A DNA stretch of 64,000 bases. It comes from Azolla caroliniana. Taxonomy: Eukaryota > Plantae > Polypodiophyta. Each line of letters opens with the position of its first letter. The first letter of the stretch is position 1. The DNA is taken from the NCBI GenBank assembly GCA_043228905.1, contig JBHGNT010000003.1:11408001-11472000 (forward strand), in the 5' to 3' direction. Position numbers and translations under genes: made by a program. Below the pieces are notes generated by a model. It saw only the letters and a list, made by a program, of their open reading frames with translations, was not told the origin of the DNA and did no database searches. Shown here one piece after another: positions 1-64,000 of the stretch.

Positions 1-512
1 CGAATCAACAAAAGGCCAAACAAACGAGAATTCGACGCCGACATGGAGGAACCGTCAGGTCGAGAAGCGCCGAAATGACAGCAGCGAAGGAGCTGAGATG
101 GGCCTCTTGAGCAGACAAGACGACCAAAAAGGTCGAGGTGCGCAGAACTAGATGGATCGTGGGAAGCGGAAGCAGACAGATCGAGGAGCGTGAGCAAGGC
201 CAAAAGACGCCGGGAAAAGCCGACTACAAGGATCGGCAAAGTCGTTGAGCTTGAGGGAGAATGTTGAGCAGACAAGCTCAACCTGATCCAGATTCGTTGA
301 GTAAGCCAGAGCCGGCTTGTATAAAAAGTGCTCTCTGAGCACATTGTATGTACAGAGTGATTTTTGTATTTATGATTTAGGTTGTTCTACTCTCTCTATC
401 TCTGTCGTGTAATGTGTGTGTGTAATTTAATCTTTCCATTAAACCTTAGTTTTGTTTGTTGTTTGCTATCCGGCTTAGCTGGTTTGTCTAAGCTTGCACG
501 CATTAACTTTCA
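1..512 (+). mobile_element. 3' end of Ty1/Copia element (family A): K/R-rich 3' extension, PPT, 3' LTR (262-~512)
   Basis: GTTGAGCTTGAGGGAGAA is followed by TGTTGAGCAGACAAGCTCAAC at 262, the same junction as the family A copies at 41776 and 62477. The LTR end is estimated from similarity to ...GCACGTTACTTTTTACA. Confidence 0.75.
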
Positions 513-1854
513 CATTCGGCTTTCTTCTGCTCGGTTTCTTGTCGTAGTCCCATCTTTGTCCTTAGTGCTCCGAAGCATTGATTTGGGAGTGGCTTCGTTA
601 GGCAACCGATGATGTTAACCTCGGTGTCAATCTTCCGGACTTCAAACTTCTTCTCGGTTACTCGCTCTCAGATGTGATGATACCACACCTCAACATGCAT
701 TGTCTCCGCATGATAGATTGTATTATTGATGGCTCTATGAGTCATAGTAGATGGTCGGTGATGGGTGGTCGCTTCAGCTCGTAGCCTAGAAGTTGGCAGT
801 CAGTCGGTGTAGCCAAATCGCATCCTTTGCTACTTCGGATGGTGCTATGTACTCGGCCTCTATGGTAGATAGAGTCATGCACTCTTGAAGCTTCGACCTT
901 CATGATATGGCACTATCACCGTAGGTGAAGATGTAGCCTGATGTTGACTTTTGATTATTCAGATTCCTAGCATAGTCGGAGTCGGTATAGCCTTCAACTT
1001 CGGTCGGGTTTGCCGATCCGAAAGTCAGTTGTACATCTGCGTCCCTCTTAGGTACCTGAAGATGTGCTTGATGGTCTCCCACGGCTTTAGTCATGGGTTT
1101 GACATGTACCGGCTGATGACCCCTATGACATATGTAAGGTTGGTTCGGGGTGCCACCATCGCGTACATGATACTTCCTACTGCTGATGCGTAGGGTATCT
1201 CTCCTTTGAGCTCTCTCTCCTTATCCGTTGAAGGAGAGTCTCTATCTGATAGTCGAATCGACGTCAAAAGCGGTGTTGGTGTTGGCTTCGCGTTCTCTAT
1301 GTTGAAGCGCTTCAGCACTTTGCGGATGTAGTCGGACTGGGAGAGTAGGAGAGTCCTTGTCTTCCGATTTTGCTCAATCCTCATGCCCAAAATGCGTTGG
1401 GCTTGTCTGAGTTCCTTCATTGCGAACTTGTCGTGAAGGCTTCGCTTTAGCTTTCTTATTTCAGCTTGATTGCCTCCTACAATCAGCATGTCGTCGACAT
1501 ATAGGATCAGATAGATCCAGGACTCCTCAGCCAGTTGCCGAGTATATAGACATGGGTCTGTGTCGGACCAGCTGTAGCCACGTTTTTGGATGTAGGAGTC
1601 GAACTTTTGGTACCACATCCTCGACGCTTGTTTTAAGCCATAAAGGCATTTCTTTAATCGACATACGAGGTGACCTTCCTCCCCCGTCGTCGTGAAGGTT
1701 GTCCGTTGAGACATATAGATGTTTTCTTCCAAATCTCCGTGTAGGAAAGTTGTCTTGATGTTTAGCTTCTCAAGCTCTCGGTCTTCAGTCACCATGACCC
1801 TGAGGAGGAGCCGAAGTGTGATCAGTATGGCAAAAGAGACGACAGTGTTTTCAC
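513..1854 (-). mobile_element. Decayed Copia (Tnt1/Tork-like, family B) RT-RNase H fragment
   Basis: ORF 1091-1897 contains KTTFLHGDLEE, LKKCLYGLKQ and LILYVDDML. ORF 900-1094 contains GYTDSDYA...KSTSGY. Both are broken by stops and frameshifts. Confidence 0.9.
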
Positions 1855-2179
1855 TGTTGGAGAAGTTACAGGTTGTATAAGAAAAAACTTTATTCAAAAT
1901 ACTCTATAGACTCTCTACATCGAATGTGCTTAGAGAGAAATTTTATACAAATCCTTAAAAGGACTGACAGAAGTATTGACAAGTACTTCAATTGTCATAA
2001 CTGAGCTCTGACACTAACTCCTAAATATATGCCTATCTACTAGGCTAGGATCGTAGGCCTCTAACGGCCTACCGATTACACTCTGATCCGGACACTGATC
2101 CGGCTCTCCGTTCGGGACACCGATCCGGCTATTGGCTTATTCAGCCAATCTAGATCATGTTGAGCATGTCCATTCAACA
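1855..2179 (-). mobile_element. Family A LTR remnant
   Basis: Reverse complement begins TGTTGAATGGACATGCTCAAC and carries the family A LTR core blocks (GAGTTAGTGT, TTGAAGTAC, TTGTATAAAA). No TSD found. Confidence 0.7.
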
Positions 2180-3244
2180 CCAAGAACCCTGTATTCCATG
2201 CTCGCACAAAGCACATAGAAGTGCACTATCACTTTGTGCGTGAACGGGTCCTAAGCGGTGAAGTCGAACTCTAGTATGTTCGAACCAATCGACAAGTTGC
2301 CGACATTTTCACCAAGGCTCTTGGGACAGATAAGTTACATCAATTCTTGGAGATGCTTGGTATCCAACACCTCGACGTGCCGCACTTGAGGGGGAGAGCA
2401 GTTGGGAAGAACAGCGGTTGTGATGATTAGCCGGAACACGAACCAACCGAAAGGAGGAGAGCCGAAGAAGAAGACGAATCGGCTAAGGAAGTCGAAACAT
2501 CCGGTAGAGCTGGAGCAGGCGACCAAGTCAAGGACAGAGATGACCGGAAGAAAAAGGCCAGGACCAAGACATGGTCGGATGTGGTCAAGGGTCGAGGTTT
2601 GGAGAGCCAATTCGGACAAAGAGCGAGAACAAATCGTAGACAGACGATTCGGTCAAGTGGTTTGATTCGGATGAGTCGATCTACACAAAGGCCAAGCGGA
2701 TGACAGGGCAGCCAAAGCCGATAATGAGACGGAGGAACCACAGGTCGAGGGGCCCCAAAGCCGTGACAGCGAGGGAGCTGAGAAGAGCCTGAAGAGCAGG
2801 CAAGCCGACCGAGGGACCGGACGGATCAAGAAGTGTGTGCCAAGATACAAGATGGTAGGAGGAGCCGAGGCGAAGAACGATAGAGTAGAAGGAACCGATC
2901 GGTGGAGAGCCAGATCCGCGGGGAGCTTGTAGCCGGTAGTCCGTTAGAAGCCTACGCTCCTAGTTTAGTAGGTAGTTATATTTTTGGGAGTTAGTGTTAG
3001 AGGTGCATTCATGAGCATTGAAGTACAGATAGTACTTGTGTCAGCCCACTGTCAGGGCTTGTATATAAGTGCTCTCTGAGAACACTTGTAAGTATGCGGA
3101 GCGTATTATTTTTTGAATCTAAATTTCTGAGTTTTCTTCTCTCTCTTTGTCTCTCCCGTTCTATGTTTCTCCATTGTTTCTCTGTGTTTTCTCTGTCGTT
3201 GTCTGACTGAACTCATTGTGTTCTGTTTAGCTTCCACACTTACA
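2180..3244 (+). mobile_element. Family A Copia 3' fragment: RNase H end, 3' extension, truncated 3' LTR
   Basis: Encodes [23 protein letters not shown] and RTWSDVVKG. LTR-like core lies at ~2930-3244 and ends in TTACA. Confidence 0.8.
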
Positions 3245-3387
3245 TCTTTTCATCTTGTAAAGTTGAGTTCGATGAGTAATGTAAAGAAGCGTCTCTTTAA
3301 GAAACTCTGTGAAACTGTCTACCTCTCTCTCTCTTTCTCTGTGTATATCCTCTAGATAGGAACAGAGAATCTGACCTTCACCCAACA

Positions 3388-5750
3388 CTTGTCAGTTTCC
3401 TAACTCCATACACAAAATCCTCATACGCTTCTGCATCAGTCATCCATCATCTCATCTCACAGCAGTCGACAAAGACACTCTTAGTGTCAACAAGTTTTGA
3501 CTATTCTTCAACCGATTTCGAGGTGGACATGCCAAATCCTGAACCCGATTCAGCTAGCAACCCACTAGACGAACCCAAATCAGCAAATGGTCTAGTAGCC
3601 GAATCCCAATTGGCTAGAAAATCAACCTAGACCAAATTGGCTACTAGTTCTGAATCGGCCAAGATGACAAATGGCCGGTCTGAACTAGCCAAGGCACCAA
3701 CACACTAGTCAAATACTCCTGAGGTAGAGGATGATCCGACATCAAAGCAAGAAAATTGGCATAGCGGATCCCCCCAACGATCTCCTTCAAGCAAGAAAAT
3801 TCGAACCAATTAAATTAGCACCAAGGAGATCTAGACGAGTCCGAATACTGATAGAGTTCTACCAACCAGGCCTGGACTACATCAATTACAACGACACAGG
3901 AGAACTAAGCTCCTACGAGGAATCCATTACTATGTCAAATGCCGACACATGGAAACAAGCCATGAAATCCAAAATGGTCTCGATCAAAGAAAATGACACG
4001 TGGAAGTTGGTCAAATTGGCAACGGACGGAAGCCGCTACCCTATAAATTGGTTTACAGGTATAAATATATATCTAGTTTGGACAAGCCCAAGTACAAAGC
4101 TCGGCACGTCGCCAAGGGGTTCATGCAAGAACACAACATCGACTACGGGAAGATCTTTTCTCCAGTAGTCAAGATGACAACCCCCCGACTCCTACTCAAA
4201 GTCGTAACGATGAACAACCTTGAGCTTGAACTGTTGAACATAAAGACGACATTCCTCCATGGAGAGCTGGAAGAGGACATTTACATGTCTCAGTCGGCAG
4301 GCTTCATGGCGATGGGGGAGGAAGGTCACCTTGTATGCCAATTGAAGAAAAGCCTTTACAACTTGAAACAAACACCAAGGATGTAGTACCAAAACTTTGA
4401 CTCCTACAACTGGTAGCTTGGTTACAGCCAGTCCGACTCTAACCTGTGTATGTATATTTAGTAACTGGCCGTCGAGTCCCAGATCTACCTAATCCTATAT
4501 GTTAGTGACGTGCTTATCGCCGGAAGAAATTAATTTGAAATCGGGAAGCTGAAACAAAAACTTCACGAGAAGTTCTCGATGAAGGATCTCAGAGAAGCCC
4601 AACACATATTTTGCATGCGGTTAGAGCGAAATCGGACAAAATATATATTTAGGCTCTCCCAATTCGATTACATCTAGAAGGTGCTAAAGCACTTTAATAT
4701 GGATAAATCGAAGCCGGCACCAACACAACTCCCGACATCGATCAGACTATCGGACAAGGAATCTCCTTCTACAGAGGAAGAGAGAGGTCATGAGCCGAAT
4801 ACCCTGTACGCATCGGTGGTAGGAAGTCTCATGTACGCGATGATAGTCACCCAACCTGACATTGCGTATGTCGTAGGAGCCACCAACCAGTACATGTCTA
4901 ATCCCGGAAATAAGCATTGGGAATCTGTAATACAAATATTACAGTCACTACGCGACACCGAATACTTATACCTGACTTTCAGATCAGACGAGCCGACCGA
5001 AGTCGAAGGCTTCACCGATTTCGATTATGCTAGCAACCCCAACAATCCGAAATCGACATCAGGTTATGTCTTCACCTACGGAGATGGAGCTATCTCATGG
5101 AGGTCGAAGCTACTAGAATGCACGAGACTCTCCATGACAAAGGTCGAGTACATAGCCGCGTTGAAGGTAGACAAAGAAGCATTCTAGCTGAACGGATTGT
5201 CGGTCGATTTTTCGGCAAAAAGCTGAATTGACCAACCAACACCGACCATATATTGCAACCCACAAAGCATAATCCATATCATTCGGAATCCAATATACCA
5301 CACGAACACGAAACACGAAACACATTGACGTGAGGTATCACCACATTTAGGAGCTCGTCACCGACAAAAAACTCGAAGTTCGAAAAGTGGATACCAAGGT
5401 GAATATCACCAACAGCCTGACAAAGCCACTCCCAGATCATCATTTCAGCACGCTGAAGAGACAAATGGGACTAGTCCAAGCTGAGGAGCAAAGAGGAGCC
5501 GAATCCGATGGAGCGGCAAGGGAGTCAGAAATCGGAGGGGCCGAATGAGCTGAAACGACAAAGTCAACAAGTCGAACAGTTGTAGAGGCCATTGAGTTTG
5601 AGAGAGCCGAAAGGCTACAAGATGATCGAAGGGTGGACGGAGTCAAAAGCCGATCGTTGATTTGAAAGGAGGAACAAGGACCAGCCGACAAAAGAAGTCA
5701 ATGGCCAAAGGGTCGAAAGCTGACTTAGCTAGCAGCTGATTCGACCACTA
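3388..5750 (+). mobile_element. Decayed Copia family B: IN-RT linker, RT, RNase H
   Basis: ORFs 3731-4168, 4000-4386 (YKARHVAKGF, KTTFLHGELEE) and 4681-5187 (GFTDFDYA...KSTSGY), with many stops. Ends are approximate. Confidence 0.88.
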
Positions 5751-6396
5751 GAAGACTCTACCACTGCTGATTGTCTCTTGAGCTCTAACAGATTCACTAT
5801 GTAACTGCCTTCTGTCTTCATCTTGCTATTGTTGATTATCAATGTACTATGATTCCTTCTTGTCATTGTTGTTTGCTTGATCCACGCATAAGACCCTTAG
5901 TTGTTGTCCTACAAATAACCTGCTCACAAATCTAGCACACATATTCCTATCAAACATCATGTAATTGGCATAACAGTTTTTTAAGTGATTGCAGGAATTA
6001 TGTTGTAATTACCCTTAATTGGGCTCCTTGAGGCATGCCATGCACTAAATGCTGTTGTCAAAGTAGGAATGACATTATCTTGATTACAAATATTACATTC
6101 TGATATGGCTCATGTATAGTGTCTTGCATTCTAGTCTTGCACATCTTGGAAAAACATGCAAGCAAAATTTTATGCATTCATGGTTACACATTACCATGAT
6201 TTCTCTTTTCCATTTCGGAAAGAATATATATATCGTACACAATTAAACTGATCGTGGTATTTCTTGTTGTGCGTTGCTACGAAAACAATTACAATGTTGG
6301 AAGGATATAATTCAAACCATCATTTTGTTTATCATTAATCTTTTCGTTCATATTGTAAATGATATGTAACATGATTTCCACTAGTTGAACAATACG

Positions 6397-9300
6397 TTAT
6401 AATTCTTGTGTTTCACTTAGAAACTTCCATGGACCAGTAGCAGTACCTACCCTGCAAATCAAATGCTGTTTATTGTAAAACATAACCCAATATAGTTTAA
6501 AAACATCTTTACAAGAATGTAAATAAATTTCACCACCATTAAATAGATTGGTCACCTCAAAAATCCTGCAAACATCCTAAGTGTCATTAGCATGGTCAAT
6601 CCAGTCCAAATACCCAAGAACCCCCATGTTGAAGCAGATATGGCCATCAATATTGAAGATATTATTGTGATAATTATCTGCAAGAATCAATACATTATTC
6701 AGGTTTCATTATATATATAAATGCTCTATAGCATGTGCCTTCAGGATATAGTACGGATTTTTACAGATACAAAATGCATACTTACAGGATACCATTTATT
6801 TTGGGGTTTTTCATGAATAAATATTTAGGGTGTTTACAATGCCATTAAAAATGCTGTAAATTAATGTGTAAGAAAACTCTTGCATTCATGTGCCATGGTT
6901 ACATATTTTCGTGGACACACTATTTAAACATTGATCTCTAAGCATAGAATCTGAACCAAAAAACTTATCTTGCCAATAATTAGCTTACCATTGATTGAGC
7001 TGCATAACCAAAGTCCAAGGCCCCAAAATAAAGACCATCAAAAACAAATGCTAACGAGTTTATTGGTTGTGTAGCTGCCACAAACTAAGACATTTTGCCC
7101 AAATTTAGCAGAGAGCATCGCTAGTCTAAACCGAGAGCAATGTGTCACAAGAATTAAATAGATTTATATTTAAATTTGAAAATCTTTTCAATCATTGTCT
7201 GACACATGCTTCAACGTTTTTAAGTATTTTTCTTTCATGATGATATATAGTCTTATGAGAGATGTGGGCCTATGATGTAATTCCATCACATCATCACAAG
7301 TTAAAAAACTTACAGGGATCCCCAGTGCCAGAAACTCAAGAACCTGAGGGTCGTTTGTGAAAAGCTTTGAAAACATACTTAGTCCAAGACCAAGAAACAC
7401 CAATAATGCGAAACCAAAAGCACATGCCATCTACAAAAAATCATTATGAAAACGTTTACAATAACAAAACCACAAGATGCCTAATTGGGTCCCAAACAAC
7501 ACAATTTCAGCTTGTATCATTACCTGCAGTGTCCGGAAAGCAGTAGCTTTTGCTAGCTCATAGTCACCTTTAGCTAAAGAACTTGCTATAATAGCCTAAA
7601 GAACATAGATAGTGCAAATGATCCAAAAATTGAATCGTGAATTTAAGATATTATTTCAGTTAATAGAATATTTTATCTCATAGGGTATACCTGACCAGCA
7701 AGAGCTATGGCATCAGAAAGAAGGGATGCAGCCAACCACGTTTGCATACATATCTGGTGTGCTGCCATTGGAATTGCACCTTGTTTTGCCGCCTGTGATG
7801 TAGCGAAGGTTAAGCAAAGCATTGCTGCAGTAGAACGGGCAAGTAAAAGACCACCTATTCAACAGAACCCCATTACTTCGAGACACTTTTTCCTATCAAC
7901 TTTTACTTGAATTTATTTTCTTTTCAATTTTAAGGTTTTACATGTTGGCTTTTGATGGAAATTCTGACATGCGGTGTCGTTGACTTCTCAAAGAGCCCAC
8001 GTGATGGTGGATTTTTTTAATTTAATAAAATAAATAAAATACCTTCAAGTGGAAAAAGGGAACGAAAAAGTGAGAAAAAAAGAGAACTGTTTTTCATTAC
8101 CATTTTTCAGAAATCTGTCATACTCAAGATCGCTTAGTTTTGGCGGCAGAAGCACAACTTTTTCACTCATCTTCCACAACAAGACCAAAGCAATGAAGTA
8201 CCTACAAACATTTTCATATCAAATATCATAAGGTAATTTTCTGAGTAAGTTCAAACAATCATGAGAAAACATCAAAATCAGATTGAGTAGGTAAACCCAT
8301 CAGAAACTCACCAAGTAGTTAACAGAATCCTTCAAAAAACTGGAGTTCATACAACCTTTTGACTTACTCTGATATGACAGTTGCCACAGCAGCTCCACCC
8401 ACACCATAGCCAAGAGAGAAAATGAGAATGGGGACAAGCACCATATTGATTATATTTCCAGAAACTGCAAAGCCAAAAGCAAATGCAGCCATATTGCTGA
8501 CATAAGAGAGGAACAATGTGTATTGATTGTTGCATGCATATGTATAACAACCATGTGCATGATTTCAAAGTCAGATTAAGGCTATCGTGAGATAGAAAAT
8601 TATGCTAACATTGTCTAGAGGCCAAATTTAACAAGAAATGATTATACCTGTTACATTATCTCATTATCTTAGATTATCATGGAAAATGGGAATTAAGGAA
8701 ATAAAAATGGCATATTAAAAATAATAAAAGAAGCCATAAAACATGTATATATCATTATTAAAGTAAGGCAAATAGGTGATGTGGCCAAGTTTTAATTACT
8801 ACATAATCAATGCATGATTACATGTATTTAAATGCTCCATTTCAATTTTTATTTTAGCTACAGAAGACATTTTAGTTAAAAGATTCCACACACCAGTAGC
8901 ATAAAGAGGAGTTTTTGTGTCTTTGAAACCCCGGAAGACACCTTGTGTCGCCAAGGATACAACCACTGCAGGTGCACCCAATGCACGCAGTGTCAGGTAT
9001 TGTTGAGCTGGAAGCCGCATATTTGAATCCTGTACTTCAAATTTTGGATATGAGCATGGAACTTTTTTATCACCTCATTGGGATAAATTGTTTTAAATCG
9101 CCTTCTATAGGACAAATTAGCAAGACTTTGTAACTGATTTGCTAAACATTATTTATCAACTTACTACAGGCACTCCCATGATGTCCAAAATTGGCCCTGA
9201 TCCAGCTGTCAATAGAATGAGTTCAAAGAAACCAAGCACACATGCTACAACTAATGCTGTTGAGACTGCTGGTAAGCTTTTTTTTCTGGAGTCATCTATC

Positions 9301-12300
9301 TGCTTCACTGCAAGTTTCTTCTGGACGATATAACTTGAAGTCTCGTCTGCAACGGATAAATATTTCTAGCTTAAGCTTGATTTTGTTACTGAATTAAAAA
9401 CGAAATATCATGTTGTCTTACCTACACTAATATCTAGAGGAGAAATTTAGAGTTCTTCCAAAGAAAGAAACAAGATTAATCAAATAACATTGTTATACCT
9501 AATCAATAATAACAATCTATTTATTACTACTAACTAAGGTATAGAGAATAAGCCATTACTTGTTCAGAGCTTCTCATAGACCCTCAACTCATAATCTGTG
9601 TCTATATCCTCAATTTCAATGAAATTAATAATTTTCCCAGTCGTACACAACTGTCTATTTGTGGAAATCAATTGGACAGCTTCCATAGAAATAAATATGT
9701 CTTAAGATTTAATTTAATTAGGAATTTGTATAGTAACTAACTCCCTGTTACAATAGGCAGCAACAAATTCTTTTTGCTGCTACTTCTGTTCTCTGCTCCA
9801 TCCATTATCTTCATTTTATATCCATGCAATACCTTCCCTTCATGAATTTCCATCCACTTGCCATTAACCATTGTATTTTTATTGTTATGTAATCCAATAT
9901 TTTCACTATTTGACATTTACAACTATGTTCCCTAGTGTTATGTGTTGGGAATAAAGGGCCATCGTGCCTTTTATTAGTGCACGAGTGTGAACGCACTCGT
10001 AGGACACTTTTGACTTGTATATACATAATATCTAAAAACCAAAAAAGAGGTACACTCTCTGTACCCAAGACATTGTGCATCTCTCTCTCTCCCTTTATCT
10101 CTCACGCTGACTCTCTCCCTCTCTGTTTTTGACCTAAACCCTAATCCTCGTGCTGCCTTCATTATGTTCTTGCATGTAGTCTTGAAACAAGACTGATAAT
10201 TTCCCATCACAAATTCCAATCCAAATCTCATGATCTAAGATTTATAATCGATAAATCAGCAAAATGCTATATGAAACCATATAAAGACTGATAATGCATG
10301 ATTTGCAGTAAAAAATGATGATTTGCAGGTTCAACAGCTACCAAACAATGAGCATTGGGTTAGGAGATCGTCTAGAGTTACTAGACAGCCTGACAGATTT
10401 GTTCCTGATGCAAACAGTGTGGCTGATTATGTCATGGTAACTGATTGTGGCGAACCGACTTGCTTCAAGGAAGCAATGGACAGACAGGAAAGCAAGATTG
10501 GTTGCAAAAGGATACAAGCAGGAATATGGAGTTGATTTTGATGAGATCTTCTCGCCTGTAGTCAAGATGACTACATTAAGAATCATTTTGGACTTAGTTG
10601 CAGCTGAAGATATGGAGCTCATATAGATGGATGTGAAGACCGCCTTTTTACATGGCGATCTGCATGAAGACATATATATGCAGCAGCCTGAAGGTTTTGT
10701 GGCTAAAGGCAAAGAGAAGATGGTTTGTAAGCTCAAAAGGAGTTTGTATGGGTTGAAACAAGCACCAAGAGAATGGTATCATAAATTTGATGCATTTATG
10801 CAGTCTCAAGGTTTTCATAGAAGTCAAGTAGACCACTGCTTGTACACCAAGAAGGCAGGAGATGGCAGCCTGATTATCGTGGTTTTGTATGTTGATGATA
10901 TGTTGATTGCTGGCAAGGATATTCATGCCTTGGATTCATTGAAGCAAAGCCTTCATAGCAGCTTTAATATGAAGGATCTTGGTGATGCAAATCACATCCT
11001 TGGCATGCAAATACTCCGAAACCGGTGAAAGGGGTACTCTTTCTATCTCAGCAGGAGTATATCTCTAAGGTTTTGCAGCATTTCAATATGGAGGGGGGGA
11101 AAACAATTGGGGTTCCATTGCCTCCATATTTGAAACTCAGTGCAGAAAACAGCCCTACATCTGATGATGAGAAGGCTGAAATGGCTAAGGTTCCATATGC
11201 TTCAGCCGTTGGCAGTTTGATATATGCGATGGTTGCTACATGCCCTGATATTGCCTTTGCAGTGGGAGTGGTTAGTAGGCACATGGCAAATCCCGGCAAA
11301 TAGCATTGGGAAGCGGTGAAAGGTATTATGAGATACCTCAAAGGCACAAAGGACTTGGGCATTTGCTTTGGAAAGCAAAAGGCATCTGTCGGTTTTACGG
11401 ATGCGGACTATGCTGGTCACGCAGACTGCAGGAAGTCTACTTCTGGGTATGTGTTTACTTTCACAGGAGGAGCGGTCTCTTGGATCTCCAGACTACAGAA
11501 GTGTGTTTGCATTGTCTACTACAGAGGCAGAGTATGTTGCTGCCACTGAGGCATGCAAAGAGGCTTTATGGCTTTCATATCTAGTGAGAGATCTTGGCAT
11601 TACAGAGTTACCTATTCTTCATTGTGACAGCCAGAGTGCTATCATGCTAGCTCGGAATCCCGTCTTTCATGCAAAGACGAAGCACATAGAGGTGAAGTAT
11701 CACTTCATCAGAGATGTACTTGACAGCAAGAACATTGAGCTTGTCAAAGTACATACAAATAATAATCCTGCAGATCTTCTCACGAAGGGTCTTCCTGCTG
11801 AGCAATTTGCTAATTGCCGACAGATGATGGGAGTTGGATAGATGTATGTAGTTCAGCTTTGTACATACTTGGACTTAGCTGACTTTCTTTTCTTTGCTTT
11901 TCTTCTCACGGCACATTGCCTTTAGGTGGGAGGTTGTTGGGAATAAAGGGCCATCGTGCACGAGTGTGAACGCACTCATAGCACACTTTTGACTTGTATA
12001 TACATAATATCTAAAAACCAAAAAAGAGGTACACTCTTTGTACCCAAGACAGCGTGCATCTCTCTCTCTCCCTTTGTCTCTCACTCAGACTCTCTCCCTC
12101 TCTGTTTTTGACCTAAACCCTAATCCTCGTGCTGCCTTCATTATGTTCTTGCATGTAGTCTTGCAACAAGACTGATAATTTCCCATCACAAATTCCAATC
12201 CAAATCTCATGATCTAAGATTTATAATCAATAAATCAGCAATATCCTATATGAAACCATATAAAGACTGATAATGCATGGAATAAAGTCCATAATCCATA

Positions 12301-15300
12301 AACCGAGAAACCATAATCCAAAATGCATAAACCATAAATTATCTGAGATATATCAAAGAACCAGAATCATTGATCAATAGGATATGATGTTGAACTAAGT
12401 ACCTAATGCATTATTCATTAACTACATGCGAAAAATCATCTCCATCAGCAAGGAAATACAAATTCACAAACCATAAGTTAATCCAGAATGGATAAGTCAA
12501 AAACCATAATCTAAACCCTTGCTAATAGGAATCCTGAATCGTAACTGATCAGAATTGTTTATAACGTGTTAATTCCCATGCCATGTACATATTATAGCAA
12601 TAGGTAGCACAAATACATATACAAGTCTTATGTATTCGTCACTCAGCAAAGTTATGGATAAAGAAAAAAATTCAAAACAATTATTTTGGCATATAACTAA
12701 CTACGGAAACTGAATCCATGTATATGTTCACAAATGTGCATAAGAGGGAGCATAAGGACACCTACCGTGAATCCATGCACACAGTTTGAACAACTTTTGC
12801 TTTATTGTACCTCTCCAATAGATTGGCTTCAGATCCTCACTTGGGAAGTTTCTCCTTTTGTTCTTCACAACAGTGGTTAGCAAAAGTTGAATGCTGCCTC
12901 TACTTGGCAAAGATTCGAAGGTGTCGGTGCAGAGAAAGCATAAATATGCAACCTAAATATGGCCATTTTTAGGCATTAAGGTTTTTTTAACCTTACACAT
13001 GCATGCTAATATTTATTTATTCAGAATTGAAAAGGCAAGCTAAAAACCTCAAAGTGTAGAGATCGAGACAGAGAGAAAATGGCACAGAGAAGTTGGAAAT
13101 AATCACACAAGGCAAACAAAGAACAGACACGAAAGAATATCGACCTTCGTGACTTCTAGGGCATATTTATGGAGCTTGAGAAGTACTTCCATTCATTTAA
13201 CCTATGGCAAGTCCAGATGTAATCTCATCAAATTCTGGAGAGAGACAGAAGAATATACGCATACAGCTTTAGAAAACTGCATCTGCCATCTTGGCAATCA
13301 AGAAGTTGAATCTCACCAGAATAACGCAAAGAAAGATTTGGACCTCTCCATAGAGGGATCGAGTACAATGAGCAACAACGTTTAATACTCTTCCATCTAG
13401 AGATAATGAGGTACAGAGAAGGCTTCTTGAGCAAGAAGCATTCACTGCTCCACCTCGACAGAAAGGTTTGACAGATTCCTGCCACATGGATAATACAAGG
13501 GACATTTGTGATGATATACATGCCAACATCCCAGCCAAAATGGAGTCAAGCCAGCTGCGGTCATTGCTTTCTGTTATGGATGTCACCAATGCCAACCAGA
13601 ACCACAAAAGACATAATTACACCATGTCAGAGATTCCATATTTACTTTGTCAACATTTCTATCTAGATCATTCAGAGGATAGCATTTTCAGTTTCAATGT
13701 TCAAGCACCAAACCTGTGCTTATTCATGATTATATTGCAAGCCATATAGTTTTATGTAACTGGAGTGGAACAAAACATAAACAGTTTTATTATATTGTTT
13801 TTTATTTGCTACTTTCATTGACAAGTTAGCATAAACAGCTGTAATCTTTGTCAGGTCTCATAGACCATTATGGTCTTTTAGAGACATCAATATTTCTTTC
13901 TTTGTTTCTCCTATTCCTCCCTGAACTTAGTTGCTTATGTTTGTGCATTAAGCTTCCTAAGAAAGTGTGAGTCCTAATAGCCTTCCTCAAGGAATTTCTC
14001 ATGTTCCAGCAACTAGCAATCTGAGATCCCAAGGCCTAATAGGTGGCTTTAGAAACATTTGGTAAAAAAATGAAGCTAAATAGTACTAAAACGAAATCAA
14101 TTCAAGGAACCAAAAAGCATGTCAAGAAGACCAGGCTGCACAATGCTCCAAAAGAGAAGCACTAAAAGCTTCAGTGTACAGCAAAAGAACAGTGAGTCTA
14201 TCACATATGAACCAAAACAACAAAGCGCTCACATTGGTTGTGTATAAAGGAAACCATGATAAGAAAAAATCATGATGATGAAGGTTGCAGCTGCCAATAA
14301 TATAAGCAAGATACTTTATCTCTCAAAAAAGTACCAGCAACATGCAAATCCACATATAATTGAAAAAAGTACAGGTAGAGTCAAAATTTCCTTTACCTGA
14401 AATAAAATAATCTTGTTCCCTGAAAATATTGGAAGTTCTCTCATCAATATTAGCTGAATCTATGGATTCTTCAGCCACATATGAGGTTGTAAGATTCAAC
14501 ACAGGGACATTAAGCAGCTTGGATACAAGATTGAAAATAGCAATTGCTACACCGACAGCAGCCAACTCAACAGAGCCTTCAAAACATTTGCAAATGTAAA
14601 CAATCCAACTAGCAATTCGAGAGATATAAATTCTATTTACTAGAAATCAATAGCTGACCATTTCTAAGAAAAATAGAACAATAGATATGCTAGAAAATCT
14701 TAAAGAAGCCTAAAGTTACCTAACTGTCCAATGAAGGCAGTGTCCACTAATGAAGCAAGTGGATCAGCAGCAAGAGCAACCAATGCAGGCAAAGCGATAA
14801 TTGCGATTTCCAAACCAAGTTCATCTGCTTTGAAGACATTGCTATCCAAATATCTAGCACACATTTACTCTGTGTTCCAAAATCTATACACAAATCTACC
14901 AACAATGCAAGATACATTACTACATATAATTGTGTAAATGTTATCAAATTACCTTGCATTCTTGAAAAAGTAGAACCATATCATTTTGCGGTCTTCTTGG
15001 GCACGGTCCACTACATTCAAGGCCCCAGCACCATCAATTAAAGGCATATCAGGTTCTTCCATGTGGTCTTGATTTATTACAGGTTTAGAAGACATCTTGT
15101 CAGGTAAGCACAAATACCACCGCGAAATTCTGCCATATTTCCTTCTCAGGCTCACTCTATTGTTACAAACTCGGGCACAAGACCTTACAAACCCTACATT
15201 TTTGGTGAAATCTGGCCTAATAAAATACTTTGAGAGAAATTTTTCTGATTGTATCATGTGAGTATGTTTTATGGATGTTTTCCCATGGATGTAACAGGTC

Positions 15301-15305
15301 CTCAT
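6397..15305 (-). CDS. MATE-family (DETOXIFICATION) transporter, DTX42-47/FRD3-like group; 13 exons, 598 aa from ATG 15305 (528 aa from ATG 15095)
   Basis: Exons on the minus strand: 15305-14953, 14841-14720, 14576-14397, 9346-9165, 9029-8894, 8464-8368, 8201-8101, 7854-7691, 7595-7524, 7430-7314, 7084-6989, 6677-6556, 6451-6397. All introns are GT-AG, phases are consistent and there is no internal stop. Motifs: DELGLEI...[46 protein letters not shown]...[31 protein letters not shown]. Confidence 0.95.
9943..12188 (+). mobile_element. Internally deleted Copia (Tnt1/Tork-like) in MATE intron 3, antisense to the gene; LTRs 9943-10209 and 11935-12188
   Basis: Near-identical direct repeats TGTTGGGAA...TTCCCATCA. 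PPT AGGTGGGAGGT lies before 11935. RT (YVDDML, 10627-11028) and RNase H (11316-11841) are present. Gag, PR, IN and PBS are absent. Confidence 0.92.
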
Positions 15306-16991
15306 CCTATTGCAGTATTTATATAACCATTATCTGCAAAATTAAAGGCCTCATATGAGTTTGCAAGATATATGCAATATATCTATCCGATTTCAAAATA
15401 TTCAAAGTATAAGAGAAGAATTTACCAAAATAACAGATCAAATTGTTCATGTGAGAGAAATATTGGACACGAAATTATGTCCATTGTACTACATACTTAA
15501 AAAGTTGTAACTATTTTTAGGAGAACATCAAGTGACCTTTTTTTAGAAAAATAAACACAACAAGTGTATTGTCCTAAACTATAGGCTTTCCAATAGCTTT
15601 GGAAATTAGGATTCTCAGAACAATAGATTTCTAGAAACATGGATTGAAAATCTTTCAGCTAAGAACTCATAATGTAAGAGAAGCCATTGTCATCATCCAA
15701 ATGATAGATCCACCTGTTTGGGGTGATTGTTCCTGTGCGAATGAGACAATTCATCTTTTGTAGTTTTATCATAGAAAATTATGGATAATAGAAGAGTTAG
15801 GTTAGCTAATCTTACCTACATTTTTAACTGTAAAAAAATAGCATAGGTAAATGGTAGTAAAAATACTTCCCTAATATATATTAACATCTATGAGACCTGG
15901 TATACATTACAACCGTTTATGTTAACATGTCCATACCACTTAACGAAAATAAATACAAAAAACCAAAAGAAAAATGTCCTCCTCCTCTCGTTTCATAAAA
16001 CTAAATGTCTTCAAGTGTAATAATAAACAAACAACAATCATGTAGGAAAGACAACAATGTTACTCTTGAGTGAATGATGACATCCATGAATCAGAGGGCG
16101 ATGGGAAATTTTGGACGAAAGCATTCCTCATGAGGAACTTTGGATGGAATTAGCATGGAGATGAACCATCTTACTTTTCAAACATCCTTTTACTCCATGT
16201 TGAGTGTTAAAACCTATAACCATGATTGCCTGTGTACCCAGACTAGGAATGGACCATGCAGAAAGTAAAAAATGGTATGCAGTATTCCCCTCTTGATTCA
16301 ACCTTCCACAACCCTATGAAATTTATTTTTCCTATATCGTGATCATTATGTGAATGCTGACCGTTATGTATTGTCATGTTAGTATTGAATAACACGAGCT
16401 CTATACTAAAAATAGACAGAGAATCTCCATTGTAAAAGTTGTGTGTTATGTTCAAAAATATTTTCATGATCAAATCACAACCCCGTCTTTTGCACATTTA
16501 ATCCTGTATATGCTCAAATTTTGACTAAAAACAATTAGGTCTGAATTGAGAGTATAGAATAAGGAAAACAGAACACAACATGTGGGTAGCAGGAAAACCT
16601 ACCAGATTGAGTCGGTGAGACAGTGAGGTTGTGGAAATTGGATCTTAATAGCAGCCCCTTTTTAGTTCTAATAGGGCGGTACACAGGAACCATACTCACC
16701 ACATAAATTATAATTTCGTTTCCTAAAGATCTACATATGTACATAGAGAGACAGAGAGACTTTGTGTCGTATTTCGACCGCCTCGCACTCCCAAAAAAAA
16801 AAACAATTGAATTTGGACTTATAAATATGTATCTCTACTTAGTTAGTTGAGTAACACCAAAAGAGAGAGGGGTCGGATTTTGAGGATGACTTTTAGAGTG
16901 GATGATACATTCGATTCACGTTATTCGCTAATCATCAAGTTGATAGAACTAATGATGACGTTCTCAACCTAAATGAGATTTTGGAATTATG

Positions 16992-17350
16992 TGTTAGGCA
17001 TCGACACGTAAGGATGTTTATGCTCAATATTAAGGAGCAATGATCGAATAAAAAACCACAAAACACACACAATGATGATACAAGATAGATGACACAAGAT
17101 TTAACGTGTGGAAAACCCCTCAATGAGGGAAACAACCACAGGACAAAGTTCAAAATAATGCAAATACAAGCTCTACCTCTTTTGAGGTTTCCCACTAGTA
17201 ATAAAAGTGTTACTAATAAATAAATAACAAGCTCTACCTCTAGATATGCTAGAGTGAAGTAGAGATATGTAGACAAGGAATGACAACTATACTATCGACA
17301 AAGTGGGTACAATAATCCAAAAGGAATGACGACTATACTCTCAAACATAC
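16992..17350 (-). mobile_element. Copia-type LTR remnant
   Basis: TGTTAGG edge plus the ACACAAGATTTAACGTGTGGAAAACCC...AACCAC block also seen in the LTRs at 24125 and 28729. The distal end is uncertain. Confidence 0.55.
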
Positions 17351-18184
17351 AAGTGAAAGAGAAGAGAAGAGAAAACCCGGATGATGATGCCCACAAGTCG
17401 AAGTAGTGACCGCGTAGATCTCACTCTAAGAAGTATAGTTGGAAGATAGAAGAGTTGTGCACCAAGGTGGTTGTTTTTCGTTCTCAACTCTGCACTTGCC
17501 CTTCTCTTCTTCTTCTCTTCTTCTTGTTTTCTTAGAAAATTTCCTTTTCTTTTATTTTCTTCTTTTCACACACATATACAAAAGAACTGTTTTACCTAGA
17601 CCCCTCTCCCCCAAGAAAACTAAAAAAAACTAAAAGGGGTAACTAAAGAAAAAGCGTTTGTTTCCCTTTCACACATACTAATAATAATAATAATAAATAT
17701 TATTAAAAGAATGACCAGACACGTCAGCATAATGGGTATGTTTGCTGGTTAAGAAATACGAATTTTGTGACCTTTGATAATGGGGGGGCACTCAGGATGT
17801 GGTATATAATGAGGTGATATGACTTCGTTGTATAATGCTATATGGTGTAAAGGATACTTTTATTGGTGCAGACTCTAATGTAAGTTTGGGGATGGACTTG
17901 GTATGTAATCATACTAAAACATGGCTTTATCATTCTTGGATGGCAAGTTGGTTTGTGTGATGGTGGCCAATCAAGCTATCAAATATCGTGCTCCTTAAAA
18001 ATCATGGAAGGCATCATCTTCATTGTCTTATTGCTCCATCCGTTGGGGTTGATTGATTCATCATTCCTCATTGATAGTTGTTTGATGCCAATCGCTACAC
18101 TTGGCTTGTCCTTGTGCTCTTCTTGCCTTCTTACCAATAGCTCCTCTTGTTGCTAAATCATATGAGTTACGATTTCCTCAAATT

Positions 18185-18638
18185 TGTTACAGGCATGACC
18201 ATATAATATCCCATGGTGAGAATTTACCGTAGTATTCTATACACGTGGATAAGTGTGAGGGTTAAACGAGAGTGTAAAGAAGGGGAGGATTACTTTTAAT
18301 CCTCGGGATTGAGACAACCCATTAGGCCAAGTGTGAGCTTACCTGGGGGCCTTGGGTATCGATATAAATATGAGGCCTAGCTACCCTCATTTCATCATCT
18401 CTTGATTACATCAAGACTCTCTTCTTGTGGTGGGTCAACTCTTGTAGCGAGCACGCCAACACCAGGTACACTCGATGCCACGACGGTGGTATGGGACGCC
18501 GATCGAGGCTCGAGTTTGTCTCGATCCCGTCGCTCAGGGGTGGTCGGGTGGATCGGCACCCTTCTTTCTCTCTCACCTTTCTTATTCCTTATATCTTTTA
18601 TCCTTATCATATGCTTACGTTAGACCATCGCTCTAACA
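18185..18638 (+). mobile_element. Solo LTR of Gypsy family G
   Basis: TGTTACAGGCATGACC...CTCTAACA, homologous to the LTRs at 22987, 27206 and 49197. Confidence 0.9.
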
Positions 18639-18871
18639 ATTTCCCGTAACAAAATTGGTAAAAGAGAAGCCACTCATTGTTTCAATGAGCTTATCCAAGG
18701 TTTATATTATATGGTCATGCCCGTAACAAAATTGGTAAAAGAAAAGCCACTCATTGTTTCAATGAGCTTATCCAAGGTTTATGTGAGTTGTTTAGTGCAC
18801 CTCTTGAGCTCCTCTTTCGGGTTTCATACCATTGCTTTCCTTGGTGTAGTTGATCTTCATGGTGTTCTATT

Positions 18872-19326
18872 TGTTAGATCTTAATCCTAATGTAAGCATG
18901 AAATAAGAAAATATAAGATAGGTAGATAGAGAAAGAGATAGAAAGAAGGGTGTCGATACACCTGACCACCCCCAAGAGAAGGGATCAAGACAAACTCGAA
19001 CCTTGATCGGCATTCCATACCACCGCCTTAGTATCGAGTCATACCTGGTACTAACGCACTCGCTACAAGAGGTTGTTCACCATACGATCACAGTCTCGAT
19101 GTAGTCAAATGGCGTGCCTAATGAGGGTAGCAAGGCCTCATATTTATAGCCAAACCTAAGGCCCCCAAGCAAGTTCACACTTGGCCCTTACAGGTTGTCC
19201 CAATTCCTAGGATTAAAAGTAACCCTCTCTTCTTTACGCTCTTGATTAACCCTCACACTGTATCCTTCTATATAGAATACTACACTACAACTTGCCACAG
19301 GATAAAGTATGGTCATGCCCGTAACA
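18872..19326 (-). mobile_element. Solo LTR of Gypsy family G
   Basis: Reverse complement reads TGTTACGGGCATGACC...TCTAACA. Flanks CTATT/ATATT form a TSD with one mismatch. Confidence 0.9.
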
Positions 19327-19742
19327 ATATTGCGGTACATGGTGTTATATACGCATAGCTTAGGTGAAGTAGGTCACTAACATTTAATAAACATAAGTGA
19401 AAGGTATGTTCACTAATGTAGAAGTGATTAGATAGAAGGAATAATAGGTGCATGCACTATCATGATCTTGACAATCGTTGTATGAAGAGACTTAAAACAA
19501 CACACCTATTGAAGGGGCATGGAAAGTGTATAAATATGAGGCCTAGTTACAGGGAGATTACTTTGGAAGACTGAAGTTGTGAGACACTAATGGTGCAGGC
19601 TAGGCTTTCTTAATGACAATTTCGCATAAATAATGCGCGTACGTGTGCTACTTGAGACCTTGGGGGGATCTGAACTGGGGAGGAAGTTCGCCAAGTGAGA
19701 AGATCCTTTTTAAGCACTTCATTGCTCTCCTTATGTGACGAC

Positions 19743-19960
19743 AACACAAACATAGGAAATGACTTGAATGTAGGCATTGACGCAAACAAAGCACTTAATG
19801 CGAACCATGGAGTCGACGTGAACATAGGCAACAATGTGAACGAAGGAGTCAACGCGAACGACAAACGACGATGCGAACATATGAGACAAGGTAAACGATG
19901 GTACACTTAAGAAGAAGAAGAAGAAGAAGAGGAGGACGATGATGATGATGATGAAGACAA
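19743..19960 (+). repeat. Degenerate 18-bp tandem repeat (7 units, 19743-19868) followed by a GAA/GAG/GAT triplet tract
   Basis: Units such as GACGTGAACATAGGCAAC and AATGTGAACGAAGGAGTC. (GAA)n(GAG)(GAT)n lies at ~19909-19960. Confidence 0.75.
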
Positions 19961-21292
19961 AGAAGAGCCCTAAACACTCACGGAAAAGAGGACAAAGAAG
20001 AACCCTCAAAACCTCAAGTATCTTGATAAGAAGAAGAGAAGAAGAGGTTCAGCCCTGTAAAGATTTTAGTGTGATTTTGTGCAGTGGAAAGAGTACATGT
20101 GTGTGTGTATAAGAGAGAGAGACACATTTATACAGAAAAACTAGAAAACCAACCATTACAAAGAAGAGAAGATGCTTATGTAGTCTATCTTCTCTCTATA
20201 TTCTCTCACTACAACCACCTCTTGGGAAAGAGGTGGAGACTTAACTACCTACTAACTATGTGTCATAGGACTAACTTGTATGACATATTAGTTATGATAC
20301 AAAGTAGTGGGTATTCTTGCGGCATGTTCCCACACTAGGAAAGTTGGGTTTGATTCTCAACATGCCCCTTCAAGCTCAACTTCCGATTGCTAAAAAGTCG
20401 GTTTTTTGTCCTACTGGTGTCCCGGTTGGCTTCAATAGTCAGCTTCGGCTCCGACTTCGGTTGTGGATGGCCGGTTGGCATTGTTTTTTGTGCTCGTTTT
20501 GCTCTGTCCGACTCCAGGTTGTGCGACGATTTCTTACTCCCCCTCAAGCTCCGCTAGTTGGCGGTTTAGAGACCTAGACTTCTTGTGAATTGCCGCAACT
20601 TGTCGGTTCCCAATGCCTTCGTGAAGATGTCGGTCGTCTGCAAGTTGGTGTTGATGTGTTGCAAGTCGACATCTCTAGCTAGGACACATTCTCGAATGAA
20701 ATAATAGTGCACCTCGATGTGCTTAGTCCAAGTGTGGAAGGTCGAGTTCCGAGCCAGGCGAATACTGCTCATGTTGTCGCAATATATGAGGATTGGATCT
20801 TTGATGGAAATGTCTAGATCCTTGAGAATCCTTTTAAGCCATAAGACTTCACATGTTGCCATGGCCGCGCCCCTGTATTCCGTCTTTGTGTTCGACAATG
20901 CGACTTGTTGGCTGCTTTTTGCTGCTCCAGGATATTCTCCGCTACCAAGGGAGAAGACAAATCCTGATGTTGATCATCTATCGGCCCAAACGATATTGGT
21001 GCATCCTTCGAGTCGAATTGGTGTGGCTGATTTGTAGAGAATGCCATAATCCATCGTTCCAGTCACATATTGTAACACTAGCTTAGCACAATCTAAATGT
21101 ATATCAAGTGTAGTTTGCAGGAATTGGCTAAGGAGACCATCTGGATAGTTGAGGTCGGGTCGGGTGATTGTGAGGTAGATTAGACTTCTGACAAGTTGCC
21201 GATAGGATGTCGATTCACACACTTTTGTCCCAGAGTCAGCATCGAGCTTTAGGTTTTGATCAAGAGGGGTTGACATAGGTTGACACAAGTTT

Positions 21293-21408
21293 TGTTACGG
21301 GCATGACCATATAATATCCCATGGTGAGAATGTATCGTAGTATTCCACGTGTATAGAATACTATGGTACATTCTCACCACAGGATATTATATGGTCATGC
21401 CCATAACA
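21293..21408. mobile_element. 116-bp fold-back mini-element made of two inverted copies of the family G LTR 5' end
   Basis: TGTTACGGGCATGACCATATAATATCC...GGATATTATATGGTCATGCCCATAACA with flanks AGTTT/GGTTT. It interrupts C1 RT at the ECKP|VS position. Confidence 0.88.
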
Positions 21409-23684
21409 GGTTTGCACTCTGTCATCTCAAACTTGTATAAAAAGTTGAGGTTGTAGTGCCGTTGGGAGATCATAATCCCCATTGGTGTCCAAATTACTTC
21501 TATACAGAGATGGAGCTCTTGCATGTCTTTCATTTTGAATTTGCTAGACAGGAGGGATTTGACCTTATTGATGCCAGCTAGATTCTCTCCTCCGATGAAC
21601 AGATCATGCACATAAAGGATGATGACAATCAAGCTTTCAGAATTGCTTCTTATGTAGAGGGAGTTATCCAATTTTGACATTTAGAAGTAGATTTGGTGAA
21701 GATACTGAGTAATCTTCGAATGCCAAGCACGCAGTGCTTGCTTGAGTCCATACAACGACTTCTTGAGTCGGTAGACTACGGTCGGGTAGTTGGTCGATTC
21801 GAAACCGGGTGGTTGAATCATGAAAACCTCATCTTCTAATTTGCCTTGAAGTAAGGCGTTCTTCACGTCCATTTGATGGAGGTGCCACCCTTTAGTAGCT
21901 GCGAGTGCAATGACTGTCCAAACAATTGTCATCTTTGTCACCAGGGCAAAGGTCTCCTCGTAATCGACTCCATGCGTTTGAGCATATCCTTTTGCTACAA
22001 GTCGTGCTTTGTAGCGGTTTACCGAGCCGTTGACATTATATTTCACCTTGTAAATCTTCCTACAACCGATCGCTTTCTTGTGTGGTGAGTGGAGGATGAA
22101 ATCCCATGTCTCGTTCTTGCATAACGCATGCATCTCCTCGTTCAAGGCTTCAACCCATCATGGATCCTTGGCTACTTCGGAAAAAAATTCCGGTTCTTGG
22201 ATTGTCGCCATCTTCATCATAAAAGCATAGTGATATGCCATGTAATCGTTGTTGCCGAATCGGCTGACGACGTTCTTTTCTCGGGTGGAGCGATGAGGTT
22301 TCTCATTTGCCTTTGTGAGCGCTTTCTTTGCTCTAGGTGTCCTCATGATGGGTACATCCTATCCACCATGCTCACCATTGAGTGAGTGCACCTATTCATT
22401 GCCATCAGAATGATCATCTTCATATTCAGGCATTTTGTCTTTTCCTTTGTCCGATCTTGGACTTAGCTGTGATGTGCTTGGAGGCTCTTCACGTCCACTC
22501 AGCCTGGTCGTAACTGGACTTTCTTTTAATATATGCCTCAACTAATTGTCCCCTTCTATCTCATGGTCGGCCGAGATCGGTTTGAGTGAAGACAACACTA
22601 GTTTGTACCATGCCATGATGATTGCCCCTTTTGCCTAACACTTATCCTCATGTGTTTTTGACGTCTTGCCAATAGTAGAAGTTGTGTTCATGGGGTTCTC
22701 CTTGGTTGTGTTGGTCTTGGCCGAATCGACCTCTTCTTCCACAATTGTGCCCCCTTCCTCCATCCAAGTTCGAATAGAGCATGTGTCCTTCTTGTACACA
22801 TTGCTCCTCGTTTAGACATGATTTTCTTCGACCAGTAGCATCAATTGGCAATCGAAGGAGGGAGGATTCTCCCTTGCAAGGACAATCGACCTTATTGCGC
22901 CGAACCGAGACGCTAGGCCATCGAGGCATATTTACACCATTTCCTCGCCATCAATGTTAACATTGATCGATCCGAGGAAGTCGCACTATTACGGGCATGA
23001 CCATATAATATCCTGTGGTAAGATTGTACCATGGTATTCTATACACGTGTATAAAGTGTGAGGATTAAACGAGAGTGTAAAGAAAGGAGGATTACTTTTA
23101 ATCTTAGGAATTGGGACAACCCATAAGGGCCAAGTGTGAACTTGCCTGAGGGCCTTAGGCCTTGCTATAAATATGAGGGCTAGCTACCCTAATTAGGAGG
23201 TCATTATGGACTACATCGAGACTTTGCTCTTGTGGTGATCAAATCTTGTAGCGAGCGCACCAGTACCAAGTGCAACTCGATGCCACGTCGGTGGTATGGG
23301 ACGCCAATCGAGGCTCAAGTCTGTCTCAATCCCTTCGTTCAGGGGTGGTCGGGTGGATCCACACCCTTCTTTCTCCCTCCTCTCTATTTTCTTATCTTAT
23401 ATTTCCTTATCATACGCTTACATTAGGATTAAGCTCTAATAGTTGGTATCAAAGTGTTTTTTCTAATGTTTTCTTTGTTGATTTTTTGTTTTGGATGGTG
23501 ATCGATCGATATTCGTTCAAGATTGAGCTAGACACACATCAACAAAGGAACTTCGGTACTTCATTTCTTTCATTTTTATATTCTTTCTTCTCCCATTCTA
23601 ATCATGTTTATGTCATTATGTATTAATTTCAATCATTAAAATCTGTTGTAGTGGTAATCGTTTGGTTGAATAAAATGTATATAT

Positions 23685-23880
23685 GTATGCGTATGAGGTC
23701 AATACCTCAATTGCCATGTATTTGATATATGATTTGTGTCGTATGCGTAAGAGGTCAATACCTCAATTGCGTATTAGGTTCCCATACATATGTTACGTAT
23801 GCGTATGAGGTCAATACCTCAATTTTTATATATTGGATATGCGATCCGTCTTGTATGCGTAAGAGGTCAATACCTCGATT
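23685..23880 (+). repeat. 56-bp-period tandem repeat (4 x 28-bp core GTATGCGTAWGAGGTCAATACCTCRATT) in the G1 leader
   Basis: Cores start at 23685, 23741, 23797 and 23853. Confidence 0.9.
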
Positions 23881-24124
23881 GTGTATTACGTTCACCCTTG
23901 TTTTTTTTGGATGTCTTGTGTGTGTAGAGGCTATATTCCTTGAGTATGTATATCGTTTACATAATTCGTTGGTTATGTTCTGGTTAACGATTCTTTTATA
24001 TACACATATGTAATCACATGTATATGTATTCAAGCGTATACATGTCATGACCATATATATGTGTGTATATTAGAAGTTCGTTATGTTATGTTAATTGATC
24101 GATGGTTGTCTTTCAGGGTAAGGA

Positions 24125-24655
24125 TATTGGTGTGCGGAAAACAATGCTCGGCCACAACCGAGTCTTAAACAACGAATGGAAGAAAAAACAAACTAACAAC
24201 TAGATGACACAGGATGTTTACGTGGAAACCCTAAATGGGAAAAACCACGGGAGCCCACAGACTCCAACTATCACTATAAGGGGAGGAATACAATGTGAGA
24301 CTCAGGGACAGTGACCTCGAGCTCTATGTCTTTGCCAATCGGTGGTTACAATAGAAAACTCGTTCTCTCTCTCTCTCTCACTCTCTGTGTACACTCTATC
24401 AACACTCTCTAAAGTAATTGCCCTAAGTCATATTTATACTTATATGATATTTGGGCTATTTACAAATATAGTCTTGATGGGCTCACCATGAAACATATTT
24501 ACACATATGTCCTTGGATCCGGTTTGCACCGGATCCATCCGGATTCACTCGATCTGGTTTCCGGGTCTCATCCGAAACCCTTCCAGATCCGATTCCTTCA
24601 TTTGGCTCGTCCGGTTCTCATCTAGATCCCATCCGGAGGGACCGAATTCCCAACA
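24125..24655 (-). mobile_element. Copia-type solo LTR (family D) inserted in the G1 leader
   Basis: Shares GGCCACAACCG, ACGTGGAAACCC and the terminal ATCCGGAGGGAC...TTCCCAACA with 28729-29324. No TSD recognised. Confidence 0.75.
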
Positions 24656-25299
24656 CTTGGTGGTCGTCCTCACATTTTTGTGAGGATGGCGTAGTCACCA
24701 TCCTTTTACAATATTTATTTATTTATTTTTGTTATCCTTGTTGGTCACCTTGATTTCATGATGTATAACAACGAAACAAGCATAGCCACAATGAGGTTGT
24801 GAGTGTAAGGGTTTGATCCACTTCATGTGAGGTCACCCCTATGACACACACATCCAACATCCCTCACTTGTTACATGATTACGATGCTACCATGAGATCA
24901 TGATGTAACCATGTGATGGGCCACGTAGGCCTAATACGAAAAGATGACTAGTGTTCGCTTGACCATTAGGTTGCTCCTTATGGTGTGCCATTGTAATGAC
25001 GAGACTTGAGGTTGGATATTGCACCAACATAGTTGTCTAGTTAATGAGGGGGAAATGAGGTTTCTAGACACATATGTTTTCTTTTGAAAAACATATATGG
25101 GCAAATGTCTTTGCATATCCCTCATAGTTTAGCATAAAGACTAAATAGTCAACAAGGGCAAACCATTTGGTTAGCTCAAGTGTTTAATGGATTTGGTCTC
25201 AAGTTCAAATATGACCAAGACCGTATAGCATGATTGATTCATATGAATATAAAAAATGTTTAGACTTCAGGTCTAACTGGATTTCGGGGTCCTCGTAAT

Positions 25300-25657
25300 A
25301 GGACTTAAAGAGACGAAACCACATGGGTGGGCATAGAGACATAGTTTATTGTTATCATTTTTTCGTGTATAAACTATTCATGACACGAACATACATGGTT
25401 GAGCCTCGGGGAGCTGCCATGAAAAAATCGATATAGAGATCAGGGAAAGACATTCATTTGTCACCCCCATGGTTTTTAAAACACCTTTGTGTTACCATAG
25501 TAACCTGATCTTAAATCTCATCTCATATGTCTAGAGGGGTATTTATGTGAGATCATGATATCGATTAATGTTTGCCCATGATGTGTTTACATCACGACAT
25601 TATGTTATGGCTCTTTGTCTAACCATATCCTATTTCTTTGCCAAAAATTATCATTCA
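25300..25657 (+). promoter_or_regulatory. Candidate structured cis-acting RNA in the Gypsy G 5' leader (second copy ~63110-63470, minus)
   Basis: Nested complementary segments and high identity between the two copies; see findings. Confidence 0.6.
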
Positions 25658-28330
25658 ATGGCTCATAATAACGACCCGATGACATCCATCCAAGGAAATC
25701 CTCCTTAGGGCAATCCCCATTGAGTCTTGTTTTTTACAAATACAAAATTTCCTTAATTCTACCTTGAACGAAAATTTTGAACTTTGGCAATCTCATAGTG
25801 CTCTTGAGTCACGTGTCATTAGTATACAACATGATACTAATAGACCTGATAAACATCAAGGTGAACCATCATTTGTTGTAAAGCCATTTACAGAAGAAAA
25901 AAAGGAAATAACCGAAGATGCAATATGCACGTGGCTGGGCCAATGGGAGTCTCATTTTGAGCTCTATTGCAAGCTAGATTCTAAATGAAGATTGCATATG
26001 TTGGTCGAGAACTAGGGGTAAGGCCATGGCGTGGGCTCTACACTCTAGGGAAATTGCCAGATACTTGGATAGACTTTGTCAAGGTTTTCAAGGGTCAATT
26101 TTTGCAACCGCCATCTTGAACCGAGGCAACACAAACTTTAATGAACCTCTCTAGCCAGAAGTTTTCCTCGCTAAAAGATTATGTTCACCATGCTAGAACC
26201 CAAATTCAAAAATCGGGTCTAGAAGGGGACAATTGGTTGATCACTTGTTTTGTCAATGGCATCCCCAATTCGGACTATCACTGGATAGTGCACGATAAGA
26301 ATATAAAATCCTTTGAAGAGGCCATTGAAATAGTTCTTTGTTATCGACACACTTCGAATAAGTACCATAACAAACCCAAACCGTCCGGGACTAAGCAGTC
26401 GCAATTCGCTGGGAAACGCAAGACACCCAACGAATTCATGAATCGCGATTGTAAGAGACAAAATCCTTTTTGTGTGTTCTGCAAAAAGAAGTGTCATACA
26501 AAAGAGCAATGTTGAAAGCTCCAACGAAAAGAGCATGACAACAAAACCAAAGTTGCAAACCATACATGTCAGATTCTTGATGTCCTGTTGATGTATGGTT
26601 TTCAACCACGAGCCTCGATTGATGTTAATATACATTATGATGAGTTGCGAAGTACGCAAAACTTTCTTCGGGATATGCAAGATATGATGCATATTGCACG
26701 AGATAATATAAAACCAACTCAAGATAGAGCACATTTTTATGCCGATCATAATAGGCAACCTCGTGTATTGAACCCTGGATAGAAGGTATTTTTACGTGTA
26801 CCTTACAATTCTAAGACATTGTCTACGGGTAATTGTGCTAAGTTAGCCCCACGGTTTTGTGGACCTTTTACAGTCCTCAAATGCATTGTTTCATCAGCCT
26901 ATCGTCTCGCTCTTCCTAATGACGTTGAAATCCATCTAGTTTTTCATGTAAGTCGTCTAAAAAAACTTCTTGGTTTTGACGAAAATATAGTTACAACTAA
27001 AACTTTGGTTACTTCTGAAGAATTATCTTCTAAACTACATGTAATAGAGAGAATTCTTGATTTTAAAACAAAACATTTGCATTCTAAAATAATACGAGAA
27101 TTTAAAATTAAATGGTTGGATAAATTTATAAGAGATGCTACATGGGAATGAGAAATTACTCTCACTTCCCTAACTTTTCATTGCAAGAGTGCAATGTTTT
27201 AAAGAGGCATGACCATATAATATCCCATGGTAAGATTGTACCGTAGTATTCTATACACGTGGATAAAGTGTGAAGGTTAAACGAGAGTGTAAAGAAGGGA
27301 GGATTAATTTTAATCCTAGGAATTGGGACAACCCATAAGGGCCAAGTGTGAACTTGCCTGGGGGCCTTAGCTCCGGCTATAAATATGAGGGCTAGCTACC
27401 CTCATTAGGAGATCATTATCGACTACGTTGAGACTCTGCTCTTGTGGTGATAAACTCTTGTAGCGTGTGTGCCAATATAGGTACGACTTGACGCCATGAC
27501 GGTGGTACGGGACACCCATTGAGGCTCAAGTCTATCTCGATCCCTTCACTCGGGGATGGTCAGGTGGATCGACACCCTTCTTTCTCTCTCCTCTCGATAT
27601 TATTACCTTATATTTCCTTATCATACACTAACATTAGGATTAAGCTCTAACACGCACAACTCCTTGATCTTCAAAGTGTAACTTCCAATCGACATATCCC
27701 TCTGTTCAATGCTATTCAACTCTTGTCGGAGTTGAAGTTTTCGTGTTGATGTATTGGCCGCAAATATCTTCTTGAGGTTCCCCCATGCCTCCTTCAACAT
27801 TTTGGCCTCCCGGATATAGTTGAGCATGTGATCATGAATGCATGATGCTAAGTAGTACAACACACAGTTTGCCACTTGCTCCCATGCTGGGTAGTTGGCG
27901 TGTGCTGGGTTGGGTTGAGATTCTTGTGCTTGGATATAACTCCAATAACCTTGGCTGACAAGGTATTGATGCATCTTGTATTCCCAAGATGCAAAGCTGT
28001 TTCTATCCAACTTTTCATTGGGAAGGGAGTTGCCCATCTGAGTGTTTATGATGGTCGACCGGTTGGTGTTATTCTTTTTCTTCTTCTTTATGATACAAAC
28101 TGTGTAGGGTTGCCACGACAATGGTAGGTCCATTCTTCATGAACGTTGGTGTATAAAAAACACACACGGATAGGCTTAGATCAAGCTACCTATCACTCTG
28201 ATATCATGTGTAGAATCAAGTGTGATTCTGTGCTGTGGAAAGAGTATGTGTGTGTATAAGAGAGAGAGGGAGAGAGAAAGAGAGAGAAAGAGAGGAAGAC
28301 ACAAATATACATATAAAACTAGAAAACTGT

Positions 28331-31300
28331 TGTAAAAAGTTTCGTATGCAGAAGCTTATGAACAACATAGTCGACTTAGCCACAGTTAGGTAAAACACAA
28401 CAAAAATACAGTAAGCGGGAGCGGGAGAGATAGAGAGAGCAGAAGACAAAACTTAGATCATTCAAAAAATAATACGCTCTGTACATATGACTGTGCTCAG
28501 TGGGCACTTTTATACAAGGCCTGACAGTGGGCTGACACAAGTACCATCAATACTTGACCGCTCATAAAGAACCTACGACCTAACTCCCTAAAATATTCCT
28601 AATACTAAGACTAGGAATATAGGCTCTAACGGCCTATCAGCCTAATCCTAGGCTGACCCAACTGTCGGCTTATTCAACCGACTACCCTCAGCCACCTCGC
28701 TTGGCGGCTTCTTCAACCGAGACCAACCTGTTAGGATTGTGACCGGCCACAACCGATTACTCGTATGTATATTCGAGTGCAAAGAATTGAGTAAGACAAT
28801 GCTCAAACAAAAAAAATGAGAAAGCAGAAAACACAAGTATAGAGACACAAGATTTAACATGGAAAACCCGAAAGGGAAAAACCAAGTGGAGTCCTCGAAC
28901 TCCGGACAGATCACTATACGGTAGGAGGAATATACAATAAGAAACTCGAAGGCAACGGCCTTGAGTTCTTCTTCATCAACAGACGTTTACAGAGTTATAA
29001 CTCTGTTCTCAGTTTCCTACTATCACTCAAACTCAGTTACAGTGGCAACTACCACAATGTAACTATACAACAATAATGACTCACCCTAATGATACTACCA
29101 TAATGTTTTCCCTAGTTGTATTTATACTTATACAACTCTTTGGCTATTTACAGATATAGCCCACATTGGGCACATTTAGACTATTTACAATTATAGTCTC
29201 TCGAATCGGTTATATAATCGATTTTCGATTTCAATCTCGGCCTATCAGCCTCGACCAAATTGTCCATAGACTCCATCCAATTCGACTCTCACTCTTCCCA
29301 TCCGGAGGGACATGTTTCCCAACATGGTCTACCAGCCTTTTACTGATCCGGCTCATGTTGAGCTTGTCTCTCAACAATCCCCCTCAAGCTCAACTTGAGC
29401 TTCCTCCTGATTTGCAGTTTCTTTGCTCCAAATTCTGAGGGTTTCATGCCTCCTTGCTCGTGGTCCACGACTTGTCTAGTCTCGTCCTCTTCGACCTCTT
29501 TGGTCGGCTTGTCTGCTCCCTTGCTGTTGTGGCATAGGCGCCCCTCGATCTGTCGGGTCCTCCGTATCAGTGTTAGCTTTGGCTGCCTCCTTGTCCACTT
29601 GGCCTTCTCAAGATTTGTCTCATCTTGATCACTCTTCTCTACCGAATCAGCTGTTTTCGATTGGTGTTCTACTAGACCTTTGACCACATCCAACCATGTC
29701 CTGGTCCTGGCCTCCATTCTTTGTTTGGCTCTGCCCTTGTTGGCTCTGCCTCCTACCTTGCCTTCTTCGGCTAGGTCTCCCCCTTTTTTGGTCGCTCCCG
29801 TTGCATCTATCCTCGCATTCTTTAGTCATCCCGAACTCGAACTCTTCATCCAATTCGGTTTTCCGGATCCATGTCGAGAAGTTGCAAGACAAGCACACTT
29901 GAGAAATGCCGCAACTTGTCCAAGCCGAGGGGTTTGGTGAAGATGCCGGCCAGCTGCCGATCAGTCGGAACATATTGTAGTTCCACTTCACCAGAGAGAA
30001 CACGCTCGCACACAAAGTGATAATGCACTTCTATGTGCTTGGTTCGGGCGTGGAAGAAGGGGTTCTTAACTAGTTGGATGCTACCGAGGTTGTCGTAATA
30101 GATCGTCGTCGGATCAGAAATCGCCACCTGCAAATCCTTCAGTAGCCATTTGAGCCATATGGCTTCGCATGTAACGACAACCACGCCTCTGTATTCGGCC
30201 TCAGTGCTCGATAGTGCCACTATTGGCTACTTTCTGCTGCACCAACTGACCACTGCATTTCCTAAAGAGAAAGCATATCCAGATGTAGATCGACGATCGC
30301 CTGCGCTTCTGGCCCAATCAGTATTTGTGTAGCCAACCAACTTTCTGGCTACACCTACATGATACAACAACCCAAAATCCTTCATGCCGCTCACATATCA
30401 CATGATTCGATGTACGCACTGAAGGTGATTGGATGTTGGCTACGACATAAATTGATTGATTAAGCCAATCGTATAATTGAGGTTCAGTCGGGTGATGGTC
30501 AAGTAGATGAGGCTTCCGACAATATGTCAGAACTGTGTTCGGTCGCACGCCGTTGTTGATCCATGGCAAAGCTTGACATTCCTGTCAAGAGGAGTTGAGA
30601 TGGATTTACAATCCATCATGCCAAACTTGAAGATCATATTCAACACATAATGGTGTTGGCTGATCAATATGCCTTTGGGGGTTCAGATCACTTCGATCCC
30701 AAGGAAGTAGTGAAGGTCCCCCAAATCCTTCATCTCAAACGATGCTGTTAACAAAGACCTCACGCGATTGATTTCTTCTAGGTCGGCACCAGCAATGACT
30801 AAATCATCAACATATAGCAGAATGCTAACCGACCCACTTTGATCTTGTCGGATGAACAATGAAGAATCCGACTTGGACGACGTAAACCCCATCTTACGCA
30901 AACATTGCGTAATTTTGGCATTCCAAGTTGCAGGGTTTTTCTTGAGTCCGTAAAGGGACTTCTTCAGTCGGAAAATTGCCGATGTGTTCAATTCGGATGG
31001 AAATCCGGGGGGCTGTATCGTGTACACTTGTTCCTAAAGCTCGCCTTGCAAGAATGCATTCTTTACATCCATCTAATGTAGATCCCACCCCTTCTCTGTT
31101 GCTACAACCAACAACACACGAATGGTTGTCACCTTTGCGACCGGCGCAAACGTCTCATCGTAATCGATGGCATGTTATTGCACATAGCCCTTTGCCACCA
31201 ATCGGGCCTTGTATCGGTTGACCAAGTCCCATGTCTCGTTGTCGGCTAGAGTGTGTATCTCTTCCTCCATGGCAACTCTCCACTTGGCGTCCTGTGCCGC

Positions 31301-33271
31301 CTCCGCGTAGCTCTCTGGCGCTCGTATCTCCACCACTTTGCTCATGTACACATAATGATGCGCCATGTACTCATTATACCCGTACCTGATGACAGGGTTC
31401 TTCTGGTGAGATGATTGGCGCAACACCTCGTTGGCCATCTTCAAGGCCCTTCTAGTCGAATTTTTCTTCAATTCCTCAGGACCTCCATCAATAAGAATGG
31501 CTCCGTTGAACTTGCGTTTGTTCGACATGCCCGTATTGGTGCCATATCCCAACATCTTTTTCTTTCCCTTTTCCTTGTGTGTAAGCCCCGTCCTCTGCTT
31601 CTGGCATGGAGACTGCAAGGATGAGTCCTCGTTGCTTGATGGCATGCCAATTTGCTGGTCATCCGGACTCAGCTCCTCATTCGGCCCACTTAGCCAGACT
31701 GATATCAGACTCTCGAGAGTGCTGATGCCTTCTTCATCTAGGGGCATCTCAGACTCACTGGACTCATCCTCAGAATTCAGAATGGGGTCGATAGGGGTTG
31801 GAGATGGATGCAAGTACCATGAAGCTGATTCGTCCAATATGACATCTCGACTAGCTCGGACCTGTTTGTTTGGGGGTTATCGCATTTATAACCCTTTTGC
31901 TCGTCCGAGTAGCCGACTAAAATGCACTTCTCGGACTCCGCATCCAGGTTCTTCCTCTTCTCGTTCGGCACATGTATGCACATATGCAATGTTGCCGAAC
32001 ACCCTCAAGTGTGCCAAGTTTTACATCTTCTTGAAGTATAACTCATGTGGCGACACTTTACCTCCAGTTGTAGACGTCCGATTCTGAAGGTATAGGACTG
32101 TTTTGACTGCGCCAGCCCAGTAGAACTTGGGAATGTTCTTCTCCTCGAGCATTGCCCTTGCCGCTTCTTCGATCATCCGGTTCTCCCTCTTGGCCATCGT
32201 TTTGCTATGATGTGTATCTGCAGGAGAATTCACACCAAATTCCTTCCTTCTGTAGATAATTAGCAAATTGGTTGGAAAAATAGTATTTTCGCAATCAGAC
32301 CTGAGGCACTTGATCTTTCTACATGTCTCCCATTCAGCAAGGCTCTTAACCTTCAAGAAGCAAGAGAAGACTTCACGCTTCTTCTCAATCAAGCACACCC
32401 AAATGTGTTGAGTGTAGTCATCGATGAATGTTACAAAGTAACGACTTCCTACGATGCTCACATTCTGTGTCAATCCCCACACATCCAAATGGATTAAATC
32501 GAGCTTGTTACGACTCCGGTTTTGTTCCCTAGGGAATGGATGTCGATGTTGCTTCCCGTGTTGACAAGCTTGACATAATTGGCCTTTTTGGCTATTGAAC
32601 TTAGGCAGGCCAAAGACTATTTGTTTCAACTGCATCACCTGAAGCTTTGGGAAGTTGATGTCGTCGAACTGCTTATGCCATAGGTCGACGTCTGACTCGA
32701 TCTTTTGCCCTTTGGCAAACATATCAGTGCTTACGTCGTTCATCTCGAGGATGAACATCCTCCCTTCTAGGTGCCCTTGTGCAATGATCTTTCCTTCTTC
32801 TTCGATGAAGCATCTGTCATGAGTGAACCGAACCTGCATACCTTGGTCGACGATTTGACCGACCGACACCAGGATCTTGGTTATCATTGGGGTGTGCAAC
32901 TTACGGGCTATGGTGCTAGCAGCGAAGACTCTCTTCAGGTTCCCCTAGGCATCATTTGAAAACTTTGCATCCCTTATGTACCAAAACATCTAATAGTGAA
33001 CACATGAGGCGAAGTAATACAAGACTCAACTTGTTGCTTATCAGTGGGCACTTTTATACAAGCCCTGACAGTGGGCTGACACAAGTATCGTCAGTACTTG
33101 GATGCTCATAAAGAGCCTACGACCTAACTCCCTAAAATATTCCTAATACTAAGACTAGGAATAGGCTCTAACGACCTATCAGCCTCATCCTAGGCTAACC
33201 CAACTACCCTTAGCCGCCTCGCTGGCAGCTTCTTTAGCCGATCTGGCTCATGTTGAGTTTTTCTCTCAACA
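28331..33271 (-). mobile_element. Copia family A element A2, inserted in the C1 5' LTR
   Basis: TSD ACTGT/ACTGT. 3' LTR 28331-29376 and partial 5' LTR ~33040-33271. IN at 32021-32899 (DVWG, YFVTFIDDY), RT at 30683-31027, RH at 29846-30332. Most of gag is deleted. Confidence 0.92.
28729..29324 (-). mobile_element. Copia-type solo LTR (family D) inside the A2 3' LTR
   Basis: TGTTAGG...TTCCCAACA; absent from the other A2 LTR and homologous to 24125-24655. Confidence 0.8.
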
Positions 33272-35424
33272 ACTGTATTAATAAAAAATGAACAAAACAC
33301 TGGGTCATTTAGAACAGGTAATATGTCACATTCCTTTATTGATAAATACATGAGATGTCAATAATTACTATTTTTGAACAAACTTTCAAGAATGTATCAC
33401 GCATGCGCACACGATATTTTAAAACATCACTAAAAAATATAGTTAATATTATCAAGATTTCAAATTTAACCTATGTATCCCCACCATAATTGTAATATGC
33501 TTCATTGTACATAATGTTGAATTCGAATCCAACTTAACAAATTTAGAAATACAATTTTGTTGCTATATTTGTCTCTAAATCCTATAAATATTGTTATATT
33601 GAATTAGTAAATAGCATTTTTGGATATAACTAGAAACATATTCACAAATGAATATCGCATGATATACCACATGCCCAAAAACTACTACGAACATTATATC
33701 CTAATCATACATGAACAATGTGAATGTATTATCAAATGAGCAACAATGTGGACTTAATATTATTGTGTTTACATAGATCATACAATAAAGCTAAATTCAA
33801 TTATATTAATCAAGAAACAATTAGAACCAACATTTGTCATACTAGATAGTTCATCATCTTCTTTCAATGAAAATTATACTTAACCGCATACTTTACGAGT
33901 CAACCTTTGCAAACATATAATAGACACTTAAAGTTCGAGACACCAATCGAATAGTGTAAAGAAATGGTACTCAGACAAAAAAAATCTTATATGACAAAAC
34001 AAGTTTAGGGTTGTTGAGAATCAAACTCAACATAGTGCAACGTGTGAACACACCTTTTGAGAATCTATGATTACTCAAAGGTCAAGAGTCACACCACTAC
34101 TCTCTACGGAAAATTCGAGATGATGGACGTGAAGGAGCTCCATTACTTCCTTGGCATCGAAGTAATTCAGATTCCGACCAGCATTATGATCTCTCAACGA
34201 CACTACATCCTCAATTTGTTATACAAGTTCAAGATGACTGAGTGCAAATCGGTCGCTATGCCTCTTGATCGAAACCTCAAACTAGATGCTGACTCCGGCA
34301 CAGACGAGTGCAAGCTAACCCAATATCGTCAATTGATCGGGAGCCTCATCTATCTCACAATCACTCGACCCGACCTTAGCTATCCAGTCGGACTCCTTAG
34401 CCAATTCATGCAAACTCCGTGAGATATCCATTTCGATTGCTCTAAGAGAGTATTACGATATGTGAGCGGCACAATGGATTACGACGTTCTCTACGCATCG
34501 ACCACACCAATACGACTCGAAGGGTACACAAACGCGGACTGGGCAGGCTACAAAGCTGATCGACGATCGACCTCCAGATTTGTCTTCTCGCTCGGTAGCA
34601 GAGCAATATCTTGGAGTAGTAAGAAGCAACCTATTGTCGCACTTTCGAGTACGGAGGCCGAATACAGGGACGCAACCGTAGCTGCAAGTGAAGCCATATG
34701 GCTCAAGAGGATTTTGAAGGATCTGGGTGTTCTCATCAAGGATCTGACTCCCATTTACTGCGACAACATGAGCAGTATATATCTGGCTCCGAACCCGGTG
34801 TTCCACGCACGTACAAAGCATATTGAAGTGCACTATCACTTCATTCGAGAGAATATTAAGGCCGGAGATGTCGATCTTCTACACATCAACACAAATCTTC
34901 AGACAACCGACATCTTCACCAAGGCCCTAGGAGCCGACAAGCTTCGGCAATTCATGTCAGCCCTTGGATTGACGATCCCTGACTTGCCAAGCTTGAGGGG
35001 GAGTACAAGCGAGAACTGGATACCGTCCGAACCGGGTATGAGCCGAAGTGGACATCGGAGATCGTCTGAACCGGATACCAGCCGAAGTAGACATCAATGA
35101 AAAGGAACTGACCTAAGTTGAGCTTGAGGGGATGTGTTGAAAATCAAGCTCAACATAGTGCAATGTGTGAACACATCTTTTGAGAATTTATGATTACTCA
35201 AAGGTCAAGAGCACACCACTACTCTCTACACATTAACTATGTGTCATAGAATCATATTCTATGACACATAACTAATGAGTTACATATTCCCCATGACTAT
35301 GAGTTTTCACATTCCCCAAGAGAGAGAGTGGTCGTTGTAGTTAGTTAATGAAGAGAGAGGGTGACTATATATAAAGCACCCTCCTCATAACTCCTTCCAC
35401 TCGTCGTTTTAAGAGGAGCAATAG

Positions 35425-35843
35425 TGTCATGAATCCATGAACATTATGCTTCACTTGGACTAGAACCTAGGACTTCGTATTACGAAATTCGAAGCCTAAC
35501 CATTAAGGTAACCTATCAGGACGTGAAATGATAAAGGATACTTTTCATAGTGATTATTGTATCAGAGAAACTTCTAGAATTTCCTAGAACATTCTAGAAA
35601 TCTTCTGGTACATCTTAGAATATTCTAGGTCCGGAACATTCTAGAAATCTCTAAGCTATTCTATAGAAACCTATAAATAGAGACAAATAAATCATATCAA
35701 ATAAGTTTGAATCAACACTAGTCTTCAGCTCCAAGCCTAGCTTGTATCCAACTCATCTTTGTACTCATTCTATTCTAATAAACCCACTCTTCTCTTATGA
35801 ATCCATTCTCCTCTCTTCTTCTATTCTCTTATACCTTCCTTCA
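35425..35843 (+). mobile_element. Solo LTR (family T2) with TTCTAGA repeats, inserted in the C2 3' LTR
   Basis: TG...CA ends, 4-bp TSD ATAG/ATAG, TATA box CTATAAATA at ~35671, AATAAA at ~35777. Confidence 0.8.
35451..35514 (-). promoter_or_regulatory. tRNA-like A-box/B-box module in the T2 LTR
   Basis: Minus strand reads TACCTTAATGG...(43-nt start-to-start)...GGTTCTAGTCC, with D-like, anticodon-like (CTTCG/CGAAG) and T-like stems. Confidence 0.6.
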
Positions 35844-36459
35844 ATAGTTTAATCTCTTGCTTTGTTCTAACACGGGCCCTCCGGGACATATAAGAGATGA
35901 TCACGGAATAACAAACCATCTTGTATGGTGAAGTGGTCAAGGTCCGTCCTTTTGGGCATCTTGGAGGGATTTTTATCTAGAATCTCGTTGGCAAATGCAT
36001 TAGTCGTGGATGCATCGGTGATCTGTTGGAGTAACGAATCATCCTGCAACATACAAGTGGCAAAAAGATGCAATTGGTCGGGTTTCAGCAAACAACAAGA
36101 TTGTTGAGCATGAGTGACATCCCCGGGGTGAATGACAAATTCGGCCCGACAAGAAAGAGCATTAGCCTTCCCATGTTGGCCACCAGGTCGAAATACGATC
36201 TCAAAATCATAGTCGGTGAGAAATGTCGACCAACAAGCCTACCTTCGATTCAAAGTAAGAGTAGTGAAAAAATAAAATAAATTCTTATAATGAGTCACTA
36301 TCTGGACATGGTGTTGTGCTTCGGCCAAATAGGGGCGCCATTCTTCAAAGGCCGCAATGATAGCAGCAAGCTCCTTGCCGTATATTGGTTACTTGATTTC
36401 GGATGTTGTGAATTTGCGGGAGTAGTAAGCCACTGGGTGGATTATGTTGGAGTCATCAC

Positions 36460-39400
36460 TGTTGAAGCAACAAGCTCAACTGGAGCCGGATCGGCTGAAA
36501 AAGCCTGAGCCGACAATCGAGACGGATCGGTAAGCCGGCAAGCAACAGAGCTAGTGAGCTGGGGAGTCGGTTAGCCGGCTCCAATCGGTAACCGAAAGCC
36601 TAGTATTAGTTTAGACTACTAGGCAATTGTAGTCTCGTAGTAAGTGTCAGAAGCTCGTGTGAGCATTGAAGTACGCGGTACTTCTATCAGTCCCATGAGG
36701 ACTTGTATAAATAGTGCTACTGAGCACAATTGTAAAGGACAGAGGCATATATCGTTTTTGAATATAGCTTTTACGTTCTGCTCTCTCTATCTCTCCCACG
36801 TACTCTGTGTATTCCCTACTTTCTCTGTTTCTAACGCTTCCGCAAGTAATCGTTTACATGGTATCAGAGCGCGAGGGTTGAGAACCTCCTCTGCAACTGA
36901 CAAACGCTTGACAGCAAACCCTAACAGGTCGTAAAACAATAGACAGAGAAGTGATGGATAGAGGGATGGCTAGCTCTCTCCCTATGGAGAAACTCGACAG
37001 ATTCAATTATGCATCTTGGTCGTATAAGATGCACCAGTACCTGCTTGGGCATGGCTACTGGAGTTTCGTCGAAGGAGCCAACGAAACAACACCTGATGCG
37101 GCACATAAGGACTTCCCAGTGTGGGAACAATTGGCAAGTAGAGTGATGTACTGCTTCACGTCTAGTGTCGGAGACCAGCTGCTGAGCCACATCCGAGACG
37201 CCAAGACACCAAAGGAGTCTTGGGGGAACCTGAAGAAGGTGTTTGCTGCGAGCACAACAGCTCGGAAGCTGCAACTCCGATAGGAGTTGAGCAATGTCTG
37301 ATAGAAGGACATGTCGGTGGCGGATTACACGGCCCGGATCAGAGAGATCTATGACTCGCTTGCCTCTATCAACGTTACCGTAGAGGAAGATGAGATGGTA
37401 CAAGTCTGTCTTGGGGGCCTGGCGTCGAAGTTCAGAGCGTTCCGAACAACGGTGTGTACAAGGGAGAATACGCCGTCATTTTTCGACTTACAGTCGATGC
37501 TCCTTGTAGAGGAGAACCACGCCGGTGCGTCAACTAGCGCACCCACTGACAGCCGGATGCTGTACAAGGAGGCGGATCGGTCCCGTGGGTGTGGTGGACG
37601 AGGCGGGTCGGCACGCAATGGAGGTAGCTGACAAGAGCAAGAACGAAGGCACAAAGAACGTGCCGACATCAGTTCCGGGACCTCCACTGGCAGGGGGAGT
37701 CAAGGTGGTGCCGGAGGCCAGCAAGACAAATCTGCAACAGAATGCTGGTACTGTGGCGAAAAGGGCCATAGAGAAAGTGAGTGCTGGAGAAAACGCGCCG
37801 ATTCGGACAAATCCGGATCCGGTAAGGCCGGCAAGAATGGCCGGCAAAGCTCGCACTACGCGAAGGGATCAGGAGGATCCAAGAACGGTAACGGGCCAGC
37901 CTTGGTGATGAAGCACGAGGCGAACTCGATGAAGAAGACCACTTCCAAATCGAAGGAAGTGTGGTATGTTGATTCCGGTGCGTCGAACCACATGACGAAC
38001 CACAAAGAATGGTTCTCCTTTTTGGAGAAACCGAATCAACCAGGAGTAGTCGAAACCAGAGACGACACTCCTCACCCAATTCTGCACGTCGGAGAAGTCC
38101 CTTTGAGCCACGTCAGACAGAAGGGGAAGCTGATGAACGTATTACATGTTCCGATGATCACGAAGAACTTGGTGTCGTTCGGACAGATCGTCGACCAAGG
38201 GATGCAGGTGCGGTTTACACACCTTGGGTGCTTCATCGAGGAAGAGGGCCAGATTATTGCGCAAGGGCGTAGAGACGGGAGAATGTTTGTCCTCGACACC
38301 AATGACGTCGGAACCGCTCTGTTTGCAAAAGGACAGAAGGTTGAATTGGACATCAACCTGTGGCACAAGCGGATAGGCCACGTCAATTACCGGAGGCTTC
38401 AAGACCTGCAAACAAAAAAAGTTGTTTTCGGTTTGCCGAAGTTTAGCGGTCGGAAGGCCCAAGTATGTGAAGCCTACCAACTCGGGAAGCAAAACCGGCG
38501 TCCATTCCCCACCGAACGTAACCGGAGCTTTAACAAGCTCGACCTTATCCATTTAGATGTGTGGGGATCGGCACAGAATGTTAGTGTTGGCGGGAGTCGA
38601 TATTTTGTCTCCTTCATCGACGACTATACGCGGCACACATGGATCTACCTCATTGAGCGGAAGAGTGAAGTCTTCGAGTGTTTCCAAAGTCTCCAAAGCA
38701 TGGTGGAACGGGAATCGGAGAGGAAGATCAAATGCTTGCAGTCGGATGGCAGAAAAGAGTACTTTTCTTGCCAATTCAACAGTTATCTGCAGCAAAAGGG
38801 AATTCGGCGAGAGTTCAGCTGCAAATACACACCGCAACAAAACAATGTTGCCGAAAGGAAGAACCGGTCGCTTATTGATGCGGCAAAGGCAATGCTGGAG
38901 GAGAAGAGCATGGCCAAATTCTACTGGTTGGAGGCAGTCCGAACAACTGTCTACCTCTAGAACCGGATCGGTGACAAGGTGTCAGCTCACGAGCTGTATT
39001 TCGGACGCAAGCCAAATTTGAGACACCTTAAGATCTTCGGTAGCATTGCATTTGTGCATGTACTGGAAGAGAAGCGGAGGAAGCTGGATGCAAAATTGGA
39101 AAAATGCATCCTAATTGGCTATGCTCAAGAGCAGAAGGGTTATAAGTGTTATCACCCCCGGAGAAAGCAGGTCCGAGTTAGTCGAGATGTCGAGTTCGAT
39201 GAATCGACATCATGGTACTCCTTACTGGCTCCGACTTCTGAATCGAACCGGTGCCGGTGGATGAGGCTAGTGAGCCTGAACCGGCCCAAGTAGAGGATGA
39301 TGAAGCGTGGACTCAGGATGAGAGTCCGGAATTGTTCCGGTTGAGGGGCCAAACGAGAGACTGAGTCAATCTGTCCAGTCCGATGAGGAACCGGCGAGTA

Positions 39401-42369
39401 GTGGAGACTTTGTTGTGCACTCCCCGCGCAAGGAACCGAGGTGATGGTTCACGCGCAAAGAGAAGGGGAAGAAGAAGATGCCGAAATTCGAAACTGGCAA
39501 CGATGAGTCAGATCGGTTTGCATCCGACTCCGGCAAGGAGAAAGGCAGATCTTCGGCAACGAAGATCGAACCGGCCAAGAAGGGCCTCAAACCGGGTAAC
39601 AGTGAGTTACGTCGGTCCACCCGCCAGAAGGATCCCGTCAAGCGGTATGGGTACAATGAGTACATGGCGCATCACTATGCGTACATGACTAAGGTGGCGG
39701 AAGTGCATTAGCCGGAGAGCTACGCAGAAGCGGCCAAGGCCACAAATTGGCGTGCCGCTATGGAAGAAGAAATGCGGGCACTTGATGTCAACAAGACATG
39801 GGACCTGGTTGACCCTCCTCGTCACTGTAAACCGATCAGATGCAAGTGGATATACAAGTTAAAGTACAACACCGATGGTTCTGTTAACCGGTATAAAGCC
39901 CGGTTTGTGGCGAAGGGATACGCGCAGACCCATGGAATCTACTACGACGAGACCTTCGCTCCGGTAGCGAAGATGACGACGGTTCGTGTGGTGCTGGCGG
40001 TTGCTGCAGCAAGGGGGTGGCATCTTCACTAGATGGATGTGAAGAATGCGTTTCTTCAGCGTGATCTTGAAGAAGAAGTCTTTATGACTCAGCCCCCCGG
40101 CTTTGAATCGGAGATGAACAAGTCGGCGGTATGCTGGTTGAAGAAGTCTTTGTACGGCCTGAAGCAAGCCCCTTGAGCTTGGAATGTGAAGATCACGCAC
40201 CGGTTGCATAAGATAGGGTTTGTGGCCTCCAAATCGGACTCTTCATTGTTCATCCGGCAAGGCTCAGCCGGTCCGGTATGTATACTGTTGTATGTTGATG
40301 ATCTAGTCATCACCGGACCAGGAGTTCTAGAAATCAACCGCGTCAAGTCCCAGTTGTCGGACGCATTTGAGATGAAGGATCTGGGGGACCTCATTATTTT
40401 CTAGGGATCGAGGTGATCCGAACCCTGGATGGCATATTGCTCTCACAACGACATTACGTCTTGAATATGCTGTACAAGTTTGGCATGACAGAATGTCGAC
40501 CTGTCTCCACACCCTTGGACTGGAACCAGAAGCTTCGTCCCAACTCTGGACCGGCCTGCAATGAGCAACGGTTCTGACAGATTGTCGGAAGCCTTATTTA
40601 CTTGACTATCACACGACCCGACATCAGCTATCCAGTCGGAATGATAAGTCAGCTCATGCAGAAGCCGACCGAGGAGTACCTTCAGTGCGCGCAAAGGATA
40701 TTGCGGTATGTCAGTGACACGAAGGACCGGGGCCTGTTATACCGGCGTGGTATACCCGAAGAGCTCGTCGGTTACACGGATGCCGACTGGGCCGGTGATG
40801 CATTAGATCGCCGATCAACCTCCGGTTACATGTTTTCCTAGGTAGCGCGGCTGTTGCGTGGAGCAACAAAAGTAGCCAACAGTTGCTCTGTCGAGCACTG
40901 AGGCTGAGTATCGGGGCTCTGCCATTTCCACCTGTGAAGCCATCTAGCTTCGGCGACTGCTGCAAGACTTACGGATCGAGGTACCGACCCCGATTCTGGT
41001 CTACTGCGACAACATAAGCAGCATGCAACTCGCCAAGAACCCTGTGTTCCATGCTCGCATGAAGCACATAGAAGTGCATTATCACTTTGTGTGTGAGCGG
41101 GTCCTGAGCGGTGAAGTTGAACTATGGTATGTTCACACGGATCGGCAGGTAGCCGACATCTTCACCAAGCCGCTCGTATCGGACAAGTTGCAGCACTTCA
41201 CCGAAATGCTTGGTGTTCAACATCTCGACGTGCCACATTTAAGGGGGAGAACGGGCAAAGGCAAAGAGACTGCCGATTGCGCCGGTGATGGAAGAAAAGA
41301 AGGCGGCAGAGTCAAGAAGGATAGAGCCAACCGAAGGAAGAAGGCCAAGACCCGGACATGGTCCGATGTGGTGAAGGGCTTGGAACCAGAAGACGAATCG
41401 GGAGCAACCGATTCGAACAAGAGCTGGAATGAATCAGAGACAGTCGATTTGTTTCAAAAGACATATTCGGAAGAACCAAATCAATTCAAGGCCAAGCAGA
41501 CACGGATGTAGTGGAAGTCGATGCCATCGCGGAGGAATCGACGGATCGATAAGTGCCAGAGTCATAGAAGCGAAGGAGCTGAGAGGGGCCTATTGAGCAG
41601 ACATACCGATCAAGAAGGTCGAGGCGCGCAGAACAAGAGGGGTCGCGGCAAACAGAACCAGACTGGACAAGGAGCGCGAGCAAGGCGGAGCGACGCCAGG
41701 AGAAGTCGGTTGGAAGAACCGACTGCCATAGAGACTGACACTAGGATCCAACCTCAAGTTGAGCTTGAGGGGGAGTGTTGAAGCGGCAAGCTCAACTGGA
41801 GCTGGATTAGCTGAAAAAGCCTGAGCCAACAAGCGCAACGGATCGGTAAGCCGGCAAGCAACAGAGCTGGTGAGCTGGGGAGCCGGTTAGCTGGCTCCAA
41901 TCGGTAACCGGAAGACTAGTATTAGTTTAGACTACTAGGCAATTATAGTCTCGTAGTAAGTGTCAGAAGCTCGTGTGAGCATTGAAGTACGCGGTACTTC
42001 TGTCAGTCCCATGAGGACTTGTATAAATAGTGCTACTGAGCACAATTGTAAAGGACAAAGGCATATATCGTTTTTGAATATAGCTTTTACGTTCTGCTCT
42101 CTCTATCTCTCCCGCGTACTCTGTGTATTCCCTACTTTCTCTGTTTCTAATGCAAGTAATCGTTTACATGGTATCAGAGCGCGAGGGTTGAGAACCTCCT
42201 TTGCAACCGACAAACGCTTGACAGCAAACCCTAACAGGTCGTAAAACAACAGACAGAGAAGTGATGGATAGAGGGATGGTTAGCTCACTCCCTATGGAGA
42301 AACTCGACAGATCCAATTATGCATCTTGGTCGTATAAGATGCACCAGTACCTGCAAGTAATCGTTTACA
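36460..42369 (+). mobile_element. Full-length but decayed Copia family A element A3; LTRs 36460-36858 and 41776-42168, plus an extra PBS-gag-LTR-end tail
   Basis: TSD ATCAC/ATCAC. PBS TGGTATCAGAGC at 36859 and again at 42169. PPT GAGGGGGAG. Confidence 0.95.
36954..41781 (+). pseudogene. A3 gag-pol (Gag, CCHC, PR, IN, RT, RNase H, 3' extension) with stops and frameshifts
   Basis: ECWYCGEKGH knuckle, WYVDSGAS (PR), YFVSFIDDY (IN), YVDDL (RT), YTDADWAG (RH). Confidence 0.9.
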
Positions 42370-43612
42370 ATCACCAATGGGGAAGTGAGAGGCGTCAGTT
42401 TCTACCTGGAAGGGTTGTGTGGGGTTGACATGTAGAAGCATGGGGGTAGTGGTGAATGCGTGTTTGAGAGAGTCGAACGCATTTTGTGCCGTTGAGGTCC
42501 ATAGAAAGGGAGTACCTTTGCGTGTGAGGGAGATAAGAGGATGGATGGGCTAGAGTGGAAAACCCCTTGATGAAGCGACGGTAAAAATTGGCAAAGCCAA
42601 GGAAGGATTTCACATCTTAAGTCGAGTTGGAGTTGCCCACTCCCGAATGACGGAAACCTTCTTCAGATCCATCGTGATGCAAGTGGGTGAGATGATGTAA
42701 CCCAGGAATTCAATCGAGTTACTTTTCCGCCATGTTTGGAGTCAAAATGAGAACATCATCTAGGTAGATGACCACAAAATGATCGAGATATTCTCGGAAT
42801 ATATCGTTCATCATATGTTGAAAAATAGTTGGGGCATTAGTAAGGCCGAAAGGCATTAAGGACCTTGTATTCGAAATGCCCATATCATGTTCGGAAGGTG
42901 GTTTTCCATTCATCACTGGGCTTGATGCGTACCAGATTGTATGCGCCACGTACATCAACTTTGGAGAAGACACGCTCAGTGCAGAGCCTGTCGAGGAGTT
43001 CAGGAATCATAGGGAGTGGATAGCGGTTGCAAACGGTGAGTTTGTTGAGACCCCGATAGTCTACACATAAGCGTAGAAGGTTGAATAAATCCTTTCGCGA
43101 GGTTCTCATCGAGATACACTCGAAGGGCCTTTAGCTCTGGTGCAGACAATGCATATATAGGAGCAAAGGGTGGACACACGCCTTCTTGAAGATCGATGGG
43201 AGAGTTACAGAGTCTTTCAATTAATCAACTCATCCCTTTGATTATCTTCTACTCTCTTGTGTATATTTTCTACTCGTGACAATTTGTTCACCTTGATTAT
43301 AATCTAGGTGAACACACATATTTATACAAGTTCTGAGACTAAATATCTCTAGAATATACCTGAGAAATATCTCTAGAATATACTCATCTAGAATATACTA
43401 AAGATTAGAATATTTTATATGCTAGGCTATATAATATTAATCATATACAATTTATATATAACTTAAGGGTTTTCAAATGGTTTATCTAATACTACATATT
43501 GGGTGTGTTATAGGTCAGAGGTTCGAGTCACATCTTAGATGTGACAACCCTTTATATATAGGGTTATGGTCGATTACGCTTGGAGTGTGAACCATTACAG
43601 GCGTTCATAACA

Positions 43613-46600
43613 CTTCATTCTATACCTACGACCTCATAATTACTTTACGGTTGTTTCTGTCCCTACACCTTCCTTTTCTTCTGCGTTTTCCCACTTGGTC
43701 GACTTAGGCGGCCAATAAATGGCACACTTGTGGGACAAGGCTTAGCACGTCGGACCCACTTCCACCCTTTATTCATCATCCAAAATATTGGGGATATTGG
43801 GTTCTGGGCAGTTGCACATGTTAGTTGTGATAGGAGTTGCCACGACATTGCTTGGCTTGGTCGTGTTAGACTCTTGTTGTGAACTTGGTTCTGTGGGGGT
43901 AGGCCCGGAAGGAAGTTCAGATTCCATTGATTCTGATACCGCTACCTGCATCCAAGCCTGTGGTGCCCCCTCCGTGGGATCATTGCTCGGCGCTTGTTCC
44001 TCGTGTTGGTCATTGGCTGGAGGTTCTTGTAGTGACTCTTCCCGAGGTTCCTCCCGTGGTTCCTCCCATGCTATGTCGGCCGTGACTTTGGGGGTGTGGT
44101 GGGTATCACTTGGTGTGGGCTCTTGTGGTTGCGGTGCCATGGTAACCTCTGGTTCGGGACTTCATCATAGCCCTGCATAGACTCGTGAATGTTATGCTCC
44201 CCGGAGTCGCTGTCTGGGAGTATGATGGTCGCCGCTCTTTTCACCTCCTCTGCTTTCCGTTGTTCAACTTCGATAGCTTGGAGTTGGATGGAGGTATCAA
44301 TTTGGCTATCACTAAAATCCCCCATTAGCTGCATTATCTCCTCACAGTGGCGATCGACCAAGGCTTGGTAGTCTTGCATAAGGTCATTTCGGACTGTGGC
44401 AATGCTTTCTGATATGTGTAGAGAAGTGGCTCGCTTCCTCTTTTTGTGAAAATGCAAAGTTAGGGTTCAAGATTCGTCGAGCCATTGTGTGGACGTGTGT
44501 ACTTGCTTTCTTGGAAGTTGTGTTTGCATGTAACCTCCTTAAATAGTCATGAATTCCCCTTTTTTTTGTTTTTCATTTCATTTCATACCTAATGGTTATC
44601 GGTGTGATTAGAGTACATTAGTGTTATATACTTACAAGTGAGTTATTATCGTTGTCAGTTACCCACAATCGCCATGGCGGGACATGGCCCGTTTTTCGTA
44701 TCGATTCGAAAAGGGTTCGACGGTGTGGGGCCCCAATACGACTTCAACTGAAAACCGTTGACCTTTTTGCCTAGAGCTTCCCCTGCGAGAGTGCCCATCT
44801 CGAATGTCCCATTTTCGACGCCTATTATCCAATACGGCCCGGTCCATTTGAATAGTAGTTTTCCTAGCATATGTCCCATGCGTGTTTGGAACACTAGGAA
44901 CGCTTTTCCAACTTTAAACCATTTCTCGTTGGTGCCGCGGTGCTGATCTACAAATGCCTTCTATTTACGTTGTTCTTCGTCTAAAATTGCCATGTTGTGG
45001 ACCCTGGTTTCACCGAGCTTGAGGAGTTGATGTAAGCGGACTTGCTCGGATTGTTGTTCGGAAAGACGCTCTCGAACTTGTATCCGTAAACTCGGAACCT
45101 GAATTTCCACAAGCATTACGACTTCTAGTCCGAATGCTAGCCGGAATGGAGTTGATTGGATACTGGTCTTAAAACTAGTACGGTATGCCCATAGGGCACT
45201 ATGCAATTTACTGTCCCAATCCATGCGGTTTTCGTTGACGACTTTCTTTAGGATGTTCTGGAGCGCTTTAGTCATCGATTCCGCGAGTCCATTTGCCTGT
45301 GGATAATAAGGCGTGGTTTTCTTCTGCACTACGGGGTAATGGTCGGTGAGATCGTGGATTACCTCGTTGAGGAAATGGCCTCCTTGGTCGTTGATTAGCA
45401 CCAGATGGCACCAGATGTGCTCGTATAAGAATCGTGCGGTGGATGCCGTTGTGTTATCTCGTAAAGCTTTTGCTTCTACTCACTTCGTACAGTAGTCCGT
45501 GGCCACGAAGATGTACCTATTACCTATCCGTGCCGTTGTTGGAGTAAATGGTTCGACGAAATCAAGACCCCATTTTTGGAATGGTTCTAGTGGTAGCATT
45601 GGTTGATGGGGCATCCACGCTAATTCTGTTGGTTGACCCATTTGCCGACACAGGTCACATTCTTTACAGTACGTGTGGGCATCCTTCTGTGTTGTTGGCC
45701 ATTAAAGTCCTCCTTGCCATATCTTATGTGCGGTTACCTCCCCTGCGTAGGGACCCCCTACTATTCCGCAGTGAGGTTATCGTAATACCGCGCTCTTCTC
45801 ATCTTGGCGTACACACCTTTGCCAAATACGGTCGCTTCTTTTATGGTATAATATTCCTTCGAGCAGAGAAAAAGTCTGGCTTCTGACTGCATGACGCATC
45901 TTTTCATCTGTATGCAGGCGTGGAGGTGGTAGCCCCGTACTTAAAAAATATGTCATTTCCTCCAGCCATTTGTTCGGGAAGTTCATGCCTTCCTCGACAT
46001 CGCTTGCCGAAATACATAGGATTCTGGTATCCGGAAAGTCGTCGTGCCCTTTGACCACTTCTTTTCCATTTTCGATCCGGCTTAGATAATCGGCCACTAC
46101 GTGTTGGGTCCTTGGCCGATGCTAGATCTCGAACTCGAACTCCTATAATTGCAGCATCCACTGGGCCAGCTTCATGGTCAATGATTGTTTTAAGACGAGA
46201 TAGAGTAGCGCCGCGTGATCAACATGAAAGATGAACTTCCGGCCTAATAGATAATGTCGAAATTTGTTGACGTTATATATCATCCCTAATGCTTCTCGCT
46301 CTATCGTGGAGTAATTTCATTCAACGTCAGTTAATTTGTGGCCAGAGTAGTACACTGGACGATACCAATTCAGCTCGGTTAGTTGCATGAGTACGCTACC
46401 GATGGCTATGTCGCATGCATCCACGAACATGTAAAAAGGCTTCGTCCAGAGGTTGTACGTCTGGTGCCTGCATTAGCATTACTTTTAGTGCTAAGTACAC
46501 ATTGTCTTTTGTCGTTGTCCACTTGAAGGGAGTCTGATGCACTGCCGCGTGTAATGGTGTGGTGAAATCTGCCAAATAGCACAACATGCGGCTATGCTAA

Positions 46601-49157
46601 TGAATCTGCCCCAAGAAGCGACTAAGAACTTTTGCGTTGTATGGGGCTAGGGCCTCAACGATAGCTTTGATTTTTCCGGGATCTACCGCAATACCTTCTT
46701 TGCTCACTATGTGTCCGAGAAGGGCTCCGCTCGTGACACCGAACGTGCATTTGGCCGGATTGAGGCTGAGCCGTGCTGAAGGGCATCGCTCTAAGCATAG
46801 TCATAAATGACCTAAATGATCTGCTCGCGCTCCATATACCACAAAGTCGTCGAGAAAAACCTGCATAAACGCATGGATGAACTCACCAAAAATTTCAGTG
46901 ATGATGCTTTGGAACATTGCTGGGGCAGTCTTCAACGCGAACATCATGACCATGGCTACAAAAGCGGTCTTTTCCTGGTCTTCTAGATGGATACGTATCT
47001 GATTGTACCCGCTAAAGCCTTCCAGGAAGTTGTATGTACATCTCGTGACCCGCGATGACATCGAGTATGATGTTTGTAAATGGCAAAGGAAAGGCGTCCG
47101 TGATCGTTATTGCATTCAATTTGCGATAGTCAACACAAACACGAATTTTGTTGTTTTTCTTTGGTACGACCACGATCAAACTAAGCCACGTGGCTTGTTT
47201 AACTGGCCTAATGAACCAATTTTTAAAAGTTTATCGATTTCTACTTTTACGCGTGCCGCATAATTCGGGTTCATTCAATAGCGCCTTTGTTGGACTGGCT
47301 TACCGTCCGTCGCCAGATTGATCTGATGCTGGTAAAACTTGGGATCCAGTCCCTTCATGTCTTCGTGTGACCACGCAAATACGTCCTTGTATTCCCGCAA
47401 TAGGTCGATCATCTCCACCCTTTTGGGAGGCGTCAGGTCCTTCACTATGGACAGAGGTCGTGGTGTCTCGAGCGTCCCTACATTAATTTCTTCTAAGTCC
47501 GACATTGGAACCCATCGAGATATTTCCATTTCTCGATGAAATGCACCACGTGCCCTACTTAGTTCTGGTTCTGGTTCGTATTCCTCCACACCTGGCGCGG
47601 CTACCGCGACGTACCCGTTGGCCCCTATAATGACATCTATTTCGAACAACGGTACTATTCATGGATTCTCCTCTAGATACGCCTCGAGTTCCGTCTCATC
47701 TAGCCCTTCTAGCATGTTGACTTCTTCCATGTAATGCGGTGTTATCGCTTTTATGGGTGGTGTGATCTCCTGGGTCAGAACCCGAACTTTGGCTCAGCCC
47801 CGTCGAAAGCAAATACTATTGAACTGCCAGTTCTGCTTGATACTAGTGGAACGTAACCATGGATGACCTAGCAAGATAGGGTATGCGCTAGGAGCATTGA
47901 GAGCCAAGACGACGACTGCTATCTCAAAAGCATGGCCACCTATCACGATTTGTAGTTTTCTGACCAACCCTAATGGTCAGACAGAACATGTATCCGCCAT
48001 ACGGGGCCAGAATAGGCATAATTCCCACTCCATAATGCCTAGACGGTTACACGTGGCTTTACTGATAAGGTTCACCCCGGAACCTCCATCGACAATACAA
48101 CCTGGGATTTCCTCACCTTGCAAAACCACCTTGATAGCCGGATTCTGATGGTCGATCACCGCTAATCCCATACTAGACTCTGTAAAATTGGTCGGAATCT
48201 CGACTCTATCCATGCCCCATAATTGTGTTTCCACAGCTTCCCAAAATTGAGGAACTAGGTTCAATAACTTCTCCATTGTCAAAGTAATCTAACAATCCGC
48301 AAGTACTTGCCATATCGGGTACTCTGTTGGTGTCATATCCTGTACGTGGGAGGATGAATCTGTGTTCGCCGACTCCTGGCGCAAACGGTTAACATTGGCT
48401 TCATTCGCCTTTTCGACCCAAGCTTTAGTAGCTTTGGAGATCTCGTCTTGTGCTGCCCATTCAATGGTCTTGGCCTTAAGCGGGTCGTAAATTGTTAGAT
48501 TTCCTTCGTGATGGTGTTCACGGTTGGCCCTTTTCCCTTATCGCGTCGTGGGATTGAGTCGTGTAGTGTCCTAGTTGTTGGAAAATAAAACAATGGACAC
48601 TAGACTCACCTTTTTCGACGACTGGTGGTGCCTGCTCCTCCTGAGATCGCTGGTAATGTTTATTATTACGGGGCTTCCGACGATAATTGCAACGATTATC
48701 CTGGCGCCGCTCATCCTCCAAACTCTCATCATGGATACACTGATTTCGCGATTGTCGATTTCCACCGTATGAGCGTGACTCAGCCTGTTCACCGCAATTG
48801 TTAGTGGAATGCCGGTTGTCGTAGTGTCGTCCTCCCCGAGGATTATAGTGATCATTTCTTGATCCTCATCCTCTGAATAGGGATTATTGTCGCGGTGAGG
48901 ACGATTGGGACGACTCGAATGATGTTTGCGCTCTGAACGCCGGTAGCGCTCCTCTTGTCGGCTCTGGTCGCTTTGTCGATTAGTACGTTGAGGCACGATA
49001 TAGTGTGCAGGTGCTAAAGGGAGATTTAACATATTATATTCGCACTGGTCCACCGTATGTGCTCGCGAGTGACAATAGGAAACTAGCCTCGCATGTTGCA
49101 ATCAATCGCTAAGTGTCCCGGGTTTAAACAGATCGTGCACTGGATGGCCAGTTGGAA
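43613..49157 (-). mobile_element. Decayed non-chromovirus Gypsy P (gag end, PR, RT, RH, IN, extra 3' ORF); no LTR seen
   Basis: PR IVDGGSGVN (47977-48282), RT GFSGYNQI/VFLDDF (46801-47061), IN DQGGHF...YYPQANGLAE (44961-45401), KWTGPY (44655-44894). Confidence 0.88.
43663..44529 (-). pseudogene. Additional ORF downstream of P integrase, function unknown (one stop, two apparent frameshifts)
   Basis: ATG 44529 is in frame with ORF 44071-44457, followed by the overlapping ORFs 43769-44140 and 43663-43848. Confidence 0.5.
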
Positions 49158-49196
49158 AGGGTTTAGGGTTTAGTGTTTTAGAGTTTAGGGTTTAGA
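49158..49196 (+). repeat. Short interstitial plant telomere-like tract (degenerate TTTAGGG, ~5 units)
   Basis: AGGG TTTAGGG TTTAGTG TTTTAGAG TTTAGGG TTTAGA. Confidence 0.75.
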
Positions 49197-49699
49197 TGAT
49201 TAGAGATCTAGGTACTAAAGTAAGCTTAAGATAAGGATAAAATAATGATAGATAGAAAGGAGAAAGAGAAAGAAGGGTGCCGATACACCCGACCACCCCC
49301 GAGCGAAGGGATCAAGATGGACTCGAGCCTCGATCGGCGTCCCATACCAGCGTCGTGGCATCGAGTCGTACCTGGTGCTGGCGCGCTCGCTACATGAGTT
49401 GACCCACCACAAGAGCAGAGTCTCGATGCAGTCAAAAGATGATCTAATGAGGGTAGCTAGGCCTCTTATTTATAGCGATACCCAAGGCCCCTAGGCAAGT
49501 GCACAGTTGACCTAATGGGTTGTCTCAATCCCGAGGATTAAAAGTAATCCTCCCCTTCTTTACACTCTCGTTTAACCCTCACACTTATCCACGTGTATAG
49601 AATACTACGGTAAATTCTCACCACGGGATATTAAATGGTCATGCCCGTAACATACTCCCCTTCTTTAAAACATTGCACTCTTGCAATGGAAAGTTAGGG

Positions 49700-52600
49700 A
49701 AGTTTGTTCTTAGAGTATTCTCGCGTTCCCATGTGGCATCTTTGATAGATTTGTCCATCCATTTAATTTTAAATTCTCAGATTTCTTTAGTACGTAACTG
49801 ATTTGTTTTAACATCGAGAATTCTTTCTGGTACATGTGGTTTCGAAGATATATCTTCAGAAGTAACCAGAGTTTCAGTTGTAACTGTGTTGTCGCCAGAA
49901 CCTAGAAGTTCTTTTAGACGACTCAGATGGAAGACTGGATGAATTCCAACACCATCGGGAAGAGCGAGACGATAGGCTGATGACCCAATGTGTTTGAGGA
50001 CTGTAAAAGGTCCACAAAACCGTGGGGCTAACTTAGCGCACTTACCCGTAGACAATGTCTTAGAATTGTGAGGTACACGTAAAAATACCTTCTGTCTAGG
50101 GTTGAATACACGAGGTTGCCTATGATGGTCGGCATAGAAACGCACTCTATCTTGAGCTGTTTTTATATTATCTCGTGCAATATGCAACATATCTTGCATA
50201 TCCTGAAGAAAGTTTTGCGTACTTCGCAACTCATCATGATGTATATTAACATCAATCGGGGCTCGTGGCTGAAAACCATACATCAACATAAAAGGACTAT
50301 ATCCCGTCGATGTATGCTTGGAGCTGTTATAAGCAAACTCCAAAATTGGGAGATAACGTTCCCATTTTGTTGGTTTTGCACCAACGTATGCTCGAAGCAT
50401 GTCCTCAATAATTTGATTTACTCGTTCTGTCTGTCCATCGGATTTGAGGATGATCCATGGAGCTCATGCTCAACGTAGTTTCTAACTTCTTAAAGACTTG
50501 CGTCCAGAAGTTACTAGTAAACTTTGGATCTCGATCACTCACGATATCCATCGGTAACCCATAAAAACGAAATAATACGTCAACGAATTGGTAAGCCAAT
50601 TCAGGAGTTGTTACTGTGGTTTTAGTAGCAATAAATCTGGCCATTTTAGTTAGTTGACCAACGACAACCCAGATGGCATCATGAACTTTTTGGGTGCGAC
50701 GAAGGCTAACAATAAAATCCATGGATATATACTTTCCCACTTATTATTGGGAATGTCCAAGGGATGTAAAAGTCCTATGGCTTTAAGTCGCTCGGCTTTG
50801 TTAACCTGGCACTGGTGACATTTAGTCACATAGCTATTTATGTCAGGACGCATCGTAGGCCAATAAAATTGAGTGGAGATGAGAACGAGTCTACGATGTA
50901 TTCCAGGGTGCCCTACTGAGGGTGCATCATGACATTAAAAAAGAATCCTCTTTTTGACCTCGGGTAAATCTGGAACACAAACCTTCCCATTACGGTAGAG
51001 CAAACCGTTAGCAATGTGGAAGTATTCCTTCGAGGATGTGGTGGTGTCTGTTCCAGAGTCAACTCTTGCCCAGTATTTTGCAAAATAATTGTCATCAGGA
51101 TACTTTCCTCGAAGGTGATCATAAAGATCTGATGTTATTTCAGTGAAGGTAAGCATGTTAACTTCACAGATGCGACTTAGTGCATCAACGACAGTGTTCA
51201 TGGAACCTTTACGATATCGTATGGAAAAATCAAAGTCCTGGATGAGGTCAACCCATCGTGCCTTACGACCTTTCAGGTCTTGTTGGTCACAAAAATATTT
51301 CAAGGACTCGTGGTTCGTAGTTACCACAAAGCGATTTCCATAAAGATAATGGCGCCATGTTTTGAGCGCATGTATAACTGCAAATAACTCCTTTTCTTGA
51401 ACGGTATACCGACATTGAGAAGAATCAAGTTTCTTACTCTCGAATGCTATTGGTTTACCATCTTGATACAAGACAACACCTATAGCATAATTGCTTGCAT
51501 CGGTTTCAACCTCGAAAGGTTTTAAAGGATCAGGTAAAAGAAGTGAAGGAGCCTTACAAACCAGGTCCTTGAGTTCCTTAAAGGCGAGGTCTAGTGTAGC
51601 ATTCCACACAATAGGTTTTGTAGACTTACGCGTTTGACCTTTTAAAAGATCAGTAAACGGCGTCGTCAATTGGGAGTAATTACGAAGAGACTTTCGCAAA
51701 AACCCGACAAAACCAAGGAATGATCAAACTTCTCGAATATTCCGAAGAGTGGGCCAAAGCTTGATTTTCTCAATGCGAGAAGGATCAAATTCAAGTCCTC
51801 GTTCGGTTATGAGATGTCCTAGATAAGTAATTGATTTCTTGAAGAACTCACATTTCGAGATCTTCACATAAAACTGTTTGTCATGCAATGTTTGTAAAAC
51901 AAAGTGGACATGTCTAACATGTTCTTTTAATGTACGACTATAAACTAAAATATCATCCAAGAAAATAACGACAAATTTTCCAAGTTGTTCTCTGAAAATG
52001 TCATTCATTTCTTGTTGAAAAGTAGCCGGAGCATTGGTCAAACCAAAAGGCATAACCAAAAACTCATAATGGCCATAGTGCGTACGAAATGCCGTTTTAG
52101 GAACATCTTCCTCACTTATTCGTATTTGATGGTAGCCAGTACGGAGATCAAGTTTCGTAAAATACCGAGCTCCCTGGAGACGATCAATTAGATCGTCCGC
52201 ACGGGGCAATGGGTACGAATTCTTGATCGTCACTTTATTCAAGCGTCGGTAATTAATACACATACGCCATGTGCCCTCTTTCTTTTTTACCAAGAGAATT
52301 GGTGCATCCCATGGAGATTTACTATAACGTATATAACCCATTCGTAAATAGTCCTTGAGTTGCTTAGATACCTCATCTTCTTCGGATCGACTTAAGAGAT
52401 ACAAAGGTATACTTATTGGTGCAACACCAGGTACAATATCTATACGATGGTCTATATTACGTTTAGGAGGTAACCCATCAAGTAGTTCACTTGGAAAAAC
52501 ATCATGAAAATCATTTAAGATTTCATCAAGTTGTTGTTGTTCAAAATATGTTAATTGAACCGGGACATTATCGATATTATAAACGTGAATGTCCAGATCA

Positions 52601-53888
52601 AGTACACAATAAAATAACGTAGAACAAGACAACTCAGATTTTGATGAACACGAGGAAACAATCAAGAGGGATTGTTTTTTGATACATTGAATAAAATGCG
52701 TACAATCGTTCAGTACAAAAGAAATGGAATGGCGAACCCAATCAATAAATAAAGAAAAGTTTTTATTATAAAACCAGGGATAACCCAGTATTACATCGGT
52801 GGTAAAAGGATTCATTACATGGAAGTCTGCTTCCTCTATATAAGTATCAATAGAAATTCCTAATGAATGAATCGCCCTGTTGATGTATTGTACTCTTCCA
52901 TCAGCCAAGTGCACTGTGTAGGTGTGATCACTTACGGTGGGTTGGATTCCCCATATCTGAACCAAACGATCATTCACAAAATTGTGTGAGCTTCCCGAAT
53001 CAAATAAAAATTGTACAGGAGATCTATTGATATACCCGTTTGCACGTAGTAAATCATTGGGACCCAATACATAGTGAGGGAAAGAACATTGACAATTACT
53101 TAAATGATGTGTATAGACCTGAAGGACATTAGGAATTTGACCTTTATGGTCTGAAGCTTTAGGTTTGCTGTCGTGCTCTTTCCGTTGGAGCTTTCGACAT
53201 TGCTCTTTTGTGTGACCCTTCATTTTGTAGAATACGCAAAAAGGATGTTGTCGCTTACAATCGTGATCCAGGAATTCGTTGGGTGTCTTGCGTTCCCCAA
53301 CAAATTGCGACTGCTTAGTCCCTGGCGCTTCGTTGGGTTTGTTGTCGTCCTTCTTCTAAGTGCGTTGATAGCGAAGAACTATTTCAACGGCCTCTTCGAA
53401 GGATTTTGGATCCTTATCGTGCACTATCCAATGATAGTCCGAATTGGGGATGCCATTGACAAAACAAGCTATCAACCAATTGTCCCCTTCTAGACCTGAT
53501 TTTTGGATTTGGGTTCTAGCATGGTGAACATAGTCTTCTAGCGAGGAAAATTTCTTGCTAGAGAGGTTCATTAAAGCTTGTGCTGCCTCGGTTCGAGAGG
53601 GAGGTTGCAGAAATTGGCCCTTAAAAACCGTGACAAAATCTGTCCAGGTATCAGACAATTTCCCCATAGTACGGAGCCCATGCCACTAGGCGGCGGCCTT
53701 ACCCCCGAGTTCTCGGCCGACATATGCAATCTTCATACTATCTGGCGTGGGATAGAGCTCAAAATGAGACTCCCATCGTCCCAGCCATGTGCAGATTGCT
53801 TCTTCGGTTCTTTCCTTTTTGTCTCCCGTAAATGGCTTAAGGACAAATGATGGTTCACCTTGTCGCTCATCAGGTCTATTAGCCTCAC
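49700..53888 (-). pseudogene. G2 gag-pol, fragmented by stops and frameshifts
   Basis: [10 protein letters not shown] (PR) and VFLDDIL-type RT motif in the 499-aa ORF 51724-53223. ETDAS (RH), SMDFI/SDRDPKF (IN) and chromodomain PERILDVK are present. Confidence 0.92.
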
Positions 53889-55728
53889 TGTTGAGAGACA
53901 AGCTCAACATCGGCCGGATCGGCTAAAGAAGCCAAGGACCGGATCGGTTGGGACCGATCGGTTAGGCCGAATGCGTAAACCGGTACGCAGACCGGTGCGT
54001 AGGTAGGGCCGGATCGGTGCGTAAACCGGGAGGCCGTTAGGAAAGATATTCCGTGAGGAATATATTTGGGAGTTAGTGTAGGAGCTCTTAATGAGCATTG
54101 AAGTACTGTCAGTACTTCGGTCAGTTCTTCTAGGACTTGTATAAAAGTGTTCATTGAACACACATATGCATAGAGTGTGGTGAATAGAGATTGAGTACCT
54201 TTTTTGAATATAGTTCTTGTTTTTTCTCTCTCTCTCACTCTCTCTGTCTCTCCCACGTATACTGCGTAAGCTCAAGCTCTCCATTAAACCTGAGTTTTCT
54301 TCCTTCTGTTCGGTCTTCATACTTGCTTCTGCACGTTACTTTTTACATGGTATCAGAGCGCGAGGGTTGAGAACCTCTCTACAGCTGACACAGCTTGACG
54401 AAGAAGAACAAGAAGAATGATGGATAGAGGCATGGCGAGCTCGCTTCCAACAGAGAAGCTCGACAGAACCAACTACGCGTCTTGGTCCTACAAGATGCAC
54501 CAGTACCTGCTCGGGCACGGGTACTGGAGTTATGTCGAAGGAGCTAATGACGCGGCACCCGAATCGACACACAAAGACTTCCCGTCGTGGGAGCAATCGG
54601 CGAGTAGGGTATTATACTGCTTTGCGTCGTGTGTGGGCGAACAACTATTGAGCTATGTTCGGGATGCAAAGATGTCGTTCGGGGTGCATGGGAAAATCTG
54701 AAGAAGATTTTCGCCGCGAGCACCACAACCAAGAAGCTTCAGCTTCGACTGGAGTTGAGCAACCTACGACAACGCGACTTGTCGGTGGCTGACTATACCT
54801 CGAAGATCAAGGATATCTGTGACTCCCTCGCCTCCATAGAGGTGAACATCGAGGAGAGTGAGATGGTCCAGATCTGTCTCAGAGGTTTGGCGTCGAAGTT
54901 CGGAGCGTTCCGAACGGCTGTGTGTACCCGGGAGAATACGCCGTCCTTTTTCGACTTACAGTCAATGCTCCTGGTAGAGGAGAACCACGCAGGTGCGTCT
55001 ACAAGCACGCACACCGACAACAGAATGTTGTACATGGAGGGAGACAGGCCCCGTGGACGTGGAGGATGAGGCGAGTCGGCGCGCAATGGAGGCGGCCGAC
55101 AAGATCAAGGAAGAAGGCACCGAAGTGATGCCGACAACAACTCCGGACCCTCTGGAAACAGGGGGAGTCTAAGCGATGAGAACCGGCAAGGGAAGGCCAT
55201 CGCGGAGTGCTGGTACTGTGGCAAGAAGGGCCACAGGGAAAGTGAGTGTTGGAAGAAGCGCACCGATTCGGAGAGAACCGGTTCCGGAAACGGCTCCAGA
55301 CATACCGACAAGGGAAATCGGTAGCGATCGCACTACGCCGAAGACTCCGGGAGAGCCGGAGAAGGGTCTGCCTTCGTGATGAGACACGAAGCAAACTCAA
55401 TGAAATGGACCACCCCGAGATCGGACGAGGTGTGGTACGTAGACTCTGGTGCGTCAAACCACATGACGAGCCATAAGGAGTGGTTCTCGTACCTTGAAAA
55501 ACCGATACAATCTGGAGTAGTCGCAACTGGAGACGACACTCCGCATCCGATCACGAATGTCGGAGAAGTCCCCCTTAGCCATGTCGGGCAGAAAGGGAAA
55601 CTCATGAATGTGCTGCACGTTGTCGTAGTGTATTCCACACACTACGTGAAAACCGTAAAATAACATATCCGATTTTAGATACATATAAATAAATAAATAA
55701 TATATCAAAAGAATTTATCACGTGCATA

Positions 55729-55790
55729 GGGCAAGATTCGAACCATGCACCTCCACGTAGATAAACCTCAACTTTACCATTATGCTACCT
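55729..55790 (-). promoter_or_regulatory. tRNA-like Pol III A-box/B-box module in the W 5' LTR (second copy ~58243-58303)
   Basis: A-box TAGCATAATGG (55787-55777) and B-box GGTTCGAATCT (55744-55734); the 3' LTR copy reads GGTTCGAATCC. Confidence 0.7.
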
Positions 55791-56346
55791 TATCTTTAGT
55801 GTTGTACAAATAGATTTAATAACTATAAGTGCTTTATTTGCGCCTACCTTTATTAAAAGGTAAATCATGCATTTTTAGAGTGCGTGAATATTTTATAGAA
55901 AAAACGCAAGCAACTAAAAAGTGACTCATGCACATCTAGCGTGCATGAGCACTATATTTAGCAAATAAAAGCAAGGATTAGAAAAGCATCACATGCACAT
56001 TTAGTGTGCATGAACATATTAGAAAAAGCATGTAGCTATGCTTAGTCTCTCCCATCACTATATAAGGATGGGGAGCACATTGTAGTTTTTGTTGATTATT
56101 TTTCTATAATGATCAATCAATCTAAAATATTCGTGGGATTCACGAATTTGCTAAAATAATTCTCTCTTACTACCTAAATATTGACTAAATATACTAAACT
56201 CGTGGGATTCACGAGATTCTTATCTTATAACTCTTTATACCTATTCTTTACTAGCCTTATTTGTATTTTTCTTTCTCCTAGTCCAAAACCTCGGCGGTTC
56301 CCACCCGACTCACGCAACGATCCGAAGCCGAAAGGCACGACACAGT

Positions 56347-56364
56347 TGGTGAACCCGACGTGAA
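56347..56364 (+). promoter_or_regulatory. Primer-binding site complementary to tRNA-Trp
   Basis: TGGTGAACCCGACGTGAA is the reverse complement of the plant cytosolic tRNA-Trp 3' end (...TTCACGTCGGGTTCA-CCA), recalled from knowledge. Confidence 0.85.
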
Positions 56365-56380
56365 GGCGGGTGGTAAGGAG

Positions 56381-57589
56381 ATGGAGAATCAACAAGAAGC
56401 GATGAATATGATGATGATGATGATTAAGCGGATGCAAGAAGAGCAACACACAATGTCAGAGATGAAATCGGCAGTAGTGCGGCTTGTGCAAAGAAACGGG
56501 GAATTCGACGGAAAGGATGTGTCACGCTATCTACATGACTACAAGACGGAGATGATGCGATGTGGGATACCGGAAGGATTGCAAGTGATATCCTTCAGTC
56601 GGGTAGCCACGGATGAGTTACAAGAAAGAATCTTCAAGATACGGCAACAAAATCCAACATGGGAGTCCTTTGAAGAAGCTATACGAGACGCATACGACTA
56701 TCTAAGACCGAAGCAGATGAGGACATGGTCCACGAACGGCGGTCAACAGTGGGTGAAAAGTGGCCACCGACTTCCACTGAAGGAGAGCTTGATGCGGAAG
56801 GGTTCGGAGATGCATGAAAAGTCGCAAGTCGACATTGAAGGGGAGCTTAAAACCGAACCAAAGTGGAGGCCAACAAAGGACGAGGAGGAGGAAGATTGAG
56901 GACGAAAGGGTATCCCCACACCGGTTCCAGAAACTTTGGCGGTTGTGCCCGTGCACCAACGTGAGACCGGAGAGACGGAATGTGTCGGCGGAAAGGTGGA
57001 GGACCGGAAGGGCGACGAGGAAGACAAAGTAAATGAGCACGAACGAAGGGATTCCTTCACCATTGTTTTGGAAACTTCGGTAGTCGAGCCCGTGTGTCGA
57101 CATAACACCGAAGATAAGGAAAGTGGCGGCAACGAAACGAAGGTCGAAGCCGATGCATACGAAGGAGAGATAGCCAAGGAGGTGGCTATGGGTGAAACAA
57201 CGGAGGACGATAATACTGTGGATTCCTATCCACTAATTCTAGAGACTTCGGCGGTTGTATTCGAGAACCAACGTGAGACCGGAGAGACAGGAGGTGGCGG
57301 CAAGAAAGGTAAAGTCGGAAGCCGGTTCGGATGGAAGGTGATCCGGACGGGATTCCGATCCGAAAGAAAGCCGAACCGGGTGAAAGAGGATTCGACCGAA
57401 AGACGACCCGAAAGAAAGCCGAACCGGACGAATGAGGATTCAACCGAATGTCGACCCAAAAGAAAGCCGAACCGAAAGGAAGAGAATTCGGCCGAAAGCC
57501 GAACCGGGCGAATGAGGATTCGGCCAAAAGACGACCCAAAAGAAAGCCGACCCGAAAAGGGGTCGACTCGATCAAAACCGGTCGACTGA
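56381..57589 (+). pseudogene. W ORF: Gag-capsid-like N-terminus plus charged repetitive tail, one in-frame TGA at 56897
   Basis: ORFs 56360-56899 and 56936-57589 are in the same frame. FDGKDVSRYL...WESFEEAI resembles Ty3 gag. 16-aa repeats of the ERKPNRxxEDSTExRP type follow. Confidence 0.65.
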
Positions 57590-60500
57590 GTCTGACTTGG
57601 CCGAACGCGAATATGGATGGAAGCCGACCTAGCCGAAAGCCGATCGGATGAGACCGATCCGGAAAGAAGCTAATCCGACTCAACCGGAGGTTGGACCGGT
57701 CGAGGCTGGTGAAAACGAGGAAAAGAAAGCCAACCGAAACCGAAAGCGATAGATCGAAACCGGGCCGGAAGGAGACCGACTCAATCAAACCCGAACAACC
57801 GATTCCGATTCGGCCGAATACGAATCCGATCGGAAGCCGATCAAACCAAAAGTTGATCGGACGAGAGCGATCCGGAAAAAAGTCAAGGTTGATGAAGACA
57901 AGAAAGAGGCCAGTAAACGACACTACCACGAATGACAAGGGCCAAGAATATGACGAGAGAGAACAAAGAATATGGTGGATCGGATGGCGACAATGGTTCG
58001 GGTGGAAAGAATGGGTCTACTCAAAATGGAGAGACAAAGTTGACATAGCGGGACAAACGGAGGATGAAGGGAAGACAACGAGCATCGGCAACTTCGGCAC
58101 ATACCGGAGGATGTGCGGGTTCGGAGGGGGCGAGTGTCGTAGTGTATTCCACACACTACGTGAAAACCGTAAAATAACATATCCGATTTTAGATACATAT
58201 AAATAAATAAATAATATATCAAAAGAATTTATCACGTGCATAGGGCAGGATTCGAACCATGCACCTCCACGTAGATAAACCTCAACTTTACCATTATAAT
58301 AACTTATCTTTAATGTTATAAATATAGATTTAATACGTATAAGACCTTTATTTACACATACCTTTATTAAAAGGTAAAAATCATGTATTCTTTAGAGTGT
58401 GAATATTTTATTTACACGTGCCACTAAAAGTGACTCATGCACATCTAGCGTGCATGAGCCCTATATTTAGAAAATGACAAAGCATCACATGCACATTTAG
58501 TGTGCATGGACACTTTAGGTGAAAAAGCATGAAGTCATGCTTAGCCTCTTCCATCTTTATATGAGGAGAGAAATATGTATAAGGTTGTTGATTAATATAG
58601 AAGAATTGATCAATCTAATATATTCGTGGGATTCACGAATTTTGCCATCTAAATTACTCTTATAATCTAAATATTGTTTTAAAATACACTAAACTCGTGG
58701 GATTCACGAGATTACTATCTTACTTCTCTTCCTATTATTCATAACTAGCCTTAAGTTGTATTTTTCTTTCTCCTAGTCCAAAACCTCGGCGGTTCCCACC
58801 CGACTCACGCAACGATCCGGAGCCGAAGGGCTCGACAACGTTCCGACAATCACGAAGAACTTGGTCTCGGTCGGACAGATCGTTGACCAAGGGATGGAGG
58901 TTCGGTTTACACACCTCGGGTGCTTCATTGAGGAAGTAGGCCGTGTGATTGCGCAAGGGCGCAGAGACGGGAGGATGTTCATCCTCGATTCCACTGACGG
59001 CGGCACCACAATGTTCGCGAAGGGACAAAAATCCGAGTCGGACATCGACTTGTGGCACAAGCGGATAGGCCACGTCAACTACCAGCAGTGGCTTCAAGAT
59101 CTGCAATCGAAACAGGTAGTGTTCGGATTGCCCAAATTTAGTGGCCGAAAGGCAAAAATTTGTGAAGCTTGCCAGCTCGGGAAGCAACACCGACTTCCTT
59201 TCCCAAACGAGCGAAACCGGAGCCAGAACAAGCTCGACCTTATACACTCCGATGTATGGGGGCCGACACAAAACGTTAATCTTGCGGGAGCCGATATTTC
59301 GTCTCCTTCATTGACGACCACACGTGGCACACGTGATCTACCTCATTGAGAGGAAGAGCGAAGTCTTCGACTGTTTCCGGAACCTCAAAGGGTTCGTGGA
59401 AACGGCAACGGGATGAAGGATCAAGTGCCTGCGGTCAGATGGCGGGAAAGAGTACTTTTCTGGTCAATTCAACGGATATCTACAACAAATGGGAATTCAG
59501 CGTGAATTCAGTTGTAGATACACACCGGAGCAGAACGGCGTGGCCGAGAGGAAGAATCGGTCAGTTGTGGAAGCGGCACGGGCAATGTTGGAGGAGAAGA
59601 GCTTGCCCAAGTTCTACTGGGCGGAGGCGGTAAGGACCGCGGTATACATCCAGAACCGGATCGGAGACAAAGTGTCGGCGCATGAGCTATATTTCGGAAT
59701 GAAGCCGAACTTGAGACACTTGAGGGTGTTCGGTAGCATTGCGTATATGCATGTACCGAAGGAGAAAAGGAGGAAGTTGGACGCAAAGGCCAAGAAATGC
59801 ATCTTGGTCGGTTTCTCGGACGAGCAGAAGGGTTATAAGTGCTATAACCCTCGCACCAAACAAGCGCGTGTCAGCCGCGACGTTGTGTTTGACGAGTCCG
59901 CATCTTGGTACCAACCCCCGACTCCGAACCCCGACTCCAATCCAAGCTCTGACGATGAGGTCAGAGAGGCCGAGATGCCTCCGGATGAGCCTGAAATTGA
60001 GACCCGCGAAAAGAGTCCGATTTCACTCCGTTTAAGTGGACCGATTGGACGACTGAGTCGGTACGATCAGTCGGATGAAGAGTCGGCGAGTAGTGGAGAC
60101 TCGGCCATGCATTCCCCGCGCAGGAAGCCGAGGAGACGGCTTACGCGCAAAGAGAAAGGGAAGAAGAAGGTGTCGGATTCCGGCATGGATAGGAACGGGT
60201 CGGACTGATGCGAGTCCGACTTCAAGGGAAGCGGCGACGGGCCTTCAGGAATGAAGTCCGCGTCGGCCGAGAAGACCTCGACATTGGCTAATGTGAGATT
60301 ACGCCGATCTACCCGCCAGAAGAACCCTATTTTGCGGTTCGGATACAACGAGTACATGGCGCATCATTATGCGTACATGACCCATGTAGCGGAAGTGTGT
60401 GAGCCGGAGAGCTATGTAGAAGCGGCTAAAGACACGAACTGGCATGCCGCGATGGAGGAAGAGATGCACGCATTGGCGGAGAACGAGACCTGGGACCTGG

Positions 60501-63500
60501 TTGACGCACCAACAGGGGTAAAACCAATCGGGTGTAGGTGGGTGTACAAGGTCAAGTACAACACTGATGGCTCGGTCAATTGGTACAAGGCTCGGCTAGT
60601 GGCAAAGGGCTACGCGCAGAAACACGACATCGACTACGATGAGACATTTGCGCTGGTCGCGAAAATGACGATCGTCCGTGTTTTCCTCGTAGTAGCTGCG
60701 GTGAAGGGGTGGCACTTACATAAGATGGATGTAAAGAATGCGTTCCTGCAAGGTGACCTTGAGGAACAGGTGTACATGGTACAACCCCCCGGATTTCACT
60801 CTGGAACGAACTCCTCGGCAGTATGCCGACTGAAGAAGTCCCTTTACGGATTGAAGCAAGCCCCGCGTGCCTGGAACGCGAAGATCACGCAACAACTGCG
60901 TCGGATGGGCTTCGTCACGTCAAAATCGGACTCTTCCCTGTTCATCTGGAAAGGTTGACTCGGACCGGTTAGTATTTTACTATATGTTGATGACTTGGTC
61001 ATCACCGGCGCCAACCTAGGTGAAATCGACCGCGTGAAGCTCCAGCTTGCGGCATCGTTCGACATGAAGGATCTGGGGGACCTTCATTACTTCCTTGGGA
61101 TCGAAGTGATCCGTACCCCCGAAGGCATATTAATCAGCCAACGTCATTACGTGCTGAGTATGCTCTTCAAATTCGGGATGGCCGACTGTAAGTCCGTCTC
61201 GACTCCTCTGGACAGAACCGTCAAGCTTCGTCCCGATACGGGAAAGGTATGCGACTCGACGAGGTTCCGACAAATTGACGGAAGCCTCATATACTTGACC
61301 ATCACCCGACCCGACCTCAGTTATCCGGTCGGAGTGATCAGTCAGTTCATGGCGCGACCTACCAAGGAGCACCTCCAGTGTGCGCAACGCATACTTCGGA
61401 ATGTCAACGGCACTAAGGACCGGGGACTGCTATATCGGACCGGTGCAGCCGCGCAGTTAGTCGACTACACCGATGCTGATTGGGCTAGCAACACCGCCGA
61501 TCGCCGATCCACGTCCGGATACGCGTTTTCCCTCGACAGTGCCGCGATCGCGTGGAGCAGTAAGAAGCAGCCGACAGTTGCACTGTCGAGCACCGAAGCT
61601 GAGTACCGAGGAGCGGCTGGCGTGACATGCAAATCCATATGGTTGAAGCGGCTACTTAAGGACCTGCAAGAGGAGGTGTCAGATCCGACGAAGATCTACT
61701 GCGACAACCTCAGCAGCATCCAGCTCGCGGAAAACCCCGTTTTCCACACACGGACCAAGCACATTGAGTTGCACTACCATTTCGTCCGTGAGCGTGTCCT
61801 TTCCGGTGAAGTCGAACTTTAGTACGTTCTGACGGATCGGCAGACTGCCAACATCTTCACCAAGCCTCTTGGTCTGGACAAGTTGCGGCAATTCTCAGGT
61901 GCGCTCGGATTGCATCACCTCGACGTGCCAAACTTGAGGGGGAGAAAAGTCCCGAACGACCAAGCAAGGCAGCAGGAAAGGAGCGGAGACTGCGACACCA
62001 CCGAGTCGGTTGACTCGGTTGTCGAGTTCGACTTTGGATCGGCTGAAGAAGCCGAGGGCGGACCCGCGGAAAAGTTCGGAAGAGGACAGAAGGGGAGTAG
62101 CCGAAGGAGAGAGCCGAAGCCAACCATGCATGGGGAAGATGACGCCATCGAGGGCGAGAAGACCGAAGACAAGTTGGAGACAGCCAACTCGGACGAGAGT
62201 GAAAACCGATCGAAGGTAGCCGAGTCGGTTCGGATGTTTGATTCAGATACGCTGAATCAACCGAGGCCCAAGCGGAAGAAAAGGCAGCAGAAGAAGCGTC
62301 AACACCGCAACAGCAGAACAGCTGATAAGGGCCACATGAGCAGACAAGCCGACCGGAAGGGTCGAAGCGCGCGGAGTCGAACAGGTCGTGGAGCGCGAGC
62401 GAGGCGTGAAGCCAGGAGGAACCGGAGATGTGAGCTCGAAGATCCCGAAGAGCCTCAAGTTGAGCTTGAGGGGGAGTGTTGAGAGACAAGCTCAACATCG
62501 GCCGGATCGGCTGAAGAAGCCGAGGACCGGATCGGTTGGGACCGATCGGTTAGGCCGAATGCGTAAACCGGTACGCAGACCGGTGCGTAGGTAGGGCCGG
62601 ATCGGTGCGTAAACCAGGAGGCCGTTAGGAAAGATATTCCGTGAGGAATATATTTGGGAGTTAGTGTAGGAGCTCTTAATGAGCATTGAAGTACTGTCAG
62701 TACTTCGGTCAGTCCTTCTAGGACTTGTATAAAAGTGTTCATTGAACACACATATGTATAGAGTGTGGTGAATAGAGATTGAGTACCTTTTTTGAATATA
62801 GTTCTTGTTTTTTCTCTCTCTCTCACTCTCTCTATCTCTCCCGCGTATACTGCGTAAGCTCAAGCTCTCCATTAAACCTGAGTTTTCTTCCTTCTGTTCG
62901 GTCTTCATACTTGCTTCTACACGTTACTTTTTACTGACACATGCCTCAAGAGCACTTTGAGATTGCCGAAGTTCGGTCATTTGTTGAGCGGTGAAACTAA
63001 GGTATTGGCTTATTTGTGCCAAATACATCTCAGTGGACATTTGTCCAGGAGGATTCCCTTGAGTTCCTTCCGGTTGAGCGGATGACATTGGGTCGTTAAT
63101 TTGAGCCATTAAAGATTATTTCTGGAAAAGAAATAGGAGAAGGTCAGAGAGATAGTCACAACATCATGTCGTGATGTAAACATATCATGGGCAAACATTA
63201 ATCGATATCATGATCTCACGTCAATACCCCTCTAGACGTATGAGATGAGGTTCAAGATCAGGTTACTATGGTAACACAAAGGTGTTTTAAAAACCATGGG
63301 GGTGACAATTTAATGTCTTTCCTTGATCTCTATATCGATTTTTTCATGGCAGCTCCCCGAGGCTCAACCATGTATGTTTGCGTCATGAGTAGTTAATACA
63401 CGAAAAAAATGTTAACAATAAACTATGTTTTTTTGCCCACATATGTGGTTTCGGCTCTTTAAGTCCTATTACGAGGACCCCGAGGTGCACTTAGACCTTA

Positions 63501-64000
63501 AGTCTAAACATGTGTTATAGTCATATGTATCAAGGATGTTGTACGGTCTTGGTCATATTTGAACTCGAGACCTCGAGAACAAATACATTAAACACTTGAG
63601 CCAACCAAGTAAGTTGCTCTTCTCGAATGCTTAATGTTTGATGCGTATAAAAGATATGCGAGGCATTTGATCATATATGTTTTTTTTAAAAGAACATATA
63701 TGTCAAGGGTCCTTATTTCGCCCTCATTTACCAAAACTATGTTGGTACGTTACCTAACCTCAAGGCTCGTAATTACGATGGCATACGCCAAAGTGCAACC
63801 TAATGGTCAAGCGAAATGAGCCCTCGTTTCGTAGTAGGCCCACGTGGCCCATCACATGGTAACGTCATTACGAATGCCTCTCGTAAGAAAGAGCTCATGG
63901 TGGCATCGTATCCATGTAACGAGGGAGGGATGTTGGATACGTGTGTCATTGGAGCGACCTCACTTGAAGTGGGTCAAGCCCTACGTACTCAACATCATTA

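What the first reader, a model, noticed from the sequence alone, without database searches (positions are those of the whole stretch)
55729..58303. tRNA-like Pol III modules built into the LTRs of three Gypsy-type families
Seen: the W LTRs carry, on the antisense strand near the LTR 5' end, A-box TAGCATAATGG and B-box GGTTCGAATC(T/C) starting 43 nt apart, with a GAGGT variable-loop-like stretch. The A-box is decayed in the 3' LTR. The T2 solo LTR has the same layout at 35457-35510 (TACCTTAATGG/GGTTCTAGTCC, also 43 nt). The T LTR has a more decayed version at 43470-43530 (...CAAATGG...AGGTCAGAGGTTCGAGTC), again antisense and near the 5' end. Known: this spacing matches the internal type-2 Pol III promoter of tRNA genes, Cassandra TRIMs carry 5S-derived Pol III promoters in their LTRs, and TFIIIC-bound B-boxes can act as chromatin barriers. 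Inference: this may be a tRNA analogue of the Cassandra design, giving outward antisense Pol III transcription or insulating the LTR promoter from surrounding heterochromatin.
Basis: partly seen in the sequence, partly recalled or inferred. Interest (0 to 1): 0.85.

Follow-up and report, generated by a model that had tools for sequence, protein, structure and literature searches.

The report
Backward tRNA promoter inside moss LTRs
Several jumping-gene families, likely from a moss, carry a backward-facing remnant of a tRNA gene near the start of their end-repeats, which likely acts as a Pol III factor binding site beside the element's own promoter and is a variant of the known Helenus/Cassandra design.

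Summary
The W and T2 modules are real: antisense A- and B-boxes 43 nt apart, the top three tRNA-landmark scores in the window (30.9, 30.3, 25.3; best of 20 shuffled windows 19.5). T is weak (13.1).

W is a gag-only Phygy-type Gypsy. The module is inherited across its family, including an intact autonomous element (L017). A distant intact relative (pol 71% identical, LTR unalignable) has an antisense module at the same LTR position, with the same spacing. T2's family has a canonical B-box. T and T2 are not shown to be Gypsy.

Against function: no excess conservation within the W family, both box cores intact in 3 of 16 copies, no cloverleaf, and other Phygy LTRs lack it. A TTTT run 10-19 nt downstream would end any Pol III RNA inside the W LTR, so outward transcription is unlikely there.

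tRNA-in-LTR elements are already described (Helenus, Kojima 2024), but in sense orientation in short TRIMs. This antisense U3 form in coding elements is a new variant. Best reading: a selected TFIIIC/Pol III cassette (0.45) over a neutral relic (0.35). No RNA or ChIP evidence. The scan noted a loosely similar internal capture in a fungal Gypsy, not this one.

The parts
55621..58837 (+). W element: non-autonomous, gag-derived Phygy-type Gypsy retrotransposon inserted in a Copia element; 4-bp TSD ACGT at 55617-55620 and 58838-58841
   Evidence: Phygy = 4-bp NCGN TSD and tRNA-Trp PBS; ends shared with intact element L017
55621..56342 (+). W 5' LTR (722 bp)
55723..55794 (-). tRNA-derived module in U3 of the W 5' LTR
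   Evidence: RF00005 full-model match, 16.5 bits; landmark score 30.9
55777..55787 (-). A-box, W 5' LTR, 0 mismatches to the consensus used
55734..55744 (-). B-box, W 5' LTR, 1 mismatch
55707..55710 (-). T4 run 12 nt after the module; predicted Pol III terminator
   Evidence: function inferred
56059..56066 (+). TATA-like box of the W 5' LTR (predicted Pol II promoter), about 265 bp inward of the module
   Evidence: function inferred
56347..56363 (+). Primer-binding site; assignment to tRNA-Trp is recalled, and fits Phygy
56381..56899 (+). gag-derived ORF start; no pol in W
58123..58134 (+). Polypurine tract of W
   Evidence: same tract before the L017 LTR
58135..58837 (+). W 3' LTR (703 bp), 83% identical to the 5' LTR, mosaic
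58237..58308 (-). tRNA-derived module in the W 3' LTR (A-box 58301-58291, B-box 58258-58248)
35425..35872 (+). T2 LTR: no TSD, superfamily unknown; interrupts a Copia 3' LTR that starts at 35135
35457..35510 (-). T2 module: A-box 35510-35500, B-box 35467-35457; other copies carry a purine at the B-box position where this copy has T
43290..43546 (-). 5' part of the T LTR (3' boundary uncertain), superfamily unknown
   Evidence: boundaries are my reading
43470..43530 (+). Weak T module: B-box 43520-43530 with AGGTC before it, poor A-box

Best explanation
The W and T2 LTRs carry an antisense tRNA-derived cassette near their 5' end that is inherited with the LTR and likely works as a DNA element, a predicted TFIIIC (Pol III) binding site that would help keep the neighbouring Pol II promoter open or shielded in active copies. 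Shown: the boxes, their tRNA geometry, inheritance across the W family including an intact gag-pol element, and the absence of a tRNA fold. Inferred: a tRNA gene or SINE head entered U3 of an ancestral LTR and was spread to both LTRs by reverse transcription. Inferred: in W any Pol III RNA would be about 85-90 nt and stop at the T4 run inside the LTR. Inferred: most genomic copies lose the B-box by CpG deamination after insertion, so selection would act only on replicating copies. Factor binding, transcription and benefit to the element are untested.
For: L024/L025, an element with open gag and pol frames (pol 71% identical to L017; LTR alignment score at shuffle level), has an antisense module 166 nt from its LTR start (167 in W5), 43-nt spacing, T4 behind it, score 24.3, 0 of 300 shuffles. 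Against L017 it matches 10 of 14 in A-box/D-loop, 5 of 5 in the variable loop and 8 of 11 in the B-box, but 5 of 21 in the anticodon arm and 27 of 71 in the flanks. T2 family: the B-box position that is T here is a purine in 569 of 569, 1739 of 1739 and 848 of 855 depth units in three runs, and no variant of 20% or more is listed in the A-box. A second LTR type carries it too: L030 has A 0 / B 1 mismatches at 43 nt, antisense, B-box about 10 nt from the LTR start. T2-L014 and L014-L030 are similar outside the module (0 and 1 of 200 shuffles). All 8 chromovirus and Copia control LTR pieces score at shuffle level. Among diverged W copies the module is 74% identical versus 62% for the adjacent flank. 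In yeast TFIIIB/TFIIIC sites block Pol II read-through (PMC5052057, passages).
Against: Within the W family the module ranks only at the 75th-92nd percentile of 72-nt blocks; the B-box CpG survives in 5 of 17 copies, no better than other LTR CpGs; both box cores are intact in 3 of 16. In close copies the module is less identical than its flank (83% vs 88%). L017's A-box lacks G10 and L025's lacks G10 and A14. Eight other Phygy LTR pieces, including intact L006 (its twin L007 has pol 64% identical to L017), show no module; L023 has lost the B-box while keeping the ACGTGGAGGT stretch. The L017/L025 pattern is also what two separate captures of different tRNAs would give. A tightly bound Pol III complex in the 3' LTR would stand in the way of the element's own transcript (inference from PMC5052057). 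The landmark profile is my own, from recalled tRNA consensus, fixed after seeing W.
Confidence: 0.45

Rival explanations
1. The modules are neutral relics: tRNA pseudogenes or SINE heads that fell into U3 a few times and have since ridden along without function.
For: No excess conservation within W. No cloverleaf: 48% of cells paired versus 47.5% shuffled, no covariation. Module absent from 8 other Phygy LTR pieces and eroded in L023, L031 and L054. An AT-rich, tail-like stretch follows it in W. Kojima notes that 'not a few' Repbase LTRs hold tRNA-like parts.
Against: Boxes and exact spacing persist in L024/L025 although the rest of the LTR is unalignable. Same strand and same end of the LTR in W-type and T2-type LTRs. 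No consistent TSD around the module in 7 copies examined, and no clean empty-site allele among the W LTRs.
Confidence: 0.35
2. The stretch is tRNA-derived but is kept for overlapping Pol II enhancer motifs (ACGT-core G-box/ABRE-like sites; label recalled), not for Pol III.
For: Two of the three ACGT cores in the W 5' LTR lie in or at the edge of the module. ACGTGGAGGT is what survives in L023, L054 and one L031 copy where the boxes have eroded. A P. patens Gypsy family is ABA-induced (PMC7466625, passages; its link to Phygy not shown).
Against: L024/L025, T2 and L030 keep the boxes without that motif. The ACGT CpG decays like others (7 of 18 kept).
Confidence: 0.1
3. The short antisense Pol III RNA itself is the product and pairs with U3 of the element's genomic RNA, tuning silencing or replication.
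For: A self-contained unit with a T4 end in 16 of 17 W-type copies would be exactly complementary to 3' U3. L009 and L030 modules fold better than shuffles (z -3.0 and -4.4).
Against: 6 of 8 modules fold no better than shuffles; no covariation; such an RNA could as well trigger silencing of the element.
Confidence: 0.07
4. The module drives the element's own genomic RNA by Pol III, as in Cassandra and as proposed for Helenus.
For: Box motifs match those described for Helenus.
Against: Antisense orientation; LTRs of 450-800 bp with their own TATA box; present in 6.5-kb gag-pol elements.
Confidence: 0.03

Closest known systems
Helenus TRIMs (TRIMp3; Kojima 2024, PMC10886601; parts 1-4 of 6 of the text and supplement passages read)
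   Same: tRNA-derived sequence inside both LTRs, conservation centred on boxes A and B, no functional tRNA fold, origin by SINE insertion proposed, function untested.
   Different: Helenus are 311-1263 bp non-coding TRIMs; in the consensus LTRs I saw the tRNA part is sense. The only plant case is Selaginella. Here it is antisense in U3 of long TATA-bearing LTRs, also in gag-pol elements.
Cassandra TRIMs (5S-derived Pol III promoter; as described in PMC10886601 and one passage of PMC10853983)
   Same: A Pol III internal promoter carried in an LTR of a plant retrotransposon.
   Different: 5S type, replaces the Pol II promoter and makes the element RNA; here tRNA type, opposite strand, next to a retained TATA box.
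Phygy non-chromovirus Ty3/gypsy clade (Neumann et al. 2019, PMC6317226; passages and one supplement row read)
   Same: W has a 4-bp NCGN TSD and the PBS type given for Phygy; relatives have gag plus RT-RH-INT with no chromodomain hit.
   Different: No tRNA-like LTR module in the passages read; W itself is a 3.2-kb deletion derivative; only part of the related families carry the module.
tRNA-derived SINEs (SINE2) and tRNA genes as chromatin barriers or Pol II roadblocks (roadblock: PMC5052057, passages; barrier role recalled)
   Same: A/B boxes in tRNA geometry followed by an AT-rich stretch and a T run.
   Different: No TSD, no free copies seen in 178 kb of loci or the window, moves only as part of the LTR; barrier data come from yeast and mammals, not plants.

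Membership tests
Helenus / TRIMp3 | tRNA-derived sequence with boxes A and B inside the LTR | tested here: met
   (W, T2; weak for T)
Helenus / TRIMp3 | Short non-coding TRIM (311-1263 bp) | tested here: not met
   W is 3217 bp with a gag-derived ORF; L017 is a gag-pol element
Helenus / TRIMp3 | tRNA part in sense orientation, able to drive the element RNA (seen in supplement consensus LTRs; not stated in the text) | tested here: not met
   antisense in W, T2, L017, L025, L030
Helenus / TRIMp3 | Pol III transcription of the element | not testable with these tools
   needs 5' RACE or ChIP
Cassandra | 5S rRNA-derived sequence in the LTR | tested here: not met
   no 5S match listed in Rfam scans of the LTRs
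Phygy (W family) | 4-bp TSD of type NCGN | tested here: met
   ACGT on both sides of W; criterion
Phygy (W family) | tRNA-Trp PBS | tested here: inconclusive
   PBS present and shared by 34 of 61 loci; its match to tRNA-Trp is recalled, not run
Phygy (W family) | Gypsy domain order RT-RH-INT without chromodomain in autonomous members | tested here: met
   L017, L007, L024
Phygy (W family) | RT groups with REXdb Phygy references | not testable with these tools
   no reference set held
Ty3/gypsy (T and T2 LTRs) | LTR attached to its own Gypsy gag-pol, PBS or PPT | tested here: inconclusive
   neither LTR has its own internal domain in the window; contig ends show only mixed flanks
Functional tRNA gene | Cloverleaf with paired stems, passing tRNA finders | tested here: not met
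Ordinary SINE insertion | Own TSD, present in few LTR copies, free copies elsewhere | tested here: not met
   no consistent TSD; in most W LTRs that cover the site; no free copy above noise

The most novel reading that the evidence does not exclude
Moss LTR retrotransposons of at least two unrelated LTR types have recruited an outward-facing tRNA promoter into the 5' edge of U3 and keep it under selection as a portable TFIIIC barrier that protects their Pol II promoter when they land inside methylated nests of other elements. This would be the first built-in Pol III insulator in autonomous plant retrotransposons.
Probability: 0.3. Interest if true: 0.8.

Novelty: new variant of a known kind. 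Interest (0 to 1): 0.52.

Why it matters
Known Pol III cassettes in LTRs (Cassandra, Helenus, Ajax) are promoters for tiny non-coding elements. An antisense cassette kept in U3 of full coding elements would be a different use: a transposon carrying its own chromatin boundary or read-through block. It gives a direct test of whether TFIIIC barriers work in plants, because related intact elements with and without the cassette exist (L017 and L024 versus L006). If it is neutral, it still explains a source of tRNA-like false hits in moss genomes.

Tried and rejected
ARAGORN at lowered thresholds is noise: about 237 window hits at -ps70. Rfam on the whole window and on 11 loci listed no tRNA match. 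Viral-contig scans for W and T2 patterns and for the W gag and T-host integrase gave nothing useful; nor did the genome-contig scan. The gag tree was a quick tree with 29 of 50 inner branches open, used some frameshifted rows, and labelled L024/L025 as lacking the module before one search showed otherwise; I draw nothing from it. A shifted T-arm (8-nt loop) pairs in 75% of cells but shows no covariation. The idea that the module is a copy of the primer tRNA is rejected: its 3' part does not match the PBS (read by eye). The first T4-distance scan mis-anchored and was redone. The TSD loop stopped after 7 of 11 copies. T is not significantly similar to T2, L014 or L030 (5-131 of 200 shuffles). 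No RNA holder was listed, which is no evidence on expression. Summed contig depth over the W module resembles its neighbours but is not a copy number. Literature searches found no description of antisense tRNA modules in U3 of autonomous plant LTRs; the library lacks most subscription journals and Repbase entries.
Full report
Setting. The window is a nest of LTR retrotransposons. The host is likely a moss; this is inferred from the Phygy-type element, a clade described from Physcomitrella patens (PMC6317226, passages). The W element is held by runs of at least three coded organisms.

W element. W spans 55621-58837 with LTRs at 55621-56342 and 58135-58837, a 4-bp ACGT duplication, a PBS at 56347-56363 and a PPT at 58123-58134. 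The 4-bp NCGN TSD and tRNA-Trp PBS define Phygy in Neumann et al.'s supplement; that this PBS matches tRNA-Trp is recalled. W encodes only gag-derived sequence. Both ends of its interior match L017, a 6.5-kb contig with open gag and RT-RH-INT frames.

The observation. With an IUPAC A/B scan the window has 3 hits at two mismatches or fewer (W5, W3, T2) against 0.25 in 60 shuffles. A fixed-geometry profile of tRNA landmark positions ranks W5, W3 and T2 first (30.9, 30.3, 25.3); true tRNA genes in the loci score 33.8 and 26.9, and the best of 20 shuffled windows is 19.5. The profile is my own, from recalled consensus, and was set after seeing W. T scores 13.1 and is not exceptional at window level, though 0 of 300 shuffles of its own LTR reach it. 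Rfam sees a weak full-model tRNA match only in W5 (16.5 bits; none). ARAGORN finds none.

T and T2 are not shown to be Gypsy. The LTR starting at 35135 follows a Copia RT/RNase H and PPT. T2 proper begins at 35425 and ends at 35872, where contigs of other copies diverge. It has no TSD and abuts a Gypsy RNase H fragment on the other strand. The T LTR starts at 43546 on the minus strand, just behind a TATA box of another LTR that I read as starting near 43667 after a purine tract. T2, L014 and L030 form a chain of related LTRs; T is not significantly linked to them.

Family distribution. Sixty metagenome loci with W-related gag were fetched. Of 31 profile hits to the W LTR 5' part, 21 cover the module site (this filter favours carriers). 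Sixteen distinct full-length modules were aligned. Left out were L016 (duplicate of L017), L054 (diverged) and L011, L019, L035 (cut by deletions or an insertion). Two LTRs lack the site through deletions of about 310-350 bp (L011 5' LTR, L026); no clean empty site was seen. No consistent TSD flanks the module in the 7 copies examined. In 178 kb of loci all but one of 28 landmark hits at 16 or more are W-type modules, L024/L025, L030 or true tRNA genes. So the module travels as part of the LTR and is not a scattered SINE insertion.

Conservation, for and against. Within the W family there is no significant excess: 78% versus 75% identity to the flank overall, 83% versus 88% in close copies, 74% versus 62% in diverged ones. 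The module ranks at the 75th-92nd percentile of 72-nt blocks, the B-box CpG is kept in 5 of 17 copies, and both box cores are intact in 3 of 16. There is no cloverleaf and no covariation. Across deeper relatives the picture differs. L024/L025 has open gag and pol frames, pol 71% identical to L017, and an LTR that does not align with W or L017. It still has an antisense module 166 nt from the LTR start, 43-nt spacing and a T4 run. Matches to L017 concentrate in the boxes and variable loop, with 5 of 21 in the anticodon arm. Descent with selection and separate capture of another tRNA both fit this. Eight other Phygy LTR pieces, among them intact L006, and all 8 chromovirus and Copia control pieces lack it; L060 has a weak sense-strand candidate (8 of 300 shuffles); L023, L031 and L054 show erosion. 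In T2's family the one B-box mismatch of the window copy is private: nearly all depth in four runs has a purine there.

Mechanism. The strand rules out use as the element's promoter. In W-type copies a T4 run follows 10-19 nt after the module in 16 of 17, so a Pol III RNA would end inside the LTR. The cassette lies about 265 bp outside the TATA box and faces away from it. The best reading is a DNA element bound by TFIIIC that keeps U3 open or blocks incoming transcription in active copies (0.45). In yeast such sites stop Pol II (PMC5052057, passages). The same fact is a cost, since the 3' LTR copy lies in the path of the element's own transcript; weak A-boxes in L017 and L025 might ease this (inference). 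A neutral relic (0.35) is not excluded. Retention for ACGT-core enhancer motifs (0.10), an antisense RNA role (0.07) and a Cassandra-like role (0.03) follow. No expression or binding data could be examined.

Comparison with what is known. That paper set aside elements over 1000 bp while noting that other LTRs hold tRNA-like parts. The Helenus LTRs I saw carry the tRNA part in sense. The modules here fail the size and orientation features, so they are not Helenus. Searches found no report of the antisense U3 form in autonomous plant elements; Repbase entries and subscription papers were not searchable. PMC7466625, PMC13570524, PMC10853983, PMC5633606, PMC8664484 and bioRxiv 10.1101/827881 were seen as passages only.

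Verdict. Real for W and T2, doubtful for T. A new variant of a known kind, function unproven. Interest 0.52.

Noticed in passing
L050:35-2040: Two Phygy LTRs (93% alike) sit at the same ACGG site of neighbouring units of a tandem initiator-tRNA array. L011 has a tRNA-Leu 470 bp before its LTR and L034 two tRNA-Phe copies. ARAGORN found tRNA genes in 3 of 60 loci; a target preference near tRNA genes is possible but untested.
   Followed up: partly
window 55621-56342 vs 58135-58837: The two W LTRs are identical in nt 1-102 and nearly so in 641-722 but about 17% different in between, mostly by transversions: a recombinant of two subfamilies, so LTR identity does not date this copy.
   Followed up: partly
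window 56381-58134; P0003, P0005, P0007: Related proteins of 531-605 aa run from gag into the 3' LTR, pointing to a gag-only (TR-GAG-like, label recalled) Phygy family with a long open frame.
   Followed up: no
window 35560-35670, 43345-43395; L014:1320-1370: T-type LTRs carry arrays of TTCTAGAA-like repeats before the TATA box, resembling heat-shock elements (label recalled). The part at 35620-35680 is shared with a far more abundant family.
   Followed up: no
window 35423-35474: Contigs in three runs show a tandem duplication of the first ~50 bp of the T2 LTR, which includes the B-box.
   Followed up: no
L025:6117; L060:308-361: Sense-strand B-boxes lie in the 3' part of two other Phygy LTRs; L060 has an A-like box 43 nt before it.
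   Followed up: partly
L019:36-114: A second W-type LTR has inserted at the ACGT site inside the module, in line with the NCGN target preference.
   Followed up: no
window 34012-34107: A 96-bp 5' LTR stub is joined directly to Copia RT sequence: an internal deletion of the Copia element that hosts T2.
   Followed up: partly
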